Shown here one piece after another: positions 1-64,000 of a stretch of 64,000 nucleotides of DNA. Positions within the stretch are counted from its first letter, which is position 1. Each line of letters begins with the position of its first letter. Under the pieces are notes generated by a model. The model did not search any database and was not told where the DNA came from. It saw nothing but the letters and a program-made list of their open reading frames with translations. Source of the DNA: Alphaproteobacteria bacterium. GTDB lineage: Bacteria > Pseudomonadota > Alphaproteobacteria > JAAXGF01. Position numbers and translations under genes: made by a program. The stretch is taken from positions 992,001-1,056,000 of the forward strand of contig CAUVXB020000002.1 in the NCBI GenBank assembly GCA_963555825.3, written 5' to 3'.

Positions 1-298
1 CGGCTGCGTGCTCGACGACCCGGTGACCGACTGGCGCGATCTCGACCTCGCGGCGGTCGAGGCCTGGACGCTGATCGACGGCGTCGAGACCGGCCGCGGC
101 CGGGGCGCCGACGTCATGGGCCATCCCTTGGCCGCGCTCGCCTGGTTGGCCAACGATCTGGCCGGGCGTGGCCGAGGCCTCAAACGCGGCGAGTTCGTGC
201 TGACCGGCAGCATGGTCGCCGCCGAGTATCCCGAGCCGGGCCAGACCGCCGAGGTCGTCGTCGACGGCCTGGGCACCGCCCGCGCGCGTTTCGTCTGA
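1..298 (+). CDS. 2-keto-4-pentenoate hydratase / FAA-hydrolase family protein, C-terminal part (cut by window edge)
   Basis: [17 protein letters not shown] and GEFVLTGS motifs; paralogue of 44275..45060. Confidence 0.85.
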
Positions 299-314
299 GG
301 CGGCCCGCCGCGCC

Positions 315-1040
<726 letters not shown>

Positions 1041-1043
1041 CGC

Positions 1044-2219
1044 GTGTTCGATCGCATCTGGGTCGTCTTCGCCAAGGAGACCATCGACAACCTGCGCGAC
1101 TGGCGCAGCGTGTCGGGCGCGATGATCTATCCGTTCATCGGTCCGATACTGGTCGGCATCCTGATCGGCGTCGTCGGCAAGGCGATCGTCGAGCTGCCGA
1201 AGTCGACCTTCCAGCTGCCGATCGTCGGCGCCGAGCGCGCCCCCGGGCTGATCGACTATCTGCATGAACGCGGCGTCGAGGTGGTCGCGGCACCTGCCGA
1301 CCCGAAGGCCGCGGTGCGCAGCGCCGAACACGACACCGTGGTTGTCGTGCCCGAAGCCTACGCCGCCGACTTCGCCGCCGAACGCCCGGCCGAGATCGTC
1401 ATCGTATCCGACGGCTCGAGGCTCTCGGCGGTGCTCGCCATGAGCCGCGCGCTCGTGCTGTTGCGTGCCTACGGCGCCGAGGCCGGCGCGGCGCGGCTGC
1501 GCGCGCGCGGCGTCGATCCCGTGATCGTCGACGCCATCGAGGTGCGCAACGTCAACGTCGCGGTCGGTCGCAGTCTGTCCGGCTTCTTCCTCAACATGAT
1601 GCCGCCGCTGATTATTTTCACGGTCTTCGTCGGCGGCATGTATCTGGCGATCGACGCGACCTCGGGCGAGCGCGAGCGCGGCTCGCTCGAGCCGCTCTTG
1701 ACCAACCCGATCGCGCGCTGGGAATTGATGGCCGGCAAGGTTGGCGCGGCGCTCCTGTTCACCGGCGCCGCGGTCGCCGTGCAGCTCTCCGCCTTCATGG
1801 TGATGTTCGAATTCCTGATCGGCGAGACGATCGAGATCCAGGAGACGCCGGGCGTCCTGGTCTATCTGGGCATCTTCGTGCTCGCCCTGCCGCTGATGCT
1901 GTTCGCCGTCGCGCTGCAGTCGGTGATCGCGGCGGTGACGCGCAGCTTCAAGGAGATGCAGACCTATCTCGCGCTGCTTCCCCTGGTGCCGTCGGTGCCT
2001 GGCCTGGTGTTCGTCTTCGTCGCGGTCAAGGCGCACGCCTGGATGATGACCATCCCGACGCTGAGCCAGACCGTGTTGATCGGCCAGGTCATGCGCGGCG
2101 AGCCGCTGAGCGCGCTGAACGTGGCGATCGCCAGCGTCGTCACCACGGCCTGCGCGCTTGGCCTGCTGGCCATCGCCGTCCGCCTCTACCGCCGCGAGGC
2201 GCTGCTGTTGGGGGGGTAG
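1044..2219 (+). CDS. ABC-2 type permease (NatB-like)
   Basis: KE..D..RD N-terminus, [12 protein letters not shown] motif, several TM segments, adjacent to the ATPase. Confidence 0.88.
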
Positions 2220-2279
2220 GGTCGAGCGTCGAAGGGGTTTGCCTCGGCGCGGGCGATGCAGTAGCGTCGCGCCGACGCC

Positions 2280-2356
<77 letters not shown>

Positions 2357-2583
2357 TATTTTCAACGAGTTGGCAGAGAGAAACCAGTTCAAAATTGTGC
2401 CTCGAAAGCATGGCGGAAGCATATCGTGGAAATGTTGTTTATGATTAGGTGGAGAAAGGAATAGAAAGACGTCCCATGGCCAAGGAAATCAAGACGTTGC
2501 ATATCGACCACTTGCGGATAAACCCGCACAATTACCGCCATGACAATGTTGCCGACGAGGCCACCGCGATTGCGACCTTGTTA

Positions 2584-3744
2584 TACCAACGGCGCAAAAT
2601 TCTGACTCGCAAGGGATTCCCTTTTTGGGCTGGATGTGATTCAAGGCTGGCGAAGGAGATTCGCCATGTCAGTATGCATTGCTCTTCGGGACGACTACGA
2701 CAGCATTGAGCTCCGGTGTTTGGCCAAGCACAGTCGCGATCCCCGCCAAGTTCGCCGGCTTTTGGCCTTGGCGGCGGTTTACGACGGCATGAGCCGAGCG
2801 GAAGCCGCTAAGGTCGGCGGCATGGATCGCCAGACGCTGAGAGACTGGGCGCACCGCTTCAACGATGAAGGGGCAGACGGCTTGAAGAACCGTCCCGGTG
2901 CGGGCCGCCCCCGGCTCTTGACCGACGAGCAGATGGGCGAACTGTCGGTGATCGTCGAAACGGGCCCCGATCCAGAGATTGACGGTGTGGTTCGCTGGCG
3001 GCGGGTTGACCTGAAACGGGTGATCGAAGAACGCTTTGGCGTGATCTATAGCGAGCGGGCGATCTCCGACCTTCTCGTCGCGCTGTCCTTCTCCCACATC
3101 AGCGCCCGGCCGCAGCACCCCAAGCAGGACCAGCGGGTGATCGAGGCGTTCAAAAAAACTTCCCCCGCACGCTCGCTGCCCACCTAGCCGGTCTGCCCAA
3201 GACCAAGCGGGTCGAGATCTGGTTCCAAGACGAGGCCAGGCTGGGACAGAAGAACGGGCGTGTGCGCATTTGGGCGAAGAAGGGAACAAGGCCACGCCTG
3301 CCCGCCGATCAGCGCTACACGAACGCCTACCTCTTTGGCGCAATCTGTCCCATGGGAGCCAAGGGTGCCGCTCTCATGCTCCCCTTCGCCAACACAGCCG
3401 CCATGCAGATGCATCTCGACGAGATCAGCTGCAACGTCGCCGCCAAGGCCCATGGCGTCGTCCTGATGGACCGCGCCGGGTGGCACAGCACCGACCAGCT
3501 CAAGGTCCCCAAGAACCTCACCATCATCCTGCTGCCATCGCGCTCGCCCGAGCTGAACCCGGTCGAGAACATCTGGCAATACCTCCGCCAGAATTGGCTC
3601 TCTAACCGCGTCTTCGAAGATTACGACGCCATCATCGAGGCCGGTTGCCAAGCCTGGAACAAACTAATCGACCAGCCCGAGACGATCATGTCCATCGGAA
3701 TGAGAGATTGGGCGATTTCAGGTCAATAATTAGTGCCGTTGGTA
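2584..3744 (+). mobile_element. IS630-family insertion sequence
   Basis: Terminal IRs taccaacggcgc / gtgccgttggta, flanked by TTA on both sides (2581-2583, 3745-3747). Confidence 0.92.
2666..3729 (+). CDS. IS630 transposase expressed through a -1 frameshift
   Basis: HTH ORF 2666..3187, A7C slippery run 3152-3159, then WFQDEAR...MDRAGWH...SPELNPVE DDE domain. Confidence 0.88.
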
Positions 3745-4972
3745 TTAGACACCCTTCCCTTTAGAATGAAGAATCTCGCCAAGGATATCGCTAAAACCGG
3801 TGAACTGTTCGTGTTACCTATGGTGGGATCGAAAGAGAACGGCACCCACATCGTTTTTGACGGCAACCGCCGAGTGACATGTCTCAAGTTGCTAAATAAA
3901 CCTCATCATGCCCCGACAGAGGAATGGCAAGAGTTCTTCTCGAAAACGGCCAAGGGCTCGGAAGTTCCCCTTCCCCTGAAAATTGACTGTCAAATCGCAA
4001 CGGACCAGGACTGGATCGATAACTACCTCTATCGAATTCATACTGGCAGCCAAGACGGTGTTGGACAAATTAACTGGGGTAACCCGTCGAAAGCGCGTTT
4101 CGTGGAAAGAACGGGGAAATCAACCAAACTCAACCTGCCGGGCATAATCGAAGAAAAACTTCGATCCGGGGAACTTATCGATGAAAATCTGAAATTCAAG
4201 CACACCAACCTGGAGCGACTTCTATCCTCGGAGGAATTTCGTTCCCGTGTCGGTATCTCATTGAGAACCAGGGAGATCGTGTTTATCCGAGATGTGGAAA
4301 AATCGTTGGCCGCCTTGGTTCGCGTCGTCGAGGACCTTGCGGCCGGCACGCTCAACTTGAACCACTTGTTGGTCAACAAAAAGAAACGGAAATACCTGAA
4401 CGACCTTGAGAAGGAGGGTGTTCTGCCAACGGCTCACGATGAACTTGAGAACACCATAGTTTCAAGACGGGGGAGATAATACCTGCCCCAGAATACAAGC
4501 CGCCTCCAACTCCGAGGCCGAAACCGAAAGAACGAAAATCCCTAATTCGCGTGGAGGATGGTGTCAACCTCACATCACAGGCTCATACCAAAAGAGCCAT
4601 GGATATTTGGGGAGAACTTCAGCACTACCTCGAATTCGGAAAACACGACAATGCCATCGCCGTGCTGTTTCGGGTGTGTCTAGAATTCGCGGCGGAGAAC
4701 TACATCACCCGCCAATCGGTCTCTGGCGTTCACAACAACGACAAATTGGCAATGAAGTTTCGCAAAGCCTTGGATCATATGCTGGCGGCAAGGATGATTG
4801 AGAAGAAGTATCACGAGGGGTTGAAGAAATTTGAGAACACAGAGCCGATTCTGTCCGCCAACACGATGAACACGTATGTTCATCACAAAGATTTTTTCCC
4901 TTCAGACCATCATCTCAAGTCAATGTGGGATACCCTTTCAAATTTCATCGTGATCTGTTTGAAGGCATAAAC

Positions 4973-5771
4973 ATGGTAATGAACCAACATTTTGAGGCTC
5001 GGTACTTTGTTGAATCTGACAACCACGAGTTCATTGGGCGGGTCTATGATCTTGGAGGCATGAAGGGCTTTCATTCAACAGTTATGACGAAATAGCGATA
5101 TTACCAGACTGCCTCTACGCTTTCGAAGTTGATGGATGGCTTTCTTCGTTAACCCGCCGTTTTGAATCATTGAATCTTGTCGGTGACATGCTATGGCCAG
5201 AGTGTTCCCTGGAGGTTTTCAAAGATTTTCCAGTATCAAAGTACGAATGGTGTAATGTCATTACCGACGTTTTTTGGTGAGGTTCGTTTCTGTAACTGAC
5301 TGCTGCCTACTGCTTTCAAATGCAGTGCTTGAATGTGGGCTTGACGTAAAAAATTCGACCCTCGGTAACCTACGAAAATTGACCGACAATCTGGCTATTG
5401 TGGGTTCTCTCGGACGAATTCAGCCCATACAGAGAGACCATCGGGTTGAACGAAATAAGAGATTTCACGGGGGTGTAGAAAGGGAATTCACCGATGATGA
5501 TCATACGTTCAAATCAGTCTCCATTTTTGAATTCCGTGGAACTGATCTAACGGGGACTGATAAGCACGGGCGAGAAATCGATTTTGCGAAATTCTTCCGG
5601 AACGCTATTGATGTGATGCGATCAGACTTCAATAAGAGTTGTCGGTTACTAAGCGAAGGGCTTTGCATACTTTATGATGAACTTGGAGATGAGTTCAAAC
5701 AACGATTCAGCCACAAAATGGCAAGCCACGGCAGGGATCATCCGATCTATGGATCGCAAAGAGAGTCCTGA
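4973..5771 (+). pseudogene. HEPN-domain protein (Cthe_2314-like) with two frameshifts
   Basis: ATG 4973; frame changes near 5050-5090 and at the T6 run 5270-5275; rebuilt sequence YEWCNVITDVF(L)VRFVSVTDC...ERNKRFHGG contains RxxxxH. Confidence 0.55.
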
Positions 5772-5927
5772 ACATCGCTAAACGCCCACTGTTCTTCTTG
5801 CAAGGTTATTTCTTCGGCATGGAATTCTGTCTGCTCCGAAACATGAGCAAGGGGCGGGGCATTAGTGAGGTGGTCCCACTTTGTTGGACAGTTTGGCAGC
5901 GCGGTTAAGGTGTATTCCGTTGTTTGA

Positions 5928-6857
5928 TCATGCTGCCAAAATCCTTTTTATCACATCCTGTTGCTGTTGTTGAGCCTGTGGGGATGTGGGCAAGGCGCGA
6001 GCCTTGTCCATCATATCCACAGGTTGACCGGCCCCGTAGGCCTCGGCCGGCGTTTGACCGTCGAGGGACGAATGGGGCCGCTCGGTGTTGTAGAAGCCGA
6101 TCCACTCGCCGATGACCCGTTCGGCGTGGAAGCCGTCGGTGAGCTCGTGTAGGTAGACCGCCTCATACTTGAGAGACCGCCACAGGCGCTCGATGAAGAT
6201 GTTGTCCATGCAGCGGCCCCGACCGTCCATGGAGATGCGGATGCTCGCGTTCTTGAGCACGCCGGTGAAGTCGAGGCTGGTGAACTGGCTGCCCTGATCC
6301 GTATTGAATATCTCCGGCTGGCCGTAGCGGGCCAGCGCGTCGCCCAAGGCCTCGGCGCAGAATCCAGCGTCCATGGTGTTCGACAGCCGCCAGGATAAAA
6401 CGTGGCGCGTCGCCCAGTCCATGATCGCTACCAGGTACAGAAAGCCACGCTGGACGGGGATATAGGTGATGTCGGCGCACCAGACCCGATTGGGCTGGTC
6501 GATAGCCATCCCTTTGAGAAGATAAGGATAAATCCGGTGCATGGGATGCGGCACGCTGGTTCTCGGCGCCTGATAGATCGCCTCCAGGCCTATCAATCGC
6601 ATCAACCTGCGAACCCGGTGACGGCCGACGCAAACGCCGTCCCGCCGCAACTGGCGGACCATCTGGCGGCTGCCGTAGAACGGGTACTTCATGAACAACT
6701 CGTCGATCCGACGCATCAGCGCCAGACTCGAAGGGCTCTCCCCCCTGGGCGCATAATAGAACGAGGACCGGCCGATCGAAAGCAGGCGGCATTGACGGCT
6801 CAAGCTCAGCTCGGGGGCGTCGCGTGTGATCATCGCCTTGCGCTCCCCCCGGCTCAT
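5928..6857 (-). CDS. IS3 transposase OrfB (DDE)
   Basis: WCADITY, FNTDQGSQF, DNIFIERLWRSLKYE, YNTERPHSSL. Confidence 0.95.
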   Translation of the reverse strand: MSRGERKAMITRDAPELSLSRQCRLLSIGRSSFYYAPRGESPSSLALMRRIDELFMKYPFYGSRQMVRQLRRDGVCVGRHRVRRLMRLIGLEAIYQAPRTSVPHPMHRIYPYLLKGMAIDQPNRVWCADITYIPVQRGFLYLVAIMDWATRHVLSWRLSNTMDAGFCAEALGDALARYGQPEIFNTDQGSQFTSLDFTGVLKNASIRISMDGRGRCMDNIFIERLWRSLKYEAVYLHELTDGFHAERVIGEWIGFYNTERPHSSLDGQTPAEAYGAGQPVDMMDKARALPTSPQAQQQQQDVIKRILAA

Positions 6858-7135
6858 CGCTTGAGCCCTCTGGCTAAAAAATCCCGTTCCACCGTCAGCT
6901 CGCCGATCTTGGCGTGAAGGTCGCGGACCTCGGATTCATGATCCCGGCAAGCGCGGTTGGCGCCGTTCGAAAACACTTCGCCCAGACCGTCCACCGCCTG
7001 GCGCTTCCAGGCGCTCACCTGGTTCGGATGCACCTTGTGCTTGGCCGCGATCTGCTGGATCGTCTTGTCGCCCCGCAGCGCTTCCAGCGCCACCCGGGCC
7101 TTGAATTCCGCCGTAAACCGGCGTCGATTCGTCAT
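6854..7135 (-). CDS. IS3 transposase OrfA (HTH)
   Basis: RRRFTAEFKARVALEA...HPNQVSAWK; overlaps OrfB. Confidence 0.93.
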   Translation of the reverse strand: MTNRRRFTAEFKARVALEALRGDKTIQQIAAKHKVHPNQVSAWKRQAVDGLGEVFSNGANRACRDHESEVRDLHAKIGELTVERDFLARGLKR

Positions 7136-7370
7136 CTCGTATTCCTCCGTTATCCGGTGGAATACACCTTAGCTCCCTGTCCGATTTTCTGGGACCACCT
7201 CATTAGTGTCTTCGAGGCCGAGAACTTCCACCCCGAATCTATCCTGTGGACCGTTGAGGGTGAACTCCAGTCCATCAGCTTCATCGATCCCCAAGGGCAT
7301 CCGGTACGGAAAGGGTCTGAGCGACCCCAAGATTGAGTTTCGCAATACCATTAAGGAAATATAACGCCGC

Positions 7371-7763
7371 ATGCGGGAGCAAGGATCGGACCTCATCGAC
7401 TTCAACCCACCGGGCCGCAAGCGCACGAGCAAGGGGCGGCCCATCATCCCTATCCCGGTCGGCTTGCGTTGGTTCCTTGAACGCGCCAGCCTTCGCGGTG
7501 GCGAATTGGGCTATGTGATCAATCGCGATGGCGAACGGATCGCCGACATCAAACGGGCGTTCGCTTCGGCTTGCAAGACAGCCGGGCTAGGCGATGTAAG
7601 GCCGCACACCCTGCGCCATACGGCGGGTACCTGGATTGCCCAACGCGGCGTTCCCATGTGGGAGACCGCCGGCTATCTCGGGCACAGCCACGAGCGCACG
7701 GCCGAGCTTTACAACCACCATCATCCGGACCACTTGAGCCGTACGCGGGATGCGCTTGATTGA
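7371..7763 (+). pseudogene. Tyrosine recombinase / integrase, C-terminal fragment
   Basis: HTLRHT, YLGHS and catalytic Y (ELYNH); N-terminal half and first catalytic Arg absent. Confidence 0.85.
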
Positions 7764-7866
7764 TGTCCGCGTTATGTCCGTTCTACGTGCCGATACCGGT
7801 GCAAACGCCGTCATTTACGTAGGAAACACGCCGGGAACAGCGGCGGTCATCTCGGACGGGCGTCAT

Positions 7867-7912
7867 CCTCCGAAGGCAGAGGTCACAGGTTCTAATCCTG
7901 TCGGGTGCGCCA
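7867..7912 (+). repeat. attR: duplicate of the 3' 46 nt of tRNA-Arg(CCG)
   Basis: cctccgaaggcagaggtcacaggttctaatcctgtcgggtgcgcca versus 2311-2356, one G>T change. Confidence 0.93.
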
Positions 7913-8202
7913 GTTCTGTTGCGCCGCGGCCGTCCGAGGAGGCCGGCTCGTCGGGCGGCGATGCCACCTTCCCGCCCGGGGGCAATTAGGGGCAGCCTTT
8001 TCGGCCCCAGACAAACACGCAGCCACCGCACCGGGATTGGCGCCAAGCGGGATCGCGTCGACGTTCGGCTGGGGGGTGTCAGGCGTCGTTGTCCTATGGC
8101 GTCCGCCGTCGCTTTGAGGCGGCGATACGGCGAAGCGCTCTGCGGTCGCCGCTGTCATCTCATAGGTGCGCCCGTCGCATTGCTCGCGGGCGCGCCAGGT
8201 CG

Positions 8203-8349
8203 TTACTCGCCTCCCGGCTCCTGGTCAGCCTTTTCTTGTTTCTTCTTGTCCGCTTTCTCCTTCTTCGCCTCGAGGCGCGCCGCCTTCTTCGCCGCTTTCG
8301 CCCGTTCACGCTCCAGGCGTTCGAACTTGTAGTTGTGCGTGCGCGCCAT
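8203..8349 (-). CDS. Small Lys/Ala/Glu-rich protein (48 aa) downstream of the cold-shock gene
   Basis: MARTHNYKFERLERERAKAAKK...; GGTGGA SD-like sequence upstream; co-oriented with cspA. Confidence 0.65.
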   Translation of the reverse strand: MARTHNYKFERLERERAKAAKKAARLEAKKEKADKKKQEKADQEPGGE

Positions 8350-8377
8350 GATCGTCAGTCCACCCGGTATTAACGCG

Positions 8378-8587
8378 TCAGTCGAGGGCGACGAGGTTCT
8401 CGGCCGATGACTTGCCGTCGCGGCCCGGCACCAGCTCGTACTGAACCTTCTGGCCCTCACGCAGGCCGTTCAGGCCGGCGCGTTCAACCGCCGAGATATG
8501 CACGAAAGCGTCCCGGCCGCCGTCGTCCGGCTGCACGAAGCCATAGCCCTTGACGGTGTTGAACCATTTCACAGTTCCAGTCGTCAT
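8378..8587 (-). CDS. cspA: Cold-shock protein
   Basis: GTVKWFN, KGYGF (RNP1), FVHISAV (RNP2), 69 aa. Confidence 0.95.
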   Translation of the reverse strand: MTTGTVKWFNTVKGYGFVQPDDGGRDAFVHISAVERAGLNGLREGQKVQYELVPGRDGKSSAENLVALD

Positions 8588-8826
8588 TTCTTCCAGTCCT
8601 TTCAAAACGATCGTTACGACACGGACCATCCGGCACCGCGTCGCGGAGTCACGAGGTTGCACAATGTCTCAGGGTAACTCGATTGGCGCGGCTGCGCCGG
8701 GGAGTGTCCGCCGTGGTCGTGTGTAACCCGCGCCCCCTAACTGGCGCGTAGAGCGCCGATGTGCAAGTAAAATAAACAGATAGGGGGATTCAATTTTGCG
8801 TGCGCAGAGGCCGATCGCGGCCCGTT

Positions 8827-9585
8827 TCAGTGCCCCGCCGTCGAGCCGCCGTCGATCTGGAAGGCCGCCCCGGTAACGAAGCGCGCGTCGTCCGAGGCCA
8901 GATAGACGATCGCCGTGGCGATCTCGCCGGCCGTCGCGATGCGCTTCAACGGCGCATAATCGATGACGGCTTGCTCGGCGGCCGCCACGTCTTCGGCCCG
9001 CTCGATGCCGTCGCGCCGCACCATGTCGGTGTCGACGTAGCCCGGGCAGACGCAGTTGACGCGCACCTCGGGCGCCAGCTCGAGCGCCAGCGCGCGGGTC
9101 ATGTTGACGACGCCGCCCTTCGACGCGCAATAGACGGTCAGGCCCAATTCGCCGATCAGGCCGGCATCTGACGCCAGATTGACGATGTTGCCCTTGGCCT
9201 CGCGCAGCGCCGCCAACGCGGCACGGATACAGAAGAACGTGCCCTTCAGGTTGACGTCGAGCGTCTCGTCCCAGGCCGCCTCGTCGAAGTCCTCGATCGG
9301 CCCGGTCCTGCCGACCCCGGCGCTATTGACCAGCACGTCGAGCCCGCGCAAGCCCGCGAGCGCTGCGCCGACGATGGCCTCGCAGCCGGCCGCCGTGGCG
9401 ACGTCGCCGGGCGCCGCGACCAGCCGGTCGCCACCGCCCAGGGCGGCGATCGTCGCCGCGGCCGACGGACCCGTGCGGCCGTTGATCGCGACCCGCGCGC
9501 CGCGCTCGTGAAACGCCACGGCCGCCGCCCGGCCGATGCCGCGACTGCCGCCCGTCACCAAGACCCGTTTGTCCGTCCAGTCCAT
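8827..9585 (-). CDS. Short-chain dehydrogenase/reductase
   Basis: TGGSRGIG, VNSAG, YCASK, IDGG. Confidence 0.95.
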   Translation of the reverse strand: MDWTDKRVLVTGGSRGIGRAAAVAFHERGARVAINGRTGPSAAATIAALGGGDRLVAAPGDVATAAGCEAIVGAALAGLRGLDVLVNSAGVGRTGPIEDFDEAAWDETLDVNLKGTFFCIRAALAALREAKGNIVNLASDAGLIGELGLTVYCASKGGVVNMTRALALELAPEVRVNCVCPGYVDTDMVRRDGIERAEDVAAAEQAVIDYAPLKRIATAGEIATAIVYLASDDARFVTGAAFQIDGGSTAGH

Positions 9586-9623
9586 GGGCGCCTCGCGCCG
9601 CTTCTCGTTGCCGGCCGATCTTA

Positions 9624-9883
9624 TACCAAGGATCAGTGGTAAAGGCCCATAGAGACGGCTTGCCGTGGTTTTCGGCTAGGCGCGCCCGTTGCGGCGATGC
9701 CTTGGCATCGCAAGACGGGCGCAACGACGTCCGAAAGCCTCGGCAAGCCGCCTGCGGTCGTGTCCGCTTACCCCCGGAGTGCGTCAGGAAGCCTAACCGA
9801 TGCGCTGCATCGCTCACGGCTCCCTTCCTACCCGGGAATAAGCGGACACGATCTCTATGGGTCTTTACCACTGATCCTTGGTA
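9624..9883. repeat. MITE-like palindromic element (ERIC/RPE-like architecture)
   Basis: 33-bp terminal IR (9623-9655 / 9852-9884, one mismatch), internal stems gcgcccgt/acgggcgc and tcgtgtccgctta/taagcggacacga, no transposase. Confidence 0.85.
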
Positions 9884-9982
9884 TTGGGCCGTCGCGCGGC
9901 CAATCGAAAGCTTGGAAGCGGGCGCGCGCCGGGCCTATGATCACGCCGACAACCCGAACGTATCAGCCAGCCGAGGGCCGCC

Positions 9983-12358
9983 ATGGCCGAGCAGCGAGCC
10001 GCCGAAAACATCAAGTTCCTGGACTCGGACGTGCCCGAATTCTCGGCCGAGGCGGCGGCCGAAGTGGCGCGCGAGCTCTACGGCGTCGAAGGCGAATTCA
10101 AGCGGCTCTACAGCGAGCGCGACCAGAACTACCGCATCCGCCAGGCCGACGGCGCGACTTGCGTGCTCAAGTTCGCCAACAGCGAGGAGGATCCGGGCGT
10201 CCTCGACCTGCAGCACCAGGCGCTGATCCATATCGAAGGGCGCGACCCCGACCTGCCTGTGCCGCGCGTCATCCGCTCCCTGGCCGGCGATCTCTCGGGC
10301 ACGGTCGACGGCCCCGACGGGCGCAGTCACATCGTTCGCCTGTTGAGCTATATGCCGGGGATCGATTTGGCCGAGGTCGCCCAGACGGCCGAGCTTTACC
10401 GCAATCTGGGCGCCACCGTGGCGCGGCTCGACCTGGCATTGCGCGGCTTCTTCCACCCGGCCGCCGATCACGTGCTGCTGTGGGACCTGAAGCGCGCGCC
10501 CGAGCTGCGCCGCAACACCGACGCGATCGCCGACGCCGGACTGCGCGCGCGCATCGAGGCCGTGCTCGATCATTTTACCGACGACGTGCTGCCCCGCCTC
10601 GGCGGCCTGCGCGGCCAGATCATCCACAACGACGCCAACGCGGGCAACGTGCTGGTCGCCGAGGACGACCACGAGCGCATCGCCGGCATCATCGACTACG
10701 GCGACATGGTGCACGGCGCGTTGATCCTCGATCTCGCCATGGCGGCGGCCGGTGTCACGCATCACACCGACGACCCGGTCGCGGCGATCTGCGACGTCGC
10801 AGCCGGCTACGACGCCGTGCTGCCGCTCGAGGCCGAGGAGATCGACCTGTTGTACGATCTGGTGGTCACGCGGGTGGCGGTCGAATACGTCATCTGCAAT
10901 TGGCGCATCGTCAACCCGACCAGCAGCGACATCCGGCACCTGATCGACTTCGTCGGGCCGTTCGAGAAAGCGTTCGAGCACCTGCTCGGGGTGGGCCGGG
11001 CGGCGGCGCGCGATCGGCTGCGCCGGACTTGCCAGTTTCCGCCCTATTGCCCGCCGACCGAAGAGCCAGACGAGAACGCCGACGCGGTGCTCGACGAATT
11101 GCTCGAGCGACGCCACCGGCTGCTCGGGCCGAAGCAGTTCCTGTTCTACGAGCGGCCCATCCACGTCGTCCGCGGCGAAGGCGTCTGGCTCTATTCGGCG
11201 ACCGGGCGGCGCTATCTCGACGCCTACAACAACGTGACCCACGTTGGCCACTCGCACCCCCACGTCCTGCGCGCGATTTCGCGCCAGTACGCGGCGCTGT
11301 GCACCAACACGCGCTACGTCTACCGCAACATCCTGGACTACGCCGAGCGCCTGGCGGCGACGCTGCCCGGCGGCCCGCGTGTCTGCGTCTTCGTCAATTC
11401 GGGCAGCGAGGCGAACGACATCGCCTGGCGCATGGCCAAGATGCACACCGGCAAGACCGGCGCGATCGTGCTGGAGGGCGCCTATCACGGCGGCACCGAT
11501 GCGATCGACGCATTCTCGCCGGGCGATCTGCCGGCCGACAAGATCGCTGCGCACATCCGGACCATCGCCACGCCCGACACCTACCGGGGCGAATTCCACG
11601 GCGCCGACGCGGCCGGGCGCTATGCCGCCGACGCCGACCGCGCGATCGCCGCGCTCGACCAGGCCGGCCTGGGCGTCGGCGCGGTGATGTTCGACACCTC
11701 GTTCGTCAACCACGGCGTCATCGACGTGCCCGAAGGCTATCTCAAGGCCGTCGTCGACAAGGTGCGGGCGGCCGGCGGCGTCTTCATCGCCGACGAGGTG
11801 CAGGCCGGCTTCGGCCGCATGGGCAGCCACATGTGGGGCTGCCAATCGCACGGCGTCGAGGCCGAAATCCTGACCCTCGGCAAACCGATCGGCAATGGTT
11901 TCGCGCTCGGCGCGATCATCACGACGCCCGAGATCCTGGCGTCGTTCACCGCGGACACGGGCTACTTCTCGACCTTCGGCGGCAACCCGGTGGCCTGCGC
12001 CGCCGGCTCGGCCGTGCTCGACGTCATCGAGCGCGAGGACCTGCTCGCCAACGCGCGCGACGTCGGCGCCTATCTGCGCGAGGGCATCCGCCAGATCGGC
12101 CAGAAGCACGCCATCGTCGGCGACGTGCGCGGCGCCGGCATGCTGGCGGGCGTCGAACTGGTGCGCGACCCAGCGACGCTGGAACCGGCGCGCGCCGAGA
12201 CCAAGCGTCTGCTGGACCTGATGAAGGACAACGGCGTGCTGGTCGGCCGCGAGGGGACGCACAGGAACGTGCTCAAGATTCGCCCGTCGATGGTCTTCAA
12301 ACGCGACAACGCCGATCAGCTGGTCGACGCGCTCGACCGGTCGCTCGCCGAACTCTGA
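9983..12358 (+). CDS. Fusion of APH-type phosphotransferase (hydroxylysine kinase-like) and class III PLP aminotransferase / phospho-lyase
   Basis: SERDQN, IIHNDAN, GIIDYGD then [29 protein letters not shown]. Confidence 0.9.
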
Positions 12359-12367
12359 CGCCGGCCG

Positions 12368-13165
12368 GTGGTTCGCGCGCTCGTCCTCGTCGGCTTTGTT
12401 ATCTGCTTGCCGTCGACCGCAGCCCGCGCGCTCGATCTGGTCGAGGTGCCGGCCGGCGCCGTCGTCATGGGCGACCCGGCGGGCGAGGCGGATGAGACGG
12501 CGCGCGAAGTGGCGCTCGGTGCGTTCCGCCTGATGCGCCACGAGGCGACCAACGCCGAGTTCGCCGCCTTCGTCGCCGCCACCGGCCATGTCAGCTCGGC
12601 CGAGCGCTCGGGCAAGGCCTGGGTCTGGGACGGCCGCTGGAACCTGGTCGCCGGCGCCGAGTGGCGCCACCCCTTCGGCCCGGCGACGACGATCGCGGGC
12701 AAGGCCGACCACCCGGTGGTCCAGGTCAGCGTGCACGATGCGCGCGCCTTCTGCGCCTTCCACGGCCTGCGCCTGCCGACCGAGGCGGAATGGGAGCGCG
12801 CCGCGCGCGGCGAGCGCTGGCGCCGCTATCCGTGGGGCGACGGCGCGCCCGACATGGGCGGGATTAGGCGCGCCAACTTCGGCACGGTGCGCTGCTGCGC
12901 CGCCGACGCCGCCGACGGCTTCGCCAAGACCGCGCCGGTCGGCCGATTCCGGGCGGGCGACTCGCCCTTCGGCCTCGCCGACATGGCGGGCAACGTCTGG
13001 GAATGGACCGCGACGCTGCTGGCGGGCGACCCCAAAAGGGTCATCCTCAAGGGCGGCGGTTGGGGCAACGACCCCTATTGCCTGCGCATCGGCTATCACC
13101 ACACCAACCCGCCCGGCATCGGCCTCGACATGGTCGGCTTGCGCTGCGCGGGCGACGTAAACTAG
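12368..13165 (+). CDS. Formylglycine-generating-enzyme (SUMF1/EgtB/PvdO) family protein, probably exported
   Basis: Signal-like N-terminus, HPVVQVS, RLPTEAEWERAARG, DMAGNVWEW, GLRCA. Confidence 0.9.
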   Translation: MVRALVLVGFVICLPSTAARALDLVEVPAGAVVMGDPAGEADETAREVALGAFRLMRHEATNAEFAAFVAATGHVSSAERSGKAWVWDGRWNLVAGAEWRHPFGPATTIAGKADHPVVQVSVHDARAFCAFHGLRLPTEAEWERAARGERWRRYPWGDGAPDMGGIRRANFGTVRCCAADAADGFAKTAPVGRFRAGDSPFGLADMAGNVWEWTATLLAGDPKRVILKGGGWGNDPYCLRIGYHHTNPPGIGLDMVGLRCAGDVN

Positions 13166-13180
13166 GCCCGATCGACGATC

Positions 13181-13286
13181 TGTAATTAATGGGTGTAATT
13201 AACGGGTGTAATTAATGGGGTCAGATACCATTTATAGATTTGATTTATCGTCATAAAATAGAAATTAATGGTGTCTGACCCCATTA
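13181..13286. repeat. AT-rich REP-like element: 3 x 13-bp tandem repeat plus 20-bp inverted repeat
   Basis: tgtaattaa(t/c)ggg x3 (13181-13219); taatggggtcagataccatt (13213-13232) / aatggtgtctgaccccatta (13267-13286); lies between convergent genes. Confidence 0.8.
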
Positions 13287-13347
13287 TTGAATACGCTGGC
13301 ATGGCTGGCTTACCCGCGCGGCGTGGGCGGGGCGGCTTCGGCGGCGG

Positions 13348-14571
13348 TTATGCCTTGACGCCGGCGCCCGTCGCCGGCGGCGCGTCGGGGTCGAGTGGCC
13401 AGCGGCCGCGCGGCGGCGCGTCGAGCGCATCGGTCAGGCCGAGCGCGAGCCGCTCGATGCCGGCCCAGGCGATCATCGCGGCGTTGTCGGTGCACAGCTC
13501 GGGCGGCGGCGCGACCAGCGTGAAGCCGTGTGCGTCGGCCACCGTGGCGAGCCGTGCGCGGAGCGCCTGGTTGGCGGCGACGCCACCGGCGACGACCAGC
13601 ACGTCGCCGGCCGGCAAGCGTTCGCCGAACAGCGCGATGGCGTTGGCCGTGCGGTCGGCGAGCACGTCGGCGACCGCCGCCTGGAAGCCGGCGCAGAGAT
13701 CGGCGACGTCTTGAGCGGCGAGCCGGCCCGCGCCCACCGTCTCGACCGCGTGGCGCACGGCGGTCTTGAGGCCCGAGAACGAGAAGTCGCAGCCCGGCCG
13801 GCCCTTGAGCGGGCGCGGCAGCTTGAATCGCGTGGCGTCGCCCGCGAGCGCCGCGCGTTCGACCGCCGGGCCGCCCGGAAAGCCGAGGCCGAGCAGTTTG
13901 GCGGTCTTGTCGTAGGCCTCGCCGACGGCGTCGTCGTAGGTCGTGCCGAGGCGCGCGTAGCGGCCGACGCCCTCGACCGCGAGCAGTTGGCAATGGCCGC
14001 CCGAGACGAGCAGCAGCAGATAGGGGAAGGCGACGTCGTCGGTCAGCCGCGCGGTCAGCGCGTGGCCCTCGAGATGGTTGACCGCGATCAGCGGCACGCC
14101 GGCGACCGCGGCGATCGCCTTGCCGGTCATCAGGCCGACCAAGACGCCGCCGATCAGGCCGGGCCCCGCCGTGGCGGCGACCGCGTCGAGCGCGTCGAAA
14201 CGTAAGCCGGCCTCGTCGAGCGCCTCGGCGACCAACCGGTCGACGTGCTCGACATGGGCGCGGGCGGCGATCTCGGGCACGACGCCGCCGTAACGGGCGT
14301 GCGCGTCGGCCTGGCCGCGCACGCGGCTCGCCAGCACGCGGCGGTCGGCGCGCACGATCGCGGCGCAGGTCTCGTCGCAGCTCGTCTCGATGCCGAGCAC
14401 GATCGGCGCCCCGGCGTCGTCGTCAGCGAGTTCGCCGCGAGCCGCCCGCTCGGTCGCTCGGCTGTCGGCCCGGCTGTAGGCATCGGCGCTCTGGTGGCGC
14501 TTGTGGCCCAATGCATAGCGCGCGCGCCAGCTCGGGTCGCGCGGTGTGGCCGGCGTGCGTTTGCGCGCCAT
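13348..14571 (-). CDS. tsaD: tRNA N6-threonylcarbamoyladenosine biosynthesis protein TsaD (start uncertain)
   Basis: [58 protein letters not shown]. Confidence 0.95.
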
Positions 14572-14664
14572 GTCGACGGTCCTCGTTGGCTGATCCTTCG
14601 GTACGACCCGTTGAGGCGCGATGAACCACTTTCCTTGTCGCGGCGCAAGGGGTAGAGCTTGGCC

Positions 14665-15609
14665 ATGTCCAATTCGCAGACAGTGCGCATCGGCACGCGC
14701 GGCAGTCCGCTGGCGCTGATCCAGGCGGGCGAAGTGCGTGATCGGCTGATCGCGGCGCACCCCGCGCTCGCCGCGCCCGACGCCGTCGTCATCGAGATCA
14801 TCCGCACGACCGGCGATCGGGTGCGCGACCGCGCGCTCGCCGAGATCGGCGGCAAGGGGCTGTTCACCAAGGAGATCGAGCAGGCGCTCGACGACGACCG
14901 CATCGACATGGCGGTCCATTCGATGAAGGACGTGCCGACCTGGCTGCCCGACGGCCTGGTCATCGATTGCCTGCTGCCGCGCGCCGACCCGCGCGACGCG
15001 CTGATCGCCAATGGCGCGGTGTCGATCGCCGGTCTGGCCGAGCGCGCCGTCGTCGGCTCGGCTTCGGTGCGCCGCGCCGCCCAGCTCAAGCGTCACCGGC
15101 CCGACCTCGAGATCGTGCTCATGCGCGGCAATGTCGACACGCGCCTGCGAAAACTCGCCGACGGCGAGGTCGACGCCACCCTGCTCGCGCTCGCCGGCCT
15201 CGACCGGCTCGGCGTCACCGCTGAGACCGGCGCCGTCGCGCTCGAGCCGGACGAGATGCTGCCGGCGGTCGCCCAGGGCGCGATCGGCGTCGAGTGCCGC
15301 GAGGGCGACGCGCGGGCCCGTGAAATGCTCGCCGCGATCAACGATCAGGCCTGCGCCACCCAGGTGGCCTGCGAGCGTGCGCTGCTCGCCGCGCTCGACG
15401 GCTCCTGCCGCACGCCGATCGCCGGTCTAGCCGCGCTCGACGGCGGCGGCGGCCTCACGCTGCGCGCCCTGGTCGCCAAACTCGACGGCAGCGCGGTCCA
15501 CGAGACGTCGCGGACCGGCGCGGCCGCCGACGCGCTGGCGATCGGCACCGATGCGGGACGCGAGCTGCTCGCCATCGCCGGCCCCGGCTTCCTCGACCAT
15601 CTGGGTTAG
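14665..15609 (+). CDS. hemC: Hydroxymethylbilane synthase
   Basis: [42 protein letters not shown]. Confidence 0.97.
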
Positions 15610-15624
15610 CGCGGCCGTTCCGCC

Positions 15625-16323
15625 ATGCGCGTGATGATCACCCGACCCCGCGAGGACGCCCGGCCGCTCGCCGAGGCGCTCGCGGCGCGCGGCGTCGAGG
15701 CGCTGATCGAACCGCTGCTCGAGATCGTGCCCGTGCCCGGCGCGCAGCTCGACCTCGCCGGCGTCCAGGCGGTGTTGCTGACCAGCGCCAACGGTGCGCG
15801 CGCGCTGACCGCCGCGACCGGGGCGCGCGACGTCACGGTGCTCGCGGTCGGCGCGGCGACGGCGACGGCGGCGGTGGGCTTCGCGCGCGTCGAGGCGGCC
15901 GGCGGCGACGTCGCCGCCTTGGCCGATCTCGCCGCGAGCGTATGCGACCCGGCCGCCGGCCCGTTGGTCCACGTCGCGGGCAGCCATGTCGCCGGCGACC
16001 TGGCCGGCCGGCTGACCGAGCGCGGCTTCACGCTGCGTCGCGAAACGCTTTACACGGCCGAGCGTGCCGCGGCGTTGAGCGATGCCGCGGTGGCGGCGCT
16101 GCGCCAGGGCGCCCTCGACGCGGTGCTCTTATTTTCTCCCCGCACCGCGGGCAGCTTTGTTACGCTGGTGGCGCGGGCCGGCGTGACGGCGGACCTCGCG
16201 CGCGTCCGGGCGCTGTGCCTGAGCGTGGCGGTCGCCGAGGCGGCGGGAACGGTGGCGTGGCGCGCGCTCGACGTCGCGGTGCGACCCGACCAGGAGGCGC
16301 TGCTCGCGCTCGTCGCCGGCTAG
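15625..16323 (+). CDS. hemD: Uroporphyrinogen-III synthase
   Basis: ITRP, LTSANG, AVGAATA, FSPRTA; follows hemC. Confidence 0.92.
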   Translation: MRVMITRPREDARPLAEALAARGVEALIEPLLEIVPVPGAQLDLAGVQAVLLTSANGARALTAATGARDVTVLAVGAATATAAVGFARVEAAGGDVAALADLAASVCDPAAGPLVHVAGSHVAGDLAGRLTERGFTLRRETLYTAERAAALSDAAVAALRQGALDAVLLFSPRTAGSFVTLVARAGVTADLARVRALCLSVAVAEAAGTVAWRALDVAVRPDQEALLALVAG

Positions 16324-16355
16324 CCGGCGCTCGACAGGCTGTGGGATGGAGCGGA

Positions 16356-17480
16356 ATGGCGCGGCGGCAGACCAGCAAGGCCGAATCGGCCGACGACACG
16401 ACGGCATCGCCGGCCGAACCGGCCGGCGCGGATGACGGCGCCAAGGCCGCAGCCACGCCGTCGAGACCGTTCAAGATCAAGTTCGGCGCCGCCGGCGTGG
16501 TCTGGCTCATCGCCGTCGCGCTTCTGATCGGTGGCGGCAGTTATCTCACTTGGCCCTACCTGACGGGCGTCACCGCACCGCCCCCCGAGACCGCGGGCCC
16601 AAGCGAGGCCGAGCAGCGCCTCGCGGCGCTCGAGACGGCGCTCGCGGGGCTCGGCGACGATCTCGCGGCCCGTGATCCGGCGGTGCGTCTCGCGGCGCTC
16701 GCGGATACGCTCGCCACGCTCGACGCGAGGGTCGCGGCGCTCGGCGCCCGGCTCGCCGCGATCGAGACCACGCCGCCGGCCGATGACGGCCTCGCCGACC
16801 GCTTGGCCGCGGTCGAGGATACCCTGGCCGCGACGCCCGTGGCCAGCGAACAGGCGGTCGCCGACGCCGCCCGGCGTCTGACGGCGATGGCCAACGGCTT
16901 GGCCGACCGGCTCGATGCGATCGAGGCGCGGCTCGAAGGCTCGGGCGGCGCGGCGACGATGCTCACCGACATCGGCGAGCTGCGCGAGGCGTTGCTTACA
17001 GCCGCCCCTTACGCCGCCGTGCTCGCCGCTGTCGAGGCCCGCGCGGGTGACGATCCGGCCATCGCCGAAGCGCTTGCAAACCTCGCCAGCCACGCTGCAA
17101 CAGGCGTGCCGACTGTCGCCAAGCTGCGCGCCGAGTTCGTCGGCCTCGCGCCGGCCATCGTGCGCGCCGCGAAGGCGCCCGAGGAAGGCTCGTGGGTCGA
17201 CCAGACCGTGGCGAACCTCCAGGCACTGTGGACCGTGCGCTGCGTCGGCGAGGCCGCCCAGTGCGACACCGCGACCGAGGCGATCGTCGCGCACGCCGAG
17301 GCGAAGCTCGACGACGACGAACTGGCCGATGCGATCGAGGCGATCGAGGCCCTCGAAGGCGGCTCCGCCGCGACCGCGGCCGACTGGCTCGCTCGGGCGC
17401 GGGCGCGTCTCGACGCCGAGGCCGCGCTTGTGACGCTCGACACCCGCGCCATCGCCGCGCTCCACGGCACCGACGGCTGA
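16356..17480 (+). CDS. COG4223 / mitofilin (alpha-Mic60)-like membrane-anchored coiled-coil protein
   Basis: Single N-terminal TM, long coiled coil, GVPT..LR..F and WL..AR.R motifs; position between hemD and hemY. Confidence 0.8.
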   Translation: MARRQTSKAESADDTTASPAEPAGADDGAKAAATPSRPFKIKFGAAGVVWLIAVALLIGGGSYLTWPYLTGVTAPPPETAGPSEAEQRLAALETALAGLGDDLAARDPAVRLAALADTLATLDARVAALGARLAAIETTPPADDGLADRLAAVEDTLAATPVASEQAVADAARRLTAMANGLADRLDAIEARLEGSGGAATMLTDIGELREALLTAAPYAAVLAAVEARAGDDPAIAEALANLASHAATGVPTVAKLRAEFVGLAPAIVRAAKAPEEGSWVDQTVANLQALWTVRCVGEAAQCDTATEAIVAHAEAKLDDDELADAIEAIEALEGGSAATAADWLARARARLDAEAALVTLDTRAIAALHGTDG

Positions 17481-17488
17481 CGCCAGCC

Positions 17489-18892
17489 ATGCTGCGCGTC
17501 CTCTATTTCGTTTTCGTCGTCGCGCTCGCCACCCTGGCGGCGCTTTGGCTCGTTGACCTGCCCGACGCAGTCACCATCGACGGACCCGACTATCAGCTGA
17601 CCACGTCGCTGTCGGTGCTGATCGTCGCGGTCGCCGCGATCGCCGTCGTCTGGGCGCTGGTCTATCACGTTTGGCGCTGGCTGCGCGGCGGGCCACGACG
17701 CATCGCCGCTGGTTGGTCGGCGCGCCGCCACGACCGCGGCTACCAGGCGCTGACCAAGGGCCTGGTCGCGATCGCCGCGGGCGACGCCAAGGCGGCGCAG
17801 CGCTTCGGCCGCGATTCGGGCCGCCTGCTCGACAACCCGCTGAACCTGCTGGTGCTGGCGCAATCGGCGCGGCTCACCGGCGACGAGACCGGCGCGCGGC
17901 GCCATTTCCAGGCCATGCTCGTGCATCCCGAGACCGAGTTCCTCGGCCTGCGCGGCCTGTTGGTGCAGGCGACCAACGCGGGTGACTGGGAAGCCGCGCT
18001 GGGCTATGCGCGGCGCGCCTACGCGCTCAGGCCCGAGACCGAATGGGTCGGCAACGCGCTGTTCGACCTCCAAGCCCGCGCCGGCGACTGGCGCGCGGCG
18101 CAGAAGACGCTCGAGGCGGCGGTCCGGCGCAAGCATGTCGCCGCTGGCCACGCGCCGCGCCGCCGCGCGGTATTGCTCGCCGAGCGCGCCCGCGCGGCCT
18201 ATGGCGACGGCGAGGAGGCCGCGGCGCTCGGCCTGGCGCGTGAGGCGCACAAGCTGGCGCCGTCGCTGACCGCCGCCGCGGCACTCGCCGCCGGGTTGCT
18301 GGCGAAAACGGGCAAGAAGCGCGCGGCGGCCAAGGTGATCGAGGCGGCGTGGCGCCTCGCGCCGCACGGCGAGTTGGCAGCCGCTTACGCCGCGCTCGGC
18401 GCCGGCGAGAGCGCGCTGGAGCGCGTCAAGCGCCTCGAGCGCCTGCACGCCCTCAACGCGGACCATCCCGAGAGCCACCTGGCGCTCGCCCAAGCCGCGC
18501 TCGACGCCGAGCTCTGGGGCGCCGCGCGCAACCACCTGCTGGCGGCCGCCGACCGGCAACCGTCACAGTGCGTCTACCGCCTGCTGGCCACCGCCGAGGA
18601 GCGCGATTCGGGCAGCGCCGAGGCGGTGCGCAACTGGCTGATGAGCGCCGCCTCGGCGCCGCCCGATCCGGCCTGGCTGTGCGACAAATGCGGCGACGCG
18701 GCGGCCGAATGGAGCGCGCGCTGCGAGGCCTGCGGCGCCTTCGACAGCTTAGGTTGGAAACTGCCGCCGACGCCCGCGCATCTCTCGGCGGCGCCGGTTA
18801 CCACGCCGCTGCCGCGCGCCGACGACGCACCGCTTCCGTCGGCCTCGATCGCGCCGCCGGGTGCCGTTGACGACATCGCGACGCGGGAGTAG
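17489..18892 (+). CDS. hemY: HemY_N / TPR protein with C-terminal CxxC...CxxC
   Basis: Two N-terminal TMs, FLGLRGL, PPDPAWLCDKCG...CEACGAFDSLGW. Confidence 0.88.
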   Translation: MLRVLYFVFVVALATLAALWLVDLPDAVTIDGPDYQLTTSLSVLIVAVAAIAVVWALVYHVWRWLRGGPRRIAAGWSARRHDRGYQALTKGLVAIAAGDAKAAQRFGRDSGRLLDNPLNLLVLAQSARLTGDETGARRHFQAMLVHPETEFLGLRGLLVQATNAGDWEAALGYARRAYALRPETEWVGNALFDLQARAGDWRAAQKTLEAAVRRKHVAAGHAPRRRAVLLAERARAAYGDGEEAAALGLAREAHKLAPSLTAAAALAAGLLAKTGKKRAAAKVIEAAWRLAPHGELAAAYAALGAGESALERVKRLERLHALNADHPESHLALAQAALDAELWGAARNHLLAAADRQPSQCVYRLLATAEERDSGSAEAVRNWLMSAASAPPDPAWLCDKCGDAAAEWSARCEACGAFDSLGWKLPPTPAHLSAAPVTTPLPRADDAPLPSASIAPPGAVDDIATRE

Positions 18893-18904
18893 CTTGGCGC
18901 CCGT

Positions 18905-18979
<75 letters not shown>

Positions 18980-19335
18980 TATTTTTCAATAGGTTACGTG
19001 AATCTCTTCTTCACCATCTTTTGACCGAGTGACCTTAAAGTGAGCTGACTATTTCACTTCACAGGTCGCTCACATACTCATTTTGTCGACCGGCTCGGGC
19101 GGCTCCTTCCGAACGAAATTGTGATTTGGCAGGCTGTGTTGCGCCTGATCACCAAGACCAAACGCGTGCCTTACTCAGTTATCCAAGGGGGTAGCGTATG
19201 GGCCACCCGGGGGTCTATGGATACGTTTGTATGAACCGCGCTACGAGATCAATTATTTGGTTGGTACCATTGATCGGTCAAATTCGACGAATTCTCGGAC
19301 ATTGACGTTTAGTTTTCCGGCTGCCTCATTCCGAG

Positions 19336-19457
19336 GTCCGCTTTCGAGCGGTATGCCGACATGGAATGCCTTGTCCCGCGATCCAGTGTCTCTGAGGTCT
19401 GCTTACGAGTGGAAACCGGACATTGCAGCGTGGTTCGTCTAACGTCAGCTTCTAGCC
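19336..19457. repeat. Palindromic repeat array, block 1 (R1, R2, left half of R3)
   Basis: gtccgctttcgagcggtatgccgac 19336-19360; gtctgcttacgagtggaaaccggac 19397-19421; gtcagcttctagcc 19444-19457. Confidence 0.8.
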
Positions 19458-21037
19458 GAGGGTGTTGAAGAAGTTGTTCGATCGGTCGGGGTTGCTGTGA
19501 TTCCCTGCTTGTGATGATTTGAGCAGGGGATCGAAGCGATGATGGGCGAACCTGTTGGTCGACAAGACCGTCTATTCTATGCGTTCGATCTCGAGGCTAT
19601 GGTACCGGCCGATCATTTGTTGCGCCGGATCGATGCGGCTTTGGACCTGAGCTGGCTGCGCGGCGAGCTGAAGACCCATTACAGTCACCTGGGCTGCCCG
19701 TCGGTCTGTCCCGAGCTGATGGTCCGGATGCTGATTGTTGGCTACTGCCATTCGATCCGTTCGGAGCGGCGGCTGTGCCAGGAGGTGAAGGTGAACCTGG
19801 CGTACCGCTGGTTCTGCGGCTTAGGCTTGGAGGACAAGGTTCCCAACCATTCGACGTTTTCGGTGAACCGGCACGGCCGGTTCCGCGCGAGCGATCTGCT
19901 GCGCAAGGTCTTCGAGGATGTCGTGCGGCGCTGCATGACGGCGGGTCTGGTCGGTGGCGAGGGCTTTGCCGGGGACGCCTCGGTGATCGAGGCCAATGCC
20001 AGCCGTTATCAGCGCATCGAGGGCTCGGAGGTCGATTGGACGGCCGAGCAGCGAGCCAGTCGCCCGGTGAGTGAGTACCTGGCCGCGCTGGAGAGCGAGA
20101 ACCCGCCGACCGACCCCGTGCGCGAGCCCAAGGCGATGTCGCCGAGCGACCCCGCGGCGGCCTGGACGACGCGTGGGCGCGCCAAGGTGATGTTCGGCTA
20201 CAGCCTCAACTATCTGATCGACACCGGCCACGCCGTCATCGTCGATGTCGAGGCGACGCCGACGCGCATCTCGAAAGAAGTCGTGGCCACCGAGACGATG
20301 ATCGAGCGCACGCAAGAGCGCTTCGCGCTCAAGCCCGAGCGCCTGGCCGGCGATGTCGCCTATGGCACGGGCGAGATGCTCGGCTGGCTTCTCGACCATG
20401 ACATCGCGCCGCACATCCCGGTCTGGGACAAGAGCGAACGCGACGATGGCATCTTCTCACGGGCCGACTTCATCTACGACGAGGCGCGCGACCGCTACAT
20501 CTGTCCCGGCGGCAAGGCCTTGACGACCACCGGCAATCTCCACTCCGACAACACCTATCGCTATCGCGCCAGCAAGCGTGATTGCGACGCCTGCGCGCTG
20601 AAGCCGAGATGCTGTCCCGACACAGCGGCGCGCCGGGTCCCGCGCGAGGTGAACGAGGCGGCTCGTGACCACACCCGCGCCTTGATGGAGACCGAGGCTT
20701 ACGCGGCGTCGCGCACGGAACGTAAGAAGATCGAAAGGCTCTTCGGCGAGGCCAAGCACATTCTCTCGATGGTTCGCCTGCGATTGCGGGGCCTGACCGG
20801 CGCCCGCGACGAGTTCCTGCTGACCGCCACCGTCCAGAACCTGAGACGCCTCGTCAATCACACCACGAGACCGCCACCACGGCCCATGATGGCTTGATCC
20901 ATGCCGCAAAGCCTCATCCAACCAAGCCATAGGCGCAAAACCGCCTCGGCAGCGCGCCAAGGCGGAAACGAAAACATTTGCTGCTTCTATAAGCCGACAC
21001 CGGAACGCCGTTCCGATACGACTTCTTCAACACCCTC
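19458..21037 (+). mobile_element. IS1182-family insertion sequence (type 1)
   Basis: Perfect 17-bp IRs gagggtgttgaagaagt / acttcttcaacaccctc around a single transposase. Confidence 0.9.
19539..20897 (+). CDS. IS1182-family transposase
   Basis: VPADHLLRRID, SERRLCQEV..NLAYRWFCG, HSTFS..R, IERLFGEAK, TVQNLRRL. Confidence 0.92.
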   Translation: MMGEPVGRQDRLFYAFDLEAMVPADHLLRRIDAALDLSWLRGELKTHYSHLGCPSVCPELMVRMLIVGYCHSIRSERRLCQEVKVNLAYRWFCGLGLEDKVPNHSTFSVNRHGRFRASDLLRKVFEDVVRRCMTAGLVGGEGFAGDASVIEANASRYQRIEGSEVDWTAEQRASRPVSEYLAALESENPPTDPVREPKAMSPSDPAAAWTTRGRAKVMFGYSLNYLIDTGHAVIVDVEATPTRISKEVVATETMIERTQERFALKPERLAGDVAYGTGEMLGWLLDHDIAPHIPVWDKSERDDGIFSRADFIYDEARDRYICPGGKALTTTGNLHSDNTYRYRASKRDCDACALKPRCCPDTAARRVPREVNEAARDHTRALMETEAYAASRTERKKIERLFGEAKHILSMVRLRLRGLTGARDEFLLTATVQNLRRLVNHTTRPPPRPMMA

Positions 21038-21040
21038 GGC

Positions 21041-21290
21041 TATGTGTGGACGGCCCCGGTTTGGCAAGGGTTGTTTTGACGGTGATGCAAGTTGGTCGGG
21101 TGCGGCTATGTGTTCGGCCTGTTTGCGCGATACGACGATCGCTGGCCCTAATGCGATCCGCGGATCGGGTCCCAACTAAACCCACGAGCTCAGTGGCTCC
21201 GTAGCCAAGACGGGTTTCTCCGATCCCCGGTGTTCGACCGGTCTTGCATTACCTCACGATCACCCTGCCAAAGGGTTTAAGGCGTCTGTC
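21041..21290 (-). ncRNA. Predicted bridge/seek RNA region of IS1111 copy 1
   Basis: 250-nt non-coding end 3' of the transposase, nested stems, short matches to target and ends (ggcta, tagcc, taatg); inferred from family knowledge, limits approximate. Confidence 0.6.
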
Positions 21291-22322
21291 TCAAGCGGCG
21301 GTGACTGCTGGCTGACGGTAGGTTCCACCGTTGGCGAGCAGCGCCCAGGCGGTTCGTGCGTTCTTGTTGGCCAGCGCCACGGCGGCGAGCTTGGTCGGTT
21401 TGCGCGCCATGAGATCGCCCAGCCAAGGGTTCTTCTCGAAGTTTGATCTTCGCCCGTGGCGTATCACCGTCATGGCGCCGGCGACGAGCAGCCACCGGAG
21501 GTAGTGGTCACCCGCCTTGGAGATGCGGCCGAGCCGCTGCTTGCCGCCGGTCGAGGTCTGTCTGGGCACCAGACCGATCCAAGCCGCCAGTTCACGCCCC
21601 GATCTGAACACCGAAGGGTCGGCGATCGAGGCCGCCAGCGCGCTCGCAGTGATTGGCCCGATGCCGGGTATGGTCGCCAGACGCTGGCTGACCTCGGTCG
21701 CTCGATGCCAGGCATGAATGCGCTGCTCGGTGGTGGTGATCTCACGCTCCAGCGATAACAACTGCCGCGCCAGTCCTTCCAGGCATGTTCGTGCCAATGG
21801 CGGGATGCGCTCATCGCCCTCATCAGCGATGACCGCGAGGAGTTCCTTCACCTGCGGCAGCCCGACCCGGGCGACGACCCCGAACTCCGCCATGTGCGCG
21901 CGGATCGCGTTGACCAGCATGGTCCGCTGCCGAACCAGGAGTTCGCGCGTCCGGTGGTCCATCAACACGCTCTGCTGCGCGGCCGTCTTGACCGCCACGA
22001 AACGCATCGATGGCCGCGTTACCGCTTCGCAGATCGCTTCGGCATCCGCCGCGTCGTTCTTGTTGCGCTTGACGTAGGGCTTCACGTAAGCCGCCGGCAT
22101 GATGCGCACCTCATGGCCAAGCGCCCCGAGTTCCCGCGCCCAATGGTGCGACGTCGCGCAGGCCTCGATACCGACCAGACAAGCCGGCTGCTTGCTGAAG
22201 AACGGCACAACCTGGCGGCGCCTCAGTTGCCGGCGGATCACGGTCTCGCCTGAGACATCGACCCCGTGAACCTGGAAAACGTTCTTCGCAAGATCAAGTC
22301 CGATCGTGTTAACCTCGGTCAT
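21291..22322 (-). CDS. IS110-family DEDD transposase / recombinase
   Basis: GLDLAK, GIEAC, KNDAADAEAI, IPGIG, GLVPRQTSTGGK, VALANKNAR. Confidence 0.96.
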   Translation of the reverse strand: MTEVNTIGLDLAKNVFQVHGVDVSGETVIRRQLRRRQVVPFFSKQPACLVGIEACATSHHWARELGALGHEVRIMPAAYVKPYVKRNKNDAADAEAICEAVTRPSMRFVAVKTAAQQSVLMDHRTRELLVRQRTMLVNAIRAHMAEFGVVARVGLPQVKELLAVIADEGDERIPPLARTCLEGLARQLLSLEREITTTEQRIHAWHRATEVSQRLATIPGIGPITASALAASIADPSVFRSGRELAAWIGLVPRQTSTGGKQRLGRISKAGDHYLRWLLVAGAMTVIRHGRRSNFEKNPWLGDLMARKPTKLAAVALANKNARTAWALLANGGTYRQPAVTAA

Positions 22323-22403
22323 AGGACGGCTCCTTTGTACGTGATCAGCCAACAGCTACCACTTCTGGCACCTAGATGCCGCGTGGGGCCGTCCACCCCA
22401 TTA

Positions 22404-22556
22404 TGAGCAGACATTAGGCTCGCTGCGCTGCGACGTCTGCTTTCCGCTCGGAAGCGGACGTGCATGTCATGAAAATTGGAAGCCGCACGTATTAGGTCCG
22501 GTTACCGCCCGAAAGCGGACGTCGCGCACCTACGTCGCTAATGTCTGCTGCTGACC
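22404..22556. repeat. Palindromic repeat array, block 2 (right half of R3, R4, R5, left half of R6)
   Basis: tgagcagac; gtctgctttccgctcggaagcggac 22435-22459; gtccggttaccgcccgaaagcggac 22496-22520; gtctgctgctgacc 22543-22556. Confidence 0.85.
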
Positions 22557-24238
22557 CAGCCTGTGTGAAAACGTCGATGGTGTTATGATTCTCTTGTGCT
22601 TTGGCGGGAGGGTCTGATGAAGCGTTTTGTGGAGGGTGTCGATCGCAGCCAGGGCACGTTGTTTCCCGAGCGCCTGGAAGACTGGATCGGCGAGGACACC
22701 CCGGTTCGGGCGATCGACGTCTTCGTCGATGAGCTCGATCTTGGGGGTCTCGGGTTCGACCGGGTCGCGCCGCTGGCGACCGGCAGGCCGGCCTATCATC
22801 CTTGCGATTTGTTGAAGCTCTACATCTACGGCTATCTCAACCGGGTTCAGTCGAGCCGTCGGCTCGAGAGGGAGGCCGGGCGCAATGTGGAAGTGATGTG
22901 GCTGGTCGGCCGGCTGGCGCCGGATCACAAGACGATCGCCGACTTCCGCAAGGACAACGGCTGCGATCCGCAAGGTCTGCGCCCGGTTCGTCGCCCTGTG
23001 CCGGCAACTGGGGCTGTTCGCCGAGGCGAGCGTGGCGATCGATGGCGCCAAGTTCAAGGCGGTCAACAGCCGGGACAGGAACTTCACGCGGGCCAAGATG
23101 GCGCGGCGGGTGGCGCAGATCGAGGAGAGCGTTGCACGCTATCTGCAGCAACTCGACAGCGCCGACCGGCAAGAGCCGTCGCTGGCGCGCACGACCAAGA
23201 CGACTCGTCTGGCCGACAAGATTGCGATCCTCAAGGAGGAGATGCGGCGCCTGAAGGCGCTTGAAGTCGAGAGGCGTGCGAGCCCGGACCAGCAGAGCTC
23301 TCTGAGCGATCCCGATGCCCGCTCGATGGCGACGAGCGGCCGGGGTTCCGGCGTGGTGGGCTACAACGTTCAGGCCGCCGTCGACACCAAGCATCACCTG
23401 ATCGTTGCCCACGAGGTGACCAATCAGGGCACCGACCGCGCCCAGCTCTCAGCCATGGCGAAGCGGACCAAGGCGGCTCTGGAGACCGACGAGTTGGATG
23501 TCGTTGCCGATCGCGGCTACTACAACGGCAAGGAGATTCTGGCCTGCGATGAGGCCGGCATCACCGTCACGTTGCCTAAGCCGCTGACCTCGGGAGCCAA
23601 GGCCAAGGGCCGCTTCGGCAAACAGGACTTCGTCTATCTGGCCGCCGACGATGTCTATCGCTGCCCGGCCGGCGAGCGTTTGGTCTACCGCTTCACCAGC
23701 CAGGAGAGTGGGCTGAGCATGCGGCGCTACTGGACCAACGCCTGTCAGGGATGCGCCATCAAGCATCGCTGCACCACGGCCAAGCAGCGCCGCATCACCC
23801 GTTGGCAGCACGAACACATTCTCGAGGCCGTCGAGAGGCGGCTCGACGAGCACCCGGAGGCGATGCGTCGGCGGCGCGAGACGGCCGAGCAACCCTTCGG
23901 CACCCTCAAGGCCTGGATGGGCGCGACGCACTTCCAGATGAAGACGCTGAAGCGGGTGAGGACCGAGATGGCCTTGCACGTGCTGGCCTACAATCTCAAG
24001 CGCGTCATGAACATCATGGGCATCGACCCGCTGATCGCGGCGATCAGGACGGCATAGCGCCCCTGCGCCGACAATTACGCCCATACCCGGCCACATCGCG
24101 GCTCACAACGGCGCCAGCCGGCCGAAAAGCCCGCACGAGCGGCGAAAATCCATAATCCCGGAAAACACGTCCCGACTGATCATCCAAACCCAAAGACGCG
24201 CCACACAGAAATAGCAGCAAACGTTCTCACACAAACTG
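22557..24238 (+). mobile_element. IS1182-family insertion sequence (type 2), copy 1
   Basis: IRs cagcctgtgtgaaaacgt / acgttctcacacaaactg, target duplication GACC (22553-22556, 24239-24242). Confidence 0.92.
22617..24057 (+). pseudogene. IS1182 transposase, frameshifted
   Basis: 2-nt deletion near 22961 (aacggctgcgatc versus aacggccgtgcgatc in copy 2) splits the ORF. Confidence 0.9.
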
Positions 24239-24242
24239 GACC

Positions 24243-24334
24243 CAAAGCGGACCTCTTCTTTCTCCAATTGGAGTGACTGCTTTTGACCCCGACGAGATGT
24301 ATCTGGTCCTGGCGGCTTTTCACGGGATCTAGAC
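24243..24334. repeat. Palindromic repeat array, block 3 (right half of R6, degenerate R7, possible further copy)
   Basis: caaagcggac 24243-24252; gactgcttttgaccccgacgagat 24275-24298; ggcggcttttcacgggatctagac 24311-24334. Confidence 0.6.
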
Positions 24335-24374
24335 ATTTATACAAGAGAAACTGGTCCGGTGCTATGATGGGCCC

Positions 24375-24995
24375 ATGTCACAGATCGAATCTCTTTTCGT
24401 CACCCGTCTCTACCGCTCTGCCCTGTCCGAGTTCTGCAAGGCGCCGGATGCGGCCGAGCTTGAAACCTCCTGCCTGTCGATTGCCGATGATGATAAGGCC
24501 GGGCAGGTATGGTGCGAGGAACATGATTATCCGGGTTATACCAGCTATGCCTCGCTGGACGATCTGGCTTGGCGGTTTCCGATCTTCAAGGATCTGGTCC
24601 CGGTGCTCGATAAACATGTCGCGACCTTTGTCAAGGACTTGCAATTCGATCTGGACGGCAAGAAGGTCAGGCTGAATAGTCTGTGGATCAACATCTTGCC
24701 CGAAGGCGGCGTGCATACGTCGCATTTGCATCCCCATAGCGTGATCAGCGGCACCGCCTATGTCACGGTGCCGAACGGCGCAAGTGCCATCAAGTTCGAA
24801 GACCCGCGGTCGGCAATGATGATGGCGGCACCGGAGCGCGAGGTCGAAGCACGGAACGAACTGCGCAAGTTCATCTATGTCGTGCCCCAGGCAGGCGAGG
24901 TTTTGCTTTGGGAAAGCTGGCTACGCCACGAAGTTCCTCAGAACAAGGCCGATGAGGAACGCATCAGCATCAGTTTCAATTATGGCTGGGAGTGA
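24375..24995 (+). CDS. TIGR02466-family putative 2OG-Fe(II) oxygenase
   Basis: YPGYTSYASL, WINIL...HTSHLHPHSVISGT, FEDPR, WESWLRHEV, RISISFN. Confidence 0.9.
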   Translation: MSQIESLFVTRLYRSALSEFCKAPDAAELETSCLSIADDDKAGQVWCEEHDYPGYTSYASLDDLAWRFPIFKDLVPVLDKHVATFVKDLQFDLDGKKVRLNSLWINILPEGGVHTSHLHPHSVISGTAYVTVPNGASAIKFEDPRSAMMMAAPEREVEARNELRKFIYVVPQAGEVLLWESWLRHEVPQNKADEERISISFNYGWE

Positions 24996-25030
24996 CGTGC
25001 CCGTGGAGGGTTGTCCCGTCCACACATGGC

Positions 25031-25282
25031 TATGTGTGGACGGCCCCGATTTGGCAAGGGTTGTTTTGACGGTCATGCAAGTTGGTCGGGTGCGGCTATG
25101 TGTCCGGCCTGTTGATGCGGTGCTCTTGACCGCTGGCCCTAATGCGATCCGCGGGATCGGGTCCCAACTAAACCCACGAGCTCAGTGGCTCCGTAGCCAA
25201 GACGGGTTTCTCCGATCCCCGGTGTTCGACCGGTCTTGCATTACCTCACGATCACCCTGCCAAAGGGTTTAAGGCGTCTGTC
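25031..25282 (-). ncRNA. Predicted bridge/seek RNA region of IS1111 copy 2
   Basis: Homologous to 21041-21290 with a compensatory stem change (gcggt...accgc versus gcgat...atcgc). Confidence 0.6.
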
Positions 25283-26314
25283 TCAAGCGGCGGTGACTGC
25301 TGGCTGACGGTAGGTTCCACCGTTGGCGAGCAGCGCCCAGGCGGTTCGTGCGTTCTTGTTGGCCAGCGCCACGGCGGCGAGCTTGGTCGGTTTGCGCGCC
25401 ATGAGATCGCCCAGCCAAGGGTTCTTCTCGAAGTTTGATCTTCGCCCGTGGCGTATCACCGTCATGGCGCCGGCGACGAGCAGCCACCGGAGGTAGTGGT
25501 CACCCGCCTTGGAGATGCGGCCGAGCCGCTGCTTGCCGCCGGTCGAGGTCTGTCTGGGCACCAGACCGATCCAAGCCGCCAGTTCACGCCCCGATCTGAA
25601 CACCGAAGGGTCGGCGATCGAGGCCGCCAGCGCGCTCGCAGTGATTGGCCCGATGCCGGGTATGGTCGCCAGACGCTGGCTGACCTCGGTCGCTCGATGC
25701 CAGGCATGAATGCGCTGCTCGGTGGTGGTGATCTCACGCTCCAGCGACAGCAACTGCCGCGCCAGTCCTTCCAGGCATGTTCGTGCCAATGGCGGGATGC
25801 GCTCATCGCCCTCATCAGCGATGACCGCGAGGAGTTCCTTCACCTGCGGCAGCCCGACCCGGGCGACGACCCCGAACTCCGCCATGTGCGCGCGGATCGC
25901 GTTGACCAGCATGGTCCGCTGCCGAACCAGGAGTTCGCGCGTCCGGTGGTCCATCAACACGCTCTGCTGCGCGGCCGTCTTGACCGCCACGAAACGCATC
26001 GATGGCCGCGTTACCGCTTCGCAGATCGCTTCGGCATCCGCCGCGTCGTTCTTGTTGCGCTTGACGTAGGGCTTCACGTAAGCCGCCGGCATGATGCGCA
26101 CCTCATGGCCAAGCGCCCCGAGTTCCCGCGCCCAATGGTGCGACGTCGCGCAGGCCTCGATACCGACCAGACAAGCCGGCTGCTTGCTGAAGAACGGCAC
26201 AACCTGGCGGCGCCTCAGTTGCCGGCGGATCACGGTCTCGCCTGAGACATCGACCCCGTGAACCTGGAAAACGTTCTTCGCAAGATCAAGTCCGATCGTG
26301 TTAACCTCGGTCAT
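25283..26314 (-). CDS. IS110-family DEDD transposase / recombinase
   Basis: Translation identical to 21291..22322. Confidence 0.96.
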   Translation of the reverse strand: MTEVNTIGLDLAKNVFQVHGVDVSGETVIRRQLRRRQVVPFFSKQPACLVGIEACATSHHWARELGALGHEVRIMPAAYVKPYVKRNKNDAADAEAICEAVTRPSMRFVAVKTAAQQSVLMDHRTRELLVRQRTMLVNAIRAHMAEFGVVARVGLPQVKELLAVIADEGDERIPPLARTCLEGLARQLLSLEREITTTEQRIHAWHRATEVSQRLATIPGIGPITASALAASIADPSVFRSGRELAAWIGLVPRQTSTGGKQRLGRISKAGDHYLRWLLVAGAMTVIRHGRRSNFEKNPWLGDLMARKPTKLAAVALANKNARTAWALLANGGTYRQPAVTAA

Positions 26315-26395
26315 AGGACGGCTCCTTTGTACGTGATCAGCCAACAGCTACCACTTCTGGCACCTAGATGCCGCGTGGGGCCGTCCACCCCATTA

Positions 26396-26548
26396 ATCCC
26401 GGAAATTAGAAAGGGCGGGCCGCAACGTCCGCTTTCCGCTCGTTAGCAGACCCTCGCGCCGAGGAATTCAGAAATCCGGCAGTCAATGTCTGGTTCGCGC
26501 GACAAAGCAGACGTTGGAGGCGACACCGTCTAACGTCTGCTGGTGACC
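26396..26548. repeat. Palindromic repeat array, block 4 (right half of R8, R9, R10, left half of R11)
   Basis: atcccggaa; gtccgctttccgctcgttagcagac 26427-26451; gtctggttcgcgcgacaaagcagac 26488-26512; gtctgctggtgacc 26535-26548; same 153-bp length as block 2. Confidence 0.85.
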
Positions 26549-28232
26549 CAGACTGTGTAAAAACGTCGATGGTGTTATGATTCTCTCGTGCTTTGGCGGG
26601 AGGGTCTGATGAAGCGTTTTGTCGAGGGTGTCGATCGCAGCCAGGGCACGTTGTTTCCGGAGCGCCTGGAAGACTGGATCGGCGACGACAACCCGGTTCG
26701 GGCGATCGACGTCTTCGTCGATGAGCTCGATCTTGGCGGCCTCGGGTTCGACCGGGTCGAGCCGCTGGCGACCGGCAGGCCGGCCTATCATCCTTGCGAT
26801 TTGTTGAAGCTCTACATCTACGGCTATCTCAACCGGGTTCAGTCGAGCCGTCGGCTCGAGAGGGAGGCCGGGCGCAATGTGGAAGTGATGTGGCTGGTCG
26901 GCCGGCTGGCGCCGGATCACAAGACGATCGCCGACTTCCGCAAGGACAACGGCCGTGCGATCCGCAAGGTCTGCGCCCGGTTCGTCGCGCTGTGCCGGCA
27001 ACTCGGGCTGTTCGCCGAGGCGAGCGTGGCGATCGATGGCTCGAAGTTCAAGGCGGTCAACAGCCGGGACAGGAACTTCACGCGGGCCAAGATGGCGCGG
27101 CGGGTGGCGCAGATCGAGGAGAGCGTTGCGCGCTATCTGGACCAGTTGGACAGCGCCGACCGGCAAGAGCCGTCGCTGGCGCGCACGACCAAGACGACTC
27201 GTCTGGCCGACAAGATCGCGATCCTCAAGGAGGAGATGCGGCGCCTGAAGGCGCTTGAAGTCGAGCGGCGTGCGAGCCCGGACCAGCAGATCTCTCTGAG
27301 CGATCCCGATGCCCGCTCGATGGCGACGAGCGGCCGGGGTTCCGGCGTGGTCGGCTACAACGTTCAGGCCGCCGTCGACACCAAGCACCACCTGATCGTC
27401 GCCCACGAGGTGACCAATCAGGGCACCGACCGCGCCCAGCTCTCAGCCATGGCGAAGCGGACCAAGGCGGCTCTGGAGACCGACGAGTTGGATGTCGTTG
27501 CCGATCGCGGCTACTACAACGGTAAGGAGATTCTGGCCTGCGATGAGGCCGGCATCACCGTCACATTGCCTAAGCCGCTGACCTCTGGAGCCAAGGCCAA
27601 GGGCCGCTTCGGCAAACAGGACTTCGTCTATCTGGCCGCCGACGATGTCTATCGCTGCCCGGCCGGCGAGCGTTTGGTCTACCGCTTCACCAGCCAGGAG
27701 AGGGGGCTGAGCATGCGGCGCTACTGGACCAACGCCTGTCAGGGATGCGCCATCAAGCATCGCTGCACCACGGCCAAGCAGCGCCGCATCACCCGCTGGC
27801 AGCACGAGCATGTTCTCGAGGCCGTCGAGAGGCGGCTCGACGAGCACCCGGAGGCGATGCGTCGGCGGCGCGAGACGGCCGAGCATCCCTTCGGCACCAT
27901 CAAGTCCTGGATGGGCGCGACGCATTTCCAGACGAAGACGCTGAAACGGGTGAGGACCGAGATGGCCCTGCACGTGCTGGCCTACAATCTCAAGCGCGTC
28001 ATGAACATCACGGGCATCGACCCGCTGATCGCGGCGATGAGGACCGCATAGGCCTCTCTGCGCCGCAAATTGCGCCCATATCCGGCCAAATCGCAGCTCA
28101 CACCGGCGCCAGCCGGCCGACAGGTCCGCACGAGTGGCGAAAATCCTTAATCCCGGAATACCCGCCGCGACGGATCATCGAAGCCAAAGACGCGCCGTAC
28201 AGATCACGCAGCAAACGTTCTTACACAGTCTG
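26549..28232 (+). mobile_element. IS1182-family insertion sequence (type 2), copy 2
   Basis: IRs cagactgtgtaaaaacgt / acgttcttacacagtctg, target duplication GACC (26545-26548, 28233-28236). Confidence 0.93.
26609..28051 (+). CDS. IS1182-family transposase, intact
   Basis: GRPAYHP, SSRRLERE, PDHKTIADFRK, GYNVQ, ADRGYY, EHPFGTIK, YNLKR. Confidence 0.95.
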   Translation: MKRFVEGVDRSQGTLFPERLEDWIGDDNPVRAIDVFVDELDLGGLGFDRVEPLATGRPAYHPCDLLKLYIYGYLNRVQSSRRLEREAGRNVEVMWLVGRLAPDHKTIADFRKDNGRAIRKVCARFVALCRQLGLFAEASVAIDGSKFKAVNSRDRNFTRAKMARRVAQIEESVARYLDQLDSADRQEPSLARTTKTTRLADKIAILKEEMRRLKALEVERRASPDQQISLSDPDARSMATSGRGSGVVGYNVQAAVDTKHHLIVAHEVTNQGTDRAQLSAMAKRTKAALETDELDVVADRGYYNGKEILACDEAGITVTLPKPLTSGAKAKGRFGKQDFVYLAADDVYRCPAGERLVYRFTSQERGLSMRRYWTNACQGCAIKHRCTTAKQRRITRWQHEHVLEAVERRLDEHPEAMRRRRETAEHPFGTIKSWMGATHFQTKTLKRVRTEMALHVLAYNLKRVMNITGIDPLIAAMRTA

Positions 28233-28261
28233 GACCCGAAGTCGACCTTGAGCAGGTCAAT

Positions 28262-28591
28262 TCAAACGCTTTGCATGGCGTTCACAATCGCCCTTGTCAG
28301 TGTCAGAAAGCGGCAGCAGACGTCGCCCTCAGGGTCCAGCCGCAAGACATCGGCCTTGAAAGCTTCTTGTTTGAGGCCGCCCCAAGCAACGACAGTGCCC
28401 TCGAGTGTTTCACCCGGGCGCACAGGGCGATGGAAGCCGCTGATCTGAAATCCGCCAATCGACCAGTCGGTGGTCTTGTAATTGTGATCCTCGAAGCGAA
28501 GTGTCAGCCGCGGCATCACGTGACGTGAATGTTGACGCTGCTCGCGCCCGCCGGGGAACTTTGGATTGCTCTTCTCCCGCCCCATCCCCAA
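28262..28591 (-). CDS. PilZ-domain protein (start uncertain)
   Basis: RQHSR (RxxxR) and DWSIGG (D/NxSxGG) c-di-GMP-binding motifs. Confidence 0.75.
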   Translation of the reverse strand: MGMGREKSNPKFPGGREQRQHSRHVMPRLTLRFEDHNYKTTDWSIGGFQISGFHRPVRPGETLEGTVVAWGGLKQEAFKADVLRLDPEGDVCCRFLTLTRAIVNAMQSV

Positions 28592-28634
28592 CTGCCTCTT
28601 TGCGGCTCATGTTGACCGAGAATCCTCAGATGAC

Positions 28635-29759
28635 CTAGTGTCCCGATTCCGAAGTTCGCATGATTTTCGCCTGCTGTTCAGCGATTTCGATTGTTCGGAG
28701 GCAGAAGCGCTGGATGGCGCCGAGGATGTCATCGGCGGATTTGGTCCATTTGAAGGGTTTGGGGTTCTGGTTTGTCGTGTCGATGTAGTCGAGGATGGTG
28801 CGCTCCAACTCCTTGGTGGAGCGATGGACGCCGCGCCTGATCTGCTTGTCGGTCAGCAGCCCGAACCAGCGCTCGACCTGGTTCAGCCAGGAGGCGCTGG
28901 TGGGTGTGAAATGGGCCTGCCAGCGCGGCCGTTTGGCGAACCAGTCGCGGATCGCCTTGGTCTTGTGGGTCCCGTAGTTGTCCATGACGATGTGGATGTC
29001 GAGATCAGCAGGGACGTTCGCCTCGACGAGGTCGAGGAATTTGCGGAACTCTCGGGCCCGATGGCGCGGGAAACATTTGCCGATGATCTCTCCCGTGGCG
29101 ATGTCGAGGGCCGCGAAGAGAGAGGTCGTGCCGTGGCGCTTGTAGTCGTGGCTGCGCCGCTCCGCCTGCCCGGGGCGCATCGGCAAGAGGGGCTGGGAAC
29201 GGTCCAGGGCCTGGATCTGGCTCTTTTCGTCGACACAGAGAACCAGGGCACGATCCGGCGGCGCCAAATACAGACCGACGATGTCGCGGACCTTCTCCAC
29301 GAAGAAGGGATCGCTCGACAGCTTGAAGGTCTCCGAGCGATGCGGCTGCAAGCCGAAGGCCCGCCAGATGCGATGAATGGTCGAGGGCGCGTGGCCGCTC
29401 GCCCGCGCCATCGAGCGAAGGCTCCAATGGGTCGCGTCCGGCGGCGTCTCTTCCAGCGTCAGCCGGACCGCTTCCGCGATGGCGTCATCGCCGATTTGAC
29501 GCGGCGCGCCGGGGCGGGGTTCGTCGTACAGACCGTCGAGGCCCTCCGCCGCATAGCGGCGACGCCACTTGCCCACGGTGTCCGCGCTCGCCTCGAGACG
29601 AACGGCGATCTCCTTGTTCTCCAACCCTTCCGCCGCCGCCAAGACGATCCGAGCCCGCCGCGCAAGCCCCTGCGACGTCTTGCGACGACGAGACAGCGCC
29701 TCCAATTCGGCGCGCTCGTCATCGCTCAAAGAGATCGTCACCGCCACTCTCGCCATCAA
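28635..29759 (-). CDS. IS630 transposase
   Basis: HTH N-terminus, [23 protein letters not shown]; stop codon supplied by the target site. Confidence 0.95.
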
Positions 29760-29818
29760 TCGCGCCTCCTAAAAACAAATAGAGACATAATCATATCAAT
29801 TTATCGATCAGGACACTA
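28636..29818 (-). mobile_element. IS630-family insertion sequence
   Basis: ctagtgtcccgat / atcaggacactag ends, TA duplication inside CTAG. Confidence 0.93.
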
Positions 29819-29857
29819 GCCCGTGCGCGCGTGGGTGTTCGACTCTGTTTCGCTTTC

Positions 29858-29932
29858 TTAGCCATTCGCCGCCGCGGCCTTACGCATCTCGAGGATACGC
29901 TCGTAGGCGTCATTAATCCGCATCATACGTGA
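29858..29932 (-). pseudogene. C-terminal remnant of a DnaJ/DjlA-type J-domain protein, truncated by IS21
   Basis: SRMMRINDAYERILEMRKAAAANG* resembles J-domain helix III. Confidence 0.5.
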
Positions 29933-30123
29933 TGTCAATGGCGGAGCAAAAAGGGACCACCTCGGCGGTGTAAGAAGGGACCGCTTGGCGGCTGCGGGCT
30001 TGTCCCCGTAGTCCACGGGAGGGCCCCGCGCGCGACGCGGCGTGCCCTCAACAGGCTGACGCGGCGGCGCGCGCGGGAGGGACCTGTGGGCCCACGGGGT
30101 CAAGCGTGGGCTGGGTGGTCGGT

Positions 30124-30888
30124 TCAGTTAGCAGTCGGGGTTTGACGCCTGCGGCTCTGGTTGAGCCTGTAGCTGTCACCGTTCATCTCGAGGATGTTGA
30201 CGTGGTGGGTGAGGCGATCGAGGAGCGCGCCGGTGAGGCGCTCGGAGCCGAACACCTCGGTCCATTCGTCGAAGGGCAGATTGGTAGTGACCAGGGTCGA
30301 GCCCCGCTCGTAGCGTTGGCTGAACACCTCGAACAACAGCTCGGCGCCGGTCTTCGACAGCGGCACGAAGCCGAGTTCGTCGACGATCAGAAGCTTGTAG
30401 GTGGCGAGCTTCTTCTGGAACCTCAGCAGCTGCTTGTCATCGCGGGCCTCGATGAGTTCGTGGACCAGCGCGGCGGCGGTGATGAAGCCGACCGAGAGGC
30501 CCTTCTGGCAGGCCGCCAGGCCGAGACCGAGGGCGATGTGGGTCTTGCCGGTCCCACTGTTGCCGAGCGCGATGAGGTTCTCGCGGCGCTCGATGTACTC
30601 GCAGCGGGCCAGCTCCAGGACCAGCGCCTTGTTGAGCGAGGGGATGACCTTGAAGTCGAAGCTGTCGAGGCTCTTGACCACGGGGAAGCGCGCCGCCTTG
30701 ATGCGCCGCTCGACCATGCGGCGCTCGCGGTCGATCAGCTCGAGCTCGGCGAGTCTCAACAGGTAGCGGACGTGATCGACGCCTTCCGAGGCGCACTGCC
30801 GGGCGATCTTGTCGTACTCGCGCAGGAAGGTCGGCAGCTTCAGCGTCTTGAGGTGGTGGGCGAGCAGCACTTGCGGTGTGTCGGTCAT
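30124..30888 (-). CDS. istB: IS21 helper ATPase
   Basis: GNSGTGKTH, LLIVDELG, TTNLPF, LLDRLTHH. Confidence 0.96.
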   Translation of the reverse strand: MTDTPQVLLAHHLKTLKLPTFLREYDKIARQCASEGVDHVRYLLRLAELELIDRERRMVERRIKAARFPVVKSLDSFDFKVIPSLNKALVLELARCEYIERRENLIALGNSGTGKTHIALGLGLAACQKGLSVGFITAAALVHELIEARDDKQLLRFQKKLATYKLLIVDELGFVPLSKTGAELLFEVFSQRYERGSTLVTTNLPFDEWTEVFGSERLTGALLDRLTHHVNILEMNGDSYRLNQSRRRQTPTAN

Positions 30889-32384
30889 GCGCCGAGCCCC
30901 GACAGCAGGCTCATGTACGACTTGGCGGACGTCATCGCGACCCGGGCGCGCGGCAGATACGGATAGACGTCGAGGTTGAGCCTGGGCGGCCGCCGCTCGA
31001 TGCGGCACAGTACCAGGTGCTTCACCGCATCAAAGCCGATTGCGCCGAGCCGCAGGGCGTCGCCGACCGCACCCTCGACCTCCTCGAGCCGGAAGGTCTC
31101 CAGTAGACGGAGCACCTGGACGTACTCGCGCTTGCCTGCCTTGCCCATACGAGCTTCGAGGAGCCGCCGCAGAGTGATGAAGGCCTCGGGCAGGTCCCAG
31201 CCCGCCAATGGCGCGGCCTGGTCGAGGGCGCCGATCTTCTGCTCGATCAAGGGCAGGTAATGCAGCGGGTCGAAGATCAGGTCCTCGCTGTCGTAGGACC
31301 GGCGGTGCCGGGCGATCACCTCGGCCCCGCAGCTGATCACCACCTCATCGACGTAGCCCCGGATGAGCACCTCACGGTGGCCGTAGGCCACGGGCACGGA
31401 ATAGTCGTTGCTGCGGTAACGCACCAGCGACAGCGAACTCGCCCGTCCAGGGCGCTTATCGCAGGCATCATAGGGAGCAGGCGGCAATGGCAAGAGAACT
31501 TGACGATCCCGCTCGAGACGCTCGCCGATGGTCTCCTTGTGGCCCCGCAGCCGCGCCGCCTGGCGCCGGCGGCACTGTTCGGCGAGAGCATCGTTGAGGG
31601 CCGCGAAGCTCTCGGCACGCGGGACGGGGACCAGGAAGTTCCGCCGGATGAAGCCGACCAGTCCCTCGACCTTGCCCTTGTCGTTGCCCTTGCCCGGCCG
31701 GCCGAACCTGTCCTCGAACAGATAGTGGGACTGAAGCTCCGTGAAGACGCGCGTTCGCTGCCGCTTCCCATCGCCCAGGATCCGGGCAACCGCCAGCTTG
31801 GTGTTGTCGTACAGGATGGATCGGGGGACGCCGCCGAAGAAGGCAAACGCCGCGTTGTGGCCATCGCAGAATGCTTCGGTCGTCTCCGCCGGATAGGCCG
31901 CAACAAAGCAACCATCACTGTGGGGAAGGTCGAAGGCAAGGAAGTGGATCTTCCGTAACGCGCCGCCGATCACCGCCATCGCTTCGCCGAAGTCCGCCTG
32001 GGCGTGACCGGGGGAATGGGAGAGTGGCACGAACACCTCACGCGACCGAAGCCCCTGCTCACGAACGTAGTCCTTCACGATGGTGTAGCCGCCCGTGAAA
32101 CCGTACTCGTCCCGGAGGCGGTCGAAGATGCGCTTCGCAGTGTGCCGTTGCTTGCGGTGGCTGGTCCGATCGTCTTCCAAGATCCGATCGATGATTCCCG
32201 TGAACGGACCCAGCTTTGGCCGCCTCGGCGGCGCGCTTCGGCGATACCCTGGCGGCACCGAGAACGACAGCATCTTACGGACCGTCTTGCGGTCTACACC
32301 AAACACCCGCGAGGCCTCGCGGGTGCTCATCCCCTCGACATGACACGCCCGCCGAACCCGTGCGTACAACTCCACCCGATACAT
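30885..32384 (-). CDS. istA: IS21 transposase
   Basis: HTH N-terminus, AQADFG, LYDN, KGKVE, YSVP. Confidence 0.96.
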   Translation of the reverse strand: MYRVELYARVRRACHVEGMSTREASRVFGVDRKTVRKMLSFSVPPGYRRSAPPRRPKLGPFTGIIDRILEDDRTSHRKQRHTAKRIFDRLRDEYGFTGGYTIVKDYVREQGLRSREVFVPLSHSPGHAQADFGEAMAVIGGALRKIHFLAFDLPHSDGCFVAAYPAETTEAFCDGHNAAFAFFGGVPRSILYDNTKLAVARILGDGKRQRTRVFTELQSHYLFEDRFGRPGKGNDKGKVEGLVGFIRRNFLVPVPRAESFAALNDALAEQCRRRQAARLRGHKETIGERLERDRQVLLPLPPAPYDACDKRPGRASSLSLVRYRSNDYSVPVAYGHREVLIRGYVDEVVISCGAEVIARHRRSYDSEDLIFDPLHYLPLIEQKIGALDQAAPLAGWDLPEAFITLRRLLEARMGKAGKREYVQVLRLLETFRLEEVEGAVGDALRLGAIGFDAVKHLVLCRIERRPPRLNLDVYPYLPRARVAMTSAKSYMSLLSGLGA

Positions 32385-32502
32385 CCCCCCCGCCTTCCAG
32401 TCAGAGCAACCCTGACAGAAGGCTATACGCGGTCCCATTTTGGTCCGCCGCAGCCGGATCGACCGGCCGCTTCAGTGGGGGATTATTGCTCTGCCGTTCT
32501 CA

Positions 32503-33177
32503 GTCGCGCCGCACGACGTCGACGAGGTCATGATGGGCGACATCGCCCAGACCAACGACGCGCATGTTACGCTCTCGATCGAGGCGATCTCGCACACGCC
32601 GATCGAACGCATCGACGTGCTCAACGGCGCCGAGACGGTGGCGACGCTGCGCGGCTTCGGCGCGGCGGACCTGGGCCAGCGCATCCGCGTCGTTTGGGGC
32701 GGCGCCGAGTACCGCGGCCGCGGCCGCGACACCCACTGGCGGGGCGAAGCGCGCTTTACCGGGGCCCGGATCGCGCGCATGGCCTAGATCAACGCCTGGA
32801 ACCACGAGAAGCTGCTCGAGCTGCGCGGCGGCGACACGGTGGCGTGGGAGGCGATCACGACGGGTAATTTCGGCGGCTTCGACGCCTGGCTCGAGCCCGG
32901 CGCGGCAGGCCGTCTCGAGATCGAGACCAACCTGGTCTCGGGCGCAGCGGCTCTCGCCGACATCGGCCTCGACGACATCGTCTACGAGGCCGGCGGGCTG
33001 GAGCGGCGCATCGTGATGTTCCGCCTGCCCGAGGACAACCGGTGTCTCGAGCTCAATGAGACGATCACGCTGCCCTTGAAACCCCGAGGCGACAACCCGA
33101 TCTGGCTGCGCGTCACCACCGAGGACGGCTTCAACGCCTGGTCGAGCCCGATCTTCCTCTACCGCGAAGAGGGCTGA
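32503..33177 (+). pseudogene. C-terminal remnant of a large protein (DUF3604-like), 5' truncated by IS21, internal TAG
   Basis: One frame VMMGDI...RIARMA*INAWNHEK...RVTTEDGFNAWSSPIF with stop at 32785-32787. Confidence 0.65.
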
Positions 33178-33266
33178 GCGGCGGTAGCCTCACCGCAATT
33201 TTGTAATCAGCCCGCGACTGCGGGCCGCCGACCGTTCGGCGGAAGCATGCGCGGCGATTGAGCGCA

Positions 33267-33293
33267 GGCCATCTTTACGCAGTAAAGATGGCC
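33267..33293. terminator. Perfect 12-bp stem-loop between convergent genes (terminator- or REP-like)
   Basis: ggccatctttac-gca-gtaaagatggcc; no clear U-tract. Confidence 0.4.
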
Positions 33294-33304
33294 GCAATAA
33301 AACT

Positions 33305-33616
33305 CTATCCCAGGCGTTCCTTGACGTCGGCGGCGAAGTCCTCGTAGCGGCGCAGCGGCGTGACGTCGATGTGAACGTGCTGGCCGTGCTCCTGCATGAT
33401 CGGCAGGTCGAACGAGATCTGGTCGAGCATGTCGGGCGATTCGACGTCCACGACAGCGATGACGCGGCGCTCGCCGACGCATTTCCACAGATCGACCACG
33501 ACACCGGCCTCCTTGGCGCCGAGCGCGGCATCGGCCTCGCGCGCCCAGATCGCGAACAGGTCCTTCTGGCTCATCGAGTCCGGATATTCGACGTTGAAAT
33601 CCAGGTGAAACAGCAT
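33305..33616 (-). CDS. Muconolactone delta-isomerase family protein
   Basis: MLFHLDFNV.YP, LWKCVG, LP...I.VTPL pattern, 103 aa; no catA/catB neighbours. Confidence 0.75.
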   Translation of the reverse strand: MLFHLDFNVEYPDSMSQKDLFAIWAREADAALGAKEAGVVVDLWKCVGERRVIAVVDVESPDMLDQISFDLPIMQEHGQHVHIDVTPLRRYEDFAADVKERLG

Positions 33617-33744
33617 CGAACGCCTCCCCTCATTGATTTTGATTGTTGTCGGCGGCCTACGATGACGGACAGGCGCGCGTACGCGCAAGCCAATTGTGGC
33701 ACACGCCGGGGCGCTGTGGTCTTCTGACGCGGGAGGATGCGCAG

Positions 33745-34755
33745 ATGCCCAATGTCGAGTTCCTGTTTCTCAACCGCGCCGAGGTCGAGGCCCTGGCACC
33801 GCCGATGGCCGAGGTGATCGACATCGTCGAGGCCGGGCTGGCGGCCCACGGCCGCGGCGAGGTGGTACTGCCGCCGAAGAGCCATATCCTCCTGGACGAC
33901 CGCTACAACGGCCATTTCAACGTGCTCGCGGGCTATGCCGGACCGATCGACACGGCGGGCGTCAAGGTGGTCGGCGATTACGTCGACAACTGGCGCCACG
34001 GCCTGCCCTCCGAGGTCGCGCTGCTGACGCTCTACGACCCGCGAACAGGCGTGCCGCGCTGCCTGATGGACGCGACGGTGCTGACCTGGCTGCGCACCGG
34101 CGCGGTGACCGGCGTCGGCGCGCGGCACCTGGCGCGCGCGGGCGCCACGATCGTCGGCCATATCGGCGCGCGCGGCTCGGCGTTCGCCAACATCGCGGCG
34201 ATCGCCGCCAACTTCGACCTCGCCGAAGTGCGCATCGCCAGCGCGCGGCCCGAGACCCGCGAGGCGCTCGCGGCGCGCGTCGAGGCCGAACTCGGCGTCC
34301 CCGCCAAGCCCGTCGAGAGCCCGGCGGAAGCGGCCGAGGGCGCCGACATCGTCGTCGAAGCCACGCGGCTCGAAGAACCGCAGGTGCTCGTCCCCGCCGA
34401 CGCCGTCGCGCCCGGCGCGCTGCTTGTCAGCTACGGCTGGGTCATGGCGGTCGACCCGGCGCTCGCGACCGGCGTCGACAAGCTGGTCGTCGACGACTGG
34501 GACCAATGCACCAAGGGCGGCACCTTCCAGCCGCTGATCGAGGCGGGTGACCTGGCCCGTGCCGGCGTCCACGCCGAGATCGGCGAGATCGCGGCGGGAA
34601 CCAGGCCGGGCCGCGAGAGCCCGGACGAGCGCATCACCTTCTGGCACCGCGGTTTCGCGATCAGCGATATCGTGCTCGGCCACGCAATCCACGAACGCGC
34701 GCTCGCCGCCGGCGCCGGCCAGCGCCTGACGCTGTGGCAGGGTTCGGACGAGTAG
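33745..34755 (+). CDS. Ornithine cyclodeaminase / mu-crystallin family protein
   Basis: GVKVV, DPRTG.P...MDA..LT.LRTGA, IGARGSA, AEIGEI..G..PGR, G.AISD. Confidence 0.92.
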   Translation: MPNVEFLFLNRAEVEALAPPMAEVIDIVEAGLAAHGRGEVVLPPKSHILLDDRYNGHFNVLAGYAGPIDTAGVKVVGDYVDNWRHGLPSEVALLTLYDPRTGVPRCLMDATVLTWLRTGAVTGVGARHLARAGATIVGHIGARGSAFANIAAIAANFDLAEVRIASARPETREALAARVEAELGVPAKPVESPAEAAEGADIVVEATRLEEPQVLVPADAVAPGALLVSYGWVMAVDPALATGVDKLVVDDWDQCTKGGTFQPLIEAGDLARAGVHAEIGEIAAGTRPGRESPDERITFWHRGFAISDIVLGHAIHERALAAGAGQRLTLWQGSDE

Positions 34756-34942
34756 GCGCGGCGCGCCCGGGCGGCTACCATGTCGCCTCGATGCAGGGGC
34801 CGGAACGGACAGCATGGCCGCCAGAGAACCGTCGCGCTTCGACAAGTCGCATCCGCTGCGCATGTTCCCGACCTTCGTCTGGCGGGGCGAGGTCGCGGCG
34901 CAAACCCGCGACCCGCTCAACACGGGCATCGTCGGCGCGCTC
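34488..34942 (+). repeat. Source copy of duplicated cyclodeaminase 3' end / TIGR02466 5' end
   Basis: 34488-34757 matches 38399-38668; 34691-34942 matches 39616-39867. Confidence 0.9.
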
Positions 34943-34960
34943 GATAGCATGCGCAGCGCC
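34814..34960 (+). pseudogene. 5' fragment of TIGR02466-family gene
   Basis: MAAREPSRFDKSHPLRMFPTFVW...GIVGAL nearly identical to the start of 39739..40392, then unrelated sequence. Confidence 0.85.
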
Positions 34961-35034
34961 TTGCCGCCGTCTTGCGATCTGAGTCGACTGTCGACTGGGT
35001 TCGGTCATCTGATTGTCGCGGAGAAGAGTAATGG

Positions 35035-35517
35035 TCATCCCTGTGCTATTTTTGTCTCCAGCGCATCGGTCGGCACCGCGGTCGTCTGTTTGTAGCAATC
35101 TACCGCGAAGAAGGTCGTATACCTTACAACGTCGGGATCATGGTCGAAGAGACGATCACAGACAGACTGGTATTCTTCCATATTGGTAAAATTTCCCAGG
35201 AGAACGGCGTCCACCTCGCCTGTCGTGCCGTAGGCATGATTGATGGCTGCTTCGTTCCGTATCTTTTTCGCAAAGGCTTCTCGTTTCTTCCGTCCATGGC
35301 CACTCGTCACGACGGTGATGATCGCTCTCAGCCCGCGTTCCAGTTTTCTCGGGTCGGCAAGGTAGACACAGCGCTCCAAGTGACCGCTGTTTCTCAGGCG
35401 CCGAACGCGGCGCAAGCAGGTGGAGGGCGAAGATCCGACGTGCTCCGCCAATTCTGACTGTGTCAGGGAACCTTCCCGCTGAAGGGCATCGAGAATTCTG
35501 ACGTCAAGTCGGTCCAT
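35035..35517 (-). CDS. Lrp/AsnC-family transcriptional regulator
   Basis: MDRLDVRILDALQREG...ELAEHVGSSPSTCLRRVRRL, TTGEVD. Confidence 0.93.
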   Translation of the reverse strand: MDRLDVRILDALQREGSLTQSELAEHVGSSPSTCLRRVRRLRNSGHLERCVYLADPRKLERGLRAIITVVTSGHGRKKREAFAKKIRNEAAINHAYGTTGEVDAVLLGNFTNMEEYQSVCDRLFDHDPDVVRYTTFFAVDCYKQTTAVPTDALETKIAQG

Positions 35518-35712
35518 GGAGAGACTCCCCAAAAGTAGATCGTTTATGACGAATATCTCCATTATTTCGGAGAATTTGACCACACTTGTCAAGCACATCC
35601 CACTATCCTGCGCGGACGAGACGGTTGAAGCGATGCCGAATTGGCGAGGCGGGGCGTCAACTAGGGAAATTAAGCGGGCTGCATTCACCTATTTTCGAAA
35701 GGATACGTGGGT

Positions 35713-36969
35713 ATGATTGGTTTTCAGGAAGCGGCTCTTGAGCATTCCGCGCGGCGGTTTGCGGCGCTCGACACCTACCTGACAACCGATGAAGTGGTCG
35801 CGCATCTACGCCCGGCAGAGTCGGTCTATTGCATATATCCTGAAGTCCTCAGAAACGCTGCCCAGCGTTTCGTCGCTGGATTCCCTGGGCATGTTCTATA
35901 TGCCGTCAAGGCAAATCCGAAGCCGGAGATTATTCGAGAGCTTTACGCGGCTGGTGTGCGCCATTTCGATACGGCTTCTCTCCGCGAGATCGCGCTCGTA
36001 AAACAGCTCTGCCCGGATGCCCATTGCTATTTCATGGTGATCTGCAAGCTGACTGGGGCCGCGGAAAAGGCATTTTGGGACTACGGTGTTCGCCATTTTG
36101 TCGCCGACCATCGAAGTGAGGTGGAAAGACTCCTTACGTTTGCCGACGTGGACACGACCATCCACATTCGGATGAAAGCGTTCGATCCTGCATCGGTGTA
36201 TGAGCTGTCAAGTAAGTTCGGTGCCGAGAACGATGAGGCGGCCCGCTTGCTTAAACGTGTTGCCGATGCTGGGCTGCGCCCTGGCTTGGCATTCAATGTT
36301 GGTTCGCTCTGCCGGCATCCAGATGCTTACCGTCGGGCCATTGCGGCGGCGAGCGATGTGGCAAAGGCGGCTGACGTCTCAATAGCGTCGATCGATGTTG
36401 GGGGAGGGTTCCCGACCGAGTATCCGGGCCTGGGCTCCCGTCCGATCGAAGAGTTTTTCTCAGCAATACGCTACGAGCTCGAAACTACAGATTGGCCCGA
36501 GGATTGTGTGGTTCTCTGCGAACCGGGACGTGCTCTCGTCGCCGAAGGCCAGTCACTGCTCGTACAGGTCATTCTCATAAAAGAAGACCTCGTGTTCTTG
36601 AACGATGGTGTTTATGGCAGCTTCAAGGAGCTCGATATCTCCGATAACGCCGTCGTATATCCACCAAGAGTCATTCGTCTCATGGGGACACCAGACGAGA
36701 AGACCAAGCCTTATTCAATCTCCGGACCGACCTGCGATTCGCTTGACCTGTTCCCGGCGAAAATAAATCTCCCGGTCGGCCTTGAGGTCGGTGACTGGAT
36801 CGAATTTGGTCTCGCTGGGGCTTACACCAATTCAATGAGCTCCAGGTTCAACGGCCTCTACTCCGATCAGTGGGTCCGTATCGAAGGGGGGCGAGCCGTT
36901 CCGCCCAGCGGGTCACAGTCACGAACGTATGCAGCAGAGGCAGGGGGAATGGTCATGCCGAGAGTTTAG
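35713..36969 (+). CDS. Group IV (fold type III) PLP decarboxylase, ornithine/lysine decarboxylase-like
   Basis: YAVKAN, FDTAS, SKFG, DVGGG, EPGR, GPTCDS, GAYT. Confidence 0.9.
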   Translation: MIGFQEAALEHSARRFAALDTYLTTDEVVAHLRPAESVYCIYPEVLRNAAQRFVAGFPGHVLYAVKANPKPEIIRELYAAGVRHFDTASLREIALVKQLCPDAHCYFMVICKLTGAAEKAFWDYGVRHFVADHRSEVERLLTFADVDTTIHIRMKAFDPASVYELSSKFGAENDEAARLLKRVADAGLRPGLAFNVGSLCRHPDAYRRAIAAASDVAKAADVSIASIDVGGGFPTEYPGLGSRPIEEFFSAIRYELETTDWPEDCVVLCEPGRALVAEGQSLLVQVILIKEDLVFLNDGVYGSFKELDISDNAVVYPPRVIRLMGTPDEKTKPYSISGPTCDSLDLFPAKINLPVGLEVGDWIEFGLAGAYTNSMSSRFNGLYSDQWVRIEGGRAVPPSGSQSRTYAAEAGGMVMPRV

Positions 36970-36982
36970 CCCAGCTAAACTC
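36962..36982 (+). terminator. Stem-loop over the decarboxylase stop codon
   Basis: gagtttagc-cca-gctaaactc perfect 9-bp stem. Confidence 0.35.
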
Positions 36983-37060
36983 AGCCGTCAGCAATTTCGT
37001 TTTTCTCCGGCCGCATAAGGGGCCAGAACTGGCCAGGTTCAAGCTTCAAGGTGCGTCGCC

Positions 37061-38308
37061 ATGCCTGTTCAATCAGATCGCTCCCTCCTTTGGCCGTGGT
37101 TTCTCGTGGGCTTCGGGTTCCTGGCGCTGGCCTTGGCCTTCTCCGCCAGGGCCGCGCTGGGCCTGATCATGCCTTTGTGGGACAGCGAGCTGGGCTGGTC
37201 CCGGAGTTTCGTGTCGGGCGCGGGCGCGGCGGCGCTGATCGTGATGGCCGGGATTGCGCCCTTCGCGGGCAGGTTGGTTGATCGATATGGCCCGCGTGTC
37301 GCCCTGACTGCCGGGCTCACGGCCCTCTCGGTCGGCTGCTTCCTGGTGGCGTTGACCAGCGACCGGATCGTCTTCTTGATTTCCTACAGCCTCATCTCCG
37401 CAGCGGGATTCGGGATTCTCGCGACCCACGTGGTGTCGACGGCGGTCGCCCGGACGTTTCGGCGCAACCGGGGTCTGGCCATCGGTGTTGCAACCTCAGG
37501 TGCGACAGCGGGCCAATTCGTCATCGTGCCGTTGATCGCTGCGATTCTGGCCTATGCCGGCTGGCGTTGGAGCTTTGCTGGGCTGGGGCTCGCGTCAATG
37601 CTGTTGGTTCCGATGCTCTGGTGGCTGCTGGCCACGCCAGGGTCAACCTCGGCCGGGTCCGAAAATGACCCAGCTCCGGACACAAGCCTTCTGTTTGACG
37701 TGGTCAGCCTCCTCAAGCGACCCGCCTTCCACGCGCTGTTTTGGAGTTTCCTGCTATGTGGCTTTACGACCACGGGCGTCATCGAGACCCATTTTCTGCC
37801 ATACGCGTCATTCTCCGGCTTCGCCCCGCTGCCGAGCGCAACGGCTTACGGTTTGCTCTCTTTCGTGAATATGGCCGGGATGATCGGGGCCGGATGGCTC
37901 ACCGACCGGATGAATCGACCCCTGCTGCTGGGAGTGATCTACATTCTGAGGGCTCTCACCTTCATTCTGCTGATAAACGTGGGTGCGAGCTTGGAGGCGC
38001 TATTTGTCTTCGCGGCGCTGTTCGGGGCCGTCGATTACGCCACGGTACCAGTGACCGCGAGCTTGGCCGCCAGCCATCTCGGGATCAGGGTCATGGGCCT
38101 CGCCATGGGAATGATCTCGGCCGGTCATTCCATCGGCGCCTTCTTGGGCGGCTACCTCTACGACCTCTACGCACGCTATGACTGGATTTGGATGAGCTCG
38201 CTGGGTCTGGCGGTTCTTGCTGCATTCATTGTGTTCCTACTACGGGATCGACCTGTCGTCATACCTGCTCCCGTAGTCGAGCCAAGAATCGGTGAACCGT
38301 CTGATTGA
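37061..38308 (+). CDS. MFS transporter
   Basis: About 12 TMs, GRLVDRYGPR and GWLTDRMNR motif A. Confidence 0.92.
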   Translation: MPVQSDRSLLWPWFLVGFGFLALALAFSARAALGLIMPLWDSELGWSRSFVSGAGAAALIVMAGIAPFAGRLVDRYGPRVALTAGLTALSVGCFLVALTSDRIVFLISYSLISAAGFGILATHVVSTAVARTFRRNRGLAIGVATSGATAGQFVIVPLIAAILAYAGWRWSFAGLGLASMLLVPMLWWLLATPGSTSAGSENDPAPDTSLLFDVVSLLKRPAFHALFWSFLLCGFTTTGVIETHFLPYASFSGFAPLPSATAYGLLSFVNMAGMIGAGWLTDRMNRPLLLGVIYILRALTFILLINVGASLEALFVFAALFGAVDYATVPVTASLAASHLGIRVMGLAMGMISAGHSIGAFLGGYLYDLYARYDWIWMSSLGLAVLAAFIVFLLRDRPVVIPAPVVEPRIGEPSD

Positions 38309-38405
38309 ATTCGTCCGCCCTTTCGAGATTTGGCATGTGCCCAGCACCTTCGATCACCGCGAACTCTGATCCGGTAACGCGCTCACGTATGAACTCTGCG
38401 TCGAC
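38259..38405 (-). pseudogene. C-terminal remnant of an alpha/beta hydrolase
   Basis: AVIEGAGHMPNLERADEFNQTVHRFL; cut off by the duplicated cyclodeaminase segment. Confidence 0.7.
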
Positions 38406-38668
38406 GATTGGGACCAATGCACCAAGGGCGGCACCTTCCAGCCGCTGATCGAGGCGGGTGACCTGGCCCGTGCCGGCGTCCACGCCGAGATCGGCGAGAT
38501 CGCGGCGGGAACCAGGCCGGGCCGCGAGAGCCCGGACGAGCGCATCACCTTCTGGCACCGCGGTTTCGCGATCAGCGATATCGTGCTCGGCCACGCAATC
38601 CACGAACGCGCGCTCGCCGCCGGCGCCGGCCAGCGCCTGACGCTGTGGCAGGGTTCGGACGAGTAGGC
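38399..38668 (+). repeat. 270-bp duplicate of the cyclodeaminase 3' end
   Basis: Matches 34488-34757 with one mismatch seen. Confidence 0.92.
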
Positions 38669-38711
38669 TTGGCGTCAACCGCCCCGTCGCTGCCGCGACG
38701 GCGCGCAACGC

Positions 38712-39170
38712 TCAGCCGCCGCAAGCCGATTTGTATGCCTGCTCGAAAATGATGACCCAACCCGAGCCGTAGCCGCCCCGCATCATCTCGGCCATATCGC
38801 CGAATGCTTCCCAATTGCTGTGGGTGAGTTCGACCCGCGTTCGTTCGCCTTCAAGCGCGGTAAACCGCACTTCAACAAGGCTCGCGTTTTCTGCTGGCAA
38901 CCCCATGTGAAAGTCCATGCTGATCGCGTCGTGCGGGTCGTATGACTTTATCGTGCCCCAATGGTGCTCGGTGTCATCGTGGCCGATCTCCACGATCTTG
39001 CCGCCCTGCTTCGGATCGACACGCAACGACTTGGCGGGCTTGCCGCCGCCCATCAGTGACATCGAGCGCTTGTCCAGCGGCCACCAACTGCCCATTTCGG
39101 TCACGAACACGTCGAATGCCTTTTCTTGGCCGCAGGGAACTTCGATTGTTTTGATAATCGGATCGAGCAC
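38712..39170 (-). CDS. SRPBCC / AHSA1-START domain protein
   Basis: AFDVF..EMGSWWP, VEVRF...G.RTRVELTHSNWE, GW. Confidence 0.88.
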   Translation of the reverse strand: MLDPIIKTIEVPCGQEKAFDVFVTEMGSWWPLDKRSMSLMGGGKPAKSLRVDPKQGGKIVEIGHDDTEHHWGTIKSYDPHDAISMDFHMGLPAENASLVEVRFTALEGERTRVELTHSNWEAFGDMAEMMRGGYGSGWVIIFEQAYKSACGG

Positions 39171-39179
39171 TGTGTTCTC

Positions 39180-39491
39180 CTATTCGTTCTTCATGGGTCG
39201 CGCAATTTCAGCGCCATAAGCAGCCAAGGCATCCGACCAGAAAGCCTCCAGATACTGCCGCAGTTCATCCAACCCATCGCGCTTGATCGAATACAGGCGA
39301 CGATTACCCTGTGGCTCAACACCGACCAACCTCGCGGCCTCAAGCACCTTCAGGTGTTGCGACACGGCAGGCCTGCTCACTGGCTGGCCTGCCGCCAAAT
39401 CACCCACGGTCTTGGGCTGCGCGCGCAATGCCTCGAAAATATGTCGGCGGGTTGGGTCTGCCAATGCTGTGAAACCTTCTGCGTAAGCCAT
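39180..39491 (-). CDS. ArsR/SmtB-family regulator
   Basis: ALADPTRR.I, VSRPAVSQHLKVL; common pairing with SRPBCC. Confidence 0.92.
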   Translation of the reverse strand: MAYAEGFTALADPTRRHIFEALRAQPKTVGDLAAGQPVSRPAVSQHLKVLEAARLVGVEPQGNRRLYSIKRDGLDELRQYLEAFWSDALAAYGAEIARPMKNE

Positions 39492-39615
39492 GGCTTCCCG
39501 TAAGTTTTGACTTACCAACATGTCAAGCCGTTTATTCTGGTAGTGGCGAAACGGCTCTTGCTTGCCGAATCCCACCGAGCTCGGCTGCGCGCCAGTATAC
39601 AACGACGGGAGGCGG

Positions 39616-39867
39616 ACGAACGCGCGCTGGCGGAAGGCGCGGGCCAGCGCCTGACGCTGTGGCAGGGTTCGGACGAGTAGGCACGGCGCGCCCGAGCGGC
39701 TACCATGTCGCCTCGATGCAGGGGCCGGAACGGACAGCATGGCCGCCAGAGAACCGTCGCGCTTCGAAGAATCGCATCCGCTGCGCATGTTCCCGACCTT
39801 CGTCTGGCGGGGCGAGGTCGCGGCGCAAACCCGCGACCCGCTCAACGCGGGCATCGTCGGCGCGCTC
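39616..39867 (+). repeat. 252-bp diverged duplicate of the cyclodeaminase end, spacer and TIGR02466 start
   Basis: Colinear with 34691-34942, scattered substitutions. Confidence 0.9.
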
Positions 39868-40392
39868 AACGAGATGAGGGGCGGCGCGCCCGCGCCCGGC
39901 GCGGCGTGGCAATCCGACCAGACGTTGCACGAACACGACGCGTTCGGCGAGCTGGTCGCCTGCGTCGACGAGGCGGCGGCCGCCGCGCTCGCGTACTTGA
40001 AGATCGGCCACGACGGCTTCGCGATCACGGCGTGCTGGGCCAATGTCAACGCGCCGGGCGCCGGCCACGCCATGCACAGCCATCCCAACAACCTGCTGAG
40101 CGGCATCTACTACGTCACGACGCCGGACGGCGCCGACACGGTGAACTTCCACGACCCCAGGCCGCAGGCCGCCATCATACGGCCGCCGGTGACCGAGCTG
40201 ACCGCCGACAACACCGATCAGGTCGTCGTCCGGGTGAGCGCCGGCACGCTGCTCGTCTTCCCGGCCTGGCTGCAGCACTCCGTCGACCCCAACCGGAGCA
40301 GCGAGACGCGCATCAGCGTCAGTTTCAACGTCATGCTCGCGTCCTACGCCGAACAGATGAGCAAGCCGCTCTGGGAGCCCGGCCAGGCTTGA
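39739..40392 (+). CDS. TIGR02466-family putative 2OG-Fe(II) oxygenase
   Basis: WANVN...HAMHSHPNNLLSGIYY, FHDPRP, FPAWLQHSV, RISVSFN. Confidence 0.9.
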   Translation: MAAREPSRFEESHPLRMFPTFVWRGEVAAQTRDPLNAGIVGALNEMRGGAPAPGAAWQSDQTLHEHDAFGELVACVDEAAAAALAYLKIGHDGFAITACWANVNAPGAGHAMHSHPNNLLSGIYYVTTPDGADTVNFHDPRPQAAIIRPPVTELTADNTDQVVVRVSAGTLLVFPAWLQHSVDPNRSSETRISVSFNVMLASYAEQMSKPLWEPGQA

Positions 40393-40479
40393 CGGATTGC
40401 GAACGTCTACGATCTCACTTCGGGCGCAAGGAGCGGATAGCGGGGTGCGCTGGCGCGGCCTATCTATCGGGTCTAGACT

Positions 40480-41568
40480 ATGAACCCCGAGGAGAAAACC
40501 GTGACCGATGAGGAACGCTGGCGGGCGACCGAGGCCCGCGACGCCGCAAGCGACGGCGCCTTCGTCTTCGCCGTTTCGTCGACCGGCATCTATTGCCGGC
40601 CGTCCTGCCCGAGCCGCCGGCCGAAGCGCCAAAACGTCGCCTTCTACGCGCTGCCCGAGGCGGCCGAGCGCGCTGGCTACCGCGCCTGCTTCCGCTGCAA
40701 GCCGCGCGAGACGGCCGCCGCCGACCCGCGTATCGAGGCGGTGCGCCAGACCTGCCGCTACATCGAGGACCACGACGAAGGCCCGCCGACACTGGCCGCG
40801 CTCGCCGCGCACGTCGGCCTGAGCCCGCACCACCTGCAGCGCACGTTCAAGCGCTACCTGGGCGTCAGCCCGCGCCAATACGCCGACGCGCGGCGTCTCG
40901 AGCGGCTCAAGGCGTCGCTCAAGGCGGGCGATCAGGTGACCGGCGCGCTCTACGAGGCGGGCTATGGCTCGTCGAGCCGGCTCTACGAGAAGGCGCCGGC
41001 CCAGCTCGGCATGACGCCGGCGACCTACCGCAAGGGCGGCGCCGGCGCACGTATCGGCTACACCATCGTCGAGAGCCCCTTGGGGCGGCTGCTGGTCGGC
41101 GCCACCGAGCGCGGCGTCTCGGCGGTCTGCCTGGGGACAAGCGACGGCGCGCTGGAGGCCATCCTGCGCGACGAGTTCCCGGCCGCCGAGATCGCCCGCG
41201 ACGACCAGCGGCTCGCCGGTTGGGTCGGCGACATCCTGGCGCATCTCGACGGCCGCCGGCCGCATCTCGACCTGCCGGTCGACGTGCGCGCGACCGCCTT
41301 CCAGCGCGCCGTCTGGGAGGCCCTGCGCGCCATCCCCTACGGCGAGACGCGGTCATACGCCGAGGTCGCGCAAGCGATCGGCCGGCCAAAGGCCGTGCGC
41401 GCGGTGGCCAACGCCTGCGCGGCCAACCCGGTCGCCGTCGTCGTGCCGTGTCATCGGGTCGTGCGCGCCGACGGCGCCGCCGGCGGCTACCGCTGGGGCG
41501 CCGAGCGCAAGAAGACGCTGCTCGACGCCGAACGCGCTGCCCACGGCGCGCGGGACGACGCCGCGTAG
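40480..41568 (+). CDS. ada: Bifunctional Ada regulator / O6-methylguanine-DNA methyltransferase
   Basis: TGIYCRPSC and RACFRC zinc site, AraC HTH, VPCHRV. Confidence 0.96.
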   Translation: MNPEEKTVTDEERWRATEARDAASDGAFVFAVSSTGIYCRPSCPSRRPKRQNVAFYALPEAAERAGYRACFRCKPRETAAADPRIEAVRQTCRYIEDHDEGPPTLAALAAHVGLSPHHLQRTFKRYLGVSPRQYADARRLERLKASLKAGDQVTGALYEAGYGSSSRLYEKAPAQLGMTPATYRKGGAGARIGYTIVESPLGRLLVGATERGVSAVCLGTSDGALEAILRDEFPAAEIARDDQRLAGWVGDILAHLDGRRPHLDLPVDVRATAFQRAVWEALRAIPYGETRSYAEVAQAIGRPKAVRAVANACAANPVAVVVPCHRVVRADGAAGGYRWGAERKKTLLDAERAAHGARDDAA

Positions 41569-41607
41569 AACCCGGGCGCAAGCCCAAGTCGACGGAGGCG
41601 TGAGGCC

Positions 41608-42036
41608 ATGCCCAAGACCGGCGGCTGCCAATGCGGCGCGGTGCGCTACGAGCTGACCGGCGAGCCCTTGCCGGCGATCATCTGTCACTGCACGGAATGC
41701 CAGAAGCAGACCTCGAGCGCCTTCGGCATGACGCTGCCGGTCGCCAAGCGCGATTTCAGGCTCACGTCGGGGTCGCTCAAGGAATGGCGGCGGACGGCCG
41801 ACAGCGGGCGCGAGCTGGCGTGTTTTTTCTGCCCCGAGTGCGGCAGCCGCGTCTATCACTCGTCCTCGCTCGGGCCGGACTACTGGCACCTCAAGCCCGG
41901 CACGCTCGACGACACGAGCTGGCTCGCGCCGGTCGCGCAGGTGTGGACCGATTCGGCGCAGCCCTGGCTCGAGCTCGCCAACTTGGCGTCCTACCCCCGC
42001 CAACCCGCCAATATCGCAGCGCTGCTGAAGCGCTGA
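41608..42036 (+). CDS. GFA / CENP-V family protein
   Basis: GGCQCG, CHCTECQ, FCPECGS. Confidence 0.93.
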   Translation: MPKTGGCQCGAVRYELTGEPLPAIICHCTECQKQTSSAFGMTLPVAKRDFRLTSGSLKEWRRTADSGRELACFFCPECGSRVYHSSSLGPDYWHLKPGTLDDTSWLAPVAQVWTDSAQPWLELANLASYPRQPANIAALLKR

Positions 42037-42052
42037 CGCGCCGGTCCCCCGC

Positions 42053-43261
42053 CTAATAGCGGCGCGGGATGTAGCGGGTCAGGTAAGTCAGCAGTACCAT
42101 GGACGCGCCCGAGGCGACGAAGACGGCGGGCAGCGTGAAGACACTCAACAGCGCGGCGAAGACGCCCGGCGCGCCGAGCTGGGCGGCCTCGCGGTAGGTC
42201 GAGAACACCGACGCCATCTCGGTGCGCTCGTGGGGGTGAACGGCGCGGAAGAACAGCGCGTTGCCGGCGGCATCGATCCAAGACGCGCAGGCGGTGCCGG
42301 CGAGCAGCAGGGTGACGCCGAGCCAGGCGACGTCCGACACCGCCGCCACCGCGATCGTCACGCAGCCGGTCGCGAGGTAGCCGACCGCGAGCAGCGCGCG
42401 CAGACCGATCCGGCCGCCCAGCCGGCCCCACAGCGGCACCAGCAGCATCGGCAGCGCCGCGGCGGAGAGCACGATGCCGGCCAATTCCTCGCCCAGGCCG
42501 CTCTGGACGCAATAGATCGGCGTGTAGATGAAGAACATCGTCCACCAGCCCGACCGGCCGAAGGCCAGCAGCCAGGCCAGCCGAAGCCTGGGCTGGCGCG
42601 CGAAGCGGACCAAGAAGCGCAGCGGGTTCGGCGGCCGCCCGCGGAACGCGGTGCCGGCTGGGTGGCTCGAAAACCCGGCGCGGAGCGCATAGGCGCAAAC
42701 CGCGATTGTGAGCACGGCGGCGAGCGCGAAAGGGCTCCACAGACCGAATTGGAGCGAGAGCCAGATGCCGAGCCACGGCCCGACGAGAAATCCGATCGCC
42801 ATGAAGAACATGCGGACCGGCTCGAAGCGGGCCAGCGCGCGCCGCGGGATGCGTTCCATGATCGCGACCTCGAACGCCACGTCGACGCACAGGTAACCGA
42901 AGACACGGAAGGCCAGACCGACGATCAACGGCAGCATCATGCCGAGCGACATCAGGACCGACGAGACCGCCACGCAGACGCCGCCGATCGCGAAAATACT
43001 CCGCCGGCCGGCCAGGTGGACGAGCCAAGGCATGACGAATGCGCCGCCGACGCCGACGAAGCTGACGCCGAAGAACAGCACGCTGACGTTGAGCGCGGTG
43101 CCGAGGATCGCCAGCGCCTCGATCGGGATGACCGCCGACGGCAACACCCAGCAGAGCGCCAGCACGCACTGCATCATGCCGAAGGGCAGGGCGTCGCGCA
43201 GGTCGGCGACGCCGAGCCAGGCGACAGGCGAGAGGCGCCGCGCACGTCCGGATTGGCTCAA
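42053..43261 (-). CDS. MFS transporter
   Basis: About 12 hydrophobic segments, GRLGGRIGLR. Confidence 0.85.
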   Translation of the reverse strand: MSQSGRARRLSPVAWLGVADLRDALPFGMMQCVLALCWVLPSAVIPIEALAILGTALNVSVLFFGVSFVGVGGAFVMPWLVHLAGRRSIFAIGGVCVAVSSVLMSLGMMLPLIVGLAFRVFGYLCVDVAFEVAIMERIPRRALARFEPVRMFFMAIGFLVGPWLGIWLSLQFGLWSPFALAAVLTIAVCAYALRAGFSSHPAGTAFRGRPPNPLRFLVRFARQPRLRLAWLLAFGRSGWWTMFFIYTPIYCVQSGLGEELAGIVLSAAALPMLLVPLWGRLGGRIGLRALLAVGYLATGCVTIAVAAVSDVAWLGVTLLLAGTACASWIDAAGNALFFRAVHPHERTEMASVFSTYREAAQLGAPGVFAALLSVFTLPAVFVASGASMVLLTYLTRYIPRRY

Positions 43262-44175
43262 GACGCCGCGTGCCCCACTGCGTCGCCGGCCGCCTCGCCG
43301 ACCAGCCAGTCGCGGAAGGCGGCGATGTTGGGCGGCGTGGTGGCGGTCTTCGGATAGACCACGTAATAGGCGAAGTCGTGGTCGACTGTGGCGGCGAAGG
43401 GCGCGATCAGCCGGCCGGTGGCGAGATCGGCGGCGGCCAGCACGGTGTAGCCGATCGCGACGCCGAGGCCGTCGAGCGCCGCCTGCAGCGCCATCGCCGG
43501 GTCGTGCAGGCTAAGCCCGCCCGTGGGCTCGATGCCCGCGACGCCGGCGCCATCGAGCCATAGCCGCCATTCGTCGCCGATGCGCGCGTCGCCGACGTCG
43601 GCGTGGATCAGCGTGTGATGGGCGAGGTCGGCGGGCGCGCGCAGCGGCGCCGGACCGGCGGCGAGCGCCGGGCTGCAGACCGGCGTCATGGCGATCGCCA
43701 GCAGATGCTCGACGGTATGGCCCGGCCAATCGCCGTCGCCGCAGCGCACCGCCATGTCGCAATCCTCGTGCGCCAGGTCGACGAAGCGCAGCGACGGTGC
43801 CAGGCGGACGTCGATCTCGGGATGCTTAGCGCGGAAGCGGCCGAGACGCGGGATCAGCCAGCGCGAGGCAAACGACGGGGTCAGCGTCACGGTCAGGGCC
43901 CGCGGTCCCGGACCCAGCCCGTCGAGCGTCTCGGCGACGCGGTCGAGCGACTCGCTCATCACCGGCAGCAACACCTGGCCCGCTTCGGTCAGCACGACGC
44001 GGCGATGGCGGCGCTCGAACAGCGCGGTACCGAGCGCGTCCTCGAGCGCCTTGACGTGGTGGCTGATGGCGGCGTGGGTGACGCCGAGCTCCTCGGCCGC
44101 GCGGGTGAAGCTAAGGTGCCGGCCGGCGGCCTCGAACGCGCGCAGGGCATTGAGCTGAAGGTCGCGACGATACAT
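43258..44175 (-). CDS. LysR-family regulator (GcvA-like)
   Basis: LNALRAFEAAGRHLSFTRAAEELGVT..AISH, WLIPRL..F. Confidence 0.95.
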   Translation of the reverse strand: MYRRDLQLNALRAFEAAGRHLSFTRAAEELGVTHAAISHHVKALEDALGTALFERRHRRVVLTEAGQVLLPVMSESLDRVAETLDGLGPGPRALTVTLTPSFASRWLIPRLGRFRAKHPEIDVRLAPSLRFVDLAHEDCDMAVRCGDGDWPGHTVEHLLAIAMTPVCSPALAAGPAPLRAPADLAHHTLIHADVGDARIGDEWRLWLDGAGVAGIEPTGGLSLHDPAMALQAALDGLGVAIGYTVLAAADLATGRLIAPFAATVDHDFAYYVVYPKTATTPPNIAAFRDWLVGEAAGDAVGHAAS

Positions 44176-44274
44176 CGACTTCCTGTAAATTTTTCTAACA
44201 TAATCTGTGCGAAATCGTCGTTTGCGGTCAAGGTGAAACGCGCGTATGCGTGGGACAAGCGAGGGGAACCAGAC

Positions 44275-45060
44275 ATGGACCAAGCCGCGGTACAGCGGGC
44301 CGCCGAAATCCTCAACGACGCGCGCATCCAGCGCCGGCGCATCGACGGCCTGCCCGACGACTGCAAGCCCCAGACGATCGAGGACGGCTACCGCGTCCAG
44401 GACGCGTTGACCGCGTTGCGCGGCATCGAGCCGACGGCCTGGAAGATCGGCTCGACGAGCAAGCAGGCGCAGGCCATCGTCGGCACCACCGAGCCCTTCG
44501 GCGCGCCGCTCGCGGCGGCGATCTGCCACGCGAGCCCGGCAGTGATCCCGCGCGAGACGCTGTTCATGCGCGCGCTCGAGGTCGAATTCGCCTTCACGCT
44601 GGCCGCCGACTTGGCCCCCGACGGCGCGCCGTATTCCCGCGCGCGGGTCATCGCCGCGGTGGCCACGCTGCACCCGGCGATCGAGGTCTCGGATTCGCGC
44701 TACACCGACTGGAGCGCGGTGGGCGCGCCGAGCATCATCGCCGACGGCGGCAACGACGGCGCCTTCGTGCTCGGTGAGGGCATCGCCGATTGGCGCGGCT
44801 TCGACCTGCCGGCGCATGCCGCCGCGCTCTGTGTCAACGGCGCGAAGGCGGCCGACGGCATCGGCGCCCGGGTGCTGGGCGACCCGGTGACGGCGCTGGT
44901 CTGGCTGGCCAACGACCGCGCGCGGCGCGGCGACGGCCTGCGCGCCGGCCAGGTCGTTTCGACTGGCAGCTGTACCGGCGTGACGATGGCCGAGCCGGGC
45001 GACAGCGCGCGCGCCGAGATGGGCAGCATGGGCACGGTCGAACTGACGTTCGGCGATTGA
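44275..45060 (+). CDS. 2-keto-4-pentenoate hydratase family protein
   Basis: WKIG.TS, EVEFAF, PAIEVSDSR, GDPV.AL.WLAN, TGSCT. Confidence 0.9.
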   Translation: MDQAAVQRAAEILNDARIQRRRIDGLPDDCKPQTIEDGYRVQDALTALRGIEPTAWKIGSTSKQAQAIVGTTEPFGAPLAAAICHASPAVIPRETLFMRALEVEFAFTLAADLAPDGAPYSRARVIAAVATLHPAIEVSDSRYTDWSAVGAPSIIADGGNDGAFVLGEGIADWRGFDLPAHAAALCVNGAKAADGIGARVLGDPVTALVWLANDRARRGDGLRAGQVVSTGSCTGVTMAEPGDSARAEMGSMGTVELTFGD

Positions 45061-45078
45061 GACTCGAGGAGACACGAG

Positions 45079-46218
45079 ATGACCGACGAACGCATTCTTT
45101 CCGCCGATTCACATATCGTCGAGCCGGCCGACTTCTGGACGCGCCATATCGACCCGGCGTTCGCTGAGCGGGCGCCACGCGCGCACACCGACGACGGCGG
45201 TATCGTCCATTTCACGGTCAATGGCGGCACGCCGCTCGGCTCGGTCGGTGCGCCGTCGCAGGCTGGCGTGCGCTTCGAGAACCCGGAACAGGTGACCTTC
45301 GAGGGCGCCTGGGCCGACGTCCGGCCGGGCTGCGCCGATCCCGGGCCGCGCCTGGCCGATCTCGCGCGCGACGGCGTCTCGGGTGAGGTCGTCTTCCCGA
45401 CGCTCGGCGCGCGCATCTACGGCGTCATCGACGGCGATCTGCGCAAGGCCTGTTTCAAGGCGGGCAACGACTGGCTGATCACCGAGTTCTGCGCCGCCGA
45501 CCCGAACACCTTCAAGGGCATCGCATTGCTCGATACCGACGACGTCGCCTGGTCGGTCGCCGAGTTGGAGCGCTGCGTCGCCGCGGGCCTCGCGGGCGGC
45601 ATGATCCCGACCTATCCGGGCCCCAACCGGCCCTATCACCTGGCCGATTACGACGCCCTGTGGGCGGCCGCCCAGGATCTCGAGACGCCGCTCGCCTTCC
45701 ACATCGCGGCGACCTGCGCCGGGCCCGGCCAGCGCAGCATCTTCACCAGCGAATGGACCAGCCCCGACGCGGCGGCGTATTCGTCAACCCAGGACTATTG
45801 GGTGCGCCGCTCGGTCGGCGAGATGATCTTCGCCGGCGTGTTCGACCGCTTCCCCGGCCTCAAGTTGACGATCGTCGAGCACGAGCTCGCCTGGGCGATC
45901 TACTTCCTCGAAAAGATGGACGCGACCTATACCGAGCTGAGCCAGACCGCGCCCTACCGCTTCAAGGACGGCGTGCTGCCCAGCGACTTCTTCCGCACCA
46001 ACATCTTCCTCACCTTCCAGGAGGACAAGATCGGCCTCGAGGTGCTGTCGAGGATGATCGGCACCGACACGCTGATGTTCGGCTCCGACTACCCGCATGC
46101 CGAATCGACCTGGCCCGAATCGCGCCGCTTCCTCGACGACATGCTGGCCGGCGTTTCCGATGTCGACCGGCGCAAGATGGTGTGCGACAACGTAGCCAGC
46201 CTGTTCAAGTTCGACTGA
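45079..46218 (+). CDS. Amidohydrolase_2 family metalloenzyme
   Basis: SADSHIVEP, FHI, GVFDRFP.L, FGSDYPHAES. Confidence 0.92.
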   Translation: MTDERILSADSHIVEPADFWTRHIDPAFAERAPRAHTDDGGIVHFTVNGGTPLGSVGAPSQAGVRFENPEQVTFEGAWADVRPGCADPGPRLADLARDGVSGEVVFPTLGARIYGVIDGDLRKACFKAGNDWLITEFCAADPNTFKGIALLDTDDVAWSVAELERCVAAGLAGGMIPTYPGPNRPYHLADYDALWAAAQDLETPLAFHIAATCAGPGQRSIFTSEWTSPDAAAYSSTQDYWVRRSVGEMIFAGVFDRFPGLKLTIVEHELAWAIYFLEKMDATYTELSQTAPYRFKDGVLPSDFFRTNIFLTFQEDKIGLEVLSRMIGTDTLMFGSDYPHAESTWPESRRFLDDMLAGVSDVDRRKMVCDNVASLFKFD

Positions 46219-46269
46219 TCACGGCGCGCGCGCCGCGTTTCGTCGACATCGAGAAACCCGGAGGCGCCG

Positions 46270-46644
46270 ATGACCAAGATCGTCTATCCGTCCGATCTTC
46301 CCTTCCCGTTCGCCAAGGCGGTGCGCGCCGGCGACTTCGTCTTCGTCTCGGGCCAAATCCCGTTCGGGCCCGACGGCCTGATCGTCCAGGGCACCATCGA
46401 GGTGCAGACCCGCGTCGTGCTCGAGAGCATCCGCAACACCCTGGCCGAGGCCGACTGCACGCTCGCCGACGTGGTCAAGAACACCATCTGGCTCACCGAC
46501 ACGCGCGACTTCGCCGGCTTCAACAAGGTCTACGCCGAATTCTTCGCCGACGCGCCGCCGGCGCGCGCGACGGTGCGTTCCGACCTCATGCTCGACGCCA
46601 AGATCGAGATCGAAAGCCTCGCCTACAAGCCGCTCGACGGTTGA
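46270..46644 (+). CDS. RidA-family protein
   Basis: FVSGQ, DVVK, FN.VYAEFF..APPARATV, IEIE. Confidence 0.93.
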   Translation: MTKIVYPSDLPFPFAKAVRAGDFVFVSGQIPFGPDGLIVQGTIEVQTRVVLESIRNTLAEADCTLADVVKNTIWLTDTRDFAGFNKVYAEFFADAPPARATVRSDLMLDAKIEIESLAYKPLDG

Positions 46645-47447
46645 TGCGCGGCCTCGACTCGCTGCATGCGTTCCGCGCGGACCATCCACCGGCCACCGTC
46701 TCGATCGGCGGCCGCGAGTGGCGCTATATCGCGAGCCAGGCCGACGCGTCGGCGCCGGCGCTGGTCATGCTGCCGGGCGCGTTCGGCGCCGCCGAGCTGT
46801 TCTGGAACCAGATCACCGACTTGGGCGACCGGCTGCGCATCGTCGCCGCGACCTATCCGCCGGCCGACGATGTCGGATTGCTCGCCGACGACGTCGCCGG
46901 GCTGATGGACCATCTGGGGCTCGCCTCGGCCAACCTCTTGGGCACGTCACTCGGCGGCTATATCGCGCAGCGCTTCGCCGGGCGCCACGGGGCGCGCATC
47001 GAGACGCTGTTCCTCGCCAACTCGCTGAGCAGGACCGATCAGCTCGCGCGCGACTTCGATCACGCGGCGATCGCGGTGCGGACGGGCGGTGACATCAGGG
47101 CCGGGGTCGAGGCGGGTATCGCGGCCTACGCCGAGACAGACCCGGCGGTCGCCGTGCTCAAGAAAATCCTGGTCGATCACGGCCGGCATTGCCTGACCGA
47201 CGCGATGGTGAAATCGCGCATGCTGGCGCTCGCCTCGCTTACCGAGCCGCCGCCACTCGCCGTGCCCGAGGAACGAATCGTTCTGATCGAGAGCGACGAC
47301 GACCCGGTGATCGCCGCGGCCGGCCGCGTCCACATGCGCCAACGCTATCCCGGCGCGCCATGCCATACGCTGACCAGCGGCCACTTCCCCTATGTCACGC
47401 GCGCCGATCGCTACAGCGCGATCATCGCCGAACGGCTTCTCGCATGA
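46644..47447 (+). CDS. Alpha/beta hydrolase (maspardin-like)
   Basis: MLPG, GTSLGG nucleophile elbow, DDPV, GHFPY; TGATG coupling to the RidA gene. Confidence 0.85.
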   Translation: MRGLDSLHAFRADHPPATVSIGGREWRYIASQADASAPALVMLPGAFGAAELFWNQITDLGDRLRIVAATYPPADDVGLLADDVAGLMDHLGLASANLLGTSLGGYIAQRFAGRHGARIETLFLANSLSRTDQLARDFDHAAIAVRTGGDIRAGVEAGIAAYAETDPAVAVLKKILVDHGRHCLTDAMVKSRMLALASLTEPPPLAVPEERIVLIESDDDPVIAAAGRVHMRQRYPGAPCHTLTSGHFPYVTRADRYSAIIAERLLA

Positions 47448-48925
47448 CCGATGAGAACCTACCGTCCGAAACGTGGCGGCTTTCGGCCGTCGACGCCGTC
47501 GACCTCCTGAAACGCGGCGAGGTCTCGCCGCTCGAGCTGGTCGACGCGGCGGCGGCACGCATCGCCGCGACCGACGGCGCAATCAACGCGCTCCCCATCC
47601 TCTGCCTCGACCGCGCGCGCGACCATGCGCGGCGACTGATGGCGAAGCCGCCGGCCGAGCGCGGCCTGCTCGGCGGCCTGCCGATCGCGGTCAAGGACCT
47701 CAACGCGGTCGCCGGCGTGCGCTGCACCCAGGGCTCGCCGATCTTCGCCGACGACGTGCCAGCGCGCTCCGACATCATGGTCGAGACGCTGGAAGAGCGC
47801 GGCGCGATCGTCATCGGCAAATCCAACACGCCCGAGTTCGGCGCCGGCGCGAGCACCTTCAACGAGGTCTTCGGCAAGACGCGCAACCCGTGGAACGTCG
47901 AGAAATCGGTCGCCGGCTCGTCGGGCGGCGCGGCGGCCTGCGTCGCTGCCGGTCAGGCCTGGCTCGCGACCGGCTCGGACCTCGGCGGCAGCCTGCGCAC
48001 GCCGGCGAGTTTCAATTCGGTCGTGGGTTTAAGGCCGAGCCCCGGCCGCGTCGCCTGCGGGCCGACGACGCTGCCATTCAACACGCTCATGGTCGAGGGC
48101 CCGATCGCGCGCAACGCGGCCGACTGTGCGCTGTTCCTCGACGCCATGGCGGGCTGGCACCCGGAAGACCCGCTATCGCTCGCGGCACCCGTGGTGCCGT
48201 TCCTCGATGCGGTACAGGGCGCGCGACCACCGGCTCGCATCGGCTTCAGTCCCGATATCGGCATCGTACCGGTCGACCGCGAGGTCGCCGCGATCTGCGA
48301 GGCCGCCACCCAGCGCTTCGCCGAGATGGGCGCCGAGATCGACGACGCCTGTCCCGACTTCTCGGGCGCCATCGAGTGCTTCCAGACGCTGCGCGCGGCG
48401 GCCTTCGCGGCGGGCATGGAACCGCTGCTGCGCGGCCATCGCGACAAGCTCAAACCCGAGGTCATCTGGAACATCGAAAAGGGCCTGGCGTTGACCGCCG
48501 ACGAGATCGGCCGCGCCGAGCGCACCCGGGCGAAGCTCTATGCCAGCGTCGCCGCCTTCTTCGCCGATCACGATTTCCTGCTTTGCCCGGCGGCGATCGT
48601 GCCGCCGTTCGACGTCGACATCCGCTATGTCGAGGAAGTCGACGGCCAGCGCTTCGACAACTACGTGCACTGGATCGCGATCACCTTCGCGATCACGCTG
48701 ACCAGTTGCCCGGCGGTCTCGGCGCCGGCCGGCTTCACGGGCGCGGGACTGCCGGTCGGCCTGCAGATCGTCGGCCCGCCGCGCGGCGAGGCGGCCGTGC
48801 TCGGCGCCGCGGCGCTCCTCGAGCAGGCGACCGGCATCGCGGGGCGCCTGCCGATCGACCCGATGACCGCCGACGGCACGCGCCTCGTCGCCCGAGCTTC
48901 GGTCGACATCTCTACTAAAACATAA
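47444..48925 (+). CDS. Amidase-signature family enzyme
   Basis: PIAVKD, GKSNTPEFG, GSSGG, GSDLGGSLRTPA, GLPVGLQ. Confidence 0.95.
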   Translation: MTDENLPSETWRLSAVDAVDLLKRGEVSPLELVDAAAARIAATDGAINALPILCLDRARDHARRLMAKPPAERGLLGGLPIAVKDLNAVAGVRCTQGSPIFADDVPARSDIMVETLEERGAIVIGKSNTPEFGAGASTFNEVFGKTRNPWNVEKSVAGSSGGAAACVAAGQAWLATGSDLGGSLRTPASFNSVVGLRPSPGRVACGPTTLPFNTLMVEGPIARNAADCALFLDAMAGWHPEDPLSLAAPVVPFLDAVQGARPPARIGFSPDIGIVPVDREVAAICEAATQRFAEMGAEIDDACPDFSGAIECFQTLRAAAFAAGMEPLLRGHRDKLKPEVIWNIEKGLALTADEIGRAERTRAKLYASVAAFFADHDFLLCPAAIVPPFDVDIRYVEEVDGQRFDNYVHWIAITFAITLTSCPAVSAPAGFTGAGLPVGLQIVGPPRGEAAVLGAAALLEQATGIAGRLPIDPMTADGTRLVARASVDISTKT

Positions 48926-49019
48926 GCAGTATATATTTTCTCGCGGCTTCACAATAATCGTAAGCAGTATACATTTTGCGTATCATCTTCGCACGGAAAA
49001 TGTATACTGCTTACGTTTT
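48917..49019. repeat. AT-rich REP-like element, three copies of TAAGCAGTATAYATTTT
   Basis: Direct copies 48923-48939 and 48961-48977, inverted copy 48997-49013; between convergent genes; first copy supplies the amidase TAA. Confidence 0.8.
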
Positions 49020-49040
49020 CAGGACCACGGAGCGGCGGGC

Positions 49041-50231
49041 TCAAACGATACCCGATTCGCGGAGCGGGCGGCTCTCGATGACGCGCTGATAGCTCAGGCG
49101 CTTGAGGTCGATGGTGACGAAATAGCCGTCGAGGATAAGCTCGGCCATGGCGCGGCCGACGGCGGGCGCCTGTTGCAGGCCGTGGCCAGAGAAGCCGCAG
49201 GCGACGTAGAAGTTCGCCAGACCGTCGCGGCCCGGCCCGTCGAGTCAGGGGCCGATGATCAGGTTTTCGTCGAGCCGGTTGACGTCGTAGAGGCAGGCCC
49301 AAGCCTGGCCGACCTTGAGCGCCTCGAAGGCGGGCACGCGCTCTGCCAGGATCGGCCAGACCGCCGTGTCGAAATAGTCGTAATCGACCTCGAAATTGGC
49401 CCCGGCGGGCTCGTCGAGGCGGCTGCGGCCGCCCAGATAACCGACGCCCTCGGGCCTGAAGTAGACGCCGCTCGGGTCGATCACCAGCGGCATCGGCTCG
49501 ATCTGGCCACGGATATCGAACCCAAACACCATGCGCCGCACCGGCGCGACCGGCAACGGCATCTCGACCATGGCGCAGATCTCGGCCGACCAGGCGCCGG
49601 CGGCGATAATCAGATTGCCGACGATGCGCTCGGCGCCCGATTTCAGGCGCACGCCGTGAGCCCGCCGCGAGTCCGAGGCGATATCGACGACCTCGTCGGC
49701 GATGTATTCGACGCCGAGCGCGCGCGCCTTGCGGCGGTATCCTTGCAGCGCGCCGTGCGGGTCGAGCCAGCCATCCTCGCGGCCGAACACGCCGGCCTCG
49801 ATACCGGCGAGGTTGAGCGACGGAAAGCGCTCGGCGAGTCCGTCGCGGTCGAACATCTCGACCGGCGCGCCGAGTTCGCGCTGGACGCCGAACGCCGCGA
49901 CCATGTCGGCGAGACCCGTCGCGTCGGCCAGGAACAGATAGCCCTGTTCGCGCAAGTCGACGCGCGCGGGATCGCCGTCGACCGCCATCTCCTCGGCGAA
50001 GTTGCGCCAGATGCCGAGCCCATATTGCGACATCTTGATGTTCTCGGGCAGGCTGAATTGCTGGCGCGTGCCGCCCAGCGAACGCGGCGTCGCGGCAAAC
50101 TCGTACGTCGGGTCGCGCTCGATGACGGTGACCTTGCCGGCCCGGCCGTCACGCGCCAAATGGTAGGCGATCGACGAGCCGATGACGCCGCCGCCGATGA
50201 TCAGAACGTCGTCGAGCAGGTGGCCGGCCAT
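49041..50231 (-). pseudogene. FAD-dependent oxidoreductase (DAO/sarcosine oxidase beta, FOXRED1-like) with in-frame TGA
   Basis: IGGGVIG, RQQFS; TGA at 49245-49247, same frame continues NFYVACGFSGHGLQQAPAVG to a stop at 49041. Confidence 0.85.
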
Positions 50232-50243
50232 GCGCTGACAGCT

Positions 50244-51725
50244 TTAACCGCCTGACGTCGCGTTGCCGAGCGACTCGATCGCGCTCTCGACGGTGGCGTG
50301 ATCGTCGCCGCCCGGCGGCAGCAGCGCGAGCAACCGCCGCCACAGGCCGCGCGCGCCGTCCATATTGCCGCTCTCGGCCTCGGCGCGGCCCAGCAGCCAG
50401 AGCGCCGAAGGGTTCTCGGCGTCGACGGTGGCGAGCTGGCGCAAGACGACGACGGCTTCCATTGGCACGGTGGCGTCCTCGGGCTGCGCCGCCATGATCG
50501 CGGTCACGTAGCTTTGCAGGATGTCCGGGTCGTCGGGCGACAGCGCGGCGGCCTGGGCATAGGCGTCGCGCGACTTCTGCGGCTCGCCCAGCACGCCGTA
50601 TGAGCGCCCGAGCCGCAGCCAACCATCGAGGTCGTCGGGCTCGTCCTCGAGCCGCTCGGCGAGGCGGGCGACCATGCCGCGGATCATCTCGCCCTGGTCG
50701 TCGGCCGACATCCCGGCGGCGGCGGCGATGTCCTCGGCGGTCGGCCCCGGCGGCGGCGCGGATGGCGCTGCCGACGCGGTGGGTGCGGCGGGCGCAGCCG
50801 ACGCGGTGGGTGCGGCGGGCGCAGCCGACGCGGTGGGCGCAGCGGACGTCAGGCCGGCGACATCGACACCGAGCCCAGCGGCGGTCTCGTCGATGCGCTG
50901 GCGCAACACCGGCAACCAGGGCGCCGCCGGGTCGGAATCGCGCAGCAGCGCGAGCCAATCGTCGAGCGCGCCACGCGCATCGCCGACCTGGTGTTTGGCG
51001 AGCGCCAGGTAGAAGCGCGCCGCGGGGTGCCCGGCATCGCGCGCCACGGCATCGTCGAAGGTCGCCTTGGCCTCGGGCGTGACCACGCCATCGGCGGCGA
51101 ATACCAGGAATTCGCCGAGCATCGCCGTCACGCTGGCATCGCCCTCGGCCAGCATCTCGGCATGCTTCAGGGCGATGACCGCTTCGTCGAAACGCTCGAG
51201 CACGCTGTAGGAACGGCCCAGCATGAGCCAGCCGTCGAGGTCGTTGGGCTGCGCCTTGAGGCGTTCGGCGAGCCCGGCGACCATCTGCTCGACGTCGGGC
51301 ACGCCGCCCTCGGGCATGGCCATCGCGGTCGGCGTCGCGGGGCGCTCGCGCGTCGCGATCGGCCGATCGCCGGCGCCCGGCGCGCCGAGCCACAGATAGA
51401 GGCTGCCGGCGACCAGCGGCAGCGCGACGACGACGGCGAAGGCGGTGATCAGATGCGTTGTGTCGGGTGCGCTGGCCTCCGGCGCAGGCTCGGCGGGCGC
51501 CGCGGCGAGCAGGCGGCGTTCGATCTCGAGCCGCGCGCTGTCGCGCTCCTCGGCGCTGATGACACCGCGCTCGAGGTCGACGTCGAGCTCGCGCAGCTGG
51601 TCGCGGTAGACCTCGACGTCATAGTCGGCGCGCGGCGCGACCGCGCGGTGACGGCGCAACAGTGGCACGGCGACGAGCGCCAGGGCCGCGACCGTCATGG
51701 CGCCGAGAGCGATGAACAGCAGCAT
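50244..51725 (-). CDS. ccmI: Cytochrome c-type biogenesis TPR protein CcmI/CycH
   Basis: VYRDQL.E...D.ERG, LYL.LG.P, GW.MLGRSY TPR repeats. Confidence 0.92.
   Translation of the reverse strand: MLLFIALGAMTVAALALVAVPLLRRHRAVAPRADYDVEVYRDQLRELDVDLERGVISAEERDSARLEIERRLLAAAPAEPAPEASAPDTTHLITAFAVVVALPLVAGSLYLWLGAPGAGDRPIATRERPATPTAMAMPEGGVPDVEQMVAGLAERLKAQPNDLDGWLMLGRSYSVLERFDEAVIALKHAEMLAEGDASVTAMLGEFLVFAADGVVTPEAKATFDDAVARDAGHPAARFYLALAKHQVGDARGALDDWLALLRDSDPAAPWLPVLRQRIDETAAGLGVDVAGLTSAAPTASAAPAAPTASAAPAAPTASAAPSAPPPGPTAEDIAAAAGMSADDQGEMIRGMVARLAERLEDEPDDLDGWLRLGRSYGVLGEPQKSRDAYAQAAALSPDDPDILQSYVTAIMAAQPEDATVPMEAVVVLRQLATVDAENPSALWLLGRAEAESGNMDGARGLWRRLLALLPPGGDDHATVESAIESLGNATSGG
50764..50844. 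repeat. 3 x 27-bp in-frame tandem repeat in the ccmI linker
   Basis: ggcgc(t/a)gccgacgcggtggg(t/c)gc(g/a)gcg x3, encodes AAPTASAAP. Confidence 0.9.
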
Positions 51726-51728
51726 ACT

Positions 51729-52002
51729 TCAGCCTGGATTTCTGACCATGGACAGGCGCGTCATCGCGTCGGGCGGAGCCGATCCGCCAGGAGAAGGCCG
51801 CCGAGCGTGGCCTGGGCCACGGTCAAGGCCTTCGACGCCGCGGGCGGCCCGCCCGGCGCGACCCTTAAGGGCGGCGGATATCGGACGACAGGCAGCGTCA
51901 AAGCGCTTGCCCGATGCGATAGCATCGCGCTGCACACTTTTCCTAGCCTGTCGTCCGATATCCGCCGTGCCGCACCTGTCCATGGTCAGAATTCCTGGCT
52001 AG
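51729..52002. repeat. 270-bp structured interspersed element, copy 1 (ccmH/ccmI junction)
   Basis: Terminal IR ttctgaccatggacagg / cctgtccatggtcagaa, internal stem cggcggatatcggacgacaggc / gcctgtcgtccgatatccgccg. Confidence 0.92.
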
Positions 52003-52457
52003 CCGTCGTCGATCAGTGCGTCGAGGCGGCGCCGCTCGTCGGCGGTGAGCGGTCCGGCCGCCGCGGTCCTTTGCCCCTGGCGGCGCAAGTAAACGGCGGC
52101 GCCGGCGGCGCCCAATAGCAAAATCACCGCCGGGCCGAGCCACAGCACATAGGTCGTCGGCTTGAAGGGCGGTTCTAGCAGGACGAAATCGCCGTAGCGC
52201 GACACGACATAGGCGACGATCGCCTCGTCGGTCTCGCCGGCGACCAGCCTTTCACGCACCAGAAGTCGCAGGTCCTTGGCCAGCGTGGCGTTCGATTCGT
52301 CGATCGACTGGTTCTGGCAGACCAGGCAGCGCAGCTCCTTGAAGATGACCCGCGCGCGCGACTCGAGCGCCGTGTCGTCGAGCTGCTCGACGGCGCTGAT
52401 CGCGAAGGCCGGACCGGCGAGCAGGGCGATCAGCAGGGCGGTGGCGAGCGCCCTCAT
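51999..52457 (-). CDS. ccmH: Cytochrome c-type biogenesis protein CcmH/CycL
   Basis: LRCLVCQNQSI, RYGDFVLLEPP. Confidence 0.95.
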   Translation of the reverse strand: MRALATALLIALLAGPAFAISAVEQLDDTALESRARVIFKELRCLVCQNQSIDESNATLAKDLRLLVRERLVAGETDEAIVAYVVSRYGDFVLLEPPFKPTTYVLWLGPAVILLLGAAGAAVYLRRQGQRTAAAGPLTADERRRLDALIDDG

Positions 52458-52990
52458 CCGCGCAGCTCCTCGATCAGCGGCAGGATCGTCTGCTCGAGAT
52501 CCTCGGGCCGGATCGGGCCGATGTGCTTGTAGACGATGCGCCCGCTGCGATCGATGACGAAGGTTTCCGGCAGGCCGTAGACGCCCCAGTCGATGCCGAC
52601 GCGGCCGTCGTGGTCGGCGCCCGAGCGAACGTAGGGATCGCCCATGCGGTCGAGCCAGCGGCGCGCGTCCTCCGGCTTGTCCTTGTAGTTGATGCCGTAG
52701 ACCGGCACCGTGCCGTCCTCGGTCAGGCGGTTGAGCAGCGGGTGCTCGACGCGGCAAGCGACGCACCAAGAGGCGAAGAAGTTGACCAACCGCACCTCGC
52801 CCTCGAGATCGGCGCTGGCGAGGCCGCGCGCGCGGCCCTCGACCGGGCCGAGCGCGAACCTAGGCACGTCTTGGTCGATCAGCACCGAGGGGATCTGGCT
52901 CGGATCGCGCGTCAGGCCGATGCCGAGGCCGACGGCGAGCACGACGAACAGGCTGAGCGGCAGCATGTAGCGCAGTTGGACCGCGCTCAT
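52454..52990 (-). CDS. ccmG: Thiol:disulfide interchange protein CcmG/DsbE
   Basis: FASWCVACRVEHP, YKD, GVYGLPETF. Confidence 0.95.
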   Translation of the reverse strand: MSAVQLRYMLPLSLFVVLAVGLGIGLTRDPSQIPSVLIDQDVPRFALGPVEGRARGLASADLEGEVRLVNFFASWCVACRVEHPLLNRLTEDGTVPVYGINYKDKPEDARRWLDRMGDPYVRSGADHDGRVGIDWGVYGLPETFVIDRSGRIVYKHIGPIRPEDLEQTILPLIEELRG

Positions 52991-52991
52991 G

Positions 52992-54983
52992 TCAGACGGT
53001 TTGCGGCTTGGCGCCGGCGCCCGCCGCGGCGCGCGCGCGGCGCGGCGCGCCGACCCTGAGCCGGCGATCGGTCAGGCTGACCGCGCCGCCGACGACGATC
53101 AGGATGGCGCCGAGCCAGATCCACGGCACCAGCGGGTTATGGTAGATGCGCACGCTCCAGCCGCCCTCGCCGTCGGGATCGCCGATCACCGCGTAGAGGT
53201 CGGCCAGCCAGGTGGTGTGGATCGCCGCCTCGGTGGTCGTCATGTCCTGTGACGGATAGGTGCGCTTCTCGGGGAACAAACGGGCGATCGGCTCGCCGTC
53301 GCGGGTCACCACGAACTCGGCGCGCAGGGCCGAATAGTTCGGCCCGGCAAGGTCGCGCACGCCCTTGAAGGTGAACGTGTAGCCGGCGACCTCGGCCTGC
53401 TCGCCCGGGTGCATCAGCGCGATATGCTCGGTCCGCCAGACCTGCGAGACGATGATCGCGGCAACGACGACGGCGATGGAGGCATGCGCGATGGTCATGC
53501 CATAGGCCGAGCGCGGCAGGTGGCGCGCGCGATTGAAACTCTCCGACAGGGGCGCGCGGAACAGCTTGATGCGCCCGGCGAACTCGATCACGGTGCCGGT
53601 GAACAGCCAGGCCGCGATACCGAGGCCGATCGCCGGCAGCGGCGAGCCGCCGGTGGTCGCCATCCAGCTGCCGACGAACACCACGGCGGTGACGGCGAAG
53701 GCGAGCTTGAGCCGGCCCAACACGCCAGGCAGGTCGGCGCGTTTCCACGACAGGAACGGGCCGATCGCGGCGACCACCAGAAGCGGCATCATCAGGGGCC
53801 CGAAGGTACCGTTGAAGTAGGGCGGCCCGACCGAGACCTTGCCGAGATCGAGCGTGTCGAGCGCCAGCGGGTACATGGTGCCGAGCAGCACCGTCGAGCA
53901 GGCCGCCGTCAACAAGAGGTTGTTGAGCACCAGGCCGCCCTCGCGCGAGATCGGCGCGAACAGGCCGCCGGCCTTGAGCTTCGGCGCGCGGATGGCATAG
54001 AGCGTCAAGGAACCGCCGATGACGATCACCAGGAAGGCCAGGATGAACACGCCGCGTGTCGGGTCGGTCGCGAAAGCGTGCACCGAGGTCAGCACGCCCG
54101 AACGCACCAGGAAGGTGCCGAGCAAGCTGAGCGAGAAGGCGATGATCGCCAACAGGATGGTCCAGCTCTTGAGCGCGTCGCGCTTCTCGGTAACGATCGC
54201 CGAGTGCAGCAGCGCGGTGCCGGCGAGCCACGGCATGAACGAGGCGTTCTCGACCGGGTCCCAGAACCAGAAGCCGCCCCAGCCGAGCTCGTAATAGGCC
54301 CACCAGCTGCCCATCGCGATGCCGAGCGTCAGGAACGACCAGGCGACCAGCGTCCAGGGCCTGACCCAGCGCGCCCAGGCGGCGTCGACGCGGCCCTCGA
54401 TGAGCGCCGCGACGGCGAAGGAAAACGCCATCGAGAAGCCGACGTAGCCGAGGTAGAGGAACGGCGGGTGGAAGGCGAGGCCGGGGTCCTGCAGCAGCGG
54501 GTTGAGATCGCTGCCCTCGAAGGGCGCCGGATCGAGGCGCAGGAACGGGTTCGAGGTAAAGACGGCGAACGCCAGGAAGCCGACCGCGATCCACGCCTGG
54601 ATGGCGAGCACCCGGGCGCGCAGCGTGGGCGGCAGGTTGCCGCCGAAGAGCGCGACCGCCATGCCGAACAGCGCGAGGATCATGGCCCACAAGAGGATCG
54701 AGCCCTCGTGATTGCCCCACACGCCCGAAATCTTGTACATCAGCGGCTTCGCCGAATGGGAGTTCTGGGCGACGTTCATGACGCTGAAGTCGGACACCAC
54801 ATAGGCGTAGGTCAGGCAGCCGAACGAGATGCCGATGAACAGCATCTGGCCGACGCTCGCAGGGCGCGCCACCGCCATCCAGGCGGCGTTGCCGGTCTGC
54901 GCGCCGATCAACGGAAGCGTGCCCTGGACGAGCGCCACCAGGAGCGCGAGTATCAGCGCGTAATGTCCGATTTCGGCGATCAT
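52992..54983 (-). CDS. ccmF: Haem lyase CcmF
   Basis: [45 protein letters not shown]. Confidence 0.97.
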
Positions 54984-55426
54984 TGTTCGTCGGCGCCTTT
55001 CCACTGGCCGGAGGCCCTGAGCGCGTCGGCGACCTCGGGCGGCATGTAGTTTTCGTCGTGCTTGGCGAGCACCATCTCGGCGGTGAACACGCCATTCGCG
55101 TCGAGATAGCCCTCGGCGACCACGCCCTGGCCCTCGCGGAACAGGTCGGGAAGCACGCCTTTATAGGTGACCGGCACGGTCTTCGACAAGTCGGTCACCC
55201 GAAACGATACCGTGAGACCGTCGGCCAGGCGGGTGACGCTGCCTTCCTCGACCAGGCCGCCGATGCGGAAGCGCCGGCCTTCGGGGATGTCCTTCACGGT
55301 CAGATCGGTCGGGCTGTAGAAGAACACCAGGTTGTCTTCGAAGGCGACCAGCACCAGCCCGGCCGCCGCGCCGAGCAGCACCAGGCCGGTGAGTATGAAT
55401 GTAAGGCGCCGGTGCTTACGCTTCAT
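54980..55426 (-). CDS. ccmE: Haem chaperone CcmE
   Basis: [20 protein letters not shown]. Confidence 0.97.
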
Positions 55427-55601
55427 CGCCCGTCCCCGCATCAGCGCGGCGCCGGCGTGTCTCGAGCGCGTCGAGCTCGGCCTGGCGGGCGCGCAAGGCG
55501 CGCAGGCTCGCGACCAGCAACCCGGCCATCACCGCGGCGGCGCAGAGATAGGCCGGCCAGATGAAGGCGCCGTGACCGCCCATCGCGAGATATTCGCCCA
55601 T
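55416..55601 (-). CDS. ccmD: Haem exporter protein CcmD
   Basis: [12 protein letters not shown], one TM and a basic tail, between ccmC and ccmE. Confidence 0.88.
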
Positions 55602-55623
55602 TGTCCCTTGCCCCGTGTCCGCG

Positions 55624-56403
55624 TCAGCCGCCGTCGACGACCGCGGCGCCAGCCCGGCCCGCGTCATGTTCGTCGTGGCGCTGGACCTCGGCGATGTGCA
55701 GCGCGCGCAGCTTACGCGCAACGAGTTCGGCGCGCATGCGCAGGATCAACACCACGACGTAAAATGCCGTGAATCCCGCTGCCATGACCAGCAGCGGCGC
55801 CAGGATCGAGCCGTGGATCGCCGGGCCGTCCATCTTCACCACGCTGGCCGGCTGATGCAGGGTGTTCCACCAGTCGACCGAGAACTTGATGATCGGCACG
55901 TTGACGACGCCGACCAGCGCGAGGATCGCCGCCGCGCGGCCGCCGCGCGACGGGTCGTCGAAGGCGCCGCGCAGCGCCATGTAGCCGAGGTAAAGGAAGA
56001 ACAACACCAGGACCGAGGTAAGCCGCGCATCCCAGACCCACCAGGTGCCCCACATCGGCTTGCCCCAGAGCGAGCCCGTAACCAGCGCGATGAAGGTGAA
56101 ACTCGCGCCGATCGGCGCCGACGCCTGCGCCGCGATGTCGGCCAGCGGATGCTTCCAGATCAGCGCCGAGGCGCTGGCGACGGCCATGCCGGTGTAGACG
56201 AATAGCGCCATCCAGGCGGCCGGCACGTGGATGAACATGATGCGCACCGTCTCGCCCTGCTGGTAGTCGGGCGGTGCGACGAACAGCGCAAGATAAAGGC
56301 CGACGCCGATTAGCGCCGCCGTCGCCCAGGCCGCCCAGGGCAGGATGCGAGCCGAATAGCGCATGAAGCGCGCGGGATTGGCGAGGCGGTGCATGGCGTT
56401 CAT
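55624..56403 (-). CDS. ccmC: Haem exporter protein CcmC
   Basis: HVP, WGKPMWGTWWVWDARLT, WWNTLHQ. Confidence 0.97.
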   Translation of the reverse strand: MNAMHRLANPARFMRYSARILPWAAWATAALIGVGLYLALFVAPPDYQQGETVRIMFIHVPAAWMALFVYTGMAVASASALIWKHPLADIAAQASAPIGASFTFIALVTGSLWGKPMWGTWWVWDARLTSVLVLFFLYLGYMALRGAFDDPSRGGRAAAILALVGVVNVPIIKFSVDWWNTLHQPASVVKMDGPAIHGSILAPLLVMAAGFTAFYVVVLILRMRAELVARKLRALHIAEVQRHDEHDAGRAGAAVVDGG

Positions 56404-56409
56404 CTGAGC

Positions 56410-57075
56410 CTATTCGAGCGCCAGGCGCAACGCCGCCGCGCTCGCCCAAGGGCAGAGCGGCAGCGCGGCGAGCAGCAGGCCGCCAAGGAGCGACAGGTGC
56501 GGCCCCGCCGCCAGTCCGAAGACCGCGGCGTCGATCGCGCCTACCCCGAAGATAAGCACTGGAATGTAGAGCGGCAAGACGAGCAGGCTGACGAGCACGC
56601 CGCCGCGGCGCAGCGACACGGTGAGCGCCGCGCCGATCGCGCCGACCAGGCTCAGCACCGGCGTGCCGAGCAGCATCGCCGCGACGAGTGTGGCGAAGCC
56701 CTCGGCGCTCATGTTCAACAGCACGGCGAGCAGCGGCGCGGCGACGACCAGCGGCAGGCCGGTGGTCAGCCAATGGGCGAGGCATTTGGCGAGCACCGTG
56801 ACCTCGAGCGGCAGGCGGGACATGGCAATCAGCTCGAGGCTGCCGTCGTCGTGGTCATCGCGGAACAGACGGCCGAGCGACAGCATGGCGGCGAGCAGGG
56901 CGGCGACCCAGATTATGCCCGGCGCGATGCGCGCCAGCATGGTCGCCTCGGGCCCGACGCCGAAGGGAAACAGCGTGACGGTCAAGACGAAGAAGACGAT
57001 GACGTTTGCGCTGTCGCCGCCGCGCTTGAGCGCGAGCTTGAGGTCGCGGCGCACCAGCCACCAGAAGCCGTTCAC
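56410..57075 (-). CDS. ccmB: Haem exporter permease CcmB
   Basis: FRDD..DGSLE, AKCLAHW, LPLYIPVLIFG; GTG start overlapping the ccmA stop. Confidence 0.95.
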   Translation of the reverse strand: MNGFWWLVRRDLKLALKRGGDSANVIVFFVLTVTLFPFGVGPEATMLARIAPGIIWVAALLAAMLSLGRLFRDDHDDGSLELIAMSRLPLEVTVLAKCLAHWLTTGLPLVVAAPLLAVLLNMSAEGFATLVAAMLLGTPVLSLVGAIGAALTVSLRRGGVLVSLLVLPLYIPVLIFGVGAIDAAVFGLAAGPHLSLLGGLLLAALPLCPWASAAALRLALE

Positions 57076-57725
57076 GGCGCGGCCCCCTCGATGGCGCCAA
57101 GGTCCAGCGCCGCCGCGTCGGGCACCGCGAGCCCGCCGTGGGTCGCGACGACCGCGAGACCGCCGGCTGCGCGGTGCTCGGCGATCATCGTCTCGATGAT
57201 GGCGACCGAAGCGCCGTCGAGCGTGACCGTCGGCTCGTCGAGCAGCCACAAGGGCGCAGGCGCCGCGACGAGGCGCGCGAGGCCGAGCCGGCGGCGCTGG
57301 CCGGCCGACAGGAGCTGCGCCAGCACGTCGGCCAGATGGTCGATGCCGAGGCGGTCGAGTGCGCGCTTGGCGGCGCCCGTGGCGCCGTCCGGGCTGCCCA
57401 ACAGCCCGGCCCAGAAGGTCAGGTTCTCGGCCACGGTCAGTACCGGTTTGACGGCGTCGAGATGGCCAACATAGCGCAGCCGCGCGTGATGCGCTTCCGG
57501 GTCGTTGGCGACCGGCGCACCGTGCCAGGTGATCGTGCCGGCGGCCGGCGCGAGCAGGCCGGCGAGCAGACGCAATAGGCTCGATTTGCCGCTGCCGTTG
57601 GGCCCGGCCAGCAGCAGCGCGCCGCCCGGCGCGATCGCGAAGTCGACGCCGGCGAAGACGCTGCGCTCGCCGCGTATACAGGCCAAGCCACGTGCCGCGA
57701 GGCCGCTATCGGCGTCCTTAGTCAT
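57072..57725 (-). CDS. ccmA: Haem ABC exporter ATP-binding protein CcmA
   Basis: GPNGSGKSS, YVGH, LSAGQRRR, LWLLDEP. Confidence 0.95.
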   Translation of the reverse strand: MTKDADSGLAARGLACIRGERSVFAGVDFAIAPGGALLLAGPNGSGKSSLLRLLAGLLAPAAGTITWHGAPVANDPEAHHARLRYVGHLDAVKPVLTVAENLTFWAGLLGSPDGATGAAKRALDRLGIDHLADVLAQLLSAGQRRRLGLARLVAAPAPLWLLDEPTVTLDGASVAIIETMIAEHRAAGGLAVVATHGGLAVPDAAALDLGAIEGAAP

Positions 57726-57729
57726 GGCC

Positions 57730-58003
57730 TTAGCCCGGCGTTCTCACTATGGACAGGCGCGTCATCGCGTCGGGCGGAGACGATCCGCCAGAAGAAGGCC
57801 GCGGCGCGTAGCCTGGGCTACGCGCAAGGCCTTCGACGCCGCGGGCGGCCCGCCCGGCGCGACCCGCAGGGCGGCGGATATCGGACGACAGGACGGCGTC
57901 AAAGCGCTTGCCCGATGCGACAGCATCGTGCCGCGCGCTTTTCCTAGCCTGTCGTCCGATATCCGCCGTGCCGCACCTGTCCATAGTGAGAATTCCGGGC
58001 TAG
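57730..58003. repeat. 270-bp structured interspersed element, copy 2 (CoA-ligase/ccmA junction)
   Basis: Terminal IR ttctcactatggacagg / cctgtccatagtgagaa; colinear with copy 1. Confidence 0.92.
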
Positions 58004-59250
58004 GTCAGGTCGCGCTGGTCGTCGATGACCTTGCCGTCATCGGAGAGGCTGCCGGGCGGCACGATCGAGACCCGGCCGCGCAGCTTGCAGACGGCCTGCA
58101 GCGTTTCGATGATGGCGGCGGTGAGGCCATCGGCCGCGCCCGAAACCTCGCAGTGGAGCGTCATGACGTCGCGGCCATCCTCCTGCTCGACGACCAGGCG
58201 GCCCCTGCCGACTTCGGGGTGGCGGGCGAGCACCTGGGCGACCTGCTCGGGGTGGACGAACATGCCCTTGACCTTGGTCGTCTGGTCGGCGCGCCCCATC
58301 CAGCCCTTGATGCGCATGTTGGTGCGCCCGCAGGGGCTCGGCCCCGCGAGCACCGCCGAGAGGTCGCCGGTGGCGAAACGGATAAGCGGGTATTCGGGTG
58401 TAAAGATGGTCACCACGACCTCGCCGACCGCGCCTTCGGCGACTGGCGCGCCGGTGCCCGGCGTGACGATCTCGAGGATCACGCCCTCGTCGACGATCAT
58501 GCCCTCCTTGGCCGGTGATTCGTAGGCGACCAGGCCGAGGTCGGCGATGGCGTAGCACTGCAGGACGTCGATGCCGTAGCCTGCGATCTCGGCGCGCAGG
58601 CTGGGCGGTAGCGCCTCGCCGGAGACCAGTGCCTTGGTAATGCTCGTCAGGTCGAGCCCCGCCTCGCTGCCCCGCTCCAAGAGGACCTTGAGGAACGAGG
58701 GGGTGCCGACATAGGCCTGCGGACGGACGTCGGCTATCGTCTGGAGCTGCTGCTCGGTGTTGCCGACGCCGCCGGGTACGACGGCGCAGCCGAGCGCATG
58801 CGCGGCGCTCTCGAGCATCATGCCGGCTGGCGTCAGGTGGTAGGAGAAGCAGTTGTGCAATATGTCGCCGGCACGGAATCCGGCGGCATGGAGCGCGCGG
58901 GCGAGGCGGAAAAAGTCCGGTCGGTGCGCCGCGGGGTCGTAAATCGGTCCCGGCGAAACGAAGATGTTGGCGAGCGCGCCCGGCGCGACTGCGGCGAGCC
59001 CGCCGAACGGTGGCCGCGCCCGTTGGCGCTCGATCAAGGCAGACTTGCGCGTCACCGGCAGCCGGGCGAGCGCCGCGCGATCGACGACGGCATCGGCGTC
59101 GATATCGGCGAACAATTCGGCGAAGTGCGGCGCCTTGGCCTTGGCGTGGGCGACGTGCGCCGGCAACGCCGCGAACAGCGCGCGCTCGCGCGCCTCGGGA
59201 TCGCGCGTCTCGAGGTCGTCGTAGAACTCGCCGCCCGCGCTCACCGGCAT
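58000..59250 (-). CDS. Phenylacetate-CoA ligase family (PaaK-like) protein
   Basis: SPGPIY, FSYHLTPAG, YVGTPS, SGEA, IRFATGD, GRADQ..KVKG. Confidence 0.9.
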   Translation of the reverse strand: MPVSAGGEFYDDLETRDPEARERALFAALPAHVAHAKAKAPHFAELFADIDADAVVDRAALARLPVTRKSALIERQRARPPFGGLAAVAPGALANIFVSPGPIYDPAAHRPDFFRLARALHAAGFRAGDILHNCFSYHLTPAGMMLESAAHALGCAVVPGGVGNTEQQLQTIADVRPQAYVGTPSFLKVLLERGSEAGLDLTSITKALVSGEALPPSLRAEIAGYGIDVLQCYAIADLGLVAYESPAKEGMIVDEGVILEIVTPGTGAPVAEGAVGEVVVTIFTPEYPLIRFATGDLSAVLAGPSPCGRTNMRIKGWMGRADQTTKVKGMFVHPEQVAQVLARHPEVGRGRLVVEQEDGRDVMTLHCEVSGAADGLTAAIIETLQAVCKLRGRVSIVPPGSLSDDGKVIDDQRDLT

Positions 59251-59523
59251 CAGCCCGGAATTCTCGCCATGGACAGGCGCGTCATCGCGTCGGGCGGTCG
59301 CCGAGCCGCCAGGAGAAGGCCGCCGAGCGTGGCCTGGGCCACGGTCAAGGCCTTCGACGCCGCGGGCGGCCCGCCCGGCGCGACCCGAAGGGCGGCGGAT
59401 ATCGGACGACAGGCGGCGTCAAAGCGTTTGCTCGATGCGACAGCATCGCGCCGCACGCTTTTCCGAGCCTGTCGTCCGATATCCGCCGTGCCGCACCTGT
59501 CCATGGCGAGAATTCCGGGCTAG
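59250..59523. repeat. 270-bp structured interspersed element, copy 3 (ABC ATPase/CoA-ligase junction)
   Basis: Terminal IR agcccggaattctcgccatggacagg / cctgtccatggcgagaattccgggct; colinear with copies 1 and 2. Confidence 0.92.
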
Positions 59524-59526
59524 TTC

Positions 59527-60360
59527 CTAAAGCCAGCGCTTGCGGCGCCGGTAATGCTTGAAGTCGCGGTAGCTCTTTCGGCCGGACGCGCTGAGGCCCA
59601 GGTAGAACTCCTTGACGTCTTCGTTGTCGCGCAGCTTCCCGGCGTCGCCGTCCATGACGACGCGGCCGTTCTCGAGGATATAGCCGTAATGCGCGTAGCG
59701 TAGCGCGACGTTGGTGTTCTGCTCGGCGAGCAGGAAGCTGACGCCCTCGTTCTCGTTGAGCTGCTTGACGATCTCGAATATCTCCTCGACGAGCTGCGGC
59801 GCGAGACCCATCGAAGGCTCGTCCAAGAGGATCATCTTGGGCCGCGACATCAGCGCGCGGCCGAGCGCGCACATCTGCTGCTCGCCGCCCGAGGTATAGC
59901 CGGCCTGCGCCTTTCGGCGCTCCCTGAGGCGCGGAAAGTAGCCATAGACCAGATCGAGATCGGCTTCTATCGCGGCCTTGCCGTCGCGCCGGGTGTACGC
60001 GCCGGTCAGGAGATTCTCCTCGACGGTCAGGTGCTCGAAGCAGTGGCGTCCTTCCATGACCTGGATGACGCCGAGCCGAACCAACTCGTTCGGCGTCAGC
60101 GCGTCGACCCGCTTGCCGGCGTATTCGATCGAGCCCTTGGTGACCTCGCCGCGCTCGGCGCGCAGCAGGTTCGAGATCGCCTTGAGCGTGGTCGTCTTGC
60201 CGGCGCCGTTGGCCCCGAGGAGGGCGGCGATGCGCCCCTCGGGAACCTCGAGCGAGACGCCCTTCAACACCAAGATCACGTGGTCGTAGATGACCTCGAT
60301 GTTGTTGACGGCCAGAAGAGGCGCGTCGCCTGCGGCCTCGAGCGCCGCGGGCGCTTCCAT
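59527..60360 (-). CDS. ABC transporter ATP-binding protein (LivF-like)
   Basis: GANGAGKTT, SGGEQQM, LLDEPSMGLAP. Confidence 0.95.
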   Translation of the reverse strand: MEAPAALEAAGDAPLLAVNNIEVIYDHVILVLKGVSLEVPEGRIAALLGANGAGKTTTLKAISNLLRAERGEVTKGSIEYAGKRVDALTPNELVRLGVIQVMEGRHCFEHLTVEENLLTGAYTRRDGKAAIEADLDLVYGYFPRLRERRKAQAGYTSGGEQQMCALGRALMSRPKMILLDEPSMGLAPQLVEEIFEIVKQLNENEGVSFLLAEQNTNVALRYAHYGYILENGRVVMDGDAGKLRDNEDVKEFYLGLSASGRKSYRDFKHYRRRKRWL

Positions 60361-60411
60361 AGGAATCCTCCTAAAGCCGTCGTGACCGGCCGCTCACACG
60401 TTGCGCGGCGG

Positions 60412-61737
60412 TCAGTCGGTGCCGTCGCACTTGCGCGGCGTGATGCCCTTCTCGGCGGCGTAGGCGGCGGCGGCGGCCTCGATCATCGGGCGAACGACGT
60501 CGCGCATCGGCGTGATCCAGTCGCTGACGAACACCCACTTCGAGCCGTCCCACTGCTGGATGCGCACGGGACCGTTGCTCTCGTGGTCCTCGCAGGTGAC
60601 CTTGACCGGGTTGGTGAAGCCGGCGAGGCCGAGCGCGGCCAGCCGATCGGCCGTGAGGTCGAGGTTCTCGAGCCCATACTGGACCTGCTCGCCGGTCAGC
60701 GGCTTGTTGCCGAACTTGCCCATGGCGGTGCTGATCGCCTCGGTCGAGAATACCGCGTTGATCAGGCCGCGGTTGTACAGCACCTCGCCGAAGTTGTTCT
60801 CCTTCGCCTTGGCGAGATCGCCGCCATAGAGACTCGCCAGGATTTCCTGGTGCGCCGGCCAATCGCTGCCGTTGCCGGTGAAGTTAGCGCCCTTGTAGCC
60901 GGTCGCGGCGTCACCCGCCGGCACGACGTCCGCTTCGGACGAAGACCACCAGTTGCCGATGAAGTGATCCATCGGGTAGTTGACCGCGGCGGCTTCCTTG
61001 ATCGCCACCTGGTTCATGACGCCCCAGCCGGACATGTACACCCAGTCGGGTTTGTTGCGGCGGATCTGCAGCCAGGTCGCCTTCTGCTCCTGGCCCGGAT
61101 GGTCGACCGGCAACAAGAGGAGCTCATAGCCGTGCTTCTCGGCCAGGACCTCGAGCGTCGGGTTGGCTTCCTTGCCGTAGGGGCTGTTGTGGTAGACGTG
61201 GGCGATCTTCTTGCCCGCGAGCTTGTCGAGGCCGCCTTCCTGGGCGCCGATGTACTTGATGACCGCCGAGGCCTGGCTCCAATAGGTCGTCGGGAAGTTG
61301 AAGGTCCACTTGAACACGCGGCCGTCGGCCGAAGCGGTGCGGCCGTAGCCCATCGAGTGCACCGGGACGTGGTCGGCCCAGGTCTTCTCGATCAGCTGGT
61401 AGGTGATGCCCGTCGACAGCGGATTGAACACCGCGGCGCCGGTCTCGCCTTCGCCCTTCAGCTTCTCGTAGCATTCCACGCCGACATCGGTCTTGTAGCC
61501 GGTCTCGCATTCGATCAGGTCGATCATGACGCCGTTGACGCCGCCCTTGGAGTTCACGAGCGCGATGTAATCGCGGACCCCGTTGGCGAACGGCGTGCCG
61601 TTCGGCGCATAGGCGCCGGTCCGGTACGTCAGAGACGGAAGCGTCATCGAGCCTTCCGCGAGCGCGGTCGTCGTCGGCGCCAGCGCGGCCACGAAGGCGG
61701 CCGCCGCCGCGCCAAGTATCAGTTTCCTCACAAACAT
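60412..61737 (-). CDS. ABC substrate-binding protein (branched-chain amino acid type fold)
   Basis: Signal peptide, YRTGAYAP, GGVNG, CETGY, PYGKE. Confidence 0.92.
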   Translation of the reverse strand: MFVRKLILGAAAAAFVAALAPTTTALAEGSMTLPSLTYRTGAYAPNGTPFANGVRDYIALVNSKGGVNGVMIDLIECETGYKTDVGVECYEKLKGEGETGAAVFNPLSTGITYQLIEKTWADHVPVHSMGYGRTASADGRVFKWTFNFPTTYWSQASAVIKYIGAQEGGLDKLAGKKIAHVYHNSPYGKEANPTLEVLAEKHGYELLLLPVDHPGQEQKATWLQIRRNKPDWVYMSGWGVMNQVAIKEAAAVNYPMDHFIGNWWSSSEADVVPAGDAATGYKGANFTGNGSDWPAHQEILASLYGGDLAKAKENNFGEVLYNRGLINAVFSTEAISTAMGKFGNKPLTGEQVQYGLENLDLTADRLAALGLAGFTNPVKVTCEDHESNGPVRIQQWDGSKWVFVSDWITPMRDVVRPMIEAAAAAYAAEKGITPRKCDGTD

Positions 61738-61894
61738 CCCATTCCTCCCTAAGATCGATTGTATGATTGGTGTTCCAACGACGTGACGCTTTGGCGCGCC
61801 ACCGCCGACGGAAACAACGAGCAAGCGTAACACACCGCCGAAGCGGCCGTAAACGCCCCTTCGGGCGCGTCGATCCGGCGCCGGTCCGGCCCGC

Positions 61895-62968
61895 CTAATG
61901 CGGGAACGGCCACAGCCGGAGCTTTTCCTTGGCGATCTGCCAGAGCCGCGCCAGCCCGCGCGGCTCGACGATCAGGAAGAAGATGATCAACCCGCCGAAG
62001 ACCATGAACTCGATGTGCTTGGCGTCGACCGCCTGCATGCCCAGCCCGCCGACGAAGAGATTGGTCAGCATGATCGGCATCAGCACGATGAAGGCCGCGC
62101 CCATGATCGAGCCCATGACGCTGCCCAGGCCCCCGATGATGATCATGAACAGCACCAGGAACGACAGGTTGATGTCGAAGGCGATGGTCTCGACGCTGCC
62201 GAAGTGGAGCATGAACAGCTCGGCGCCGGCGACGCCGCAGACGAACGACGAGACGGCGAAGGCCAGCAGCTTGGTTTGCAGCGGTCGGATGCCGATGATC
62301 TCGGCGGCGATGTCCATGTCGCGGATCGCCATCCAGGCGCGCCCGATGCGTCCGCGCACCAGATTCTTGACCAACACGGCGAACAGCACGAGCATGGATA
62401 GGGCGGTCAGATACTTGACCTCCGGCGTGGCCAGCGCGCCGGTGATCAAGACGCCGAACATCTCGCGCGGCGGCGCGTCGATCGTCCCCGACGGATTATA
62501 GTTGTAAAACCAGGCGACCCGGTTGAACAGCCAGATCAGGAAGAACTGGGCGGCGAGCGTCGCGACCGCGAGGTAGAAGCCCTTGATGCGCAGGCTGGGC
62601 AGGCCGAAGAAGACGCCGACGGCGGCCGCGAAGCCGCCCGAGAGCACGAACACGACGATGATGTTGAGCTCGGGGAAGCCGGTCGCCAGCTTATACGACG
62701 CATAGGCGCCGACCGCCATGAAGCCGCCGGTGCCCAAGCTGAGCTGGCCGGCGTAGCCGGTCAGGATGTTGAGGCCGACCGCTGCCAGCGCGTAGACCAC
62801 GAAGGGGATCAGGATCGCGTTGAACCAGTAGTCGTTGGCGACCAAGGGCACGACGACGAAGGCGACGATCAGCACGGCGGCGACGAACACCCGGTCCTGG
62901 GCAATCGGGAAGATCGCCTGGTCGGCGCCGTAACTGGTCTTGAACTGGCCCGCCTCGCGGTAGATCAC
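61895..62968 (-). CDS. ABC permease (LivM-like)
   Basis: GLNILTGYAGQLSLG, LRIKGFYLAVATLA, IIGGLGS. Confidence 0.93.
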   Translation of the reverse strand: MIYREAGQFKTSYGADQAIFPIAQDRVFVAAVLIVAFVVVPLVANDYWFNAILIPFVVYALAAVGLNILTGYAGQLSLGTGGFMAVGAYASYKLATGFPELNIIVVFVLSGGFAAAVGVFFGLPSLRIKGFYLAVATLAAQFFLIWLFNRVAWFYNYNPSGTIDAPPREMFGVLITGALATPEVKYLTALSMLVLFAVLVKNLVRGRIGRAWMAIRDMDIAAEIIGIRPLQTKLLAFAVSSFVCGVAGAELFMLHFGSVETIAFDINLSFLVLFMIIIGGLGSVMGSIMGAAFIVLMPIMLTNLFVGGLGMQAVDAKHIEFMVFGGLIIFFLIVEPRGLARLWQIAKEKLRLWPFPH

Positions 62969-62971
62969 GTC

Positions 62972-63907
62972 TCATACCCTCTCGATGATGCGTTCGCCGA
63001 ACAGGCCCTGGGGTCGGAACACCAGGAACACCAGCGCCAGCATGTAGGCGAACCAGCCCTCGATCGCGCCGCCCAGCGCCGGTCCCCAGTAGATTTCGGC
63101 GATCTTTTCGCCGACGCCGATGATCAGACCGCCGACGATGGCGCCCGGCACCGAGGTGAAGCCGCCCAGGATGAGCACCGGCAGCGCCTTGAGCGCGATC
63201 AGCGACAGCGAGAACTGCACGCCGCTCTTGGAACCCCACATGATGCCGGCGACCAGCGCGACGATGCCGGCGACCGACCAGACGATGATCCAGATCGTCT
63301 TCAGCGGGATGCCGACCGAGAGCGCCGCCTGATGATCGTCGGCGACGGCGCGCAGCGCGCGGCCGATGCGCGTATAGTGGAAGAAAACGGCGAGCACGGC
63401 GACCAGGGTGCCGGCGGTGGCCGCGGCGACCAGCTCGAACTCGTTCAACAGCACGCCGCCAACCTCGAACGGGCTGTCGGGGATGCCGATGTCGAGCCGC
63501 TTGACGTTGCTGCCCCAAAGCGAATCGCCCAGGCCCTCGAGGAAGAAGGCGAGCCCGATGGTCGACATGAACAAGATGATGTGTTCCTGGTTGACCAGCG
63601 GGCGCAGCACGAGGCGCTCGATGGCGAAGGCCAGCGCGACCATCACCGCCGCCGTCAGCACCAGCGCGATGGGTATCGGAACGCCCCACTCCATGATGCC
63701 GACCAACGTCAGCGCGGCGAACAGCGCGAGTACGCCTTGGGCGAAATTGAACACGCCCGAGGCCTTGAAGATGAGCACGAAGCCGAGCGCCACCAGCGAA
63801 TACATGACGCCCGCCGACAGGCCGCCGACCACCACCTCGATGAAGAAGATCGGCTCACCGGCGATGTCGAGGAACGGCGCCACCAGCATGTCGTTGAGGA
63901 ATTCCAT
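62972..63907 (-). CDS. ABC permease (LivH-like)
   Basis: YSLVALGFVLIF..SGVFNFAQG, GRALRAVADD, RPQGLFG. Confidence 0.93.
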   Translation of the reverse strand: MEFLNDMLVAPFLDIAGEPIFFIEVVVGGLSAGVMYSLVALGFVLIFKASGVFNFAQGVLALFAALTLVGIMEWGVPIPIALVLTAAVMVALAFAIERLVLRPLVNQEHIILFMSTIGLAFFLEGLGDSLWGSNVKRLDIGIPDSPFEVGGVLLNEFELVAAATAGTLVAVLAVFFHYTRIGRALRAVADDHQAALSVGIPLKTIWIIVWSVAGIVALVAGIMWGSKSGVQFSLSLIALKALPVLILGGFTSVPGAIVGGLIIGVGEKIAEIYWGPALGGAIEGWFAYMLALVFLVFRPQGLFGERIIERV

Positions 63908-63918
63908 CGGCTGCCGGG

Positions 63919-64000
63919 CTACGCCTCGTGCGGGACGCCGAGATAGGCGTCGATGACGTTCTGGTCGGCGCGCACCACGTCGGGCGGGCCGTCGGCGATC
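63919..64000 (-). CDS. ABC ATP-binding protein (LivG-like), C-terminal end, cut by window edge
   Basis: IADGPPDVVRADQNVIDAYLGVPHEA*. Confidence 0.8.
   Translation of the reverse strand, partial: IADGPPDVVRADQNVIDAYLGVPHEA

What the first reader, a model, noticed from the sequence alone, without database searches (positions are those of the whole stretch)
19277..28250. Hidden ordered array of 24/25-bp palindromes with fixed-length unique spacers: candidate gene-cassette or recombination-site system
Seen: after removing five ISs, the DNA downstream of tRNA-Thr is an array of degenerate palindromes GTCyGCTt-n-aAGCrGAC starting at 19336, 19397, 19444*, 22435, 22496, 22543*, 24275, then a gene, then 25018*, 26427, 26488, 26535* (* = split by an IS). 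They recur as an A-B-C triplet: A and B are 25 bp, C is 24 bp. Start-to-start distances are exactly 61 and 47 in all three triplets and 46 after each C that is followed by another repeat. Spacers are therefore always 36 or 22 bp, yet their sequences are largely unrelated. Weaker copies lie at 19277 and 24311. With flanks each unit reads as 11-bp arm, 6 or 7-bp core, 11-bp arm. Established: that geometry is typical of tyrosine-recombinase core sites (dif, lox), whereas CRISPR repeats are near-identical and integron attC sites have RYYYAAC/GTTRRRY ends, absent here. Inference: a composite, phased site for an unknown recombinase or HUH enzyme that assembles accessory genes at this tRNA hotspot, or a processed small-RNA array. 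I recall similar palindromes beside accessory genes in other proteobacteria but know no named system explaining this periodicity. No cognate enzyme is visible in the window.
Basis: partly seen in the sequence, partly recalled or inferred. Interest (0 to 1): 0.88.

Follow-up and report, generated by a model that had tools for sequence, protein, structure and literature searches.

The report
Palindromic repeat cluster hit by ISs
Downstream of tRNA-Thr lies a cluster of copies of a genome-wide, REP/BIME-like palindromic repeat element, and five insertion sequences that aim at the centre of one of its palindromes have landed in it; this is a known kind of feature, although this repeat family seems undescribed.

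Summary
After removal of five ISs and one copy of each target duplication, start-to-start distances are exactly 61, 47, 46, 61, 47, 46 and 46, 61, 47. The cassette or recombinase reading is not supported.

The palindromes belong to a dispersed modular repeat found at 67 loci in this genome. The unit is C_L (24 bp, centre TGACCC), 22 bp, P (25 bp), 36 bp, P, 22 bp, C_R (24 bp, centre TAGCCA). The same modules and 22-bp linkers occur in another genus of the family, in another family of the class, and in many marine alphaproteobacterial MAGs.

The window's spacers are not unique. Each has diverged homologues elsewhere in the genome.

The ISs are two IS1182-family elements and one IS110-family element. 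They insert at the exact centre of the 24-bp C palindromes. Of 57 recognisable C sites, 40 are occupied. Targeting of palindromes by IS1182 and of REPs by IS110 elements is in print.

No RAYT, dif-like arms, Rfam family or recurrent recombinase is linked. What the repeat does and how it spreads remain inferred.

The parts
18905..18979 (+). tRNA-Thr (CGT). It is the neighbour of the cluster. No copy of its 3' end occurs elsewhere in the window.
   Evidence: ARAGORN; Rfam; repeat check
19336..19360 (.). P palindrome A1 (25 bp, core CGAGCGG), unit 1
19397..19421 (.). P palindrome B1 (25 bp), 36-bp spacer after A1
19444..19457 (.). Left part of C1 (GTCAGC TTC TAGCC). The right part is 22403-22412 (ATGAGCAGAC). 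Rejoined it gives a 24-bp C_R-type palindrome.
19458..21037 (+). IS1182-family element type A (1580 bp, ends GAGGGTGTTGAAGAAGT). Its transposase gene is 19539-20897. It is flanked by AGCC (19454-19457) and GGCT (21038-21041).
   Evidence: NF033551 401 bits; Pfam; ends
21042..22402 (-). IS110-family element copy 1 (1361 bp). Its transposase gene is 21291-22352 on the minus strand. It lies between GGCT and ATGAGCAGAC with no duplication; its limit is uncertain by 1 nt.
   Evidence: NF033542 340 bits
22435..22459 (.). P palindrome A2 (25 bp, core CCGCTCG: unit 2 is inverted relative to unit 1)
22496..22520 (.). P palindrome B2 (25 bp)
22543..22556 (.). Left part of C2 (GTCTGC TGC TGACC). The right part is 24243-24252 (CAAAGCGGAC). 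Rejoined it gives a C_L-type palindrome with centre TGACCC.
22557..24238 (+). IS1182-family element type B, copy 1 (CAG...CTG). The target duplication GACC is at 22553-22556 and 24239-24242. The transposase reading frame is broken into ORFs 22596-23264 and 23032-24057.
   Evidence: other copies carry CG after 22961 (table 4)
24275..24298 (.). C' (GACTGC TTT TGACCC CGA CGAGAT), a degenerate C_L-type palindrome 22 bp after C2
24375..24995 (+). Gene for a TIGR02466 / PF13759 putative 2OG-Fe(II) oxygenase. It is the only gene between repeat blocks.
25018..25031 (.). Left part of C'' (GTCCAC ACA TGGCT). The right part is 26395-26404 (AATCCCGGAA). Rejoined it gives a C_R-type palindrome in reverse orientation (TGGCTA).
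25032..26394 (-). IS110-family element copy 2 (1363 bp). Its transposase gene is 25283-26344 on the minus strand.
26427..26451 (.). P palindrome A3
26488..26512 (.). P palindrome B3
26535..26548 (.). Left part of C3 (GTCTGC TGG TGACC). The right part is 28237-28246 (CGAAGTCGAC).
26549..28232 (+). IS1182-family element type B, copy 2. Its transposase gene is 26588-28051. The duplication GACC is at 26545-26548 and 28233-28236.
   Evidence: NF033551 453 bits

Best explanation
The 'array' is a local cluster of three copies, plus one extra C palindrome, of a dispersed, modular, intergenic palindromic repeat of the REP/BIME kind. One unit is C_L (24 bp, loop TGACCC), 22 bp, P (25 bp), 36 bp, P, 22 bp, C_R (24 bp, loop TAGCCA). 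All modules share the arms GTCYGC/GCRGAC.

The fixed 61/47/46 phasing comes from the unit's own architecture. Neighbouring units abut through shared C palindromes. No spacer-acquiring or cassette-assembling process is needed. The 'unrelated' spacers belong to different, diverged subfamilies of the same unit.

The C palindromes are preferred landing sites for mobile DNA. Two IS1182-family elements, and a 160-bp MITE derived from one of them, integrate with a 4-bp staggered cut at the centre of the 24-bp palindrome (positions 11-14). An IS110-family element integrates at the same centre without duplication.

Shown: the anatomy, the copy numbers, the insertion points, the duplications, and the conservation in other taxa.

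Inferred: IS1182 transposases recognise the extruded hairpin or cruciform loop, as proposed for IS1272. The IS110 element finds the site through its guide RNA. The units spread as non-autonomous DNA through an enzyme not yet identified. Their cellular role is that of REP/BIME elements: phased protein binding on DNA, or 3'-end RNA hairpins.
For: (1) The geometry is exact after IS removal.

(2) The family is dispersed.
- The strict pattern has 23 genome matches, all 25 bp although centres of 8-12 nt were allowed. The reversed-pattern control has 0.
- Iterated nhmmer gives 115 hits merging into 67 loci.
- Of 22 neighbouring strict palindrome pairs within 120 bp, 13 have a spacer of exactly 36 bp, 2 have 35, and 3 are 25-mer, 22 bp, 24-mer.

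(3) Units are older than the ISs. Unit-to-unit identity is about 75-88%, while IS1182-B copies are 94-99.9% identical.

(4) C centres are features of the element.
- In another genus (G001) the unit is GTCCGC TTT GGGTCA AAA GCGGAC, 22 bp, GTCCGCTTTCGGGGGTAAAGCGGAC, 22 bp, GTCCGC TAA TAGCCA TAA GCGGAC.
- These units carry no IS, apart from one IS110-like end seen twice.

(5) IS targeting.
- 24 of 30 IS1182-B left ends lie in P, 22 bp, GTCYGCnnnTGACC.
- Variant duplications co-vary on both sides of the same copy: GAAC/GAAC, GTCC/GTCC, GGCT/GGCT.
- 10 of 11 IS1182-A or MITE copies lie in a C palindrome with a 4-bp RGCY flank.
- Of 77 P-to-C positions, 24 abut an IS1182-B end, 7 an IS1182-A/MITE end, 5 an IS110-like end and 4 another IS end. 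17 are intact and 20 degenerate.

(6) The same IS1182-B-type end sits in the same C_L centre in a genome of another family: G176 has P, 22 bp, GTCTGCTTTTGACC|CAGGCTGTGTAAAAACG.

(7) Breadth.
- 8 of 13 genomes of the family have strict matches.
- In a class sample, 16 of 400 other genomes have 3 or more matches, while the control never exceeds 2.
- At least 118 stretches in GTDB genomes hold P, 22 bp, C_R. In them the commonest neighbour distances are 46 (113 times) and 47 (86 times).

(8) Literature.
- REPs are IS hot spots (PMC1525189, abstract).
- IS1272 of the IS1182 family targets hairpins, and some IS1182 members target palindromes (PMC5678879 and PMC4923244, passages).
- IS110-family ISPpu9 sits in REPs (PMC12288879, abstract in listing).
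Against: - No mobilising enzyme was found. Y1_Tnp genes are not flanked by the palindromes.
- No target duplication of the unit itself is visible beyond the AT that extends each palindrome.
- No empty site could be aligned, because flanks of orthologous genes in G005/G010 share no DNA similarity.
- No test of transcription or protein binding was possible. The sequencing runs are contigs of the same IS-bearing genome.
- The flanks of the full IS1182-A copy in the window differ (AGCC vs GGCT), and so do 5 of the 10 MITE pairs. A simple 4-bp duplication does not predict this without later change or recombination.
- 6 of 30 IS1182-B left ends are not in the P, 22 bp, C context.
- The intergenic location was checked only with a crude GC3 gene caller on 46 kb of one other genome.
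Confidence: 0.8

Rival explanations
1. Recombination-site or gene-cassette system. The palindromes would be core sites (11-6/7-11) of an unknown tyrosine recombinase or HUH enzyme that inserts and shuffles accessory genes next to tRNA-Thr.
For: - With their AT/CG flanks the C palindromes measure 28 bp (11-6-11) and the P palindromes 29 bp.
- The arms are sequence-conserved across genera without compensatory change, as protein-binding sites would be.
- Units cluster in some regions. G001 contig C130 has 5 units in 11 kb, separated by one to three unrelated accessory-type genes.
- The gene at 24375-24995, flanked by C' and C'', was not found in the 12 other genomes of the family.
Against: - No recombinase is linked in the window.
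- No protein family of that kind recurs beside units in 118 loci. The top clusters are a histidine kinase, an amidase, an ABC ATPase, an SDR, TPR proteins, an AMP-binding enzyme and one DDE transposase.
- Y1_Tnp genes are not flanked by the sites.
- The genome's dif-like site, AAGCGCATAA-GATATA-TTATGAATAAT at C1:781741 near the GC-skew maximum, has unrelated arms.
- Most units stand alone in ordinary intergenic regions.
- No repeat of the tRNA 3' end marks an integrated island.
Confidence: 0.06
2. Structured RNA element. The units would be transcribed and act as 3'-end stabilisers, terminators or processed small RNAs made of three or four hairpins.
For: - Units lie close to gene ends in the other genus, for example 42, 62, 64 and 85 bp after stop codons.
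- The G001 unit folds well as RNA: -43.1 kcal/mol, z = -3.6, 0 of 200 shuffles as stable.
- Analogous three-palindrome REPs in Bradyrhizobium overlap 3' UTR small RNAs (PMC5082802, passages).
Against: - There is no Rfam match.
- The one variable arm position shows no covariation. In other species the pairs are CG 55, CA 16, TG 9, TA 3, giving 0.66 Watson-Crick pairs against 0.65 when shuffled.
- Both mismatch types occur, so no one strand is favoured.
- Units occur in both orientations relative to flanking genes, and also 9 and 40 bp upstream of start codons.
- The G000 unit folded as DNA is only marginally better than shuffles (z = -1.9).
Confidence: 0.1
3. The palindromes are IS-derived. They would be extended terminal repeats, footprints or solo ends of the IS1182 or IS110 elements.
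For: - GTCYGCnnnTGACC|CAG and CTG|GACCCnnnGCRGAC flank nearly every IS1182-B copy and look like long inverted repeats.
- The IS110 element's own ends (ATGTGTGGAC... and ...GTCCACCCCAT) resemble C half-sites.
Against: - Intact 24-bp C palindromes with the same centres stand at the same 22-bp distance from P without any IS, here (17 sites) and in G001.
- Flanks are 75-88% alike while the ISs are 94-99.9% alike.
- Variant central tetranucleotides are duplicated on both sides of a copy, which marks them as target DNA.
- P palindromes are never interrupted.
Confidence: 0.03

Closest known systems
REP sequences and BIMEs of Escherichia coli, including the IHF-binding RIP/RIB type (recalled; general points also in passages of PMC5082802 and PMC3733652)
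   Same: - Short imperfect palindromes in intergenic DNA, in tens to hundreds of copies.
- Palindromes are combined into mosaics with linkers of fixed length.
- Units sometimes occur in tandem clusters.
- They are targets for ISs.
- Here 17 of 22 real P-36-P linkers have an A/T-rich GAAWTT-like centre. This recalls the IHF site of the L linker; that comparison is from recall.
   Different: - The arm sequence differs (GTCYGC...GCRGAC).
- There are three module types, two of which have conserved 6-nt loops.
- There is no GTAG tag.
- No flanked RAYT gene exists.
- The copy number is lower (67 loci).
CGTC-tagged REP superfamily of Alphaproteobacteria (Di Nocera et al. 2013, PMC3733652; I read the abstract, sections 6, 11 and 14, and passages)
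   Same: - The hosts are alphaproteobacterial.
- Many copies begin (C/T)GTC.
- Elements are heterogeneous, with spacers that differ in sequence but keep their length.
- No dedicated transposase is known, and tyrosine transposase genes are not flanked by the repeats.
   Different: - The paper describes an unpaired tag, 8-9-bp stems starting with A/T pairs, 4-5-nt loops and a CCA tail.
- Here GTC pairs with GAC, the stems start G-C, the loops are 6-7 nt and there is no CCA tail.
- The family consensus figures were not available to me.
Br-REP1 of Bradyrhizobium japonicum (Hahn et al. 2016, PMC5082802, passages)
   Same: An alphaproteobacterial intergenic repeat made of three palindromes. The central one also occurs alone, and abundance differs strongly between relatives.
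   Different: The sequence is unrelated (CCGGAATCTCGAGATTCCGG). No fixed 22/36-bp phasing or IS targeting is described in the passages I read.
REP-targeting and hairpin-targeting ISs: ISPpu9/ISPpu10, ISPa11, ISRm19/22 (PMC1525189, abstract), IS1272 of the IS1182 family (PMC5678879 and PMC4923244, passages), guide-RNA-directed IS110/IS1111 elements (PMC11187229 and PMC11208160, abstracts in listing)
   Same: - IS1182-family and IS110-family elements sit at one defined position of a repeated palindrome.
- The repeat is a hot spot carrying several IS types.
   Different: - IS1272 is reported to delete the target stem-loop and make no duplication.
- Here the two IS1182-family elements keep the palindrome and duplicate 4 bp of its loop.
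- That outcome is the 'loop duplication' path drawn as a possibility in PMC5678879.
REPIN-RAYT systems (PMC5581495, abstract in listing; otherwise recalled)
   Same: - Palindromes are paired at fixed distance.
- Near-identical copies in one genome (G001) suggest recent spread.
- The G001 unit can fold into one long hairpin by pairing C_L with C_R.
   Different: The defining single-copy RAYT gene flanked by its REPs was looked for and not found.

Membership tests
REP/BIME-type extragenic palindromic repeats (generic kind) | Short (20-40 bp) imperfect palindromes present in many dispersed copies | tested here: met
   - 23 strict and 67 profile-defined loci.
- The reversed-pattern control has 0 matches in this genome.
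REP/BIME-type extragenic palindromic repeats (generic kind) | Location between genes | tested here: inconclusive
   - All canonical units in 46 kb of G001 lie between GC3-called genes.
- The gene caller is crude.
- G000 was not tested systematically.
REP/BIME-type extragenic palindromic repeats (generic kind) | Mosaic organisation with linkers of fixed length | tested here: met
   36-bp and 22-bp linkers. In 118 loci of other species, neighbour distances of 46 and 47 occur 113 and 86 times.
REPIN-RAYT system | A Y1 (IS200-like) transposase gene flanked by the REPs | tested here: not met
   - Three PF01797 loci in G000 have no palindrome within 1.5 kb and no unit within 20 kb.
- The same holds for four loci in G001, G176 and G362.
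- None was found in G234 (71% complete) or G111 (92% complete).
REPIN-RAYT system | Conserved 5' GTAG tetranucleotide | tested here: not met
   Copies begin (A/C/T)(C/T)GTCYGC.
CGTC-tagged REPs (Di Nocera 2013) | Terminal CGTC/TGTC motif not involved in pairing, 8-9-bp stem starting with A/T pairs, 4-5-nt loop, CCA tail | tested here: inconclusive
   - The (C/T)GTC start is present, but it pairs with GAC(G/A).
- Stems start G-C, loops are 6-7 nt and there is no CCA tail.
- The criteria come from the text of PMC3733652 section 6. The consensus figure was not seen.
CRISPR array | Near-identical direct repeats with unique spacers | tested here: not met
   - The repeats are degenerate palindromes of three types.
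- The spacers have homologues at other loci.
- cas genes were not searched for.
Integron attC cassette array | RYYYAAC / GTTRRRY ends and an adjacent intI | tested here: not met
   - The ends are GTCYGC/GCRGAC.
- intI was not searched for genome-wide.
dif / Xer sites (pdif-like modules) | 11-6-11 site whose arms resemble the host's dif | tested here: not met
   - The geometry fits the C palindromes.
- The dif-like site found on contig C1 has unrelated, A/T-rich arms.
- The dif motif used for that search was recalled.
MITE | Terminal inverted repeats matching an autonomous IS, plus a target duplication | tested here: inconclusive
   - No parent IS with these ends and no duplication beyond AT was seen.
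- Empty sites could not be aligned.
IS1182 family (the two DDE elements) | Transposase scoring above the NCBIfam equivalog cut-off | tested here: met
   NF033551 scores 401 and 453 bits against a cut-off of 270.
IS110 family (the DEDD element) | Transposase scoring above the NCBIfam equivalog cut-off, with no target duplication | tested here: met
   NF033542 scores 340 bits against a cut-off of 140. The junctions rejoin to an intact C without duplication.

The most novel reading that the evidence does not exclude
The module set is kept by selection as a functional DNA device, not as selfish debris. It comprises identical 6-bp arms, two 'docking' palindromes with loops conserved across families, strictly 22-bp linkers, and a 36-bp linker with an A/T-rich centre.

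One version is a phased binding array for an unknown host protein that also steers IS1182 and IS110 elements into harmless sites, acting as a genomic IS sink. The other version is a set of core sites of an unrecognised recombination system that exchanges the DNA between units.

In both versions, length-conserved but sequence-free spacers and non-covarying arms are expected.
Probability: 0.12. Interest if true: 0.75.

Novelty: new member of a known kind. Interest (0 to 1): 0.4.

Why it matters
It explains a stretch that is about 79% IS DNA: 7682 of the 9701 bases from 18900 to 28600. It also gives exact IS limits and target duplications for annotation.

It defines a repeat family with a conserved modular grammar. 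The family is shared by a cultured-size 6-Mb genome and many marine alphaproteobacterial MAGs, where such repeats break assemblies.

It offers a natural test bed for how IS1182-family transposases choose palindromes. In this genome 24 of 30 copies of one IS sit in one 4-bp loop position, in one orientation.

If the repeat proves to be host-maintained, it would bear on how genomes confine IS damage.

Tried and rejected
- **Variable-gap pattern:** rejected by the DNA search. I used regular expressions and fixed-gap patterns instead.
- **BLAST of one unit against 41 relatives:** found almost nothing. The pattern search then showed that the family is there.
- **Empty-site comparison:**
  - Orthologues of two unit-flanked G001 genes in G005 and G010 (79-91% identical) have no units nearby.
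  - Their flanks share no DNA similarity, so neither unit borders nor a duplication could be read.
- **Replichore bias of unit orientation:** the relaxed palindrome list was swamped by chance hits and the GC skew is irregular, so I dropped it.
- **Relaxed scan for IS110 ends:** mostly noise. I read only the clear copies by eye.
- **Sequencing runs:**
  - 20 of 24 listed rows hold 24243-25031 or part of it.
  - The four runs laid are Logan contigs that break at the ISs. One 788-nt contig of X19 bridges the IS1182-A left junction.
  - No listed joint skips a whole IS and no empty site appeared.
  - The RNA run X6 gave no listed contig over A1-B1.
  - None of this says anything about transcription.
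- **Sequence-string paper search:** gave only unrelated primer hits.
- **Rfam:** gave nothing for the window region or for intact units.
- **Neighbourhood clustering of ORFs in 118 loci:** gave no candidate enzyme. One search failed on a strand-coordinate slip of mine and was corrected.
- **Not done:** supplementary files and figures of the papers were not read. The consensus figure of PMC3733652 may bear on whether this family was already catalogued.

Full report
**1. Observation**

The window holds tRNA-Thr at 18905-18979. The pattern GTCYGCT-N11-AGCRGAC with up to 2 mismatches matches 8 times in the 64-kb window. Shuffles give 1.41 on average, and 0 of 100 reach 8. The other two lie inside the two copies of one IS.

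I set the IS limits from the other genomic copies and from the target duplications. I then removed 19458-21041, 21042-22402, 22557-24242, 25032-26394 and 26549-28236. This leaves 2019 of 9701 bases.

The removal rebuilds four 24-bp palindromes from their halves. Start-to-start distances become 61, 47, 46, 61, 47, 46, and after the gene 46, 61, 47.

The two 'weaker copies' are off register and poorly matched. 19277 lies 59 bp before A1 and 24311 lies 36 bp after C'. I do not count them.

**2. The insertion sequences**

- The element at 19458-21037 and the two at 22557-24238 and 26549-28232 all encode IS1182-family transposases. NF033551 scores 401 and 453 bits against a cut-off of 270. Their ends differ, so I call them types A and B.
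- The two elements at 21042-22402 and 25032-26394 encode IS110-family transposases. NF033542 scores 340 bits.
- Type B runs from CAG to CTG and duplicates 4 bp, usually GACC.
  - Where the left flank carries a variant (GAAC, GTCC, GGCT), the right flank of the same copy carries the same variant. These bases are therefore target DNA, not IS.
- Type A has one full copy, the one in the window, and ten copies of a roughly 160-bp miniature.
  - Ten of these eleven lie in a C palindrome, flanked by 4-bp RGCY words.
  - The two flanks are identical in five of the eleven (four in C palindromes, plus the CTAG pair). They differ by one or two transitions in six, the window copy included.
- The IS110 element joins GGCT to ATGA with no duplication.
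- All three types sit at positions 11-14 of the 24-bp palindrome.

**3. The repeat family in this genome**

- The strict pattern occurs 23 times. Every match is 25 bp, although centres of 8-12 nt were allowed. The pattern read backwards occurs 0 times.
- An nhmmer profile started from an intact unit and iterated four times gives 115 hits on both strands, merging into 67 loci.
- Alignment of these hits shows one architecture:
  - two 25-bp P palindromes with an oriented core (CGAGCGG or its complement), 36 bp apart;
  - a 24-bp C palindrome 22 bp away on each side.
- Read outward from P, the C on one side has the centre TGACCC (C_L). The C on the other side has TAGCCA (C_R).
- Among strict palindromes, 13 of 22 neighbour pairs within 120 bp have a gap of exactly 36 bp, and 2 have 35.
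- The window cluster is unit 1 (forward), then unit 2 (inverted, sharing C1), then a lone degenerate C_L, then the gene, then unit 3 (inverted).

**4. The spacers**

- Within the window the three 36-bp spacers are unrelated to each other.
- Each has relatives elsewhere in the genome, at 25-32 of 36 identical positions.
- Random pairs of such spacers average 11.2 of 36, barely above the 10.2 expected from composition. Length is therefore conserved far better than sequence.
- Of 33 contexts returned by a relaxed scan, I judge 22 real by eye and dropped the other 11 rows, which look like GC-rich coding sequence. Seventeen of the 22 carry an A/T-rich GAAWTT-like patch in the middle of the spacer.

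**5. IS occupancy**

I could place 77 P-to-C positions in register:

| What lies at the C position | Count |
|---|---|
| IS1182-B end | 24 |
| IS1182-A or MITE end | 7 |
| IS110-like end | 5 |
| End of two further IS types | 4 |
| Intact C | 17 |
| Degenerate or absent C | 20 |

So 40 of 57 recognisable C sites are occupied. Seen from the IS side, 24 of 30 IS1182-B left ends lie in the P, 22 bp, C_L context, always with the left end towards P.

Units are 75-88% alike, while IS1182-B copies are 94-99.9% alike. The units are therefore the older layer.

**6. Other genomes**

- The genus is represented by this genome alone, and the order equals one family of 13 genomes. Eight of them hold the strict pattern, one with 40 matches. 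The control pattern matches in 1 of 13.
- In that genome (G001, another genus) the canonical unit has a single P. It reads GTCCGC TTT GGGTCA AAA GCGGAC, 22 bp, GTCCGCTTTCGGGGGTAAAGCGGAC, 22 bp, GTCCGC TAA TAGCCA TAA GCGGAC.
  - Its linkers are conserved within the genome, and its units carry almost no IS.
  - The loop words of C_L and C_R are therefore features of the repeat, conserved between genera.
- In a sample of 400 other genomes of the class, 39 have at least one match.
  - Single matches are at the level of the control, which reaches 2 at most.
  - Sixteen genomes have 3 to 72 matches.
  - Most are from MAGs labelled Rhodospirillales, Rhodospirillaceae, Thalassospiraceae, MarineAlpha3 or Alphaproteobacteria.
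  - A few have unrelated labels that may be chance or binning.
- In these loci the neighbour distances of relaxed palindromes peak at 46 (113 times) and 47 (86 times); the next most frequent is 40 (5 times).
  - Each locus was chosen for one such distance, so part of this peak is circular.
  - The C_L-46-P arrangement was not selected for, and complete C_L-46-P-47-C_R chains occur 27 times.
- In G176, a genome of another family, one locus has P, 22 bp, GTCTGCTTTTGACC followed directly by CAGGCTGTGTAAAAACG. That is the IS1182-B type of end in the same position.
  - Another G176 locus has P, 35 bp, P, 21 bp, and an intact C_L.
- IS1182-family and IS110-family transposase matches were found in 4 of 5 palindrome-rich genomes. 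In G001 all of these matches score below the family cut-offs. The fifth genome (12 strict palindromes, 92% complete) showed neither family.

**7. What it is not**

- **RAYT:** three PF01797 loci in this genome and four in three other palindrome-rich genomes have no such palindromes beside them.
- **dif:** a dif-like site on contig C1 lies close to the GC-skew maximum and has unrelated arms.
- **Known RNA family:** none is found for the window region or for intact units.
- **Structure-driven evolution:** the only variable arm position (Y at 4, R at 22) assorts independently.
  - In other species the pairs are CG 55, CA 16, TG 9 and TA 3.
  - That gives 0.66 Watson-Crick pairs against 0.65 after shuffling.
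  - Both changes are C-to-T transitions at a CpG on one strand or the other.
- **IS-derived sequence:** excluded by the evidence in parts 5 and 6.
- **Integrated island:** no second copy of the tRNA 3' end occurs in the window.
- **Linked enzyme:** clustering all ORFs of 120 aa or more from the 118 loci gave no recurrent recombinase.
  - The largest cluster occurs in 11 loci and its longest member is a hybrid histidine kinase.
  - One DDE_Tnp_1_4 transposase cluster occurs in 4 loci.

**8. The gene between blocks**

The gene at 24375-24995 encodes a TIGR02466 / PF13759 putative 2OG-Fe(II) oxygenase. It was not found in the 12 other genomes of the family at E <= 1e-20. It has a 36%-identical paralogue 15.5 kb further on. 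It may well be accessory, but one gene is not a cassette array.

In G001, units separate groups of one to three unrelated genes: glyoxalase, PhyH, TPR, radical SAM, an aminotransferase fragment, MFS and ChaC. Both a REP-like habit and a cassette-like one would produce this pattern. I picked those contigs because they had several hits.

**9. Mechanism**

Shown:
- ISs of two transposase families enter one 4-bp position of one class of palindrome.
- IS1182-B does so in one orientation.
- The same pairing of IS and site exists in another family of bacteria.

Inferred from the literature:
- IS1182-family transposases recognise palindromic or hairpin targets. IS1272 inserts into stem-loops, and the authors drew loop duplication as one possible outcome (PMC5678879 and PMC4923244, passages).
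- IS110/IS1111 elements select sites through an encoded guide RNA and often sit in REPs (PMC11187229, PMC11208160 and PMC12288879, abstracts in the search listing; PMC1525189, abstract).

Two points about this IS110 element come directly from the sequence:
- Its 249-bp non-coding stretch lies 3' of the transposase gene.
- Its ends are inverted repeats that resemble C half-sites.

How the units multiply is unknown. The near-identical G001 copies argue for recent copying. The lack of a flanked RAYT matches what Di Nocera and colleagues report for the CGTC REPs of Alphaproteobacteria (PMC3733652, sections 6 and 16-17 as passages).

**10. Verdict**

The thing observed is a REP/BIME-like mosaic repeat that serves as an IS hot spot. 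This kind of system is known. Its closest printed relatives are:
- E. coli BIMEs (recalled);
- the CGTC REPs, whose text criteria on stem, loop and tail it does not meet;
- Br-REP1, the three-palindrome REP of Bradyrhizobium (PMC5082802).

I found no description of this arm sequence or module grammar in four searches. Figures and supplements were not seen. I rate it a new member of a known kind, with moderate interest.

The strict length-but-not-sequence conservation of the linkers and the cross-family conservation of the two loop words are the features no current account fully explains.

Noticed in passing
window 22557-24238: IS1182-B copy 1 has a broken transposase frame (ORFs 22596-23264 and 23032-24057). 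Contigs of other copies carry two extra bases (CG) after 22961.
   Followed up: partly
G000 C1:2233564-2233725; C2:272838-272999, 967309-967470, 2180358-2180519, 2407731-2407891, 2645273-2645433, 3447643-3447803, 3467217-3467377, 3492418-3492579, 16144-16305: There are ten copies of a roughly 160-bp miniature element with the ends of IS1182-A. Nine lie in C palindromes and one lies in a CTAG site. In five of them the two 4-bp flanks differ by one or two transitions (e.g. GGCC/GGCT, and GGCT/AGCC), which a plain duplication does not predict.
   Followed up: partly
window 21042-21290 and G000 C1:169594-170053, C1:2233824-2233958, C2:2098765-2099393, C2:1402804-1403007: The non-coding end of the IS110-family element recurs elsewhere as tandem repeats of about 66-135 bp, next to more distant copies of the element (about 77% identity).
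   Followed up: no
window 25018-25043: The left junction of IS110 copy 2 reads GTCCACACATGGCT|ATGTGTGGAC. It is itself a perfect palindrome, because the IS end mimics a C half-site. The ends of the element (ATGTGTGGACGGCCCC / GGGGCCGTCCACCCCAT) are inverted repeats.
   Followed up: partly
G000 C1:~781741 (minus strand): There is a dif-like site, AAGCGCATAA-GATATA-TTATGAATAAT, about 20 kb from the cumulative GC-skew maximum of contig C1. No such site was found on C2 with the same motif.
   Followed up: no
palindrome arms, position 4 and its partner, all genomes: The Y/R variation in the arms consists of C-to-T transitions at a CpG on either strand, and it is uncorrelated between arms. This may point to cytosine methylation and deamination at CCGC/GCGG.
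   Followed up: no
G000, 36-bp linkers of P-36-P pairs (e.g. window 22460-22495, 26452-26487): Most linkers carry a central A/T-rich GAAWTT-like patch in a 65% G+C genome. The subfamily of window unit 1 (19361-19396) lacks it.
   Followed up: partly
G000 C1:28219 and C1:30661 region; C2:1503364 and C2:3498731 region: Two further IS types abut C palindromes at the same central position. Their ends read TAATTCTGTTGAAAAACT... and TGAGGCGTTTGCTGTCAAGG....
   Followed up: no
window ~39928-40329: A 36%-identical paralogue of the TIGR02466 gene lies 15.5 kb downstream of the cluster.
   Followed up: no
L025:~4500-4540 and L029:~70-110 (G001): In the other genus an IS110-like end (...CCGTCCACAGCA) abuts TCAGAAGCGGAC. 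It therefore sits in the centre of a C_L palindrome next to a P, as in this genome.
   Followed up: partly
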